DNA of 63,395 nt, filler included, from Licmophora abbreviata (Eukaryota), in NCBI GenBank assembly GCA_900291995.1. It is 16 parts of 16 records of this genome, joined end to end, with 100 filler letters (N's around TTAATTAATTAA, not from the genome) between each part and the next. Parts side by side here need not be neighbours in the genome. Positions count along the whole stretch, not along the records: positions 51,008 to 57,378 come from OLMU01003988.1; 15 more parts are not named here. The stretch is one strand, 5' to 3'. The notes beneath the pieces are model-generated. The model had not been told where the DNA came from. It searched no databases and saw only the letters and a list, made by a program, of their open reading frames with translations. Below, piece by piece: positions 1-63,395 of this stretch (position 1 is the first letter of the stretch; every line of letters starts with the position of its first letter). Made by a program: the position numbers and the translations under genes.

Positions 1-2517
1 GTTTATGCAGGGCCATGCCCCGAAGAGCGGTATCAACGCGGGTGGTGGAGCGAGTAATCCAGCTGTAGCGAGCGATGCGACGGAGCTCATGAGAGAATTC
101 GAAGAGGTGAGTCGTGCACTTGCTTTGTTGTTCGGCGTTGCGTCCCACCGCTCGCAGCCCACCTGTTTAACACGTCCTGTTTGCTTGTACTCGCTAGATC
201 CTTGTCGGGAGAGGTCCATACGCTGAACAGGAAGAAGTCCGAAGAGACAAGTCAAAATACGGCGCTCTCTCCTTGCGAGAACATGACTTTTCTCACTGCG
301 ATGAGCCAACTCCGTCGTATCACTCTTATCCTTCGGACTTCCCTAAGGCCCTGTTCTACTCTCACTCCGGACGAACGGACATGGACTCGTCGGTGCTTAA
401 CGATGACATCGTATGTGTTGCAGCGAATATCGAGAAAAAGCGGCAGGCGCTCTGGGCCCCTGAAGGATACAGCGCCCTCCGTGCTCGCCTCAATGCGAAC
501 GAAGAAGCCATGTTTAAGGTTGAAGACGAAAGATACGAAGTTGACATGGCAATTGAGCGCAATGTCGTTGCTATGCGGCAGGTGGAGCCGATGGCCGAGG
601 AGGTGACGCATCTACGCGAGAATGAAGAAAAGGATGGCCAACCAATCGGCAGGATGCAATACAGTCTTCGAAGTCGCACACTGAACTGTACACAGATAAG
701 TGCGATCGCTCGAGTATACGGCGATCGTGGCGACGAAGTGCTGCAGCACTTACTTAAAACTCCGGTGGCAGTGCTTCCAATCGTCTACCAGAGACTGCGA
801 CAGAAAGACGCTGAGTGGCGAAAGGCTAAGAGTGATATGTTCCATCGGTGGGGTGCAATCTGCGAAGCGAACTACGAAGGCAGTCTCGACGTACTTTGCT
901 CCTCGTACAAGAAAGAGCTAGAAAAGATCTTTTCCGTGGATCGCTTGATCGAGGTGAGTTATGTTGGCTCGTGCATTGTTTAAAAATACTCTTGTCAACT
1001 CTCACGAAGTTTCCATTCTCACACCTGTGAACGATAGGACTGCAAGAGAACTGCACACTTTGTCCGGCATCCCAGGAGGAACGACGACCATCCTGCTACG
1101 GTCCCATATCGGACGATTCTAGCTTTGAGCTCGACGGATACGAAGCAGATCCTCTACCAGCCGTTCCTTAGCTTCAAAGTGACCGGAGATATGCTTCACA
1201 AAGATGCGTTCCATCTTGTTTCAAGCACAGTGGCGAAACGCTTCATTAAGTCGCAAGCCGATCACGAGCGAGCGTCGAGAATATGGTCGGAATGGCTGGC
1301 TGAATGGTTCGGGTTTCCTGCTCACTGGATCCTAGAGGAGCTTCGTAAGAGCGAAAGTACTGATGGCAACACGGTCGCAGTTACCTGTAAGTTGGATCCA
1401 ATCGAAAGAAATTTGACACGGGCTTTCGCAACTGACTCGCGTATCGTTCACTTCTCCACAAATCTTAGACGCTCCTGGACAGAATGTCCGCACGGCCTTT
1501 GGCGACGGAGTTGTTGTGTCGCGAATCGCACCCAGTGCGACCACAGGCTTGCGCTACAAAGTCAGGCTCCCTTACGGAATCGGATACATACGTCCCTCTT
1601 CCGTCTTCAATCATCTGCCCACTGACAAACAAGCTCATCAGCGTGTACGCCGCAACGGAGTAATGGAAGTCGTGGATCTACTCGACAATGGACGCCTCAA
1701 CGAGGAAGTTGAGGAACACAACCAGATGATGTTCTCCACGGAAGATGGCTATGTCTTCATGCGTCTGTATTGCATGCTTGCAGCCGTCTTGACTAACACA
1801 CAAGAATACCTGGATGGACACAAGGATGAACTGATAGAAGAGCGCAAGAACGAATCTCTTTCTCTAGGCGCTGGCGTTTCGTCGACATCCAAACCAGTGA
1901 CAGATCCGCCCCGCTCCTACGACTATCTTGGCTTCTTGGATGCCCTTCAAACCTTCCTTGCTGGAGATATGGATGCCAGCACTTTCGAGAACTTCTGCCG
2001 TAAGCTGACCAAACGACGAGTCTACCAACTGGTTGCTCTGCCCAAGTTGGTGGAACAATGCGCCGAAGCACTCGTTAGTGTGTCGAAAGACGAGTGCATG
2101 TTGCGACTGTACGACGTGTCCAAACTGAAAGTTCTAGCACCGGAGCGATTGAGGGCACTGAGCTGTTCAGAGACGAGCAACGCGTGTTTTCGATTGCAGT
2201 ATGATGCACGTGAAGGACGGTTGTACTGTTCATATATCGCTCCTGGCGAATCTGTCATGTTGGAACGCCAAGAACCTCCCGCAGACACTCCTTCGGAACG
2301 TGCCGACGACGACTCGGACGATGTCGACATGGCCATGGATGACGATGATGAAGAGGAGGAAGAGGAAGAAGAAGACGGACCGGGGGCCGAGAACGGCGTT
2401 ACTGCCAACATGGTCGCCACGGAAGAAAACGGCGGGATTGAAGTATCGTCCGCCACGGCTGAAACGACGGAGGATGCAGACACGGAAGAACCCAAGGCGA
2501 AGCGACCCAAGTTGTAG
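1..2517 (+). CDS. SIN3: Paired amphipathic helix protein SIN3, histone deacetylase corepressor scaffold (5'-partial; predicted introns 107-197, 954-1037, 1387-1468)
   Basis: HDAC-interaction domain motifs TPSYHSYP..SGRT...SVLND and FKVEDERYEVDMAIERN, plus AVLPIVYQRLRQKDAEWRKA and YEGSLD. The C-terminal part has YVFMRLY and FENFCRKL, an acidic tail and a PKAKRPKL NLS-like end. GT..AG introns restore the frame. Confidence 0.9.
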
Positions 2518-2788
2518 AGGTGTGTTTGCTGTGAGTGAGTTTGATGTTATAAATAGTTGTGAGGGGGAACAAGAACCAGTTTGGGTCGAGTTAGAGTAGG
2601 GACTGCTACTTGTGCGTAGTCTTTAAGCACACAATACAAGTTTTAAAGAGAATGCAATAATATCTGTTAATCCGAATATTTTGTGATTTGTCTTGTCGTA
2701 TAGCCGTATTACTGTACACAACTTCCTCCACCTCTTGTCGTCGTCGTCCTTTCAACAAGCAAGTAGTACAAAATAGGATTTATAAAGT

Positions 2789-3508
2789 TCAGTCTTCCCA
2801 TTCGACTCGAAGCCCGGACAACATAAAGTGCCGTTGCAGCCGTTGGGCGATTTCGAGCTTTACACTGGAGAGAGACGCACTGCTACCCTCCATTTTCAAA
2901 AAGACTCCTGGTTGCACACTGCCCTCGCCTTCAATTTTCGTACATTCGATACTTCCACCCGCTACTTGCAAGAAGGGGCGCACCCCATCCAGGACGAGTT
3001 CGACTTGCGCCTCTTCCAAAGTCGGCCCCTCCGGCATACTCTGGACGACTTCTTGAATTTCCGGAATCCGTTCCCGCAATTGTCTCTCGAGTCCCATCTT
3101 CATAGTTTGCGTGCTGCTCGGACACGTCCCACAGGCGCCCTGCAGTTCCAATCGTACGACGGGACCATCGATTTCACTAATGGCCACGTTTCCACCGTCT
3201 TGAATGAGAAAGGGACGCATTTCTTCCAGTACCAAGTCCACATTGTCCCACGTGAGTTCGAGCGTCTCTGCTCCAACAGCCTCTGTGGGAGAATACGAAG
3301 AGGATGATGTCGCGACAGCCGAATCGGTATCGTCAAAGGGCGAAACGATGGGTTCCGAGGCGGACTGAAACAATCTTGGCGAATTTGGGGGACTCGAAAC
3401 TGAACATCGCAGTCCAAACAGTCGTGACGAAGAGGTTGTAAAGCAAGACGCTGAAGACAGTAAGGATGCGATGGACAAGAGTATTGAAAGGCGCGGACGT
3501 CTCGTCAT
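2789..3508 (-). CDS. NFU: Plastid NifU-like (NFU) Fe-S cluster scaffold protein with two NifU-C repeats
   Basis: EEMRPFLIQDGGNV...LQGACGTCPSSTQTMKMGLER CxxC motif and a second degenerate repeat VRPFLQVAGGSI. Signal peptide followed by ASC-FTT, an ASAFAP-like plastid cleavage site. Confidence 0.92.
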   Translation of the reverse strand: MTRRPRLSILLSIASLLSSASCFTTSSSRLFGLRCSVSSPPNSPRLFQSASEPIVSPFDDTDSAVATSSSSYSPTEAVGAETLELTWDNVDLVLEEMRPFLIQDGGNVAISEIDGPVVRLELQGACGTCPSSTQTMKMGLERQLRERIPEIQEVVQSMPEGPTLEEAQVELVLDGVRPFLQVAGGSIECTKIEGEGSVQPGVFLKMEGSSASLSSVKLEIAQRLQRHFMLSGLRVEWED

Positions 3509-3825
3509 GGTGGTCGGTGTTGGTTCGTCTCTTTCGAACATCCTGCAGAAACAAAAGTGAGGATGATGGCCACACATTGAACATGTTGAACTTATGGCTG
3601 ACGCACGCACGTTGAAGAACGGACCGCGTACGGACAGACCGCAAGCCAATGTGGTGTTCGGACAACCCGAACAGCAATTACAAAAAGTAAAAAGTAAAAA
3701 AATGGCGATGGGTCGTGTGTTGACAATGATTGCATGATAGAGCTTGACGCGACTTGACTCTCATCATTACAGCATTTGTCGCCCACTCCTACTCTCTCAC
3801 GAGTAAAGCACAGTCCTCATCCGCA

Positions 3826-5181
3826 ATGACGTTCACGCCCGCGTCGGAGCTGTACGATGCTTCAGACTACCCGAACTTCTTCATTCTGTCTGCAATCGGG
3901 ACTCTTGATTTCTTTTGTCGACAAAATTCACTCACTTCGAGTCATTTGCATTGTTCCGACTGGCGTCAGTGGATGAACTGCAAACAGGGCACTGACTGGT
4001 GTGCCAATTACTACGAACAAAGCATCTTGGATGCCATGCCGGACGCCACGACCTTTCGTTACTTTCAACAACAGAATTATGGATCTTTCGACGATCCGGA
4101 TCGTCTTGCCACCACTACCGGCGGTGTACCGACACTCTTGAATCAGCTCTACCACTACGCGTTTCAGACTCCGACCACGGCCATGAGCGTCCTCACGACG
4201 CCTACTGCTATCATAGTGCTTCTCTTCTTGATCCTGGTCCTTCGCGCCATCAAGAGCGTCCTGCTACCGTGGTTCAGAAGCATTGGACGACGTGCGGGTC
4301 GTGCCACGCACGGTGCTCTCTGGGAGAAGGACAATGAGATTCGTATCGTCAAGTTTGGCGAGTACGTCTTTCGACTCATCTTTCACTCCACTATATCGCT
4401 CTACGGCATGGTTTGCTTTTGGAACGTGCCCTGGTGGAGCGATACGACACTGCTCTTTGACCAGTACCCCCATCAACCGGTTGCTCCCGCCATGACGTGG
4501 TACTACTTGATCCAAGGCGCCTATAATCTGGAGGCGCTCTTTAGCTTACTGGAAATGTCCTTGCAGATCAAGTGGTCCAACCAAGGAAAAAACACATCTC
4601 TATCCCTCCCAACGATTGCGTGGAGCAACACGGTACGAGGCGACTTTCGAGAAATGTTCGTGCATCATATCGTCACGAATCTACTCGTCTTGGGCTCGTC
4701 CTTCTTTCGACTCTCGCGCATCGGCAGCATGGTCTTTCTGGTCCACGATATCAGCGACATCCCAGTGGATCTATCGAAGCTCGCCAACTTTCTCAAGTGG
4801 AGGAGGGCGACCACTGTCTGTTTCGGTACCATGGTCCTCTTCTGGCTGTTCTTTCGATTGACCATTCTCCCCTTTGTCATTTACCGAAGTGTCCTGTTTG
4901 AGAGTCACTTGGTCATGAAGAGTGGATACATCGAACCGCACGTGTTTTTGCTCTACGTGCCGCTCTTTTACTACCTGGTCGGGCAAATCATACTGCTGCA
5001 CATTGCATGGTTTGCAATGATGCTACGTATGGGATATGTGCTCGTCTTCAAGGGCGAACACCATGACTTGACGGAGCACAAGCAAGGAGAGGAGCAGGAT
5101 ACGAATGGAGTGCATGGCACGAAGAATGGTGAGACGAATCAAGTGAAGGACGACAAACGGAGGAGAAAGAAAGTCAACTGA
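3826..5181 (+). CDS. LAG1: Ceramide synthase (LAG1/TLC domain)
   Basis: Lag1p motif RGDFREMFVHHIVT...IGSMVFLVHDISDIPVDLSK, KFGEYVFR, several TM segments and a KKxx-type C-terminus (KKVN). Confidence 0.92.
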   Translation: MTFTPASELYDASDYPNFFILSAIGTLDFFCRQNSLTSSHLHCSDWRQWMNCKQGTDWCANYYEQSILDAMPDATTFRYFQQQNYGSFDDPDRLATTTGGVPTLLNQLYHYAFQTPTTAMSVLTTPTAIIVLLFLILVLRAIKSVLLPWFRSIGRRAGRATHGALWEKDNEIRIVKFGEYVFRLIFHSTISLYGMVCFWNVPWWSDTTLLFDQYPHQPVAPAMTWYYLIQGAYNLEALFSLLEMSLQIKWSNQGKNTSLSLPTIAWSNTVRGDFREMFVHHIVTNLLVLGSSFFRLSRIGSMVFLVHDISDIPVDLSKLANFLKWRRATTVCFGTMVLFWLFFRLTILPFVIYRSVLFESHLVMKSGYIEPHVFLLYVPLFYYLVGQIILLHIAWFAMMLRMGYVLVFKGEHHDLTEHKQGEEQDTNGVHGTKNGETNQVKDDKRRRKKVN

Positions 5182-5618
5182 AGTCTAGCGTGTGCGCGGG
5201 TCGACGTCTCGAGGAAGCTTTGATATAATACACTTAGAGCGTGATGGTGGGGATTGATTTCTAGACACACGCTGTAGATCGACCCTCCAAGCTGTAGGTC
5301 AAGCGAAGAAGTGGCGCCTGGAAGTAGACAAGAGCCTCGAGCAATGAGCTGAAACTGCGAGGTGCCTCCTTCGTCACGACTTGTGGATACTGTTGTCAGT
5401 CGTACCTGGTACCATATTAGTGCAGTCGATTGGGACAACGGTGCATGTTCTCATTATCGTAGAGAACCTTTCTAGCGGCTTACCAATCTACGAACCTTAC
5501 TAGCTTGGGGAGCACGACACTGAGACCATAACAACGACTACCCTACACAACAAACATCGTGTCCGATAATCCAACGTCCATTGGGCAGGAGCCATGCGAA
5601 CCAATATTGTAGCAGCAT

Positions 5619-7467
5619 CTAATCGCATGCTGCCTTATGTTTTGGCCGTCTCGTAACAACACGAGGCATACGTGTGGTGCCTGCAATGATGATATTTCTG
5701 ATGGAGCTTTCTAATCGAGCCTGGAGCAGCGCTGCCTTCATAACGAGCCTAACGAGCTTGAGAGTTAGCTCGCTGTCACCAAAATTCCGGGTCTTGCGGG
5801 GAGGAGTCCATGGTGCCGCCATCGCATCGCTACTCACAGGGCCGACCAGTTCAAGCTTAGCCTCTGCTTGTGTGGCCTTGTTGGATTTCGCCCTCCCCGC
5901 CGTAGAAGAAGGCTTCTCAATACTTGGCGAAACGGTGCGTCTAGGAAGTCGCTTCTGGATCCAGAAGAAAAGAAGAGTCAAATACCACGCAATAAGAAGA
6001 AAAGAAATGAACATGTACACCACGATCATCAAAAAGATGGGACGTGGGTTGTTGCCCCCTGGGAATGAGACCTGCTTGTCCCGATTCTCATGCTGACTGT
6101 CGAAGTCATTTCTAAACTCCTCTGTCACTTCCGCGTAATTGTCAATCATCTTCTTCATGACAGACCGTTGCTCGAACTTCAAGCTTAGCTCCCGTCCCGC
6201 GCGAGAGAAAGACTCTCGCTTCTCACTGTCCTCGATCAGGCGCCGCGTCCCCTCGAAGAAGGCATCGACATCGCCAGCTTTACAAGCGTATCCGTTGACG
6301 CCGTGAATGACTAAGTGCCCCGAGCACCCACTTTCTACGACCAGTGGCAATCCTGATGCGGCTGCCTCAAGCGTGACATTGCCAAACGTCTCAACTGAGG
6401 ATGGAAATAGGAACACGTCCGACGAAGCGTAAGCGACCGACAGTTCTGCTCCCGTGAGCCACCCACAGAGGGTCGTGTTGGGCATCCCCCGCAGCCTATC
6501 CTCGCAAGGCCCTACCCCGACCACAAGTGCATGAAACGGGAGATCCTGAGCGTTCAAGCGACGAACGACCTCGACGAAGATATCGATTCGCTTCTCTGTG
6601 ACAAGACGCCCGACAAAGCAGATGACCACCTTGTCGTCGCCGATGCCATGTTTCTGACGGAACAGCATAGAGCGATGTGATGAAGAAAACTTGTCCAAAT
6701 CTATGCCGCGCCCCCAAATAGGAAGTCGGGTAAGGCGGTCCCATTGGTAGGAGTCCTCAAGCGTCTTCTTGATGTAGGGAGTTGGCACGTAGAGTCTCTG
6801 CAAAAAGTTGTACTGGTGTCCAAACAGAGTGGCCAGGAAAGGTTTGAAGAAGCCCATACCTGGATAGTGATCAATATATTCAACATAGTTGCTGTGGTAG
6901 GTCCCCATGAGGGGGAGTTCGTGCTGCCGAGCGTAGAGTATGAGGTCCATGCATACGAGGTCGGGGACTGTGACATGAACCACGGATGGATTGAACTCGG
7001 CAAGAAGCTTGCGTATCTCCTTTGATAGAGTCACTCCCGCATAATATGTCCGATCAGGGCAGGTGGGGTCGTAGGTGAAGAAGAGCGGCGTTGCGTTGTC
7101 CAGGAAGAGAACTTGTCTGTTTAGATGAGCTTCGACCAAGTTAGTGTTTCTATTGTCGCCGGCCTTGAGAGTCAAAACGCAGACATGATGACCCGCCGCA
7201 AGGAGCTCCTGCTCAATCTTTCGCACTGTCAGAGAGACGCTTTAGTGCATAGATGACCATTTTCCAAGAAATAAAATGCAGGAGCAAGACGGGTACAAAC
7301 AAGGCGACAAAAGGTAAGTGGGGTCGAGATTTCCTTGCCGCGGCCCGCCTTGGCGCCAGCTCATACACTCGCTAAGGTGCTAGAAGTACGTACCCATCCA
7401 AAACATTGTAGGCGGCTGTATACAGCAGGATTCGATGGGTGTGGGGTGCCATTCTTTCCAATGCCAT
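5619..7467 (-). CDS. Glycosyltransferase family 4 (GT-B; SQD2/MgtA-like); predicted intron 7240-7393
   Basis: Spliced N-terminus RILLYTAAYNVLDG|VSLTVRK. Motifs WGRGIDLDKF, FVGRLVTEK and YASSDVFLFPSSVETFGNVTLEAAASGLP (E-x7-E). C-terminal TM helix. Confidence 0.88.
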
Positions 7468-7880
7468 TACTTGTGTGGTCGGTGCTGTTGGAGCTATCGT
7501 ACATTCATCATGGTCTGTGCGCTGTGCTTCGGCGGGTCACAGTTCGAGACGTATTATGAATTCAGACATTCGGAGCTTACACTTTGAGTACCGCGCAGCT
7601 TGCTTGGTACTCTCCATCAGAAGTAGTCATGTCGCAATGCCAATGACATCATTACATTACCTACATGTACCGACAATCTATAACAGAAGCACGAGATTAG
7701 ACCGTTTTCCTTACCTAGGTCCTACTGAGTACCATTGTACAGTGGAGCCGGGAGTCGTTAATGACACGTTATCTGCCAGCCTGAGAAGGCTCATCTACTA
7801 ACAACTACTCCGCACTACAGCAAATCGACGACGCAACTCTACTCTCTAGCTAGAAAGGCAACTTCGTCACGTGCTTCCAA

Positions 7881-7980
7881 NNNNNNNNNNNNNNNNNNNN
7901 NNNNNNNNNNNNNNNNNNNNNNNNTTAATTAATTAANNNNNNNNNNNNNNNNNNNNNNNNNNNNNNNNNNNNNNNNNNNN
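7881..7980. other. Artificial scaffolding spacer N44-TTAATTAATTAA-N44, first of 15
   Basis: Identical 100-bp spacers at 7881, 10005, 13234, 18434, 26271, 27997, 31782, 33957, 37500, 43828, 46108, 47679, 50908, 57379 and 59466. TTAATTAATTAA gives stops in all six frames. Confidence 0.99.
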
Positions 7981-8046
7981 CCCAGAAGATTCTGCCGATA
8001 CTGGAGCTTCGTCAGGTACAGGTTCAGTGGACGAGGGATTGCTCAT
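7981..8046 (-). CDS. Possible 5' fragment of a gene truncated by the gap (MSNPSSTEPVPDEAPVSAESSG)
   Basis: ATG in a GCCACCATG context that runs open into the spacer. Too short to identify. Confidence 0.35.
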
Positions 8047-8423
8047 GGTGGCGTGCGTGGTGTGAAAGTGGACGTTGATAGTCTGGCGGAGTGATGAAGG
8101 CGGCGGATCGATTGTATCATATTGAGCGGCGCTCCACACTCCATGAAGTGTGACTGAAAAAAGGCGTCATCGCCCATGACTGAAAATGGCCAGGTGGGCG
8201 ATGTGTGGGTGAAGACGATGATGCGACGATGATATGCTGCGCAGGTGCTACCCGACGAGAGATAGATGAACCACGTACGAGTACCTCGTACACCACAACA
8301 CCTCACGGACCTATCTTTGGAAGTCGGTGGTCCGAGGGGTTGCACGGTGGATCTACATCAAAAAGCGTTCTCGATATCTGAAACCTATAACGCATCACTT
8401 TGATATGAAAATAAGATCCCCAT

Positions 8424-9995
8424 ATGCATTATCGTCTGCGTATCGGTAGTCAATATCCCACAGCCGACAGCCTGAATGCTTCATTGGCTGTCATCACAGT
8501 GTTGCTGTTCGGCGGTGCCGCCGTGCTGTTGACGCTCTTCTTCGTCGTCGCGGGGAAGATAAGAAGGCCCAAGGTCCCACCAACGACGAAACGACAGCCC
8601 TCATCATCGCTACAGCATGCCATTAGACAAGAGCTCAGGCAAAAATTTCCTCGTCTGCCGTATACTTGCCCCGAAAGATATGACTTTCTCTGTCGAGCTG
8701 CGTACGTGCGATGTCTCTCGGGGCACCCGTCATCATCCAGCAGAAGACCTCCAGTCGCTCTGCTTCAGGAGTCAGTGGAAGAGTCGGAGTTTTACGCTGG
8801 TCTCTTGCAATGGGCAGTAGATGGTTGCGATCTGATGCTGCTGCAAGACTGCTGGATAGCAATGCAATGGGCGGTAAGCAACACTAGTACCGGCATGGAT
8901 GAGTCACGTGAAAGCATCAGCGATCGGCTGATGATTCCGGACCGAGTTCTACATGAAATGTTTGTGGTTATCCTGCGCACGCCACTTATCGATCAAATGA
9001 AATGGCTTGAGCTCGAGCCTACATTGCTTGAACAAACATTGAAAAGCCAGTCCAGAAGAGTGCAGAGTTGCCTTGAGCTACTGGGAGCTATGCAAGAATG
9101 CAAAGACGTGCAAACCGGCATCACGTGGAGAATGCTGAGACAACTGCCACCAAGGATGACGACAACCACCACGTCCATCTCTTGGCGGGAAGAATTTGCT
9201 GCGCGGCTGCTCACTCGAGCCATATCCAATGATGACGGAGATGAAGATTCCATGGTGCGCTTTGCTGTTTTGACTATACCGTCGTACATGCTTGGGATGC
9301 GACAGTATGATCGGGTCGCAAGGCTTCTAAGCAATGAGATTTTCCTTGATGCCAGAATACGTATGCTGGGGGCGGAAGAAAGTGTTTACCGACATGTTGC
9401 AGACTTGAAATCGTTGATACAATCAGTCGACCAGGGTCTGGTGGATATCCCGAAGGAGTCCGTGGAGAATGCTTGTGCGGCTCTCGCCGGTACACTTCTA
9501 TCCTGGAATGCGAGTCCCGACATCACTGGCAAGTTGTTGTTTTGCGTCGCTACGTTTCTAATGCACTACAAAGGGACATGCAAGCTCTCCTGGGGGCTTC
9601 TGGATAAGGCAAGGTACTTTCAAGAGGTCGCTCTGCATGAGTCCAATGTTCAATTTTCTAAAGCCCTACACAGCACCGGAGTACTATATCACGTCCGACA
9701 AGAGGATACTGTTTCCGAGAAATATTTTGATCTGGCATCCAGGCTTCACACTAATTTGAGTGTGGGCGTCATACAGAAGATCTACGAACTGACAGAGGCC
9801 GGTCGAAGCGCTGCTGCATGGGACCGTCCTTTGGGTCTCTATCAAGACCAGCTCCTCACGTGTATGCGTACATCTCTCGTCGCGCACCACGACTTGACCC
9901 GAACTGAAGCAGAAATGGGCTTGCCGCTAGATGAGGAACGCGATGAAATGGTTGCTCTGTACAGCAGAGCGGCGACATCTCGTAATATCCAATGA
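8424..9995 (+). CDS. Hypothetical protein with N-terminal TM helix and helical/TPR-like C-terminal region
   Basis: 523-aa uninterrupted ORF. Hydrophobic segment LAVITVLLFGGAAVLLTLFFVVAG and TPR-like ALHSTGVLYHVRQ...SEKYFDLASRL. Confidence 0.6.
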   Translation: MHYRLRIGSQYPTADSLNASLAVITVLLFGGAAVLLTLFFVVAGKIRRPKVPPTTKRQPSSSLQHAIRQELRQKFPRLPYTCPERYDFLCRAAYVRCLSGHPSSSSRRPPVALLQESVEESEFYAGLLQWAVDGCDLMLLQDCWIAMQWAVSNTSTGMDESRESISDRLMIPDRVLHEMFVVILRTPLIDQMKWLELEPTLLEQTLKSQSRRVQSCLELLGAMQECKDVQTGITWRMLRQLPPRMTTTTTSISWREEFAARLLTRAISNDDGDEDSMVRFAVLTIPSYMLGMRQYDRVARLLSNEIFLDARIRMLGAEESVYRHVADLKSLIQSVDQGLVDIPKESVENACAALAGTLLSWNASPDITGKLLFCVATFLMHYKGTCKLSWGLLDKARYFQEVALHESNVQFSKALHSTGVLYHVRQEDTVSEKYFDLASRLHTNLSVGVIQKIYELTEAGRSAAAWDRPLGLYQDQLLTCMRTSLVAHHDLTRTEAEMGLPLDEERDEMVALYSRAATSRNIQ

Positions 9996-10140
9996 ACACA
10001 TCATNNNNNNNNNNNNNNNNNNNNNNNNNNNNNNNNNNNNNNNNNNNNTTAATTAATTAANNNNNNNNNNNNNNNNNNNNNNNNNNNNNNNNNNNNNNNN
10101 NNNNTCCAATGAACACATCATCGAATATTGCCTGCACAAC

Positions 10141-10867
10141 CTATCGTCTCGTTGATGCAGACGCCGAAAAGACATGCCTCGTAAACGAAGATCCATCTCC
10201 CCGAGTAGCCTGTGTATTGATTGCCTGATGATCGCTCCTCGACACGATTCTCTCAATGATTTCGCCAGTCCCTCGCACCAATCGGTAGCGCCCGGTTTCT
10301 GCGTCGTATACCTCTCGAACCTGCGCCTGCTCCGCCTCGTACTGCTCACGTGTCATGGGCACCATTGCAGATTGGCGACTAGAATCTTTCTTCCTCTGAG
10401 CGTTGGATGTAGTATCAGATCGAATGGTCTGATCTTTGGTGACACTCCCGACGTGAGGTACAGTTCGCGGGTTGCGACTCTCCACTTCCTTGTCGTCATC
10501 TCCATCATCAGCATGAACCATTCCGTCCTGACGCACCTCTTCCAAGTTCGTGACTCGATCATGCGATGTTTTGCGACGTTTCTTACTATCCTTGCGTTTT
10601 TCTCTTTTTGGAGTCTTTCCGTTTCCGCTTGCGACGGTGATAACTGATACTGGACGAAGAGCTGCGGTCGTCGTCACTCTCTCCCTGTCGGTGATGGCGG
10701 CGCTTTCTGCTTTTCTTTGTCCGGTCATCCGATTTTTCCTTTCTTCTTCGTTTCTTTCCATGTCGACGAGGCTCAAAAGACTGTAAGGATGAGTCTGGAC
10801 TATCGTCCCGGGGTCTTTGTCTCTGCCGTAAGTCGCCATCGTCCTCACCGTTGTTCGCCATCGTCAC
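10141..10867 (-). CDS. ARL6IP4: ARL6IP4 / SR-25 family nuclear splicing-associated protein (apparent 1-bp frameshift at 10597-10601)
   Basis: C-terminal domain MVPMTREQYEAEQAQVREVYDAETGRYRLVRGTGEIIERIVSRSDHQAINTQATRGDG. The K/R/S-rich N-terminus lies in the adjacent frame (ORF 10586-10867). Confidence 0.85.
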
Positions 10868-11147
10868 TGCATTTTGAGAAAGGGCCGAAATATGTTATCT
10901 GTATACATTTCTGTCAAAATTCAGAATTTCGTTCTCCATCACGATGACGCGGACGAGACGGCGCTGGAGCCGCACCATCATCAGTTCAGCGCCGCTCCCG
11001 GGCGGATAGTTCATGTCGCTGTGTTGACCGCGTTTGTCCTTACACATGAGAAGGTCTTACGAGCAGCAGCATATGCGGATAAGTGTATCGAATGGATCGA
11101 GAATTCACTTCCGATTGCTAGTATCGCGCACCTCACCACTCTCTATT

Positions 11148-12950
11148 ATGGCGCTGCTGCACTGGCTGTTGCATCAGAAGCCGTATGCTCGTGCCTGGAG
11201 TCCTCGCGTCGCACGCTATCGTCCTAGTCGGTCATATATCCTGTATCCACGTGCAAGCTGTCGACTCGAGGCGGCAGTGACCCATAAGGACGATACGACT
11301 CTGGGCAACAAGCCATCTCTGTGGAAAGGAGCTTCTCATGCGTCGTCGGAGTTTGTCACGCACGTGATTGCCAGCGACGATGCACCGACAGTCGCCGATG
11401 CCATTCAATCGGTGTTGGTAAGACCAAAGGACGGTACAATGGGGATAGGCGCATCGGAAAATTCTACAAGTTACTCTTCTCCGCGGCTGCACGTTCCGCT
11501 CGACAATTCGCTCCTGCTTCCGGAGGATCTCCTCGAGCTGGGGGCATGCTGGTTCCTGCCGGCATCGGCGCCCCGCGATCCGGCGTTGGGTGGCAAGGTG
11601 CGTCTCTTTTGTATGGATTCGCCTACCTATACAATCTCTGCTTGGCTCAACTCTGATTGCCTTTTACTTTCTGCGTTATTGCAGCCCGTTCGATTGTGTG
11701 CAGCGAACGCGACGCAAGTTCTCGAGAACGGAGACTATCTGAGGCTTCATCACTCACCTCGTCGGTTTCCACAAGCGTATCAATACAGTTGGACGGCATG
11801 GCACCCAGTCGCTCATGGGACACCTAGCGCCGGTCCTTGCGGTAGCAGACCGGGCGTTGTGGTGGCACGTAACGACAAAAAGGGGTTCTGGGTATTGGAC
11901 AAACCGGCGAATATTCCGGTGCATCCCACAGTGGACAACGTCCTGGAGAATATGGCGGAGCTGATGCGACGAGAGAGGCAGTATCAGCACAATGAGAGTG
12001 AGGTGTATGTAGCGACTCCGCAGAGATTAGATCAGAACACGTCGGGATTGCTTGTTGTCGCGACGAAGAAGATGTTCGCCTCGTATTTTGCCAAACTTTT
12101 GAGACGAAAGACAGACCAGCAATTGTCCTCTGACGACTCTCGGGGTAGCTCAAGAGAGGCCATTCATAAGACATACCGATGTCTTGTTTGTCTAAAGCAA
12201 GATGGGGAATCTTCTGTGACAGATGACTTGACACGTCTTCGGAACTACGCGGAAGATCGATCGCTTATCCGACACTATCTAGAGCCATCGATTCGCGCAC
12301 CGAAACATTTTGCACAATCTCGTGCAGATGATACCTGGGCAGAATGTCTTCTACGTTTAACGGGTGTCGGAGAGATGTGTGCTCTCGTAGGAAGCGCCGC
12401 CAGCAATGAATTGTCCTTGGCTTTGTGGAGTCGAATAGGTACGCTTTGTGGCTACATCATTGTGTTCGACTAAGTGTTCTGTACGATGTCTACGCGCTAA
12501 CGCAGGATCATCCTTCTTCCGTCAGATTCAATTCCATCGGGATGTGTGGCTGTCGTGCAGCTCGAGGTTGAGCTCTTGACTGGCCGGACACATCAGATTC
12601 GAGGGCAGCTTGCCGCCGAAGGCTTCCCTCTCGTTGGAGACGCGCAGTACGGAGGAGCAGCTATGTCGATATCACCAAAGGATACCCAGTATTACGTCGC
12701 TTCGGAACGGTTAGCACTGCAATGTTGTCGGCTTGAGTTTCTTGATCCGGATTTGGTCGTGAAAGAAGATGGGGAAACGCTTGCGGTTCCATCCGATCGC
12801 TGGAACTCATATCAGTTGGAGGAGAGCTGGTGGTCCCCCGCTCTCCGATCATATCAATCTCAGTCGCGATCATCTGCAGCGATTCCCATATCAGATGTGA
12901 GCATCGATTTGGAAAGACACGAAGGCCCAGGCGAATGCTCGGACTCATAG
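11148..12950 (+). CDS. RluA-family RNA pseudouridine synthase; predicted introns 11598-11684 and 12439-12525; start uncertain
   Basis: VLDKPANIPVHP, catalytic QRLDQNTSGLLV, KTYRCLV, LLTGRTHQIRGQLAAEGFPLVGDAQYG and LALQC. Confidence 0.9.
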
Positions 12951-13333
12951 CACCCGTGAAGCACTGTCCCGAAGCTATCGACAAAATCGAGTGGAAAGAG
13001 ACATAAGAGCTATCCTTTTTTGCACTTATGGGCAGTGGCCTAATCGGCTACGAAGAGAACCTCGGGCTTGCAAAAGCGTAAGGATTCAGTTACTGCGTTG
13101 GCGGTTAGCGCACTTTCTGTTGACAAAATGATCGCAATCTTCGACGCATCGCTTTTTCTGCACGAACTTGCGATCGCTAAACTGATTTCGTTCGCATCGG
13201 GTCGTTGGTGGGATTTGCATATTGCCGTATGCCNNNNNNNNNNNNNNNNNNNNNNNNNNNNNNNNNNNNNNNNNNNNTTAATTAATTAANNNNNNNNNNN
13301 NNNNNNNNNNNNNNNNNNNNNNNNNNNNNNNNN

Positions 13334-14292
13334 ATGTCGTAGCTCACGTTTATCTCGTCCTGCAAACGTCATCAGATAGGGTCGCGAAGTTTCGTTGCAC
13401 ATGTCAATCTCATGGACCTGCTCATCGGTCAGTTCGACTGGACGGGGTGCCGGGGGTGGGAGTCCTTGATCCAAATTTCGGTAGTGTTGGTTTTCGCTGG
13501 CCGAAATAGAAGCCAGTGCTACACGAGGACTCTGTGTTTCTTCTCTGGATCCACAATTCTGTGGTCCATTCCCCGCGCAGTCAAAGTAGACGATCTTGGC
13601 ACCCGCCGGCGTTCGCATCACCGGAGATCTCAACGCTTGCCGCATAGCGTCGCAGTGTCGTCTCCGTCCCCGAAAACTTCCTCGGCCGAATTCCTCGTCA
13701 GAGTTGGTTTCAAGACCGCCGTCGGCGTAAATCGGGTAGTTTCGTTCGAAACAAGTTTCAATGTCGAGAAAGATGTAGTACGTGTCACGTTGTCGATCGA
13801 CATTCGACCTGAGTTCAAGTCTTCCCAGGCGGTCGGGTGGAACCAGGGGTGATTCATGACACCTTGTAAAAGTTCTCGTGACCGCGTGGTACGTATAAGC
13901 CGCAACCCAAGATCATGATCATCTCCGTTCCAGCCAAAGTTGGTGATCATTAGTAGAGCCGGTGGCCAGTCGGTGTCGGTCGGTTGGAGCCAAACTCTGT
14001 GCACGTCAGTTGACCAAGAAATAGTCTTGTCATTCCTCAGTGGGAAGCTCCCATTACCACTGTTTAGATTCGAATTGTTGATTAGCAAATCGGACTGGTC
14101 CGAGATAGAGTTGACAGCCTGTGTGGAGTTTGTGATGACTATTGTTGGGTCGTCGCCGTTCTGCGACTCACTGCCAGGAGAGACAAGATACATCGGCACA
14201 TGTCTCGACAAAATCGAGAACTGATAGGCCGCGAGCAAAGCTACGATAAAAACAAGCAAGTAAAGGTCTGGGCAATGGCACCGTGTACTCAT
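13334..14292 (-). CDS. Type II membrane protein, probably exostosin-like (GT47) glycosyltransferase; frameshift near 13780, 3' part lost in gap
   Basis: N-terminal TM anchor and stem. Restored frame reads NVTR-YYIFLDIETCFERNYP, then DQGLPPP and RPYLMTFAG. The open frame at 13086-13233 may be its C-terminus. Confidence 0.55.
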
Positions 14293-14625
14293 CTCTGGGT
14301 CTCAAAAGTCTAGCTTTGTGGGGTCACTTGCCGTCCCTATTCGGGTCATCATCGTCGCAATGTCATCTTCACAAAAAGGAAAATGCTTCCGGAATAAAAA
14401 GCGCGCCAAAACTCTAACTTGTCATGGGTCACGAGTTGACCCTTTCCCGTATGACGTCAAAGGATTCCGATCTTCGAAATTTCGCAACTCGGCGGCAAAT
14501 CTTGAATCTGCGCTACGAGCCGACTTTGGCGGTTCAAAGGTATCATAAGCTGCTAGCGCGATGTTTTTAGAGGCACCAATACATAACAATGTTCTTCTAC
14601 AATAGAATGGTCCCTCCTCGCGTAT

Positions 14626-15329
14626 TCATTTACTGTCCCGGCAGGTATCCGCTGGCAGAATCGAATTTCCGATCAGTTCGTGGGTGACTAATCCGGTAAT
14701 CCCCATCATGGCAGCTCGGCCGTTATTGAGCTCAATGTTACGCTTGCGGAGCTTGGTCGCATCGTCCAGGGTGTCCCATCCAAAGTCGAGACCTCCGTTG
14801 CGATAGTCACCGACGAATTCTGCCTTGGCGTCCGTCCAAGGGGCATCACGGTTAATAACCTCGGCCACTAGGAAGAAACCAAGCATCTGGAACAAAACAT
14901 TCTTGCCATCCTCAGTCGCGAGCAAAGAAGGGAATGCTTTGAGGCCGTCGGAAGTGTAATCATCTAGTCCAAAAGTGCGGAAGCCAGAAGCGGTGGTGAG
15001 GTAACCAACGACAGCCAACATGGAAACACGTCCATGCTTCAATTCGCACTCCCTCAGTCGATCGAAAGATTCCTGATCAGCATCCTTAAGCAATCCCATA
15101 GGATCAAAGAAACCAAGCTACAGATCACAAACAGCAGAGCAATCGTTAAGTCAGCACCATGGAGCAACAAACGGGTGGAAATTCGTTAACTGACATGACT
15201 ACTTACCGGTGTAACGACTCCAACCTCACTCGAAAAATCGGCGGAAAGGGCTGTACTACGGCTCTTCTGTGAGGAAGGAGCAAAGGCCGCTGAGGACACA
15301 ACGAGAGCAGACAGGATAGCAAGCTTCAT
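14626..15329 (-). CDS. LHCF: Fucoxanthin-chlorophyll a/c light-harvesting protein (Lhcf-type); intron 15118-15206
   Basis: MKLAILSALVVSSAAFAP plastid presequence, P|LGFFDPMGL, RLRECELKHGRVSMLAVVG and ELNNGRAAMMGITG. Confidence 0.96.
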
Positions 15330-16112
15330 GGTAGTTAGTTAAGTAGTCGATTTTCGTTTCGAACGAAAAAGTGAGGGGAAATGTGACGGGATGGGGGTGA
15401 CGTGAGGGAAGACTGAGAAGAAAAGATCGCGCTTCAACTTTGAAACAGGAACAGACGCGGGCACGCGCCAAACAGCGATTCACGAGTAAGTTTATTCTCG
15501 CGGGACTCAAAGCTATCCCGGGTCCAACCGAACCGACTGTGCCTTACGAATGGCTGGGGTCTAATATGGTTGCATTGCTATCGCATTTTGGTAGGCACGA
15601 CCTTAGAACTGTGCCTTCTCTAATCAGATTCGAACCCCCATATCCACAACCTGCCTTTTGGTAGAAGCGGCATATCGAGATGGCGATCGGGAAGCGACAG
15701 GATTTAATTAGTAGTAAGTACTTTCTAATAAGGTCATAAACAATGAATGGCCAACGATGTACAGAATAATGCTCGTACGCTTCCTCGACAGCCCCACCAA
15801 AATCAAGAAGAAAGAGTTGGAGATCGAGTGGAAAATGCAAGATCAGTTCGGTGGAAGCGAGCATGATCTCTCCTGTCAGATGCCGATCTCTATGAAGTAG
15901 GAGGTGACTACAACTGAATCTGCGAATACGGATGCATTCGTTCTGTTTGTTTGCGGTGCGCTACGTTCGACACGTTACTTCGTACAACTGATCCTATTTT
16001 TGGTAAATTTACACATGCCTGCTGGGTGGGGTAAAGAGCGATATCTCTCATCCGACACGTCCCGTTGCTAGTATAACACACATACTTGTCGTAGCGCTGG
16101 TACAGGAGCACA

Positions 16113-17186
16113 TCATGCTTCGTAGACGTCCCCAAACAATTCAAAGCCCCCACCGTGCAGACCACTTTCCGTACCGACCTTGCGGATGCGGAAGAAGCGG
16201 TAGAACGCGCCCAGTGGGATGCCTTGGAGTTCATACGTACGCCGATAATGTAGTTCCGCATACGAGGTCAAGAATGAAGAACAGTCTTCCGCGCTCATGC
16301 CTTCGCTTTCCAAGTTGTAGTCGTGCGTGCGTCTCAATGCCGCAAGTTCCTCACCTGATATATCAGGAATGTAGCAGTCGCTCTTGGCCTCGTGTAGAAT
16401 TACCCATACTTCGCCGTCCGTAGATGCTTCGAACGCCCAGTCTGCCGTTAGCCCACCACAGTCCCCGTAGCGCAAAGAGTAGTGAGTTGGGCGCAGGCTC
16501 ACTTCTCGGAGATCGACATAGATCGACTTGTCCATGTCTTCATCGCCGAAGCTCAATGGAGAGTCTATCATGAGCCAGGGAGATTCGGTTTTCGGGCGAT
16601 ACAGAACTAGATCCGCCCTTTTCCTGCAACCCATGGAGACATCCCACTCATTGTCCAGGTCACGTACTCGATCGGTTCGACTGGCAATCGTCTCGTCAAT
16701 ATCTCCGCCGATATCAATGGCGCCCAGGGCGTAGGGGTTCTGATACTCCTTGGACCTGCCTCGGTCTGTCCCAAGCCAGTATAGGACTCCCCTATCGCCA
16801 CCTGGAATGTCACTCGCGGCCGGCGAGCACGAGTACGTGACTTGCAGCAAGTATCTGAGATCGTCCAGTCCATAGAAGGTAGCTTCCTCTCGTAAGGCCC
16901 TCCAGAGCGGCCTATTTTCGTTGAATTCGGGCAGCTCTGGGAGCGCATGGGTCCGAAGATACTCCAGCACGTATTCGAAGGTGCGACCATTCCGATCGAT
17001 AAAGTACACGTCCCGCCCTCGGTCGTCGCGATAGGCATCTCCTGGAGGCAGCATGCTGTCAGGATGGAATCTAGCAGCAAAGTAGGAGCCTTCCGCGCTA
17101 GTAATGGTGGAGCGATGACAGTAAAACACGCGGCCGCCTACATCGAGACCAATCACAGGGTCGCGCGGTGTTACTGTAGAGCTCAT
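16113..17186 (-). CDS. KCTD-type BTB/POZ protein with C-terminal discoidin/galactose-binding-like domain
   Basis: IGLDVGGRVFYCHRSTI...SYFAARF...YFIDRNGRTFEYVLEYLR...LREEATFYGL. Then GVLYWLGT...YQNP, RPTHYSLR, WAFEASTDGEVWVILHE, YRFFRI and GFELFG. Confidence 0.88.
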   Translation of the reverse strand: MSSTVTPRDPVIGLDVGGRVFYCHRSTITSAEGSYFAARFHPDSMLPPGDAYRDDRGRDVYFIDRNGRTFEYVLEYLRTHALPELPEFNENRPLWRALREEATFYGLDDLRYLLQVTYSCSPAASDIPGGDRGVLYWLGTDRGRSKEYQNPYALGAIDIGGDIDETIASRTDRVRDLDNEWDVSMGCRKRADLVLYRPKTESPWLMIDSPLSFGDEDMDKSIYVDLREVSLRPTHYSLRYGDCGGLTADWAFEASTDGEVWVILHEAKSDCYIPDISGEELAALRRTHDYNLESEGMSAEDCSSFLTSYAELHYRRTYELQGIPLGAFYRFFRIRKVGTESGLHGGGFELFGDVYEA

Positions 17187-17699
17187 GTAGATACGACTAT
17201 CGCTCCTTGCAGCTTCAGCGAGAGAGAGAGAAAGCTCGAACGTGATTCTGTCCTTGGAAGTATTGACTGGTGGGAGGACACCAGCTCAGGGGTATCGTCG
17301 CCGCAACAATAGAGGAAGAGGTTCTGCAGCTAGTACAATAAAGAAGGGCAGCAGTGTGCAGACCCCGGCGTGAACCTCTGATGAGTTTGCTGTCGGATTT
17401 ATCCCCGACGTCTTCTTGAGCACTCCTCAGCGCATGCTACGAGTCATTCACGAATGTGTTGAAATTGACGGTGAACTCAATGGCTAGTAGCGCTGGGAAT
17501 GAATGACGCTATATAAATGCTAGCGCACGTGGATCGCCAAGTTAAAGTCACAAAAGCACACCAGAAAGCGGCGAAGAACAAAGAACAGAACTCGGATGCA
17601 AAACACCCGGAGATAAAAAATCTTGTAGACTTTGACTTTTGATGTTTTGATTTTTTTAACCTTTTTTTGTTTTGAAACTTTGGAAACGCGGGATGGGTG

Positions 17700-19075
17700 A
17701 TGGCTGTGTGTCGACTGTCGACCTTCCACAACACGTTGCTCTTACCGTACCTCGTCCTTGTCTACCTCCGTTATTTCTCACACATAGCTTGTATGAGAGC
17801 TGTCGATACACTTGTGTTTGCCTTTTGTACGTTGAGAAACGCCGCCCTCCGATACAGTCCAAAATCAAGCGTGACGCTTGTATTATTAGCTCCGGCGCCG
17901 AAACGACACTCCTACACCACCATCATCGGCACACGCGCCGCCGGAGCTCTTCGTACAGTCATGAGTACTGCAAGCCTTAACGAAGACAGTGGCGCAGATT
18001 CGTCTTCTTCGCCTCGCATTTCTCCAAAGAAGAACTTTGTCCATGGCAAGGACGACGCCTTGTTTGGTGCCATTGAACGTCAACAGGGCGACAGACCCTT
18101 TGGCAAGCTACTGGATGCCGGTACGGGTCTGCACTCGCTTCGCTGGATTGCCACACTGTCGGAAGCTGGTATGACGGACTTTACAGCGGTTACGGCAGAT
18201 GAAAACATGAGACGGAGTGTCCAACAGGAAGCCTATCACTTGGGACTCTCCGACGCTGGAAAGATCATTGTCGGAAACTGGTTCTCAGGATCGACGACTA
18301 GTACTGACAGCAATCCACATCAACAGTCGCTAGACGAGCAACTGCTTCAACAAAAAGAAAAGTTCGATACGATTCTCGCTGACTACTTGATCGGCGCCAT
18401 GGATGGCTTTTCTCCCTATCAACAGGACCAGATNNNNNNNNNNNNNNNNNNNNNNNNNNNNNNNNNNNNNNNNNNNNTTAATTAATTAANNNNNNNNNNN
18501 NNNNNNNNNNNNNNNNNNNNNNNNNNNNNNNNNACTTGATCGGCGCCATGGATGGCTTTTCTCCCTATCAACAGGACCAGATGCTTCCCAAACTGACCAA
18601 CCTCTTGAAACCAGGCGGGCGTCTCTACATTGTTGGCTTGCAGCCCCTCCCAGATCGCGTGACACCGCCGTCGCATGATACACCCGAGGAGGAGTCCTAC
18701 AACAACGATGCCAATATCATGTGTCGTGTTCGTCAAGTACGCGATGCATGCATCTTGCTGGCGGGTCATCGGTGTTATCGCGAGTACCCCGTGAGCTGGA
18801 TTCATCGACAGATTCAAAACATTCCGGAACTCTCACTGTGTGCGACGAGCGAGTTTCCCATTCTCTACAAGCATGCCACGATTCTCAGACAGATCAATGT
18901 CGGGAGAAGTAAGTTTGCCTTCTTTCCGTCCACGGAACTGGTAGATTCGATGAAATTGCTTCTGGACGATCTGGAGCGACGGAGTCTGGAGGCGACACAG
19001 AGAGCGCCAACTGGGAGTATCACCCTTGGGTTTGACTATGTCGTGTCAGCGGAGAAACAAATGGAAGAGCTATAA
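17700..19075 (+). CDS. Class I SAM-dependent methyltransferase-like protein, split by a spacer whose flanks overlap by 49 bp
   Basis: LLDAGTG motif I, FDTILADYLIGAMDGFSPY and LLKPGGRLYIVG. Bases 18385-18433 are repeated at 18534-18582, and collapsing them gives one ORF. Confidence 0.8.
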
Positions 19076-19230
19076 AGACTGATTCAATAGCACGGTGATT
19101 GCTGATCAATGTTTTAAAGACAAACGGTAACTAGCATGCTAGGATGAAAACCCGCTGGTAGCTTTTGTTGACACCTACTCGGAGTAGGAAAGTGGACATG
19201 AACGGGAGGCAGCACGTTTCATAGTGTAAT

Positions 19231-21351
19231 CTACCAATCCCCGCCGTATCCATCGCCAGTCGCCAACGCATCCTTGTGACCGCCCGCCACACGGCGTGCG
19301 TCTTTGTCAATCTTGGGACAGTCAACAATCGTGTGACCCAGACCACCACAGAACGAACATCCGCCGCCACCAGTATTTTGTTCGCGTGGATCATCCAGCA
19401 TCATGAGCACAGGCGGAATGCGCTGGCGGGCTTCTCGAAGCAAGTGTTTGAGATCCAGTAATGTCGTCTCTTCGCAGCTCTTGTTGATGAATGTAGTCGC
19501 AACTCCTGTCTTGCCACATCGTCCAGTACGGCCGATTCTGTGGACGTAGTTTTCAATCTCGGTCGGCATATCATAGTTGATGACATGCTGAATGGCAACA
19601 TTGCCAAAATCCAATCCCTTGGCCGCTACATCCGTAGCAACTAGTACGTCTTTTTGTCCCTGCTTGAACAAGGCAATCGCTTCATTTCGCTCCTCCTGGT
19701 CCTTGCCACCGTGAATGCTCACCGCGTCAACACCCTTCAGTAGCAAGTACTCGTGAATGTCATCGACGTCACCCTTGCGCTCACAGAAGATGATGGCAGG
19801 CGGTGCTGTCTTTTGGAGACAGTGCAACAAGTACACAATCTTGGCTTCTTGTTTGACGTACTCAACTTCCTGAATGACATCCAATGAAGCGGCTCCTGCG
19901 CGTCCAACATTGACCACAATCGGCTTGACCAGTGTATGGCGTGCAAAGTCCTGAAACTTTTTCGGGAATGTCGCCGAGAATAAGAGTGTCTGTCGCTGAT
20001 GCGGAAAGTGATTCATAATCTCCCCGACTTCTTCATCGAAACCAAGATCCAACATTCGATCGGCCTCATCGAGACACACGAACCGACAAACCATGAGATT
20101 GACGGACCGACGCTTCAGCACATCGCGCAGGCGCCCGGGCGTCGCGACAATTGCGTGTACACCCTGCGTCTGAACTATGTGCAGCTGTTCCTTGACCGAT
20201 TCGCCTCCAATCATCAGCTGCGTTCGCAGCTGCGGGAATCCCTTGAACGACGATACTCTCTCGCAAAACTCGTTGACAACATCGTAGGTTTGACGCGCCA
20301 ACTCGCGCGATGGCGCAAGAACAATCCCCGTGGGACCCTCCCCCGGTGCCAGCGGCATGCGCAACTCTTCTTCCAGTGCCGCCATGACGAGGGGCAGAGA
20401 AAACGTGATAGTCTTGCCGCTACCGGTAAAGGCAATCCCGACCATGTCTCTTCCCGCAAGTGCCACTGGGAGTCCCTGCATTTGAATCGGCGTCGGTCGT
20501 TTGATTTTCTTCTCCTCCAAGGCGTCCAAGATGGGTTTCGGAAACTTCATATCCACAAATCTCTTGAGCGGAGGCGGCACATCCATCCCCTCCACTTCCA
20601 TATGCCACTCATCCCTCGCCTTTTGCCATGCCTCTTCTCCCTGTTTCATAATATACCTCGGCACCGTCCACGTCGATGGCATGGGCTTGGTATAGACAAG
20701 ACCCTTGGCCAGTTCCGATGCCGCTTGCAGTGCATTCGTTTGCACCTGAGAGGCCTCTCGCAAAATCCTAGCCTCCTCGTCATGCCGCTGCGATTCTTTT
20801 CGTTCCTTGTCGGAACGAGTCGCCTGCAAGGCTGCAGCTTGGTCCAAGAGCGACTCGACATGTGTCTCTTGTTCGTTTTCTGGTTGTTGTTCTTGTGTTT
20901 GGGAGGATGGATCGTTCTTGTCGTCGCCGTTGTTGCCAGGTGAGTCTTTGTCTAGAGCGTCCTTCTTCTCTTCTTCCTCTGTTTGCCTTTGTTGCTGTGT
21001 ACCCTGCGGCATCATGAGGGCCCGCGCTTGTTTATTTCGAAGCTGTGCCGTAATACTACTTGGTTTGCGAATCGATCCCTCGTCGCCATCTTGTAAAGCA
21101 GACTTGAACAATTCTTCCTGTTCCATGCGTCGTCGCTTTGCTACAGACACGAACGGAACGTACGCATTGTCGTTGGCTTGCTGCTGGTGACGCGCATCGC
21201 TCGCACCAAAGGTATATGTGTCTTCCTCGTGATCAATACTGTCCACCTGTTGTTGTTCTTGTTGTCTACGCTTCCGACGTCTCTCTTCTCTTTTTTGTTT
21301 CCATTCTTCGACGGACGTTTCGTTCTCTTCCAAAGAAGAAGAAGAAGGCAT
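19231..21351 (-). CDS. DDX41: DEAD-box RNA helicase DDX41/abstrakt
   Basis: Q motif PTPIQMQGLP, AFTGSGKT, PSRELARQ, TPGRL, DEAD, SAT, HRIGRTGRCG, GRAGAASLDVIQEVEYVKQEAK and the zinc knuckle CSFCGGLGHTIVDCPK. Confidence 0.96.
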   Translation of the reverse strand: MPSSSSLEENETSVEEWKQKREERRRKRRQQEQQQVDSIDHEEDTYTFGASDARHQQQANDNAYVPFVSVAKRRRMEQEELFKSALQDGDEGSIRKPSSITAQLRNKQARALMMPQGTQQQRQTEEEEKKDALDKDSPGNNGDDKNDPSSQTQEQQPENEQETHVESLLDQAAALQATRSDKERKESQRHDEEARILREASQVQTNALQAASELAKGLVYTKPMPSTWTVPRYIMKQGEEAWQKARDEWHMEVEGMDVPPPLKRFVDMKFPKPILDALEEKKIKRPTPIQMQGLPVALAGRDMVGIAFTGSGKTITFSLPLVMAALEEELRMPLAPGEGPTGIVLAPSRELARQTYDVVNEFCERVSSFKGFPQLRTQLMIGGESVKEQLHIVQTQGVHAIVATPGRLRDVLKRRSVNLMVCRFVCLDEADRMLDLGFDEEVGEIMNHFPHQRQTLLFSATFPKKFQDFARHTLVKPIVVNVGRAGAASLDVIQEVEYVKQEAKIVYLLHCLQKTAPPAIIFCERKGDVDDIHEYLLLKGVDAVSIHGGKDQEERNEAIALFKQGQKDVLVATDVAAKGLDFGNVAIQHVINYDMPTEIENYVHRIGRTGRCGKTGVATTFINKSCEETTLLDLKHLLREARQRIPPVLMMLDDPREQNTGGGGCSFCGGLGHTIVDCPKIDKDARRVAGGHKDALATGDGYGGDW

Positions 21352-21714
21352 GGCGGTGCTATAAGGATGACGAGCGAATGCGATGAAACTGGAATCACAA
21401 CAACACTACCATCCCCAATTTATACTTTTTGTGGATGGGTTCGATCGAAACTTTGGGAAGAGTGGCCGCGCAGCAAAAAACGACGCGCGCTCTCGTTGTG
21501 CTTTCGGATCTCTTTGGAGTTCGAAACCTGAACCGGTCGGTCTGTCATCCTCCGCTAGTCTAGAACGCTCCCAAAAATCCATCTCACAAAACTTAAACAG
21601 AGACTGCCACTCATGAGACGACGGCATCACTATAGTAGACTACTTTAGAACGGCGGCAGCTGGTGGCCCGACTAGGGTACTTTCATAAGGGATGTCACGT
21701 TGAAACGAACGACG

Positions 21715-22947
21715 ATGCGTCTCTGGGGCTTACGACCAACCTGGATTCTGTTGATGCTCGTCATCCGTCACCAACACTGTGACCCATCAGACGTCGCCGC
21801 AGAAGCATCACAGTCCAAACTTCGTCGCTGGAGAGCAAGAGGCATCACCGCATTCGCTGCAGCAGTTCCACCTTCTAGTAGTAGTTCATCCGAGCAACAG
21901 GAGTATCCCATTACTACTAAAGCTAGTCTGCCGATGCTTCGATACCGCGCTCGTGTTGCCTACGATGGAAGTCGTTTTCACGGATGGCAATCTCAGGCAA
22001 ACAACAACCACGAAAGACCCACGGTGCAGGGGGCACTCGAACAAGTCCTATCGCAACGATTCCGTCGCAGCATACGTATCGTCGGAGCAGGCAGGACCGA
22101 TGCCGGTGTACATGCGAGAGGACAAGCGATTCACTTTGATTTGCTGCAGACGGAAGTGGACGAACTCTTAACGAAAATGGAGCACAGTACGTTCAAGAAC
22201 AACAACCACAACGACAAAACTGCAATGGCCTGTCTCGAACGATCTCTCAATCGAATGCTACAGTCGCAACAAGTGAGGGTCTGGAATGTCAGTATGGCAC
22301 CACCGCCCACTGAAATTGTTCTTTCCAAGCCGAAGTATGCGTCGTCGTCCAACACTACCACCAAGGTCCTTCCATGGCATGTCATTTACCATGCCCAGAA
22401 AAAGTTGTATTCTTATCGGCTCTGCATTTCGCGATCCATGATGGATCCCTTGGAACGCCATTATCGGTATCATGTCGATTGGGGGACTAAGGAGGATGAT
22501 GTGACCATGTTGGCACGCATCTTGCAACTCTACGTCGGAACGCATGACTTTCGAGCTTTTGCGGGTGCGATTGAACAAAAGGAAAAGAAGCAGGGTGGTG
22601 TGCCCGTGGGAACAGTCAGGACAGTCTACAAGGCGGAACTTGTGTGTGAAGATCAACACCAGGGCATGTATCGCATCGACTTTCTGCTCAAGGGTGCGCT
22701 ATACAAGCAAGTGAGAAACATGGTTGGAACGGCAATTGATGTATGTCGTGGGCGCATGGAGGAAGAAACTTTCCGTAACTTGTTGAATCAACAGCCGGAG
22801 ACGCCCGAAAGGGACGATGAACAAACGACTACTGCTACTATGCGTCGTCGTCAGTTTGTCAGGGACGACAATCCTTGCAAGCCTGCTCCTCCCCAAGGCC
22901 TCACGCTCGAACACGTCTTTTTCGACGACGATGATGATAACTTCTAG
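21715..22947 (+). CDS. truA: tRNA pseudouridine synthase, TruA family, probably organelle-targeted
   Basis: VAYDGSRFHGWQSQ, TVQGALEQ, GAGRTDAGVHARGQ, GTHDFRAF, LYKQVRNMVG and APPQGLTL. Confidence 0.94.
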   Translation: MRLWGLRPTWILLMLVIRHQHCDPSDVAAEASQSKLRRWRARGITAFAAAVPPSSSSSSEQQEYPITTKASLPMLRYRARVAYDGSRFHGWQSQANNNHERPTVQGALEQVLSQRFRRSIRIVGAGRTDAGVHARGQAIHFDLLQTEVDELLTKMEHSTFKNNNHNDKTAMACLERSLNRMLQSQQVRVWNVSMAPPPTEIVLSKPKYASSSNTTTKVLPWHVIYHAQKKLYSYRLCISRSMMDPLERHYRYHVDWGTKEDDVTMLARILQLYVGTHDFRAFAGAIEQKEKKQGGVPVGTVRTVYKAELVCEDQHQGMYRIDFLLKGALYKQVRNMVGTAIDVCRGRMEEETFRNLLNQQPETPERDDEQTTTATMRRRQFVRDDNPCKPAPPQGLTLEHVFFDDDDDNF

Positions 22948-23167
22948 CTAGGGCGGGGACTACGATAGACTAGTAGTGGTATATTCGTATTATCGAGCGA
23001 CCAAACATCTCATCAGAGAAACATAAAGTTCCTACCGTTATCTTGTTGGTCAAGTGCTTACATGACGACCAGGGACAGGCAACTCTGCCCATAACTCAAA
23101 TAGGTTGAATGCAATACTATTCCAATCCAGTGGTAGTAGCTTGGCACGACAGGCCAGTGCTACATAA

Positions 23168-25708
23168 CTACCGTCGGGAGTAGTAACCATCGGGATCTCT
23201 ACTTCGGAAGTCACCCGAAACAGAAGACATTCCCAAGTGCTTTGCCGTCGTAAGCACAGACAAGGTTCGCTCAAAGTCGCTCTTCCGTGCCATGATAGTA
23301 GTAATCTCCGAAACTGTCATTCGACTTACATCCTCTCCGTCAATTGCAATAATCCTGTCTCCTGGCGAAATCTTTTCCGCCAAGACACTCGAAGTACGCA
23401 CTCCTGAAACGACAGTTCCTTTCGAGTCTGCCTTGTTTGCAAGAATGATTCCAAGTTTTCCAGGAGGCGCCACGACCGTGATGCGGCTTCGCTTCGCAAA
23501 GGAACTCGATGACGCACGACGAGATGACGGCGTGAGGCTGGCACGAGAAGAATTACCGGTGCTGCCATTGGCCGAGCTGCCACCGCCGCGCAAAGCCCCG
23601 TCGCCCTCTGCAGCCGCAGTGCCGCCATTCTCTTGAGAGCCAACCATGGCCAATTGCATTTCCAATCGTAGCAAATCGTTTGCCACGCTCCGACTTTGTT
23701 CCGACATTTGCGACAAGTACGACTTCGTCGACCGGTGCGAATACCGACTGCTGCGACTGTTGCGACTGTTCCGGCTATTGCGACTGTTCCGGCTGTCGAC
23801 ACTGCCTCCGCTCGACGACTTCTTGCGGCGATGAGAACGGTGCGAGCGGTGTGACTTGTGAGAACGATGAGAGCGATGCGACTTGTTGCCAGTAGAACTC
23901 TTAGACCGTCCACTGAGCGATTCCATATCCGCACCCACGCCACGAGGACCGAGAGCGCCGGTCACTTCGTCAAACAGCCACGACTCAGAGGCCTCGTTTT
24001 CTGATTCGTCGGAACCGGCACGGCTGCTGCGTTCCTTTCGTCGTCTTTCTCGCAGTCGTTCCTTGGTAGAGGAGCGAATCGAGCTTCCGCCATTGCTCGT
24101 GTATGAATGGGCATCGTGGTCGCGCGATCGACCCGAGCGGCTTCGAGACGAGGAGCTCTTAATACGCGCAGCATTGGTCGCTTCGAGGCTTGAAATAATG
24201 TCCGTCACCGATGTCGTCTTGTCGCCAGAGTCACGGTCGAGGCTGTGGCGAGATCGAAGCTTGTGGTGCTGACGCAGGTAGGACGAGGTAACGGCAGGGG
24301 CTGAGTTGACAGACGATGATGACTTGGACCGCCGACTGCTCTTCTGTTTGGCTTGCGCAAGTAGATCTGAAAGCGTCGGCTCGGGCTGTGCGGCAGACGC
24401 CGACGATGAAGCCTTCCTATGGGGACTCGGGGTGCCGTCAAACGACTTGTTCCTCTTTGTGTCGATCAGGAACGTTCGAGACTGGGCAGGAGGTGGTGGT
24501 GACTTTTTCGACTTGGGCTTGTCCTGGGGGGCAGTCGACTTGGGGAAGGCGCTCATGACGGGCTCTTTTCTGATATCGTCAAAATCGGCAAAGTTACCAA
24601 AGACGTCGTTCGCCGCTTCCGGCGTAATAGTTTTCGTAGGGAACGTAGCGACGGGCGATCCGTTGGCAGGAGAGACAGGCTTCTTTGCGCTACTCTTGCT
24701 AGCAGTAGGACTGATCGTCCATGCTCGCATATCGTCTTCTGTCTCGTGAGCCATGGGAACAATATCATCAAAGTCGTCATGCTTCTCTGGGGTCTGAATT
24801 TCGTCCCTGGTAGTATTGTCGTCGTCCGTATTCAGTGCCGGAAAGATGGTAGGCTCGTCGTCGGTCGTGTAGTTGACAGGGCTTGCCGACATTGCAGAGG
24901 TATTGATCGCGGTAGGCGGATCTATCTTGACTCCTCGGCGCTTGAGACTGTTGTATTCCGTGTCCTCTGCATCGGTAGAGAGGTTAAAGTCGGACGACGA
25001 AGCTTCCGAATGGTTGCCGCTCTCGTCCAGCCCAGCCGGGGGAGGGACGGGAGCTTCCGCAAGGTAGAACTTCTTGTTGCCGCCCGTAGAGGAAGGCGAG
25101 GCGCCATAGAGCTGACGAGGACTCCTGTTGCTAGCACTTCCACTGGAGGAAGAGAGGATCCTCTCCCGAGGCTGCTTCGTGTGCTGTAGATTAAACTGTT
25201 GCAGCTGCTGAAAGCTAAGTCGGGGCTCGCTGTTGATCCGGTTCTCGTCCAGACTGCTTTCCTCAAAGTCGGTGTCATCGAGATCGACAGGTGCGCTTCG
25301 AGCCGAGCGAGTCGACAAGGGTGCTTTCTTCCCTTCCTCCGGAAGATTCTGCGGCGAGAGCGTATTGCGAGGACTCAAGACTACTCGCGTGGCCCTCATC
25401 GAAGGAGGCTGTTGTTCGTGACTGTACGTACTGGCCTGCTCTCGACTCGCAGTACTGTCTCGTCCCGAATGAGTCGTTGCTGTAAAGGAGGGCGTCCGGC
25501 GCAAGGCCCCTTCGGCTTCATGTGCGGCAGCAGGAGCAGGGACGGCAGCGCACGTTCGAGTGGGGTTCTTTTTGGAAGACGAAGGAGACGACGCCTTTTT
25601 GGAAGCGCGTCCGCTGGCACGGGAGGAGGAGCGCTTGGCATTGGACTTTTTGGACTTGCGCTCGTCGCCGCCCCTGCGACGAAAGAGTTTCGAGAGGAAG
25701 CCGGGCAT
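23168..25708 (-). CDS. Ser/Arg-rich low-complexity protein with C-terminal PDZ domain
   Basis: Long ORF ending in VVAPPGKLGIIL...TVVSGVRTSSVLAEKISPGDRIIAIDGEDVSRMTVSEITTIM. Internal HRS and SRN tripeptide repeats. Confidence 0.85.
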   Translation of the reverse strand: MPGFLSKLFRRRGGDERKSKKSNAKRSSSRASGRASKKASSPSSSKKNPTRTCAAVPAPAAAHEAEGALRRTPSFTATTHSGRDSTASREQASTYSHEQQPPSMRATRVVLSPRNTLSPQNLPEEGKKAPLSTRSARSAPVDLDDTDFEESSLDENRINSEPRLSFQQLQQFNLQHTKQPRERILSSSSGSASNRSPRQLYGASPSSTGGNKKFYLAEAPVPPPAGLDESGNHSEASSSDFNLSTDAEDTEYNSLKRRGVKIDPPTAINTSAMSASPVNYTTDDEPTIFPALNTDDDNTTRDEIQTPEKHDDFDDIVPMAHETEDDMRAWTISPTASKSSAKKPVSPANGSPVATFPTKTITPEAANDVFGNFADFDDIRKEPVMSAFPKSTAPQDKPKSKKSPPPPAQSRTFLIDTKRNKSFDGTPSPHRKASSSASAAQPEPTLSDLLAQAKQKSSRRSKSSSSVNSAPAVTSSYLRQHHKLRSRHSLDRDSGDKTTSVTDIISSLEATNAARIKSSSSRSRSGRSRDHDAHSYTSNGGSSIRSSTKERLRERRRKERSSRAGSDESENEASESWLFDEVTGALGPRGVGADMESLSGRSKSSTGNKSHRSHRSHKSHRSHRSHRRKKSSSGGSVDSRNSRNSRNSRNSRSSRYSHRSTKSYLSQMSEQSRSVANDLLRLEMQLAMVGSQENGGTAAAEGDGALRGGGSSANGSTGNSSRASLTPSSRRASSSSFAKRSRITVVAPPGKLGIILANKADSKGTVVSGVRTSSVLAEKISPGDRIIAIDGEDVSRMTVSEITTIMARKSDFERTLSVLTTAKHLGMSSVSGDFRSRDPDGYYSRR

Positions 25709-25895
25709 ACTGAGACAGCGATCTACCGCGATGCAATGCTGCAAGGTTCCTGAAGAAGGGCAGGAGGTTTCGATACACGAGAATGCTCTCTCCAATACCG
25801 CTTCTGGAACGCTTTCGTCGCCGTCTCACACTGGTCGCTCCTGTCGTGTCTCCTCAGTCCTGGTTTTCACGCAGTGCCTTTGCTCTGTTAGACTA

Positions 25896-25923
25896 CGACT
25901 CGACTCGACTCGACTCGACTCGA
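25896..25923. repeat. (CGACT)5 pentanucleotide tandem repeat
   Basis: Read directly, about 190 bp upstream of the PDZ gene start. Confidence 0.9.
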
Positions 25924-26370
25924 GGAAGCTTGCACAGAAAATAAAACGACAAGGCAACGTGGTCTTCTCTCTCTCTCTCTCTTTCCTGGGCACCAAGGAT
26001 GGGTCGTGTGGTGTATGTAGCTTTGCAGTAGCGATGGCGTGGTGGTGCTCACTCGCTCTCGTTCTGTCCCACTCGCGTTGCTGAGAGAGAGCATGCATGC
26101 ATGCGATCGTCGATCTTGTCACACGCGGGAGCAACCGCGTGGCAAGATCACTTCATCGTAGAATCCTACGGGAACCAATTTTGGTAAACTCGTTTGAACG
26201 CAATATATATCCTCAGGGATTTATACACAATATCGCTCAACTATGTCAGAATCCGTTCGTGGGATTGACCNNNNNNNNNNNNNNNNNNNNNNNNNNNNNN
26301 NNNNNNNNNNNNNNTTAATTAATTAANNNNNNNNNNNNNNNNNNNNNNNNNNNNNNNNNNNNNNNNNNNN

Positions 26371-27063
26371 CGGCGCTGGTGCCGCACACTCGCAGGCGTC
26401 TCCTTGATTTTCAAAAATATTGCAAGCAGATCCGATGACGGGAGTGAACACAGCAAACGTATTCACCTCACGACAGGTGGTTGTGTTCCCAAAGAGGATG
26501 GGATCGACGATTGTACCAAAGACTTCCGAATCGACTTCCTTGTCTTCGTTGAAGCTGAACGAGCTGTCGCCACAAATGTGGCATTTTTCACCATCTCCAA
26601 CTCGAGGAGGGCTGCCACAGCTATTTTTTCGTGAGCGAGAAAGGGAAGTGGAAAGTGAGACGATGCAATCATTTGCGCCTTCATCCAGCGGGAGCGCGGG
26701 TTCATAGCATCGGCTGGACTTACCCGCACTGTTGATAGCCGACAAACTGGAGCGCAAGACAGGTGACGTTCGGAGCCGGCTGAAGAGTCACCCCGGCCAA
26801 GTTCAAAGCAAGACATCAAATTCCTACGTTGATTTCATGTGGACAAAGATGGGATGAGGAAAAGTCGTGGCCAGTCTGATATCCAAGAAGGCTCGATGGA
26901 CCGCAACACACGCAGAGGAGGTCCTCTTACCAAAGTCCGTCGAGCCAAAAATGTCGAAATTGTCTCCCTCCACCGAACACAATGGGCACTGGCCTACCAC
27001 GGGGGACGCCCAAAGCGCCACAGAGACCAAAACAAGTTTCCAAGCCGAGGAGATCATGGTCAT
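26371..27063 (-). pseudogene. Cys-rich secreted protein family copy A (exons 27063-26931, 26823-26724, 26620-gap) with in-frame TGA at 26816-26818
   Basis: Signal peptide MTMISSAWKLVLVSVALWASPVVGQ then CPLC. Exon 2 reads GI*CLALNLAG...CLALQFVGYQQCG. Exon 3 (CHICGDSS...TTC...CEC) aligns with copy C. Confidence 0.65.
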
Positions 27064-27382
27064 CGCAAAAGTCTTCGAACAAATTTTGTGATCGTGATGT
27101 GTATGTTATTGTGGTGGATCACCCATTTCGTTAGCGGGTGCGGGGTCGGTATGGTGAAATTTTGTACCGTCTGAAATAATGTCCAAAGGAAGAAGTATTT
27201 TATTATGATTGTACTCCACTATAATCCTGACTGAACATCAAAATGATGCCCCTCTTCAAGGCCTATTTATTATGTACTATCATAGCATGAAACATACGCA
27301 TTCTTCCCGCAAAATCAATCGCAGATGGCCATTCGACATATCGTGAACCGACTACGGGTACGTGTACGGCGTCAGCGTCGAC

Positions 27383-27385
<3 letters not shown>

Positions 27386-27413
<28 letters not shown>
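27386..27413. repeat. (TG)14 microsatellite
   Basis: Read directly. Confidence 0.97.
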
Positions 27414-28096
27414 GCTTTGGTAGATACTACCTAAAGAGAAATAGGTCTCGTCCTACTAAAAGGCGATCACAAGTCCGTTGACTAGGGACGCCTCCCCCCT
27501 TGGACATTCCCGTAACGTCACCTCCAATAGGTCAAAGAAAGGGGAAGTTGACGCAGTAGCGTTCCCGACGTAGGTCCTCGCCCCATAACCCGCACACCTC
27601 GATCCTAGCTACCCATCAGCCAGCTTGACGATAGTAAAACAAAACGAAAGCTGACTGACGGTGTTCTTTGTAGCCAGAATTAGCAGAGACTTTATACTAC
27701 TGTATCATACTCAACTAACAGACTTATGAATTGTGCGATTGACACTACGACGGTATGTGACTGACCAGGGTGCACGAAGAATCGAAAACCGCGCAACTTA
27801 GCTTGAAATATAGACTACAGACCCGAGTCTCCACTAGCAATGTTGGGACTGCCGGTGCATTTCTCGATTCATCAGCTTCCCAGCGTAAAAAAGATCCCAT
27901 CATGACAATCTACACGCACACACACATATAGGCTCAACGGGAGAAGTGACACTACATGTTAGCTTACACTTCTAGGCGAGCCTCTGGTTCCGTTCANNNN
28001 NNNNNNNNNNNNNNNNNNNNNNNNNNNNNNNNNNNNNNNNTTAATTAATTAANNNNNNNNNNNNNNNNNNNNNNNNNNNNNNNNNNNNNNNNNNNN

Positions 28097-28474
28097 AGTA
28101 TGCAGCATCGGTTGAGACTTACCCACACTGCTGAAAGCCGATAAACTGGACGGCAAGGCAGGTGACGTTCGGAGCCGGCTGAAGAGTCAGTCCAGTCGCG
28201 GCCAAAGCAAGACAGGGGAGTCCTACGTTGAATTAATATGGACAACGATGGGGCGAGGATAAGTCATGGCCAGTCTGATAGACAACAAGCTACCACCACA
28301 TAGAAGTCGAACGAAATAGAGGAGGTCCTCTTTGAGCTTACCAAAGTTCGTTACGCCAAGAAATTCGTAATCGTCTCCTTCGACCGCACACAACGGGCAC
28401 TGCCCTACGGTGCGGGAGGCCAAAAGTGCCACAGAGACTAACGCGAGTTTCCAAGCCGAGGAGATCATGGTCAT
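28097..28474 (-). CDS. Cys-rich secreted protein family copy B (exons 28474-28342, 28222-28123; rest lost in gap)
   Basis: MTMISSAWKLALVSVALLASRTVGQCPLC...NFG|GLPCLALAATG...CLAVQFIGFQQCG. Strong DNA similarity to copy A, including introns. Confidence 0.75.
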
Positions 28475-28929
28475 CGGAAAGGTTGTCCGTGAACTGTGTG
28501 CAATTTTTGTTTGCGGTCGTGCGTTCTGGTACCCCCGCCATTTTTTTGTTGGCGGGTTGGCGGTCGGCACGTTCAACGTTGAAATTTTCCAACGTCTGAG
28601 AATTTGTGTAATTGATGAATACTTTAGCTACCATTCCACCGGTGTCACACTATATACCTTTTAAACGCCGAATATTAAGTTGGTTTGTTTATGCAGGACC
28701 TCTCTGTTTCACTCTTCTACAACGTTGTAGGGAGAGCGCATCATCGTCACAGCGCGCGCGGCGACCTCTTCAGATCACGAGCTTTGAACAGAAAGGATAC
28801 GCGTTGGAGGCAAGAGCTCGATCCCTTTTTGGCGGCATCAGCGGCTCATTCTGCTGTCATCGTCTCATGCTGGTGGGGTTCTCAACTCTCATCTCTCATC
28901 CTCTGCCACATTGATTGCTCATCCATATC

Positions 28930-29715
28930 ATGTGGTCCATTAAAAATCATGTTCACAACACGACGGGCTTTTGGGGTGTTCCCGACGCCAATCATGCCTT
29001 CTGCGAGCCGCACTACAAGGTATCCCCTTATGTGGCCGAGTTTTTCAATTCCACGAGCAGTTTGATTTTCGTAGTGGTTGCCCTCGCCCTGCGCTATCCC
29101 AAGGACACATTGATTCAAGACGCTCAATCCTGGCTGGCAGCGATTGGTATTGGGTCGATGCTCTTCCACGCTACCATGAGGTACTCCTCGCAGCTTCTGG
29201 ACGAGATTCCCATGGTCGGCTTCATGACTACGCTCCTCGTTAGTAAACTCACGGCGCCACACCCTTGGTTTGCCGATTCGCCTGCAAGGAAGAACGTAGC
29301 CGTAGGTGTCGCTGTACTATACGGTTTGGCGTTGTGCCTCTTCTACATTGTCTCTGGAAAATACGAAATATTCGTTCACGGCTTTGGGCTTGTGGTACTG
29401 GTCGACGTTGTGGTGGGGTGCAATATGAAGTTGCATGCGAAGCATCGAAATGCTCATCTGCGTGCGAGATTTGGGTCCATCTTGGCAATATTACTCGGAA
29501 AAGTGGCATGGATATGCGAGCATCAATTTTGCACCGACTATCCTGTCGTGTGGCCACTTCACATTGCGTGGCATGGTTTGGCCTGCTGGTCGGCGCACTA
29601 TGGCATCATGTTCGCCTACTTGGCTCGAGCCAAGGAGGACGCAGACTTGCCGCAATGGAGGTTTTTTGGTGAATCATCACCGAGGACGGACACTGACAAG
29701 AAGAAGGTAGCATAA
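28930..29715 (+). CDS. ACER: Alkaline ceramidase (ACER3/YPC1-like, CREST superfamily)
   Basis: FWG...FCEPHY...VAEFFNSTSS, IGIGSMLFHATM (SxxxH), QLLDEIPM, LHIAWH (HxxWH) and a KKxx C-terminus. Confidence 0.92.
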   Translation: MWSIKNHVHNTTGFWGVPDANHAFCEPHYKVSPYVAEFFNSTSSLIFVVVALALRYPKDTLIQDAQSWLAAIGIGSMLFHATMRYSSQLLDEIPMVGFMTTLLVSKLTAPHPWFADSPARKNVAVGVAVLYGLALCLFYIVSGKYEIFVHGFGLVVLVDVVVGCNMKLHAKHRNAHLRARFGSILAILLGKVAWICEHQFCTDYPVVWPLHIAWHGLACWSAHYGIMFAYLARAKEDADLPQWRFFGESSPRTDTDKKKVA

Positions 29716-29792
29716 GTTGGTAGTACGGGAGAAAATCTTTAAATTAATAGCGTGTACTGTTGAGAGTGTAATGCAACGTTGAGGCTCGCAGG

Positions 29793-32547
29793 CTATACCG
29801 CCAGTAGGTCGTAATTTCGACGAATTGTAATGAGACAGCCGAGCAGCACGGTAAAGGCAGGGATGAAGAGAAGATTCATGAGCTGTCGCATGTTAATGGC
29901 CCCAACGAGAAAGATGAAAATGTCGCCACTCGCACGGCCGAGCTGTGTGAGTACACGCCAGGGCAAAAGCAGTGTTAGGACAGCGTCTCGTCTCTGCGAT
30001 GGAATAGAAATCACTCGTGTCGATCATACCGTATCCACAAGCGTCGCCAAGAGTCCAGAGTTAAAGGTTCCAGACGCAAGAGCGGTCGGGATGACTTTGC
30101 TCAGCGCACTACCGATGACACCCTCAAAGGACTGTATCGAGCAGAATGCCAAAAAGTATCCGACCACGTATCGCGGGGGGTGAACTGCAAGCCAACTGTC
30201 GACATTGTAGTACACCGTCGGTGTCCCAATAAGATCCGCAATGTCGATAAGAAGAAATATACCAAAGCATCCAATGGATACCAGGACCGTCATTAGAACT
30301 CGATCTTGATAAAAGAGCGACAACCAGCCGACCAGAATCGACAGCGGACACACCAAGAGGCCATTGATGCAACCAAGGGTCCCGACTTCTTGCACCGCCC
30401 AACCGTAGCGGTTCTTGGTCAGCGAAGATGTGGCGCTAACCAGCGCCTCGATTGTGAATGTCTTGCAAAAGAGGAACGCCAAGCAGAGCTTTACTGGACG
30501 AGTGATGAGCTGGAGAAAATGCCGCATCTTTCCCAATCGCATCCAAGGTCTTCCCGGTTGACCGGTGCACTCGGCCAACTTCATATCACTGCTTAGGATG
30601 GTGCCAATGTTCGTCTCGCCACTAAAGATGGTATTCAAGTCGTCATCGCGCTTTGTTAGACTACCCTGTGCGTCTGATCGGAGCACGTCGAGATGCGTGG
30701 ATGAATCTCGTCGCTCGGTATGATTCAAAGCTTCCAATCGTCTTTGCTCTTCAAGGCCGCTACGGTCGGGCTCTCCGAACGTAAGGAGCACGGCGAGTGT
30801 AAACAACGCCCATAGAATTGCCATGAAGTACCCAGGGCTGTTGTAGGGCAGCAAAAAGGAAAGTTTTAGCAGAGTAAAGATTGGATTTATCGGATAACAA
30901 CTCTTACTCACCCAGTCATGCCGTTCAGGTAGACTTTCCCAATCAGCGGAAGTTCCGGCTCGGAATCAATGTTGTCCAACAAAATGGCGGCAGCAGGTCC
31001 CATAGCGGACCCGACCGCAATGGCCATACCGAATCCGGCATTGACGCCGGTCCGTAGTGCCACAGGTGTCGTGTCGGCCATGAACCGGCGAATAATTACC
31101 TTGGGGCATCCAAGTCCTGTCATAAATCGTCCCGCGAGCGCCACGTGCACGACGCCTGACTTGTAGGCACTCGCGTATATGACATTGCCCGTCATTAGCA
31201 TGAAGCCCGAAAAGAGCAAAGGAGCTCGAAAGGCACGGTTAGTCCACAGAGAAAACATGATGGACGATATCAGGGCAGCAATCGGCATCATCCCAATGAT
31301 CAAGCCTGAAGTGTTGTCCGGTGCGCCCAGAGCATTCGCGTATTTGGTACTACTCGGTTCGACAATGTAGTAGTTCATGCAGTACAGAAACCCCGAAACG
31401 AGATTCAGAAAGATACCGAGATATTCTTGAAATGACAGCAAGGGGGCCGGGCCGATGCACGATGGGGTGGGACTTGTCTGTATATCGTCAACTGAGCCAG
31501 GTATTTGACCTTTGCGCCACTCGCCTATTTGGTGCATTTCACTCGTTAGGCTAGTCCCACGTAACGTCACGTAGTTTGGCTGGAGACCAAGTCGATCCTC
31601 AACTAAGCCCAGCAGAAAGTAGTCACGCAATGTTTGAACGAAGGTATCGCGCAGAACGACGTGTCCCATCGATGCCAAGAGCTCCGCGTGCTTGGTCGCT
31701 TCAAGAATCGCTTTGAACAGATTTACCTGTTCCGAGAATGCATCGAAGGTGTCCTTCATTTCGTTCGCAAAGATATCGATGNNNNNNNNNNNNNNNNNNN
31801 NNNNNNNNNNNNNNNNNNNNNNNNNTTAATTAATTAANNNNNNNNNNNNNNNNNNNNNNNNNNNNNNNNNNNNNNNNNNNNGTAGGATGAGCGGTTGTGC
31901 CCCTTGGTCATCTTTTTAATGTACCATTGCATCATTGGCGAATCGCCGTAAGTACGCAGGAAGGCGTCGTACCGAATCAATGACTGACGAACGGTGACAA
32001 TGTTGATAGTACAAAAGGCCAGTAGCTCAAGAATTTCCTTGCCCAATTCATCCGACGAGCCCTCTTCCTCCAGTCTTTGTGATAAGTTTTGCCATTGCGC
32101 AATGTAGAACATATTGACTTTGTCCATCTCCCAGCTTAGAAATATAACGACTTCGTTGCGCTCCGCATTTGATATCCACCGAGCGATCCTTCGCTTATGG
32201 AGACGACGGGTCCGGCTGAACTGAGAACTAACCTGTCCATCGCCCATCCTATGGTCCGTGTGAGCATCGTCGACAAATGGAATGTACCCATCTTTTCCAT
32301 ATTCCATCGGAGGTGGCGACATTGGAGGGGGCGGGCGATGAGACCGGGGACCCATGATTCCCGCAAGCACTTGCTCCGACAGACGGCCATCGCCCGCCTC
32401 TCTCACCAATTTCCTAATTTTCTTTCGACGCAATGAGAAATGAAAGAGACGATCCTTGAACATACAGTAGTCGACAGTGTGGACCGACCAGTCATGTTCG
32501 GTCCCTAAACGCGTAGCCTGCTTTAGTTCGGTTCGAAAATTCTCCAT
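29793..32547 (-). CDS. SPX-domain MFS transporter (vacuolar phosphate transporter VPT/PHT5-like); introns 30838-30911 and 29943-30029; internal gap
   Basis: SPX-like N-terminus (DWSVHTVDY...EMDKVNMFY...FCTINIVTVRQ). MFS part LNLVSGFLYCMNYYIVEPSSTKYANALG, GRFMTGLG, MGPAAA, NGMTG|PGY and GTFNSGLLATLVDT|LGR. Confidence 0.88.
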
Positions 32548-33039
32548 TGTCTGCAGGACCTAGGGAGCGAGCTCTAACGTTGCAAGCTAGTCACGACTGC
32601 GCATAATCTAAAATCCTCCACTTTTGTGTTCTCTCAGATGTCGACATCGAAGATACGATAGAGGTGCTTTAGTGCAACAATGACAATCCCTCGTGGCCCT
32701 TCACCCGTCACACACTCGCAAAATAAGCTGGCAAACACACTGACGCATTGTTGAAGTGGCTCGCGATGTAGTCTTCAGTTTGATGGATATTGAGTTCTGA
32801 ATCCTGCGGTATAGACGCCCGGTACTACGACGGATTGTATCAGCGGTTTTTTCTTTTACTTCATATCATAATTCTATCTAAGCACAAAACGTCATAAAGC
32901 ACGTCTCAGCTGACATTTTCAATGATGCTAAATTTTCTGATTTGGCACTCTCAGGATTCAGAACTCGATAAGAAGCATCCCTTCTCGCTCCATACCACGT
33001 ACCGTCTGTGTTTGTCTATACATAGAAGACGAAAGGACC

Positions 33040-34705
33040 ATGGAGTGGCCTCTCAGAGACGAGGAGACGGGAAAGTTCCTGACGACCCAGACTGCCAAGC
33101 TAGTATGGAAGCAGGCTTTGGAAGCAGTCATGGCGATGCAGGGCGACAGCTCTTTGACCCCTGAGCTGGATGACCGTGTCGAAGATTTATTGGAGCGACT
33201 GGATGAGTGTTTGGATTGGCGCAAGGATTACAGACAAATCCTAGGAGAATTCGGACGAATCTGTTCCGAGTTGACATCGAAACAGGTGCTGGTCGTTGCA
33301 GCTGGTGGTCTTGAGGCGTTGCACAACGCCATGAATTTTCGTGTCGAAAATGACCGGGTCGTATCCGCCAAGGAAGCCTTTCATGACAACGCAGTGCAAG
33401 ATTCAGGATGGGATACCAGAACGATTTGTGGTGGAAAACCATGTATCGACTGTGAGAATGTGTTTTGTCTGCCCTCGCCCAGAGACCCGACGGTTCGTCT
33501 CACAGGTCACGAAGCGGTCGCTCAAGTGGAAGCGTGGGTTGACTATGGATGTGCTGAGCCTAGCGTGGGATTACACGCGATGAAGATATTCTGTGCTCGA
33601 TCAGAGCTACTGCATGATATGCTTTGTGATAAGGTCTTCATATTGCTAGATGCGACCTCTGAGTTGGGACCGGCAAAACCACTGTTGCAGCTTAGCGAAG
33701 CTCATGTGTTGGGTATCACCACGGACAACGACAAGCTGTCGTACCTCACTGAGTGGTTTGAGAAGGAAGGAAACGCCGAGGCGACTCTGAAAGTACCAGA
33801 GCATAATGTCCACCTGCTCGCCGATGGCCCTCGTATTGCACGGTGGATCGTGGAGAACCTCCCGTCGGACCGTAATCAGGTTGTAGTATGTCACTTGGCG
33901 TACGCGGACGGCGAGGCTCACGTGCGCGCCTCAGTTGCTATGGATTTAATTTCGGANNNNNNNNNNNNNNNNNNNNNNNNNNNNNNNNNNNNNNNNNNNN
34001 TTAATTAATTAANNNNNNNNNNNNNNNNNNNNNNNNNNNNNNNNNNNNNNNNNNNNTTCGGAACATGTGACCCGGCATTGTGACGAGTGCAAGAAATCAG
34101 TTTGTCTCAGTTTCTTGTCATCGCCCGCGAATGTTCATTGTGTTCCCCCAGATGCAGCGCGTGGTGCCCACAATCGCTTTTCGAGCCGTCCGTTCTGGCA
34201 GCGAGCCGTTCGTACCACAACTGGCGCATTGCAAACATGGGACTTTGATGAGCGCCCATATCCTGTACTAAATGGTCTCGTCACACTACAAGGTCCCAAC
34301 TATGCCTTGGCTAAGACCATGCAGCAATGGCGATGTATGGTGGCGGCCTCGTGTAGCAATCGCTTGGTATCGGCACCTGTGGCTCCCGCGACTAGATCAG
34401 AGAGCATGGTTCGCCACGACGCCACATCGACTTATTTAGAAGGAATACAACGGGTAGCGCCCATGCTTTCGTTTGACAAGGATCAAGCCTCGTGCCTCAT
34501 GGCAGCTATTCTCCTCTCGCAACTGACGACACAACTTCCTCCCAGACTAGAGCACCCGATGCAGCTTTTCTGGGATGGCTCGGTTCACGGCGGAGTGTGG
34601 CGCTGTCCCTATGAGCCAGAGAGTACGGGAAGACTGGCATATGTTATTGGAAAGACTGCGAAACGATCAAGGTGGGTGCCAACTGGGTCCATGGTTAAGA
34701 ACTAG
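33040..34705 (+). CDS. Conserved hypothetical protein with Rossmann-like segment, split by spacer
   Basis: Two ORFs join in frame when the 6-bp TTCGGA overlap is collapsed (DLISEHVTRHC). Motifs WRKDY, ILLDATSELGP, QGPNYALAKTMQQWR, APATRSESM and HGGVWRCPY. Confidence 0.75.
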
Positions 34706-35100
34706 AGACGAGCCATGTCGCGAGAGGAAGCAACTCTTTACTCTACGCTAGTTTAGAGTAGAGTGAGCGCCGCGATCGTCCGTTTGCTATCAGCGTCGGG
34801 AACGTAAGCCATCATGTAGACCGAGAAATCGCTAACACGCTTCACTTATCATTTCTATCGGATAGTCCACACTCTGATGGATTGAGTGACAGAGTCGAGT
34901 CGAGTCAGTCGTCGATAAGGTCTTGGCGAGGTCGGAGGTCGACAAAAACCTCACAAACATTGCAAGTCTCGCGATCTCATCGCGACCATGATGTTGTGTG
35001 ATTTGCAAAGCGAAGGCATTGGACTAATTGCGCAGTTGACACCAACCCTTCTCCACGACGCTCGCAAAATTAGGACCCATGGATCACCCATTGACTGCTC

Positions 35101-38100
35101 ATGAGTCGAGCGGAGACGAAGCCCTCTGGGATGGTACGAAAATTTGATCAAGTTCTCGGAAGTTTTGGCGCGTACAGCGCCTTGCCATCATTCATGCGCT
35201 GTTTTCTCATTTCGTACATTTCTGTTTCTGTTACACTGAATTCGTCAGAGTTGAGTCATCAACACTCTCGAGAAATACAGCAGCATCAAATCCGTCACTC
35301 ATCTGGAACAGCAGCGACGTTGCAGAACGTATGGAAGGGAACGACGTCCACGATTCGAAACACGGCGGCTTCCCTGGCGTCGGCCGCTCAAAGTGCATCC
35401 TATCGACCGATCCCGCGACAGGATCGGCAGTCCAATAACAACAATGCGTATATACCACCAAACAATCTTGAAGATTTCGGCTTGCAGCATCACGATGAAC
35501 CGCTGCTGGAAGAAACTGCACAGGCGACTGAGAGCAGGGGGTACGGTGGTGGAGGAGGACACGCAGGCACTACTAGTGCCGATACCGATCGCAACGAACC
35601 GTATGTATTCTTGAAGCCCTTTCAATTATTACCAAAGCGCGATGGCTGGGGAGCTGTAGCGAACCTCGATCTCTTTTTTACGGTACGTAAGTTCTGGGAT
35701 GCTCACCTGTGTACCAATGGCCCATGAGCTTTGTTCTAAACGCTCTCCTCTGTATCTCTCGACCCAGTCTCTGTACAATTATTACTATCATCGAGGTCTT
35801 ATGCCGATCGTAGGAAAGGGTATTGTAGAACTGGTATCACTGGTAGTCACGCTGTGGTTATCGGTCTTCTTGTTTGCCTATGTGGATTGGACGTCACTTG
35901 CGACATGTCACGACGAAACTACATGCCGCAGTCATTTCTCACAATACCTCATTCAGCACCCGTTTTGGACGTTGAGCATTTGGAACATTCTCGTTATGCT
36001 ATATTGCGTATTGTTCCTCTGCTACACTGCTTTTGCAGTTTGGGGGTTTCTCTATACAATTCGAGATGCGGTGGACGCCAAGATCTTCTTTGAAGAGAAA
36101 TTGGGCATTTCGCAACACAAATTAGAGGGAGGTGCTGTCGACTGGGATATCGACGTTGTAAGCAAGATTGTCGAGCTCCAACAATCGGGGCAGCATCGTG
36201 TGGCCATTCATGGTCAGGAGTTGGATGCGCTTGTGATTGCCCAACGTATTCTGCGAAAAGAGAACTTCCTCGTTGCATTTTTCAATCGGCGAATGCTAGA
36301 CCTGTCGGTGCCGCTGCCGTTTATCCAAGGGGATTTCTTTTGCAAGAGTTTGGAGGTACGCTGTGTGATCATAAGATCATGTAACGGGTCGCTTCCCTGG
36401 TTCATGAGTCTAACGTTCATGTACTGCTCGATGATACTGTGCAGTGGAGCATCTATTTCTGTGTTCTAAACTACATGTTTAACCACAAGTATCAGATTCG
36501 TCCAGCGTTCTATCTGGACGCATCATCTCTGAAGCGACGGTTTGTACTATGCGGCATCGCTCATGCGGTTTTCATGCCGTTTTTGCTCTTCTTTATGACG
36601 CTGCACTTCTCCATGCAGAATGTTTATGATATGAAGTCATCCAAGCAATATCTTGGACCGAGAGAGTGGTCTCTGGCATCAAAGTAAGTGTCGGATGTGC
36701 GACAGCAGTTCAATAGTGGGACGACTCTGATTTGGTTGTCTTATCTGATATCTCGTATCCGCACGTTCCTGTCCACTTAGATGGATATTCCGCGAGTTCA
36801 ACGAGCTTCAACATGTTTTTGAGCGAAGGATGGTACCTTCCTACGAAGCTGCCGAGACCTATCTCGAACTCTTTGGGAAAAGCGCCATCTTTACTGCTCT
36901 TGGTAGGATCTTAGTGTTCATAGGTGGATCGATGGGGGCGGTGTTAATCGTGTTCGCTGCCTTGAATGATGCGATTCTACTTCACGTCAAAATTGGGGAC
37001 TGGAATCTACTCTGGTACGTCGGCTTGCTTGGCGTAGTTTATTCGATCGGACAGGCGCTCCAACCGAGTCCAAAGCTACAGTCGCGATACACGCGAAATA
37101 TTTTCGGAGAAATGGAGGTAGCGCTAGTACAAATCGCTTCGCATACTCACCACTGCCCTGAAGTCTGGAAAACGCGGCCGTGGGACCAACCTACTCGAAA
37201 GGCGGTGTCTGCACTTTTCCAGTACAAAGCGCAACTATTCGCCCTCGAAGTTGCATCGGTTATGTTGGCACCCTTAATCCTCTGCGTGTCTCTTCCAAAG
37301 TGTGCTGAGCATATTTGCGAATTCGTGCTATCGGTCAAGTCTGAGGTCCCTGGTGCAGGCGATGTGTGTGGCTTTTCTACTTTCAACTTTGATGTCTTCG
37401 GTGACGAAAACTGGGAAGGGCGAACAATGGGCAGTGGTCCGCCGACTGAAGCTGTGGGACTTGGGGGCAGCATCTCCGCTTCAATCTCTCAGACAAAGAN
37501 NNNNNNNNNNNNNNNNNNNNNNNNNNNNNNNNNNNNNNNNNNNTTAATTAATTAANNNNNNNNNNNNNNNNNNNNNNNNNNNNNNNNNNNNNNNNNNNNC
37601 GAGAGTGCGACCAGGATGCACGCTAAACCGCGAACGTTGTTGGGGAAGACAGAGAAAAGTTTCTTCAATTTCAAGTCTTCTCATCCAAGCTGGAAAACAA
37701 CGCAGTCTGGTCAGACGCTGCTCGATCGTGTCGAAGACTACAGAAATCGCGAGACGATTGCTGTTTCGCGCGAACGACAACATCACATTGAAGCTGCGGC
37801 CCGCCAGCTTGAAACCCTAGCTCAGATTGAGCAACATCGACGAGAAGGATCGGGTATGGGGGGCCCCGGGGGATCTGCGTTCCATGACTCTCATATTGAA
37901 AAGGCGACTGGAGGAGCAGATAGTGGTGGGGGCGGAATCGGGCCAAGTAGTCCGAGCGTTCGGCATCAGCTCGCGCGAGACACACCGCCGCGGGTGTCCT
38001 TTGATCGGTTGCCCAGAGAGGAAGGTGAGCCGCTGCCATTCACGCGGAGTCTCAGTGGCGGGATGCGGTCACCAAGTCCAGCGAATCCAGCGGCACTTAG

Positions 38101-38541
38101 TGTCCTCCACTACGCAGACATTGGTTTGTCTACGGAGCTTCGACGGATTCTGAATCGGTCGACGCTAGAAGCGGACGCAAGCGTGATGGGAAGCGTTCTC
38201 GGAGTACCATACGATCCGACATTATCCACTGGTGGTCCCAACTCGAGTACTTTGGTTGCAAATGAGATTGCTGCGCGCGATAACTTGGCTGGACGACAGG
38301 TAAGCGGGATGCTGGTGTCTTCTCATATTCTAGTTTCGTCAGTCTGAGCCTTAAAGCTCACGGTACGGCGGACTTCTATCTGCAGTATCAATGGCTTGAG
38401 CGTTATCACGCTCACGTCGCAGGACAAAGACCAGCAAGGGTACCAGGCGAGACACCGCCCTCGATCGCGGAGAACACAGCGACGGCCTCGTCCGACGATG
38501 CTGGCGCTGCTGATGGTAATAGAACCGGCGGCATTGTGTGA
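35101..38541 (+). CDS. ATG9: Autophagy-related protein 9 (lipid scramblase), multi-exon with internal gap
   Basis: NLDLFFT|SLYNYYYHRG, IAQRILRKENFLVAFFN, KSLE|WSIYFC, WIFREFNELQHVFERR, LFQYKA, GDVCGFSTFNF and GKTEKSFFNF. Last exon 38386-38541. Confidence 0.93.
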
Positions 38542-38546
38542 GAACT

Positions 38547-43037
<4,491 letters not shown>

Positions 43038-43696
43038 CTATACAGCTGCTATATTGTATGCCCGCAAGGAGTGCAGCACGAGAGACAAGGAGAAGCTCAG
43101 AAAGTTCAAGGCAAAGCACTCAATCCTGTCGTCACTGAGATGGCAGATCGCGATCTCATACCCCAGCGTACGTATTCTAAACTTTTGAACAACCATGTTG
43201 AAAGCTCGCATCAACCGGTACGCCGGGGAGAAAGGCAGAACGACGAGCTTTTAGACTCACGGGACATTAGTGGAAGATGTGAAATTGTGGATGAGCATAG
43301 GATTGAGCGAGATGTCACCGGCGCTTGAAACGACCAAGACACAAAGACTACAAAACGTGCTAGCAGCCGTCGTAAGTAAGGTACCGATATGGAGCAGCAA
43401 CCCATATAAGAAGCAAGTATATGGAACAAACGATGAGTATAGGCTATGATGGCGAGGGAGCGAGCGGCACAGGACGATTTACCAAGTACTATAGCGTTGC
43501 CTGTCGCATACTACCAAGGGCCATTTTGGCAAGTCTAGTAGAGGTGCGACAACCCTCTAGAGCGAGGAAATGAGTCTCATTGGTCGCTTTGCCGCGAACG
43601 GTATAACAGCCTCTACGTCGTAGTAGAGAGAGAGTTCGCTTGCCGGGTCGATTGGGTATCCTACCGCATAGAAATGCCTTGTCTTACCTACCCCGC

Positions 43697-44209
43697 TTAC
43701 AGTGGCTTTCCACTCAGTGTCGCAAAGAAGCCTCCAATGACTCCATACACCATGGCACCCGCCATGGGAGGAGAAACATTGGGATATCTATAGAAAAATG
43801 TACCATCCAGGAAAGGAATTCCCAGTCNNNNNNNNNNNNNNNNNNNNNNNNNNNNNNNNNNNNNNNNNNNNTTAATTAATTAANNNNNNNNNNNNNNNNN
43901 NNNNNNNNNNNNNNNNNNNNNNNNNNNACCATCCAGGAAAGGAATTCCCAGTCGACCAGTTTGTACACCAAGGTATCCAATTGTCGCTCCTGATAAAAAG
44001 TTGTGCATGGAACTCCTGCGTCCATGGATTGCTTCCATGGGACACTGCAGTGTATGGTACATGTAGAGCCCACCTATGTTGCTGGCCGCAAGATAGGGCG
44101 AAGCGCGAACGCCATGGACCATCACGTCGAAGGCCGTAAAGGCGCCGCCCATCACGATCGATGGCATCACCGGATGCAGAAAGCACTCCTTTTGGTAGTG
44201 GAAATTCAT
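43697..44209 (-). CDS. Small membrane protein, Tim17/Tim22/Romo1-like, split by spacer with 26-bp overlap
   Basis: After collapsing the overlap the ORF is about 128 aa with Gly-rich TM helices (MGGAFTAF, HNFLSGATIGYLG, AGAMVYGVIGGFFA). Confidence 0.55.
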
Positions 44210-44486
44210 GGAAGGTACGAAGAGGGTAGTGCAAGGCGACGGAAAAGAAGGAGCCGGGATGAGAGTGCTGCGCTTTCGCTTTTTATTTGATGCTTTGTGT
44301 CGGCTGTCGGCTTTACTAGACTAGGGTGCGAACTTCTCTCGAGTTGAAGTTTCCAATGGATCGAAGTAGTCGTATCGCGCACCCCGACACACTCACGAAA
44401 TGGGTGGCGCGCGCAGGTGCGAGAGCAGCACGCGATCACCTCACACCGTTTCTCAAGACAAAAAATTGCACCGCAGCACATGCACG

Positions 44487-45736
44487 ATGGCGTCGTCGAC
44501 GGCGAGGACAGCTGGCTTCTCAGGGATAAAATGCTTCCTTCGCTCGTCTAGCAGAGAATCTCAGAGACATGTTTCGTGGAAATTCTCCAATAAAAATTGT
44601 GCCAGCCTCTCTGTAGCTTCCATTGACTCCATCGGACGGAGTCATGATCGCGCCATCACCAAAAGCACTAACACGATGCGTCAACCAGTCCCAGTGTTTG
44701 CTCGATGGTTCTCAACATCTTCCGACTCATCTGCCTCCACTAAAATTCGACTTTCCAAGTTCCTTTCGCAATCAAATACGAATCTATCCATAAGTCGTCG
44801 CCAAGCCGAACGACTCATTCGCGACGGACAAGTGACGGTGGCGGGGACAACCGTTACATCTCCGTCTTATCAACTACTCGTGGGCGACACGACTGCCGTG
44901 AAGGTGTCCAACCGACATGTAGTAGAGTATAAGGCGGCATCCACGAATACAGATGCGTCGACAAAAGTATGGGTGGTGCACAAACTAGCGGGGGAAATCG
45001 TGACAGAGAACGATCCACACGGACGGCCGTCGATGCTAGAGAGACTGAAGCGAGGCGGTGTGGGACGCAACAAGAACAACAAGTTTCACCATTTGAAATC
45101 CGTTGGACGATTGGATATGTCGACGGAAGGATTGATACTTGTGACCAACAGTGGGCAGTATGCGCGTCAGTTGGAACTACCTTCAAACCAGGTGCATCGC
45201 GTGTACCGAGTCCGCGTTCATGGAACATTGACACCGCATAAGTTGAAACGAATTCGGAATGGCATATCCGTTGAGAATATGCGATACCGTGGCATGCAGG
45301 TGCAGCTAGAAGCAAGCAATACCCGCAGTACAAATACCTGGCTCAGGATGACATGTACCGAGGGCAAGAATCGTCAGATTCGCAAAGTCTTGACTCATTT
45401 AGGATGTACGTCGTGTCACTTAGTGTTGGCTATTTTCTCGTCGGGAATTGGCTCGTGAAAACTTACAATCCTTGTCTTGATCCTATCTTCGCAGTGCGGG
45501 TCCTTCGTTTGATTCGGATCTCCTACGGCGACTACCAACTGCAAACGATCCCTCCGGGAATGGCGCTGGAGGTACCCTTCAAGCCTCTGGGACACCAGCG
45601 TCGCCAGGGTACTATGGATTATTCCGAGAAGCGACGCGGGACGAAACACGGAAAAACGAATGACAGGGTGGGTGCCGCCGCAAAGGAGAACGCGGCTCGT
45701 GCGCAGCAGACCGTACAATGGATTCGGCACTCTTGA
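44487..45736 (+). CDS. RsuA/RluB-family rRNA pseudouridine synthase with S4 domain, mitochondrial-type presequence; intron 45406-45494
   Basis: IRLSKFLS...SRRQAERLIRDGQVTV (S4), HKLAGEIVTENDPHGR, VGRLDMSTEGLILVTN, RVYRVRVHG and EGKNRQIRKV...|LRVLRLIRISYG. Confidence 0.93.
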
Positions 45737-46278
45737 TGCCGTGAGTGGGAGTCGTTCATCCGTATCGTCTCGTCGTGGGAAACTTGCCATCTCGCCCTCT
45801 ATAGTTGCCGATCGCCATTTGCGTTCTTCTGATCACACCTGGTAGTCTACTCATAGGCAACAACCCTTGGTAACTCTTAGTCGTTTCTCGACTGCTTCGA
45901 TTCCAATTGAGTGGGACCTCTTCCTCGAAACAAAGCTGCTGGACACACAGCCTCACCAATTCTAAGCAGGCACCAGCATTTGTGCGTGTGTGTCATTACG
46001 CGCACCCACAAACTAACGATCGCATTTGTTCCTGTCGATAGTCAGAGACCAAAAGAAAGCCCCCCACTCTTCACTCACACGCCGCGTTTTGTAGTTGTAC
46101 TCTCTTANNNNNNNNNNNNNNNNNNNNNNNNNNNNNNNNNNNNNNNNNNNNTTAATTAATTAANNNNNNNNNNNNNNNNNNNNNNNNNNNNNNNNNNNNN
46201 NNNNNNNACCATGATGGTGAGGTTCCAGCCGTTCGGCAGGCGCCAACTGAACCTATGTTCTGGTGGAGATAACTTCCA

Positions 46279-47565
46279 ATGAGTTCAGTCAGCTGTGATT
46301 CTGATCTGTTGTCGCCTACTGTACCCACCCATGATCATGCCAGAATAGACAAATCAGGAGTCGATTCCCCATCACCTCCGGTACACGAGTCATCGCCGCC
46401 GTACGCTGCTGTTGTTCATCTGTCAAACAGGGACTTGTCCGAGCACGAACGCATAGCCAAACGAGACCGAAAGAGAGAACTCAAGCGTCAGCGGAAACTT
46501 CTCCAGCTTGAAAGGAAACTGCAGCATGCAACTCGTCGAAACGATCGAAACTGTGTAGAAGAAACGCGGAAAGCACTACAGGACATGATCATGGCAGAGT
46601 GCGATGATGGGCATGAGCAAGGTACGATAAAAGAGTCCCATGCCAGCTCTTCGACGGGCGTTGGATTTTCATCTCTGGTCACTCCTGAGCGAGTGTTCAT
46701 AGAGGACATTTGCACGTCGCTGCAGAGACAGCATCAGTATCGTCGGCTGGACTCGAAAGCAGTCCAGTCTGCTCAAGCAGTGTCCTTACTTCGTCACATG
46801 ACCAAGGGGACCCAGTCTCGTAGTATGTTTGAGGATCCGGACGCCCTGTGGGGCTACACACGGCACAAGTTCTTCGAGCGCGCGTTGCTGGTCTGTAGCT
46901 CGTTTCAGAAGCTGGATCCAACGTTGCGTCAACCGGTCAGTCTGCATCCAACGGAACACCGCTTACGAAGGGAACTATGGGATCGTCTCCTGGCAGTACG
47001 TTATATCTGCAGTTTGGGATGCGGTCCAGGAAACGACGCGGTGGGAGTGCTGGCGTTCTTGAAACATTGTTCAGCAATCACCCCCGTCTCGTCGCTGTTG
47101 GAACGAGCAACTCTACTCGATTGGGCCATCTCCGACTGGAAGATTGTCTTGGACCCTCTTGAAGTGCTAATGATGCCCCGATACATTCAGAAAGTCGACA
47201 CTTCGTTCTGTGATGTGTTACAATCGATGGCATCACCCGAAAATTCGAAAGCTCGTGATCTCTTGCAACCGAAGGAGTTAGAGAGTGGCTCCTCCAGCTC
47301 CGCGGTCGACTTGGTGTTGATATCCTATCTGTTGACGGAAGTTCGTGGCCAGTGGGAGACATGTTTGCAAAACTTGGTTCACATGGTCCCTCCCAACACA
47401 TTGTTTTACTTTGCCGAGCCCACGGCTTGGCAATTGCACAATGTGCGTCGAGTCTTTGAGCAAGATATGGATTTTGTGTGGATCGACTCGTCGATGAATC
47501 ATCCAGAACTTCAGTGTCTGGACAATCGACTGGGTCCTGGAGTTCTAATGGGTATAAAACGTTGA
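46279..47565 (+). CDS. Putative SAM-dependent methyltransferase-like protein
   Basis: 428-aa ORF with ICSLGCGPGND (motif I), LLDWA, DLVLISYLLTE and FYFAEP. Charged coiled-coil N-terminus. Confidence 0.65.
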   Translation: MSSVSCDSDLLSPTVPTHDHARIDKSGVDSPSPPVHESSPPYAAVVHLSNRDLSEHERIAKRDRKRELKRQRKLLQLERKLQHATRRNDRNCVEETRKALQDMIMAECDDGHEQGTIKESHASSSTGVGFSSLVTPERVFIEDICTSLQRQHQYRRLDSKAVQSAQAVSLLRHMTKGTQSRSMFEDPDALWGYTRHKFFERALLVCSSFQKLDPTLRQPVSLHPTEHRLRRELWDRLLAVRYICSLGCGPGNDAVGVLAFLKHCSAITPVSSLLERATLLDWAISDWKIVLDPLEVLMMPRYIQKVDTSFCDVLQSMASPENSKARDLLQPKELESGSSSSAVDLVLISYLLTEVRGQWETCLQNLVHMVPPNTLFYFAEPTAWQLHNVRRVFEQDMDFVWIDSSMNHPELQCLDNRLGPGVLMGIKR

Positions 47566-48035
47566 AAGTAGAGTTATAGGCGGTGACAGATGCATATGAG
47601 TTTGCTAGATGCGCTTGTGGAGGCCATGGCTACAACGAGTGCATTCGCGATATTCTATATACCCGCCGATTGGCCGCTNNNNNNNNNNNNNNNNNNNNNN
47701 NNNNNNNNNNNNNNNNNNNNNNTTAATTAATTAANNNNNNNNNNNNNNNNNNNNNNNNNNNNNNNNNNNNNNNNNNNNAGGGTCCTATCCCGCTTCATGA
47801 CGCCAACGCGACTCGACTGACTCGACACATCATCCCTCGTCGCACGCCATTGTGGTCACGCAGTCGAGTGAGTCGTGAGTCCAAACCAAATAAGTTTGGC
47901 GCCAAAACTTCCGTACCAAATCTGACGTAGATTTCCCGTAGAAATGGCACACCGAGCAACAGGGTCCCCCATGATCGCATTGTTCGTGTTCTTGTTGCGC
48001 TGCCGTCGTTCAATAGTTCCCCTCCCTCCTCCACC

Positions 48036-48839
48036 ATGACTCGTAGCAATAAGAAGAAGAGCTTCGGTCGCAAGAACTCTAGGCCGATCGCCAGTAACGA
48101 AGCTTCCGAAGAGGCGGCGGCGCAGTACAAGCACGAGATCAAGATTGTCCTCCAGACACCAAAGACGGCGAACCACGAAGCCATCACAAAGGAAGGAATT
48201 AGAGCCGCTGAGGTGGGATTTCTCTATACCTGCGGTCTGCACAAGAAGAGGAACGCAACAAAGGATGAGAACAGAGAAAACAAGACTCCATCGTCCTCCT
48301 CTCGTCCCGAGTTCCTCGTGCGCAATGTGCCTCACGACAAGATGGCTCGTGTGGCCTTTGTCTTGAACTTTCTATCCGACCGTGAGGTGAAGCACGACAA
48401 CACGATCACCTCTCAGCGTCTCCACTTTCGGGCCAAGCATGTGACGGATAACAGCCAGCGTCGTGAACTCCTGCAAAACTACCTCTGTGCCGTCCCCAAC
48501 AAGGACCGCGAGGACGTTTCGGTAGTGGAACTCATTCCCCGCTACGGTGATACAACCAAGGATGATGATCCAGCACGCTGGGGGATGTATCCAGCAGCTC
48601 CGGAAGGACGTGATACACTGGTCGAGCGCATCATGACAGTCAAGTTGCCCGAAAAGACGATCCGTCGTATCGACGGCGACCGTGAGAACTGCGCCGAGAC
48701 GAACTGCGAGTGGGTGCGCGTCCAGGATGCCTTGCGCAATAACGACCAGTGGACGACGGATGTGTACAAGAGTCTGACAAAGAAGGAAACTGCGTATGTC
48801 AAGCGTCATGTGGACTACTTTCTACGCATTCTGGAGTAA
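48036..48839 (+). CDS. Hypothetical protein, 267 aa, intronless
   Basis: Open ORF with CCACCATG start context, basic N-terminus and coding-like codon usage. No recognised family. Confidence 0.6.
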   Translation: MTRSNKKKSFGRKNSRPIASNEASEEAAAQYKHEIKIVLQTPKTANHEAITKEGIRAAEVGFLYTCGLHKKRNATKDENRENKTPSSSSRPEFLVRNVPHDKMARVAFVLNFLSDREVKHDNTITSQRLHFRAKHVTDNSQRRELLQNYLCAVPNKDREDVSVVELIPRYGDTTKDDDPARWGMYPAAPEGRDTLVERIMTVKLPEKTIRRIDGDRENCAETNCEWVRVQDALRNNDQWTTDVYKSLTKKETAYVKRHVDYFLRILE

Positions 48840-49009
48840 AACAAGACGAAAGACACACCGGGACAACATGTACATACAACAGCGTGGGGCAGTGGGACGC
48901 CTCCCAGGATGGAAAAATCCAACGGCATTGCCGATGGTAGTAACACTCGTATCTCTCTATATACATTAAAAAGCCAAATTGCGTACCGATGTGACAGTGA
49001 CTTCCTCTT

Positions 49010-50779
49010 TCACTTTCGTGTGACTCTAACTAGCATATCTTCCTTCGGAATCAGAGGGACCATGTATCGATGTCGCGGGTCGGTATCCGGACTCCCCAGA
49101 TCCGTCTCGATCGATCTTCCGTCTGCCATTGAGATTTCATACCTCTGTGTCAACAAACCCAAGACCATTTTGCTTTCCAGTAATGCCAGATGCTGCCCCA
49201 AGCAGTTGCGAGGTCCGTCGATGAATGGCAAGAATGTATATGGCTCGGGTCGCTTGTTGGGTTCGGTAAAGCGGTGGGGATCAAACACCATGGGTTCTGG
49301 CCAATAGTGCGGATCGTGATGGACCGCAAAAAGGTTGATAATCAAGGTAGTACCAGACGGTATGGTGTGTTTCGAATCGAGTTCCACTGGCGAAACCGTC
49401 CGTCGAGTCACAAGTGGAACGACAGTGTACTTTCGAAGGGCCTCCTGACAACGCGAAAATGACACGCTGGGTGAACATTCTGCGATGTATGTCACAGTGT
49501 CACATGGCGAGCACAGGGACACCATACTCTTACGTACCTTGAGACATCCTTCCGACACGATCAGATTCGCTAGCCTCTCGCGCGGTGGCAATGCCACAGT
49601 CTTTAGTTCTGCCCAGTCCCTCTTGTCTGGAGCTCCGAAAACAGATTCACCTTCGTCGGACAGTTCCTTCATTAACACGTTATTTCCCATCAGTTCGTAC
49701 AACGCCCACGTCATCATGGCAGCACTCGTTTCATGACCTGCCAACATGAACGTCTTCATTTCATCGCGAAACTGACGTACCCACGCGGCAGGAAGGCGAG
49801 ATCGATGCGGAAACTCCTTCTCGTAGGCGTCCAAGACACGATCGAGAATATCTTCATAGCGTGTACCGCTCTCTTTCCTAGCCTTCCAACGATTTCGTAT
49901 GAGCGACGAGACGTACGAGTTCAAGCGCGAGACTTGATAGTGGTGTTGCCAAAAGGCTGGAAGAAAAAAGGCATAGTGTCGTTCCGGATGCCAGACACGC
50001 TTGTGACACTCTTCCATGATGGGCAAGTAGAGTTTGGCAAAGGTCGAGTCACTCTCTTCTGCCGTCAGTGACAAGAAGGTGGATGAGATAACCTGAAGCG
50101 TAAGATGTCTAAGTGACTCTGCAAGTTCGAGTGGTGTGTTGGTATCCGCCGCTCTGTCCATTTTGACCATGAGACGCTGCACCGCCTGCAGTGTTACGCG
50201 GGGGATAATATCGAGCACGTCAATGCGCAAGGCCGTACTCATTTTCAAACGCTGCTTCATCCAACTCTGATTTTCCGAAGTGACAATTCCATGTCCCAGA
50301 ATCACCAAGAAGGGCTTGTAGGCAAAGGCCACGTCCTTTTTGACGCTGCGAATCTTGCTCTGCAGGACAAGCTTGAGGTAGTCTGGATGAGCCAGCGAGA
50401 CGCAGCGGCGACCCAAGAGGACAAAGGAAAAGAACGGACCGACTTGGCGGTGCCAGTTCAAGAGCAGGTCCCAGGGAGAATGTTTCAGAAAGAGAAGCGC
50501 TTGTCCCAGGAAAGGAACGGGCGATGGAATCATTGGCATTTTCATATTCAGCATGACGAGCAGCTGGTGTGAGTGATAGGCGAAGCAGATCAAGAGGACG
50601 AAGCAAACTCCCGAAATTGCCAATGCCTGCTCGTAGGATACGTCCGGAAGCGTGTCGCTGACTTGTGGATACAAAGTCTGCAGCAAAAAGACGCCAGAGG
50701 AGCCCATGGCAGCCAGAGTAAGACCCACTAGAAAGATGAGAGACGGCCATGCTGTGCTCGAAGGTGACAATTTTGTCAT
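49010..50779 (-). CDS. Cytochrome P450 (CYP745-like by motif resemblance); in-frame intron 49445-49537
   Basis: N-terminal TM segments, AGHETS (I helix), K|EALR (ExxR), FDPHRF and heme motif FIDGPRNCLG. Confidence 0.93.
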   Translation of the reverse strand: MTKLSPSSTAWPSLIFLVGLTLAAMGSSGVFLLQTLYPQVSDTLPDVSYEQALAISGVCFVLLICFAYHSHQLLVMLNMKMPMIPSPVPFLGQALLFLKHSPWDLLLNWHRQVGPFFSFVLLGRRCVSLAHPDYLKLVLQSKIRSVKKDVAFAYKPFLVILGHGIVTSENQSWMKQRLKMSTALRIDVLDIIPRVTLQAVQRLMVKMDRAADTNTPLELAESLRHLTLQVISSTFLSLTAEESDSTFAKLYLPIMEECHKRVWHPERHYAFFLPAFWQHHYQVSRLNSYVSSLIRNRWKARKESGTRYEDILDRVLDAYEKEFPHRSRLPAAWVRQFRDEMKTFMLAGHETSAAMMTWALYELMGNNVLMKELSDEGESVFGAPDKRDWAELKTVALPPRERLANLIVSEGCLKVRKSMVSLCSPCDTVTYIAECSPSVSFSRCQEALRKYTVVPLVTRRTVSPVELDSKHTIPSGTTLIINLFAVHHDPHYWPEPMVFDPHRFTEPNKRPEPYTFLPFIDGPRNCLGQHLALLESKMVLGLLTQRYEISMADGRSIETDLGSPDTDPRHRYMVPLIPKEDMLVRVTRK

Positions 50780-51174
50780 TGATATCGATCCTGTGTCGAT
50801 CTCAACGAAATTAAAGCTGACAAGCCTAGAAATCGCCCCCTTTCTTTGCATATGCTGGCTTTCGCGGTCTACCGGTATCATACTGCGTGCGATTCACACA
50901 GTTTGTGNNNNNNNNNNNNNNNNNNNNNNNNNNNNNNNNNNNNNNNNNNNNTTAATTAATTAANNNNNNNNNNNNNNNNNNNNNNNNNNNNNNNNNNNNN
51001 NNNNNNNCACGCTCCGGGTGAATGAAAGTGAGACGACCCGCGTACGTTTCGATCTTGGTTCGTCTGGAACGAAAAAAAGATATCGTACTGCGTGTAGTGG
51101 TCTTGGGTTCACGCGAAAGAGTTGCAGAATACTCTACAAAAAGCACCCGTGCTCATACTCTTCAAATTGCCACC

Positions 51175-53391
51175 ATGATAACGCTCTTCTCGGCTGGGAA
51201 GCTCCTGATGCTCTCTGCGACGCTCTGGGCGTCGCATGCGGATCAGCCAATGGGCTGCACCTTGTGTTCGAACGGTGATGCCTTCAACCCGATTGCCGTC
51301 ACGGATTTTGGTGAGGACGTAGTATCCCTGTTGGCATTACTGCATCATACGATATGACATGACGCTATCCTGCATGACTCTCACGCCACTTTTGTGTGCC
51401 CCATGGTCATTATTACACTTTGCTATATACACAGGTGTTCCTTGTGCTGTCTTGGCAGTGACTGCGAGGACACTTGAGCCCCCTCCCGATACGGAATGTC
51501 TCGCCATTCAGTTTACTGGTTTTCAGCAGTGTGGGTAAGTCATATAGTACGTCGGGGTCGTCTGCCATGCGTGCTGTGGCGACGAACGATGAGAGGAATG
51601 AATCAGACGACAGAAACGCGAGTACAAATCCTGGTTTGAGATAACCGCATCTCAATCGCCGCTATTCTGCACTCTACACAACAGCTGCCCCAACCTTCCT
51701 GATATTATTCCTGGTGACACGTGTCACGTCTGTGGCGATAGTTCGCTCTCCTTCAATGAGGAAAAGCAAGTCTTCGACACGGAACTTGTCAGTCCGATCT
51801 TCTTTGGCGACGAAACCACCTGTGGAGAACTCAATACGGTTGCGTCCTTTACTCCTGATACGGTTGGTGCATGCGGCGTCTTTGAATCGCTCGGGGGCTA
51901 CTGCGAGTGCGAGGGACAAACTCCTTCCTGTACAGTGTGCCCAGATGGGACGCCTGTGCCAGATCCTTCCTTGAGTCTAGCCGACCTGGACGGTCTGACC
52001 GACCTCATTGACTTTGAATTTGCCGATCCGGACCAAATAACCTGTGGTGCTCTTGATTTCGCGGCCGCCTTTGTCGGAGGTGATACTGGTTCAGATCAGT
52101 GCAATCAACTCCAAGACTTTGCCTTTGCCTGTGGGTGTCCGGGCGCGGAACCAAAATGCACGTTGTGTCCACTGGGAGAGTCACCTCCCAACGCGAATGT
52201 GGTTGTTCCCACCATTGGTGGAGCGGAATTGTCTTGCGCGGAGCTTAATACGGCTGTTACGGCCTTTGCGGAGGAGGCGCAATGCTCCACCGCACAGAGA
52301 ACGGGAGTTCTTTTGTGTGGGTGCCAGCCACCTGAGGAGACAGGCGGATGCGGCACCTCCATCTGCCCGAACGGAAGTGCCATTCCCGACCCGGACGCTC
52401 TTGTCTTCTTTGGAGGTTGGTATTGGATCAATCGTTGTGGCTCTATCTATTTACTTTGCTCGTGACTTACTCTATGAGTGCGTTTCCGTTCTATGTAGGT
52501 GCCTTCTTAACATGCTCCGAGCTTGAGACTGTTCTCAACGTACTAGATGATCCCGTGGACTGCGAGCAGGTAGCGTTCATTGGCGTCCAGCTTTGCGGCT
52601 GCACCGGTGGAGACCCTCCTAACTGTCCTTTATGCGAAGACGGATCTGACATTCCAGAACCTCTTTTGGAGATTGGTCCCGGCGAGGTTTGTGTTGACCT
52701 TGCTTTCGACGCTTTCAGCCTGGTGCCTGGTGACGCTTCGTGTACTGCCGTTCAATCCACAGTCGGTGTCTATTGCGGTTGCTCCAACCCCATTGCGGCT
52801 CCCAGCGCCTGTCGTCTCTGTGGAGATGACAATCTTCTCCCGGACCCTTCCCGTGAAGTCTCAGCTCCTGGTGCTTTGTCGTTTCTTTCGGGTAGCTGCG
52901 GTCGTATCGAACTTCTTGCCACTGCTGGAGACGTTGCTTGTGGTCAGGCGCAGGCGAACTTTGGCATGGAATGTTGTGTAGCTGATGATCCGCCTACGGC
53001 ATCTCCAACTGCCCCTCAACCCACAACAAGTACCACCGACCCGCCCGTCTCCGACATGCCTTCTAGCGCCCCAACTGGTGAGCTTCATCGTGGAGTTTTC
53101 CTCTTGGATTTCAATGATCGTCACTAACAATAATGCTTTCGCTGCTTCTCGCTTTCAGTCTCCCAGACGCAACCTCCTCAGACACAGCCGCCTTTCCCTA
53201 CATCGGGTAGTGTTGCAAAGACGCCGACTGCGATTTTTGCCATCGTTATGTCGAGTTTCGCATTGATGTCCTATTTTGAGAATGGATCTGTTGATGAAGC
53301 GAAAGTAATAGTAGCGATGGCTGGAACCTGGGGTCGTAAGCTAGCCAAAGATATTGAGAAGGACTATGTAGTAAAACGTTATACGCAGTAG
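51175..53391 (+). CDS. Cys-rich repeat secreted/cell-surface protein family copy C (exons 51175-51310, 51435-51534, 51685-52415, 52499-53077, 53159-53391)
   Basis: Signal peptide, about 7 repeats of CxxC-x(n)-PDP-x(n)-TC-x(n)-C-x(n)-CGC, a Pro/Thr/Ser stalk (PTASPTAPQPTT, PSSAPT) and a hydrophobic tail. All junctions are GT..AG and in frame. Confidence 0.85.
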
Positions 53392-53528
53392 TATTCTACC
53401 TGAGAAGCATGCATACTAGAGAGGACAGTACAGACTACAGCTAGCTCGACACTCTCCAAGGGATGTTCGTACAATTGCGTAGTACAAAGCTAGAGAGCAG
53501 TTAGGAATCCAGTACGCTTAAGATATCT

Positions 53529-54830
53529 TTACATTGCCGTTCCGTACGGAGGCCGCATAATGTATTTGAGCATGACGGCCTTGTCGTGTGTCACTCCATG
53601 CTCGTCGCTATCGTCCACAAAGTGTACCATGCAGAACGACCCGCCTCCGCTCACCTTCCGCGGCGCTTGGACAATCGTGGCTTGGTAAAAGGAAGTTGTA
53701 TCTGGATAAACTGCAAAGACTGCGTCTCCCCGCGCCAACTTCTCCAAGGTACTCAATACAACAACTTGTGGCTCTGGAAGATGGAACACTGTGGTCGGGA
53801 GCGATGCCGAGGTATGAGCACTAACTCTCGTCATACGGCTTACACACTACAAACATGGTATACTTACCTTTGTTGCTTTCGACGTCTTCGTCGGACAGAG
53901 TATATATGCCCGTTGTGGCATCGTGCGAAATCACCTTTGCCAAGATCCAGTCGGGCGACGCTGGATTGGTCTGAATCGCCGCCAAGTCGTTAGGCTTGAC
54001 ACCGCCCTCGCTCTCATACTCGCCCGTGACCTTGAGAAGAGCATACACAAGCAAAGTTAGCACACAAGCCAAGTTGGCAATATGAAAAAGATCGAGTCTC
54101 ACTAGTAGAGAAGACTGTCCGAAGTTTCAATACCTTGAGTAGTCTGCGCCATCGCAGTTGTCGAGGAAACAGAGCGCGGAAGGGCGGTGAGTATATAGAG
54201 GGCATATCAAGTCTATCGCCCAATATCTCAACCTCACTTACGATTCCAATCTGTTCAAGTCACTGTCAAGTCTCCGCACTGTCGCATCTACCAATGCCTG
54301 AGTTTGCTCGGCAATGGCAACCTTCTCCTCCGCTTGTTGCATAGCATCCTGACGTAGTCTTGCAATTCGTCTATACGAAGGAAGGTCCTGAATGTAAGTT
54401 CTGAGTTCCTCTGTTGTCGGGACAATCGCAGGTCGCTCCCCGTCAGTCTCCGAGCTTAACACCAGGACACCAGGAGTGCCCTCCGCAGTGATTCCCGGTT
54501 CCAGTTGCATGACTTTGGCCTCGGCCTGCTGGACAAACTCTTGTTGAGCCTTCCGAAGTTCTTCTAAACGTTCACTGGTATGAGATCAAAATCGAAGGAG
54601 GGAGGATAGATAAGAAACCAAACATTACACACAAGCAAGCTCTCTTTGAGATACTACGAGTTGAAAGGTCTCGGCGTAGACCTGAAAGCCGACAGCATAG
54701 CAAATATAGTGACACACACTCACGAGCACGAGGTATCGACGCTCTTCAGCCAGTCCATATTTCGTCTGATTTCATGCGGCATTGTCGCAAGAGTCTCAAC
54801 GAAGGACTCTAAATACGTTTCGTCTCCCAT
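53529..54830 (-). CDS. SGF29: ING N-terminal domain plus SGF29 tandem Tudor protein (exons 54830-54724, 54574-54242, 54143-54134, 54030-53868, 53788-53529)
   Basis: ING-like TYLESFVETLATMPHEIRRNMDWLKSVD and AEEKVAIAEQTQALVDATVRRLDSDLNRLE. SGF29-like WILAKV...YTLSDED, VFAVYPDTTSFYQATI and VHFVDD. Confidence 0.85.
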
Positions 54831-55094
54831 AATAGAAGTAATCGAGGGTCAAGAAGGAATCGATCGATATTCATATGGAAAGAAAGGCTACGTGCAATCA
54901 CGTCTCCATGGCCATGGTGTGTGTCCCGGCCGCGGCGTGTCGCGGTTTGTGCGGGTGCCGCGAGTAGTGCGAGGTGCGAGCTCCTTTGACGATGAGACGA
55001 GGATGGCACACCCCAGCTAATGAACTTTGGCTTAGGTCATGGACAATCATGCTATGTATGTAGCGCCTCTGGAACCTACCTTTTACACAGCGTT

Positions 55095-57305
55095 CTAATA
55101 GTCATCGTCGGGCCCAGCTATGCGAGTGACAATCCGTAGCTTGTTGTGCAGTAGTCCCCATGAGCGAAATCGATGAAACACCGGCAGAGTCAAGCCGAAC
55201 CTCCAGCACAACGCTGCTGTCGTAACTTGCCCCGTCAGGGCATCGGCATTGACCAGCTCCTGGAACATCCGCTCTTCCGGGCTGTCGCTAGACGGATTCC
55301 AGCTTTTGTCGTTATCGTCGATCGCCTTGTTGTTTGGATCATTACTTGTGGATTTTACCTTTGTGTCGTTGTACGCGTTGACAGCAACGAGGAACTCTTC
55401 CACCTCGATGACAACCTGATGCGATCGAAGCCATACAGCCATGTCATACACGAGCTCCTCCAATGACTCGTTCGGACGTGCTGGTGGCGATCTCTCCCCC
55501 GTGGAAGACTTGAGCAACGCCGCGGCCAAGACACCGTCGCCAGCACTGCTGCTTCCCGTCGTCAGCGACGCAATGACCTCGTCCAGTGTCTCGCTCTTGG
55601 AAGTTAGCAGCGACGTAACGACAAAGATAGACTGATGGTAGAACCGACGTGAAAAGGCCAGTGATAGGTCTTGTAGTCGTGTCACAACGTTCGTACAACA
55701 TGCCAGTCGTGTCGATCGAGTCAAGACTGGCGATATGAGAGCGGCGTGTTGCCGAACTAAGTATTGGGCCAAATCAAGCACGATCTGGAGAGGCAGTGCC
55801 GTGTCGAAGGCAATTTCTTGCAAGGACCTGCGGGGGCTGGCCATAAGCAGCAACTGTCGCAGTCGCCGCTGGGGCGTCGCGACAAAAGTCGTGTCGTTGA
55901 GCTCACTAAGTAGTGATGACAAGGTCTCGACCAGTTCACTCGGTGATGCATGAGGGAAAAGTAGCGTGTGATAGGCACGTGGTGTTCCAACTCTCCTGCC
56001 CCCCATTTCCGGCGGAGCAGCCGCTGATTCAATGGGCACAGCCAAATGACTATGAATATAAACAACACCTTGTGACCCACTTAGCAGCACCGAAGGAGTG
56101 GGCGTGTAGTCTTGTTGGTTGCGGGATAGAGCGTGGAACACATCTACCAGTTCGCGTGCCAGATTACCGTGCAATCCCTCAGGCGGCGGTGCTGACAGCA
56201 ACAATTCCAACAGCTCTTGTTCTTTTTCATAACGATGCTGCTCGTCCCACTGAGCCTGTTGATTCATTGCATGTAACTCCGAGGGCCCATGATGATGATG
56301 GTCGGATGTCGCGGCCGCTTCGGACGCCACGGCACTCAGCGACGCCGTCGTCACCCCCGATAGTACTCGTCGATGCTCTCCTCGTCTTGAAATACTGCTT
56401 GTGGTTGTATCGGTTGTCCCATTCGCACCACTGTTATTTCGTACATGCGCTTTGTCGTCGTCGTATTGCCGCGAGCGCACGTGTGCAGCAATTTTTAGAA
56501 ACTGCGAGGACTGCCGCGATACGTAGCGACAGCGCCGCTCTTCCCGTTCCAGGACGCGTCCTAGTCGTGCTAGTGATATGTGGACTTGTCGTATGGACAA
56601 AAAGGAAAGCGAGGCATTGCGTCTCTGGCTCTTAGTAACAGTCGTGGCAGAAGACGGCCGTTGAAGTTCTTCGTCCGTCATCAGGGCTCCCCCGGGGTCT
56701 TCCATGGTTTCCTCAGAAAAAGTCGAAGCGAACCAGCCTGAAATTGGAATGTTCGAAACGGAAACCGAAGGCACCAGTGCCACAATAACATTGAAGAGAA
56801 CAAGCGGAGAACCACTACTAGTTGTGCTTCCAGCTTCCTCTTCGCCGCCGTCTGCCACGGGCGGCGGCTCATCATCGAATAGCACTGCTCGGCAACAAAA
56901 CACGGTACCACCGACACTGATCGTCATGGGCTGTCCACAAAGCGGTTTCTTCGGTCGAAAGAGCTTGGCCATCACTCGGGGAAGGAGCGTAAAGAACAGA
57001 TTTTCCTCTCGCGGTGGATCGTAAACGCTGCTGTTACCATGCTGCGTGGTACTAGGAGTGTTACGACTTGCACGTTGCGATGAGACGGGGTATCGTACGA
57101 CCAGCTGGGCACCCTTTCCTCTATTCTCCACGACCAGGGCGATTCCCAATACTCGAAAGGGTGCACTGGGATGCAGTGGATCGGCAGAACCATCGCTGCT
57201 GTCGCTGGTGGTAGCCTCAGCCGCCGTCATGGTGATGGCCACACAGTGATGGTCTGTCATGGGATTTTTGATTTTTGGCGTCGTCGCGCACCTCGCGAGG
57301 TCCAT
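55095..57305 (-). CDS. NPRL3: GATOR1 complex subunit NPRL3/Npr3 (start may be 57305, 57260 or 57230)
   Basis: LGIALVV...GAQLVVRYP longin start, AKLFRPKKPLCGQ, LFNVIVAL, LEREERRCRYVSRQ, NLARELVDVFHAL, RAYHTLL and SPRRSLQEIAFDTALPL. Confidence 0.85.
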   Translation of the reverse strand: MDLARCATTPKIKNPMTDHHCVAITMTAAEATTSDSSDGSADPLHPSAPFRVLGIALVVENRGKGAQLVVRYPVSSQRASRNTPSTTQHGNSSVYDPPREENLFFTLLPRVMAKLFRPKKPLCGQPMTISVGGTVFCCRAVLFDDEPPPVADGGEEEAGSTTSSGSPLVLFNVIVALVPSVSVSNIPISGWFASTFSEETMEDPGGALMTDEELQRPSSATTVTKSQRRNASLSFLSIRQVHISLARLGRVLEREERRCRYVSRQSSQFLKIAAHVRSRQYDDDKAHVRNNSGANGTTDTTTSSISRRGEHRRVLSGVTTASLSAVASEAAATSDHHHHGPSELHAMNQQAQWDEQHRYEKEQELLELLLSAPPPEGLHGNLARELVDVFHALSRNQQDYTPTPSVLLSGSQGVVYIHSHLAVPIESAAAPPEMGGRRVGTPRAYHTLLFPHASPSELVETLSSLLSELNDTTFVATPQRRLRQLLLMASPRRSLQEIAFDTALPLQIVLDLAQYLVRQHAALISPVLTRSTRLACCTNVVTRLQDLSLAFSRRFYHQSIFVVTSLLTSKSETLDEVIASLTTGSSSAGDGVLAAALLKSSTGERSPPARPNESLEELVYDMAVWLRSHQVVIEVEEFLVAVNAYNDTKVKSTSNDPNNKAIDDNDKSWNPSSDSPEERMFQELVNADALTGQVTTAALCWRFGLTLPVFHRFRSWGLLHNKLRIVTRIAGPDDDY

Positions 57306-57642
57306 GACGGCCCATAGACCTCGCGGATTGGTAAAGGCTGCAAATCACACGCAACACGCCATGAGATTTTGCCGTCGCNNNNNNNNNNNNNNNNNNNNNN
57401 NNNNNNNNNNNNNNNNNNNNNNTTAATTAATTAANNNNNNNNNNNNNNNNNNNNNNNNNNNNNNNNNNNNNNNNNNNNGTAAAGGCTGCAAATCACACGC
57501 TACACGCCATGAGATTTTGCCGTCGCATCGAGTCCTCGTTATACACCCTTCGTCTCCCTCCGTTGTACAGATTGACTCTACTATCACAGCAGACTAAAAC
57601 CCCCGCTTCCTTTTCAATTGAATTACTTGTTCTTACAAGATA

Positions 57643-58116
57643 ATGATGATTCGATCAGGACGCATCCCCCCGGTGTTGTCGCGCATCTGCAGCGAAGGCA
57701 TTCGCGCCAGCATGCTGGTGACGACGGACGGAGAGCTCCTGGGCACCAGCTATCCTCTTCCGGACGACTTGAAGGATATCAGTGAAGTATCCACGCTTTT
57801 GACAGAAATCAGCGCCGATTATAGGCGCCTCGGGCAAGAATTGGTCTTGCTGGATACAAGCATTAGTAGTTCGCACCACCAGCATGCTGACGACGACGAC
57901 GACGATACTATGCATACAACTACCCCGAAATCCAGTCTGCAGTACATCGAAATGGAACTAGAGCAAGGGCTGGTGGGTGTGTGTACTACCAACGTAGACT
58001 GCCTGATAATGGCCATTGCAACTCCAGATACGCCGTCGGGGCTGCTCAAAGCGAGATTGGAGGCGTTGGCACATCACGTACAAGAAGCTTTGACACCATT
58101 GACAGAACCTACGTGA
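57643..58116 (+). CDS. LAMTOR2: Roadblock/LC7 protein, Ragulator subunit LAMTOR2-like
   Basis: MIRSGRIPPVLSRICSEGIRASMLVTTDGELLG and GLLKARLEALAHHVQEALTPL resemble the LAMTOR2 termini (MLRPKALTQVLSQ...LLNNEGSLLA and GMLKAKAQALVQYLEEPL). Confidence 0.8.
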   Translation: MMIRSGRIPPVLSRICSEGIRASMLVTTDGELLGTSYPLPDDLKDISEVSTLLTEISADYRRLGQELVLLDTSISSSHHQHADDDDDDTMHTTTPKSSLQYIEMELEQGLVGVCTTNVDCLIMAIATPDTPSGLLKARLEALAHHVQEALTPLTEPT

Positions 58117-58144
58117 TGCAACCGAATAAACGTAGTTTAAAGAG

Positions 58145-59217
58145 TCATTTTAAATTGACTTTTTCCGGTCCTCGTAACAGCTGTCGTCCCAGCAAATCGG
58201 CTTGTCGTACGGGCTCGGGGATGCGCGCGAGGGATAGGCGGGCACAGAGGAGGACCGCATCTTCCAGAGACATACGATGGCCCACGGATACATATATGGG
58301 ATTCGTGGAGGCTACCGAAGCTTGTCTTGAAAATTTTCCACCATGCCCAACCAAGGCACATGCGAGAACTCTGCTGTCGTCCTCTCCCCGGAGTTTGACG
58401 CCAACTCCCTGACAGAATGGAGCGATGTGTTGGAATATCGAGAGTCGATCGACTGACTGTGCAGTCGTTTGTGGATCTTGATTCGGATTGGAGCACTCTC
58501 GTCGCAGAATTAGCATACGATCCGTACTATCGGTAAAGCTGATGTTGGTAACCCCGCTCGACGAGGAAATATCGGACTCGTCTACGAGCTCCTTCTGTAA
58601 CAATGAAATCGTTTCATCCACACACCGTTTCACATTCCCTTTCGTCCATCCACCTTCGCAGTACAACGTCTTTCCCACCCCAATCGTGGGAATCTCACAT
58701 CGCACTCCCACAAAACATGCCAGACCGGCTCGTCTGGAATGTAGTATGCCATTCCCATCCACCAAAATCGCAGCGGGCGTTCGTTCCGGTCGCTCGGTCA
58801 TTTGTGTTCGAACCAAACGTTCCAGTGGCTCGATTTCTCGAAAGGATAAATAGGATGAGACATACGGTAGCGTTACATGAAAGTACTCATGATCCCTATA
58901 CACTACCTGCATAGTTCTTTCGTCCAGAACGACATAGACAGCCACGGCCGGGTCATCGACTGAGTCCTCGTCGGGAAAACTCACATCGACGCCTCCAAAA
59001 TAGTATTGATGACAAGATTGGTTCGTTTCCTGAGCAACAGAAATGAACTTGAAGTATGAAGAAAAAAATGTTGCATCGGGCGAGTCATCATCATCCAAAA
59101 CAGCACTTGGGAAGCAATGAGATGCTGTTCTTTGCGCCAGGATTCCAAACGTGCCTCCAACGAAGTGGTCTCGTCGCTAATTGATTTCAAGGAGGCTGAT
59201 AAAGACGAGTCCTTCAT
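58145..59217 (-). CDS. ENDOV: Endonuclease V (inosine-specific); apparent 1-bp frameshift at 59097-59100
   Basis: GGVDVSF, PYVSSYLSFRE, LVDGNGILH, PTIGVGK, PIYVSVGH and RIPEPVRQAD. The N-terminal WRKEQHLIASQV is in the adjacent frame. Confidence 0.92.
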
Positions 59218-59565
59218 TTCATCACATATTCAGTTAGCTAGATCATCGTCGTTGTACGCTTGTGTGAAGACAGAGAACGCTCTGTCGTTTTTCTGTGTCA
59301 CGAGATTCCCGCTGAGTTTCAGTCGGGTCACGAGTCTTTCAAATCATCAATGATGATGGCTCGCTCGCAGTCTGTCCAACTAAAGATTTTTGACCAATCA
59401 CATTGCGCGAAGCGTAGAAAGAACACAGGCAACGTTCTCGCAAGACATCGCGGTGACATTCTGCANNNNNNNNNNNNNNNNNNNNNNNNNNNNNNNNNNN
59501 NNNNNNNNNTTAATTAATTAANNNNNNNNNNNNNNNNNNNNNNNNNNNNNNNNNNNNNNNNNNNN

Positions 59566-60335
59566 CCACGTACACTATCGAGGCTCGCGACAGACGTTTC
59601 GCCGTCGGCGTACTTTCCAACAGCGACATTGTTAAGCGACATTCCCAGCAAGTGTGCCACGTCGTGGCCCAACTCTTTGCTGGAGGGACCGGCAAAGAGC
59701 ATAAAGCGCTGAAGGACACCTGATTGGATGCGCGGCGTTCGATAAAAGTACATTTTCCGAGTCGTCACCATTGGATTTTTCATAGGTGCGGTTGAGCTGG
59801 TCGGCAGTGTCTTGACGCGATCCGGAGGTTGTACTTCCGACGTGGCTAAAAATGTTGCCTCTTCCGATCTATTAATATCGTCGTCGCTTGGAATCAATGT
59901 TTCCAGGGTGGTCTCAAAGGCACGAATGCCCTTTTTCAATGCTGAACCGTCGTCGCGGTTTTCCTCGTCTCGACCGACCGGCGGCGGTACTGTCTCAATC
60001 CGAATGTATTGACTGATATCTTCAATTCCTTCTTTCGTACCCACGACCGCCGGATCGCTGGTACTCGCATACGACGGTAGTTCGTCTTCCTCAGGCATAG
60101 CTTGGTCACACTGCGAGTACAGAGCGCTCGACACACCGACGACAGCGCTCGCCCCTATAATCGCCGCGGCAGTCAGCATGGACGTAATGCTACTGTGGCT
60201 ATCGGTCTGTCCACCATCGTGCAACGATGACGATACCGAAGCCAGCGACCTCCTTCCAGCAGGCGCATGCTTTGCCCAACATGACGTCAACTGCCGGCGT
60301 GCGGTCCGCACCAAAATCAAGGATCCTGACGGCAT
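59566..60335 (-). CDS. PRS: Ribose-phosphate pyrophosphokinase (PRPP synthetase), 5' part only, with long organelle-type N-terminal extension
   Basis: [20 protein letters not shown]...[11 protein letters not shown]...DSVR matches the PRS N-terminus. Truncated by the spacer. Confidence 0.82.
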
Positions 60336-61089
60336 CACGACAAGGATAGAAGCTCAACGCAGCTTTGTGCACCGTTTTCCCTGACACCAATACTGAGGCA
60401 GAGCGAGTGTAAATAAGATTCACTCGGATGTGTCGGCTCAAACGCAGAGCGAACAGAGTGGCGATAGACTGATGCTAATGGCCTGCACCGTGCGCTATCA
60501 TCATGGCCAAAAGATCCGAAGGGCGACGGGTTCGGGTAACGCGAACACATCAACTGATGATCAGGTGGAGATCGGATGGATGAAATCTGCCGGTGAGCTG
60601 ACGGTCAGACTGTTGCTCATTCAGTTTTATTGATGCGTACCGGGTGCACATTCCATAAGAATAATATAGTATCGGAGAAACGTCATGACATCTCTTCAAC
60701 TAGTGATTCGAAACATCATTCGGACTCTTCATATTTATCGATATGATTGTCTGTAGAGAAATAGGTTCTCTGATAAATCCTCTTTCACGTATAAAATATA
60801 CGACAATGTACGAAGGGTCATCCTGAAAATGACTTTGACAAGCAAGAGAAGCCCTCGAGTCCAGCTCACGTATTGTCTGGTAGGATTTCAACAAGCGAGA
60901 GCCGGTCAAGTCGTAAGAAACGTACTGGGCCTTGCGTGATTTCCTCTTGGGCATAATCAATACCCATGTTGTGGTGGCCACAAAAATCGTCGACGGACCA
61001 GCATAACATTCTTCGAGGCGGCGACAAAGCTGTGATTGGAATTCGTTCATTCCCTTCAAGTCAATACCGTTTCAGTCCTTGACTTGAGC

Positions 61090-62300
61090 ATGAACCCGAG
61101 TCTCGTGGAATACAGACCAGACATCATGGACGAACTGAGCCACAAGCCGTCGTTTGACGACGATCAGAGGAGTCTCGAGGATCTCTTGAAGGATCCGGAT
61201 TTTTCGAGCATTGACCCCGACGACCTGCTCACTTCCTCCCTCTTTGATGATTCAGGAGGCAACATCAATAATCTTATTGATAAACTTGATACCATCCCCA
61301 GCGAACGCAACCTCGACTACGACCACGATCCGACGACGTTCATCAAGCAAGATCTTCCCATGGTCTCTCCGTCGTCGTATCGAGAATCCACGATCGATTT
61401 TGATGAAGACGAGATCAAGGCCCCTTCCATGGACCCAATCAGTTACGGTGAAATAATTGAGCCTGACCCTTTGCCGCCCCGGGAGCCAGTCAACATCGAC
61501 TCCAATGGTTTCCCGGTTCACGGCACACCACGTTTTGAAGAGCGTCATCGGGCCTATTCCTCCGACGCCGATACATTTCACGATCAGTCTGGTTATGGGC
61601 GTGATGGACCAATCAGCCGTGGAAGGATTGGTAGAAATGGACCTCCTATTCAGAGCTCCAACACTTCCATGGAGATGGACCACATGAACTCCAATTTCCA
61701 CGGCATCCAGCTCAATTCGATGGAGGCCAATACCGCCCCCACCCCACCAAAACGTACACCAGGGGTCCTCATACTCCGCCACGTACGGCCCCGCCCCAAC
61801 GACACCATAGTGACCCTATGGTACCACCAGCAAATGGGGACATTCAGTCCTACAACGAGGCCATGGAGAAGCTATGCGAGTCTATGAAACGCAGTGCAAT
61901 GAGTCGCAGCCTCGTCAAGCAATTGTCGGGTCGCAATCTCACAAAACAGCCATCTTCTCGAAGTCTCACCAAGCAAGGTTCGCAACGCAGTCTCAATAAG
62001 CAAGGATCGTCACGGAATCTGATCAAGCAAGGTTCGCAACGAAGCTTGCTAAGCGACCACAGTGGTCACCGCTCATCTCCTGGATACTTCCCGGCGCGCC
62101 GATCTAGCGTCGACACGAAGCACCGAATCGGACGGGAAGCTTTCCAAGGTAGGCCCATGCCAGGTCGTGGAGGCCTCTCTCGTCAAAACTCGAGCAGTGC
62201 TATCACGGGCAACAACAAGCGACTTGGTGCTATGATCCAGATGGATAATGGCAGGGGTGCGTATGTCAATGATGGGGACCGTACTGTCTACTCCGGGTGA
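61090..62300 (+). CDS. Hypothetical disordered protein (acidic N-half, basic repeat C-half); apparent frameshift at 61762-61765
   Basis: ORFs 61036-61887 and 61818-62300 join if one G is added to GGGG (TPGGPHTPPRTAPPQRHHSDPM). Helix YNEAMEKLCESMKRSAMSR is followed by KQxSxRxL repeats. Confidence 0.65.
61917..62050 (+). repeat. Five degenerate 27-bp coding repeats (KQGSQRSL-type nonapeptide)
   Basis: KQLSGRNLT KQPSSRSLT KQGSQRSLN KQGSSRNLI KQGSQRSLL. Confidence 0.85.
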
Positions 62301-62562
62301 GATTGTTCGTCCCGATTGCCAGATCCTCCATGTTCGACGGGCAGAACAATGGATTGATATGTGTTTAGTTGTGTGCATGAAAAAGAAAAAAAGCCATGTT
62401 GAAGACAGGCAATACATTTAACCGGTAACCATTACACAAATTAGTTTGATGAGAGCAGCCTACTGAGTCATTAGAATGCAGTCCGTCGCTGTCTCGCGAT
62501 ATCATTGTGAGCACATATAGCACGCGGGTGCAAAAGAATAACCTGCACGAGCGCCACACTCT

Positions 62563-63395
62563 CTACTCGCTACCGGAGGCGGAAGTCGACACAAGATCCG
62601 TTTTGGGAGAATCGTGCGTATGCGCTCGAATCTTGGCGGAGGTGATAACCGTCAGGCGACGAGTCTGTTCTGTCTTGTTCGCCATGACGGACGTAATATT
62701 CGATACATTCATTTCAGTGACATCCTCTCCGTCGATTTCAACTATTAAAATACAAGAACATGTGAGGAACTCAAAATCTCAGACCAGAGCAACAAATAAC
62801 TGGCGGGTCGTCACTTACTCAATCGATCGCCGGGAACAAGAGCTCCGTGCAGAACACTGTGAGGGCGCAGCTCGGACACAACAGTCCCTTTGCCATCGTG
62901 ACGATTCGCAAGAATAACTCCAAGTTTTCCGGGTGGGACCACGACTATGACCCTCTGTTTTGAGCTGACTTTGCCATGCGTCGAACGCGAGGATCTGCTT
63001 AAACCACTCACACTATGGGAGCCACCAAAGCTCGATGGACCACGACTCTCTGATTCCGGCGTCTTCAGAGAGGCGAGCTGCATTTCGAGACGCTGGAGAT
63101 CATTTTCCAAGCTGCGTGGAGCCAAAGATATCTCTGAGGCACTTTTCTGGTCAATGTAAGATCCGAACGAGCTGTGACTCCCGTGGCTACTTACGCTTCC
63201 ACCGGTTCGGCGCTTCCGAGGTCGACGACGTCCACGGCTGCCACGGCTCCGCCCAGAGCGGGCTGATTGATAGGAGCGATTAGACTTTGCAGACATGCGG
63301 GACAAACCACCCAGTGAATCCATGTCAGCTGACGTCGAGCGTGGACCAAGCGTATCGGCGACAGTCCCAAACAACCACTTATTATCAACGCCATT
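62563..63395 (-). CDS. PDZ-domain protein, paralogue of 23168-25708 (5'-partial; intron 62742-62818)
   Basis: LGPRSTSADMDSLGG, NDLQRLEMQLA and VVVPPGKLGVILANRHDGKGTVVS...PGDRL|IEIDGEDVTEMNVSNITSVM. Stop at 62563. Confidence 0.87.

Follow-up and report, generated by a model that had tools for sequence, protein, structure and literature searches.

Here we describe a gene of the diatom Licmophora abbreviata whose predicted product of 290 residues carries an ING domain at its N terminus and an SGF29-type tandem Tudor domain at its C terminus. The gene occupies positions 54830-53529, on the minus strand, of the window (the whole stretch of DNA that was analysed, 63,395 nucleotides in length). The co-occurrence of the two domains is confirmed and stands well above chance. 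The initial annotation, which was made from this DNA by itself, had described the gene as a chimera in which one reader of H3K4me3 had been swapped for another, an exchange that could wire a hybrid acetyltransferase/deacetylase module in stramenopiles; both the swap and the hybrid module are conjecture. As a one-off the chimera does not hold; instead, the architecture is kept as the standard of a lineage, with both domains present in 104 of the 120 relatives listed (out of 209 matches), the Tudor only in 13 and the ING only in 3. Taking the evidence together, we put at roughly 90% the probability that this is a real gene with a conserved architecture whose product probably reads H3K4me2/3. Histone acetylation is linked to H3K4me3 by two classic adaptors, the ING proteins and SGF29, whose enzyme complexes differ and whose reader folds are unrelated. 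A major algal lineage in which an ING head is combined with an SGF29 reader offers a natural experiment on the modularity of such adaptors.

Gene structure at the Licmophora locus

Splice signals and the sequences of relatives define one gene of five exons on the minus strand, which is read from a start codon (ATG, 54830-54828) to a stop codon (TAA, 53531-53529). Its exons are as follows.

54724..54830, minus strand: exon 1, with the ATG at 54830 and the first ING helix region; phase 2 at its end, donor GTGAGT
54242..54574, minus strand: exon 2, with the end of helix 1, the loop insert and the second ING helix; GTAAGT donor
54134..54143, minus strand: exon 3, a 10-nt microexon with AG/GT flanks that codes for the link between the ING helix and the Tudor part
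53868..54030, minus strand: exon 4, with the linker and the first Tudor barrel (WILAKV region)
53529..53788, minus strand: exon 5, with the second Tudor barrel and the stop codon (53531-53529)

The introns are 149, 98, 103 and 79 nt long, and all four have GT..AG boundaries. A profile built from 12 full-length relatives matches the five-exon model in a single unbroken alignment (458.8 bits), and the 290-residue product aligns to full-length relatives over residues 1-290 with 62-64% identity. Two other splice choices scored lower against the same profile. A model that lacks the microexon and uses an acceptor at 54098/54097 reached 437.5 bits, and one that uses an exon 5 acceptor at 53774/53773 reached 433.0 bits; the acceptor at 53789/53788 is preferred on the sequences of the relatives as well. 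Every full-length relative joins its second ING helix to the Tudor part by a short linker, for which the microexon is the source. On these signals the transcript is predicted to be spliced as modelled, with five exons and four introns. A 218-nt contig from one RNA run maps to 53629-53845 and, as it covers part of the modelled intron 4, is uninformative about splicing. Directly after exon 2, a TAA inside the GTAAGT donor (54238-54243, minus strand) is in frame, and a transcript that kept intron 2 would encode the ING part only, in about 147 residues.

The neighbours of the gene are a pseudouridine synthase, a P450, an NPR3-like open reading frame (ORF), an endonuclease V and a PRPP-synthetase N-domain, none of which is chromatin-related. 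Directly upstream, an unbroken frame of 749 codons (55095-57344, minus strand) matches NPR3 at 19.9 bits, below the cutoff of 27.5, and its product is possibly a GATOR1-type subunit. Downstream and convergent lies a gene region on the plus strand (52336-53391) that has no Pfam match; it encodes cysteine-rich repeats, a stretch rich in proline and threonine and a hydrophobic tail, features reminiscent of a secreted or surface protein.

The ING head and the Tudor reader

The translations of exons 1, 2, 4 and 5 were scanned separately against Pfam. Both N-terminal exons match ING (PF12998): exon 1 with 21.1 bits (E = 4.6e-4, profile positions 1-30 of 102) and exon 2 with 32.4 bits (E = 1.4e-7, profile positions 58-101; cutoff 23.9 bits). 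Exons 4 and 5 match SGF29_Tudor (PF07039), the former with 16.9 bits (profile positions 13-44 of 132) and the latter with 47.8 bits (E = 2e-12, profile positions 70-129; cutoff 23.8 bits). The peptides by which the initial annotation had recognised the two domains are found in minus-strand frames at the positions it gave, and its proposal that the PHD finger is missing agrees with the scan, which gave no PHD match to any of the four exon translations. The stop codon comes right behind the Tudor, and two cysteines were counted by eye in the 290-residue protein. The precomputed Pfam assignments of the relatives likewise contain no PHD entry, PF07039 and PF12998 being the only families listed.

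The head is more than the ordinary coiled coil of SGF29, the possibility that the initial annotation had set against its own ING assignment. Two stretches of exon 2 and the insert between the helices are referred to below.

54250..54381, minus strand: second helix of the ING domain (exon 2 translation, residues 65-108), as matched by Pfam
54403..54420, minus strand: PTTEEL motif, within the loop that joins the two ING helices

In Asterionellopsis glacialis (taxid 33640; relative P0004), the counterpart of the second helix aligns to ING4 and ING5 chains. A plain phmmer search with P0004 matches ING4 (4afl) over both helices with an E-value of 4e-6, and also matches ING5 and ING3. A profile of 16 non-diatom members matches residues 4-107 of the 107-residue ING5 chain (5mto/5me8) with an E-value of 2.5e-17, followed by ING4 (5.7e-17), ING3 (1.2e-11), Yng2 (9.2e-6) and Pho23 (0.037). 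Because the best values are those for ING5 and ING4, the head is most similar to the ING proteins of acetyltransferase complexes, in a ranking where yeast Pho23 is the single deacetylase-type ING and an N-terminal structure of human ING1/2 is absent from the matches.

In the AlphaFold2 model of P0004 (mean pLDDT 79.4), long helices span residues 20-59 and 101-152, and the C-terminal end forms a beta-rich tandem domain. When the head was compared by VIA-align, many generic helical hairpins were returned with Z-scores of about 9. ING3 (8cok_B; Z 8.6, r.m.s.d. 2.6, 94 residues aligned, 27% identity) ties with these hairpins, and thus the fold of the head is by itself non-discriminating. The matches listed by Foldseek for the P0004 model are all of Tudor type, and a homodimer prediction with two P0004 heads (residues 1-155) gave scores of 0.00 and 0.00, which favour neither outcome. 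The insert between the two helices (54382-54510, minus strand; residues ~60-100 of P0004) is a property of diatom-type members and carries the PTTEEL motif. Across 12 diatom-type relatives, four residues of this motif (P, T, T and the first E) never vary, and conservation of the second E and of the L is at least 90%. AlphaFold2 models it in P0004 as a beta hairpin with short helices; it is missing from the compact members of other ochrophyte classes.

The SGF29-type tandem Tudor claimed for exons 4 and 5 stands on sequence and structure comparisons alike. The non-diatom profile gives E-values of 2.1e-25 for the human SGF29 Tudor and 6.3e-10 for yeast Sgf29. Foldseek ranked human SGF29 Tudor structures first for the P0004 model (3mea, E = 1.3e-8), and VIA-align superposed it on yeast Sgf29 (3mp1; Z 13.1, r.m.s.d. 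2.8, 120 residues aligned) and on human SGF29 (3me9; Z 13.0). In human SGF29 the methyl-lysine cage comprises Y238, Y245, F264 and D266, as given in part of PMC4589357. When aligned to the human chains, all four of these H3K4me2/3-binding residues are kept in exon 5, and the corresponding columns are invariant across 12 relatives.

53613..53708, minus strand: cage codons, Tyr 53708-53706, Tyr 53687-53685, Phe 53621-53619 and Asp 53615-53613

With this intact cage, we infer on good grounds that the Tudor pair would bind the H3 N terminus carrying K4me2/3, as do human and yeast SGF29.

Distribution across Ochrophyta

Named members of the family come from diatoms, pelagophytes, chrysophytes, xanthophytes, Chrysoparadoxa and Nannochloropsis, and the lineages checked are all Ochrophyta. 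The diatoms include Stephanopyxis, Extubocellulus, Chaetoceros and Thalassiosira pseudonana; the non-diatom members named are Chrysoparadoxa australica, Tribonema, Epipyxis, Nannochloropsis gaditana, Pelagophyceae sp. CCMP2097 and Chrysophaeum taylorii. Each named diatom species has one entry among the 120 matches listed. An exhaustive search of representative sequences gave 1713 matches at E ≤ 1e-3, of which 141 were at E ≤ 1e-30 and 150 were listed. Leaving aside 14 of the 150 that had been seen in earlier family searches, Pfam was run on the remaining 136 and found both domains in 43 (E ≤ 1e-3) and neither in 3.

In a tree of 46 sequences (quick search, LG+G4, SH-aLRT support only), the Licmophora protein falls within a diatom clade of 16 (support 98). 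The pelagophyte clade (100), the chrysophyte-type clade (99) and the clade of diatoms plus their sister group (99) follow the ochrophyte classes, which fits vertical descent from an early ochrophyte. Across the named members, the two-domain protein is passed on as a unit. P0179, P0255, P0275 and P0291 are deep-branching members. The sister of the diatoms is the group of P0182 and P0197 (support 99), two proteins in which the ING domain has become undetectable: the Pfam ING score falls within the family from 66 bits (P0179) to nothing in these two full-length proteins, although both align end to end with the family.

Several entries sit apart from this pattern. P0204, labelled as a Bolivina argentea (foraminifer) transcriptome, groups with Chrysoparadoxa (support 91), and P0296, labelled as an Alexandrium tamarense (dinoflagellate) scaffold, lies inside a 90% cluster of T. 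pseudonana; both are probably carry-over, prey or contaminant sequence. Two unnamed proteins, P0171 (523 residues) and P0201 (484 residues), have a partial fungal-type Zn2Cys6 match (22.5 and 22.0 bits, respectively, over 22 of 39 profile positions) upstream of ING and Tudor, and this extension may be a merged gene model or real.

In the ESM Atlas, one cluster whose commonest phylum is Chlorophyta has PF07039 in 100% and ING in 86% of its 56 members, the phylum being known for 7 of them. We treat it as a lead only to an ING-headed form beyond Ochrophyta. The streptophyte and ascomycete SGF29 clusters of the Atlas carry no ING signal. Within Chlorophyta, according to part of PMC7915528, Mamiellales and Chloropicon are the only groups with SGF29, and ADA3 is undetected.

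Candidate partner complexes

The protein would be a nuclear-type adaptor of 290 residues. Its Tudor pair would bind H3K4me2/3 on the H3 N terminus, its ING head would be the piece that docks into a histone-modifying complex, and the docked complex would thereby act on the nucleosomes of active promoters. ING4/5, Yng1 and Yng2 dock in MYST complexes that contain an EPc/BRPF-like scaffold and Eaf6. The head has departed so little from ING4/5 that it probably still binds a partner surface of the same kind, and for this reason a MYST-type acetyltransferase complex is the partner we favour, at somewhat short of even odds. It would be a complex of the NuA3, HBO1 or NuA4 kind, with an EPc/BRPF-like scaffold and Eaf6, in which the job of an ING protein is done with a Tudor reader standing where a PHD finger would be. 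Membership of a MYST complex would mean that reader domains can be exchanged as cassettes. Part of PMC4035532 lists ING proteins as subunits of NuA4, NuA3, Tip60, HBO1, MOZ/MORF and Rpd3L, and names Sgf29 as the SAGA reader of H3K4me2/3.

A different placement, which we regard as possible though doubtful, makes the protein the ochrophyte orthologue of SGF29, residing in the GCN5-ADA2(-ADA3) module of a SAGA- or ADA-type complex. In canonical SGF29 the N-terminal helical region anchors to ADA3 in the GCN5 module. The ING-like head would then be ancestral, and the anchoring helices would have drifted past detection by Pfam in animals, fungi and land plants. The shared plan speaks for this orthology (about 260-300 residues, a helical N terminus and a C-terminal tandem Tudor), as do the single copy per named diatom among the matches listed and the fading of the ING signal inside the family. 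Since P0182 and P0197 have undergone the same decay, failure to detect ING in canonical SGF29 does not exclude homology, but it is also true that the canonical SGF29 clusters lack any ING signal. The likeness to ING4/5 (the E-value of 2.5e-17) is well above what one would expect of a head that has spent more than 1 billion years binding ADA3 and not EPc/Eaf6. The chlorophyte Atlas cluster, if the lead is right, cuts both ways: it would put the ING-headed form in two distant lineages, as expected of an ancestral head, but it would also place that form where, on the portion of PMC7915528 cited above, ADA3 is undetected. Were the protein to belong to a GCN5 module, homology between the ING head and the SGF29 anchor would be probable, and the view of how acetyltransferase complexes originated would be revised.

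A more far-reaching idea, rather unlikely in our estimate, is that ING proteins and SGF29 are ancient sister adaptors that share one N-terminal docking domain. The ochrophyte proteins, and possibly some from green picoalgae, may then be living intermediates that still carry the marks of each; what is called a 'coiled coil' in canonical SGF29 would be an ING domain that has degenerated; and the reader subunits of GCN5- and MYST-type complexes would have a common origin, differing mainly in whether a Tudor or a PHD finger is attached.

It is improbable that the protein instead serves a deacetylase complex of the Sin3/Rpd3L type as its reader, docking as ING1/2 and Pho23 do and directing deacetylation to H3K4me3 chromatin. 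Complexes of the Rpd3L type also use ING-family heads (as part of PMC4035532 indicates) and the non-diatom profile does touch Pho23, but weakly; Pho23 is the poorest of the ING matches, some 50 bits under ING4/5, and nothing else points to such a complex.

Public gene models and known systems

The initial annotation had allowed that its two halves might prove to be separate transcripts. In relatives, both are joined in single, complete, transcript-derived ORFs from MMETSP, among them P0004, P0015, P0020, P0021 and P0030. The MMETSP clusters mix shorter ORFs (for example, P0136 and P0141) with full-length ones. Among the 150 listed matches of the exhaustive search, about 30 stop near profile position 205 and about 30 more near positions 147-152. 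Position ~205 corresponds to the exon 4/5 junction and ~147-152 to the microexon, and the ING-only and Tudor-only entries therefore look like broken gene models. Public protein models often end at, or run through, the introns around the microexon. An exon of 10 nt accounts for public models that are split into ING-only and Tudor-only fragments.

That the fusion is an artefact, of two adjacent genes or of an ING-only product with the Tudor exons in another transcript, is very improbable: the gene model at the Licmophora locus does rest on homology, its frame would close at once if intron 2 were retained, and numerous database models have ING alone or Tudor alone, but both halves occur in complete transcript-derived ORFs of several diatoms, the spliced model aligns to those ORFs over residues 1-290, and the breaks in the fragments match intron positions, as expected where gene callers miss a microexon.

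The architecture is already tagged automatically in public databases. Three entries (P0036, P0057 and P0068) bear the JGI label 'SGF29 tudor-like domain/Inhibitor of growth proteins N-terminal histone-binding', and at NCBI P0050 is named 'Inhibitor of growth protein 4 [Seminavis robusta]' and P0071 'SAGA-associated factor 29 [Fistulifera solaris]'. All five have both Pfam domains, and the automatic names conflict, ING4 against SGF29. A search of titles and the beginnings of abstracts, with most subscription journals outside its range, found no published description of an ING domain joined to an SGF29 Tudor, and the available portions of 10.1101/2021.11.30.470311, PMC5906684 and PMC4751559 do not mention it.

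Two sets of known adaptors can be compared with the ochrophyte protein. With human ING4 and ING5 and yeast Yng1 and Yng2, which serve HBO1, MOZ/MORF, NuA3 and NuA4 as reader subunits, it shares the two-helix ING domain and the general design of a small adaptor with a C-terminal reader of H3K4 methylation. The reader of ING4 and ING5 is a PHD finger, whereas that of the ochrophyte protein is predicted to be an SGF29-type tandem Tudor; in addition, the diatom members differ from ING4 and ING5 by the PTTEEL insert between the helices. Human SGF29 (CCDC101) and yeast Sgf29 resemble it in their PF07039 tandem Tudor, methyl-lysine cage, size and domain order. In SAGA, ADA and ATAC, SGF29 serves the GCN5 module as its reader. 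The difference lies at the N terminus, which scores as ING in the ochrophyte protein but not in the streptophyte and ascomycete SGF29 clusters.
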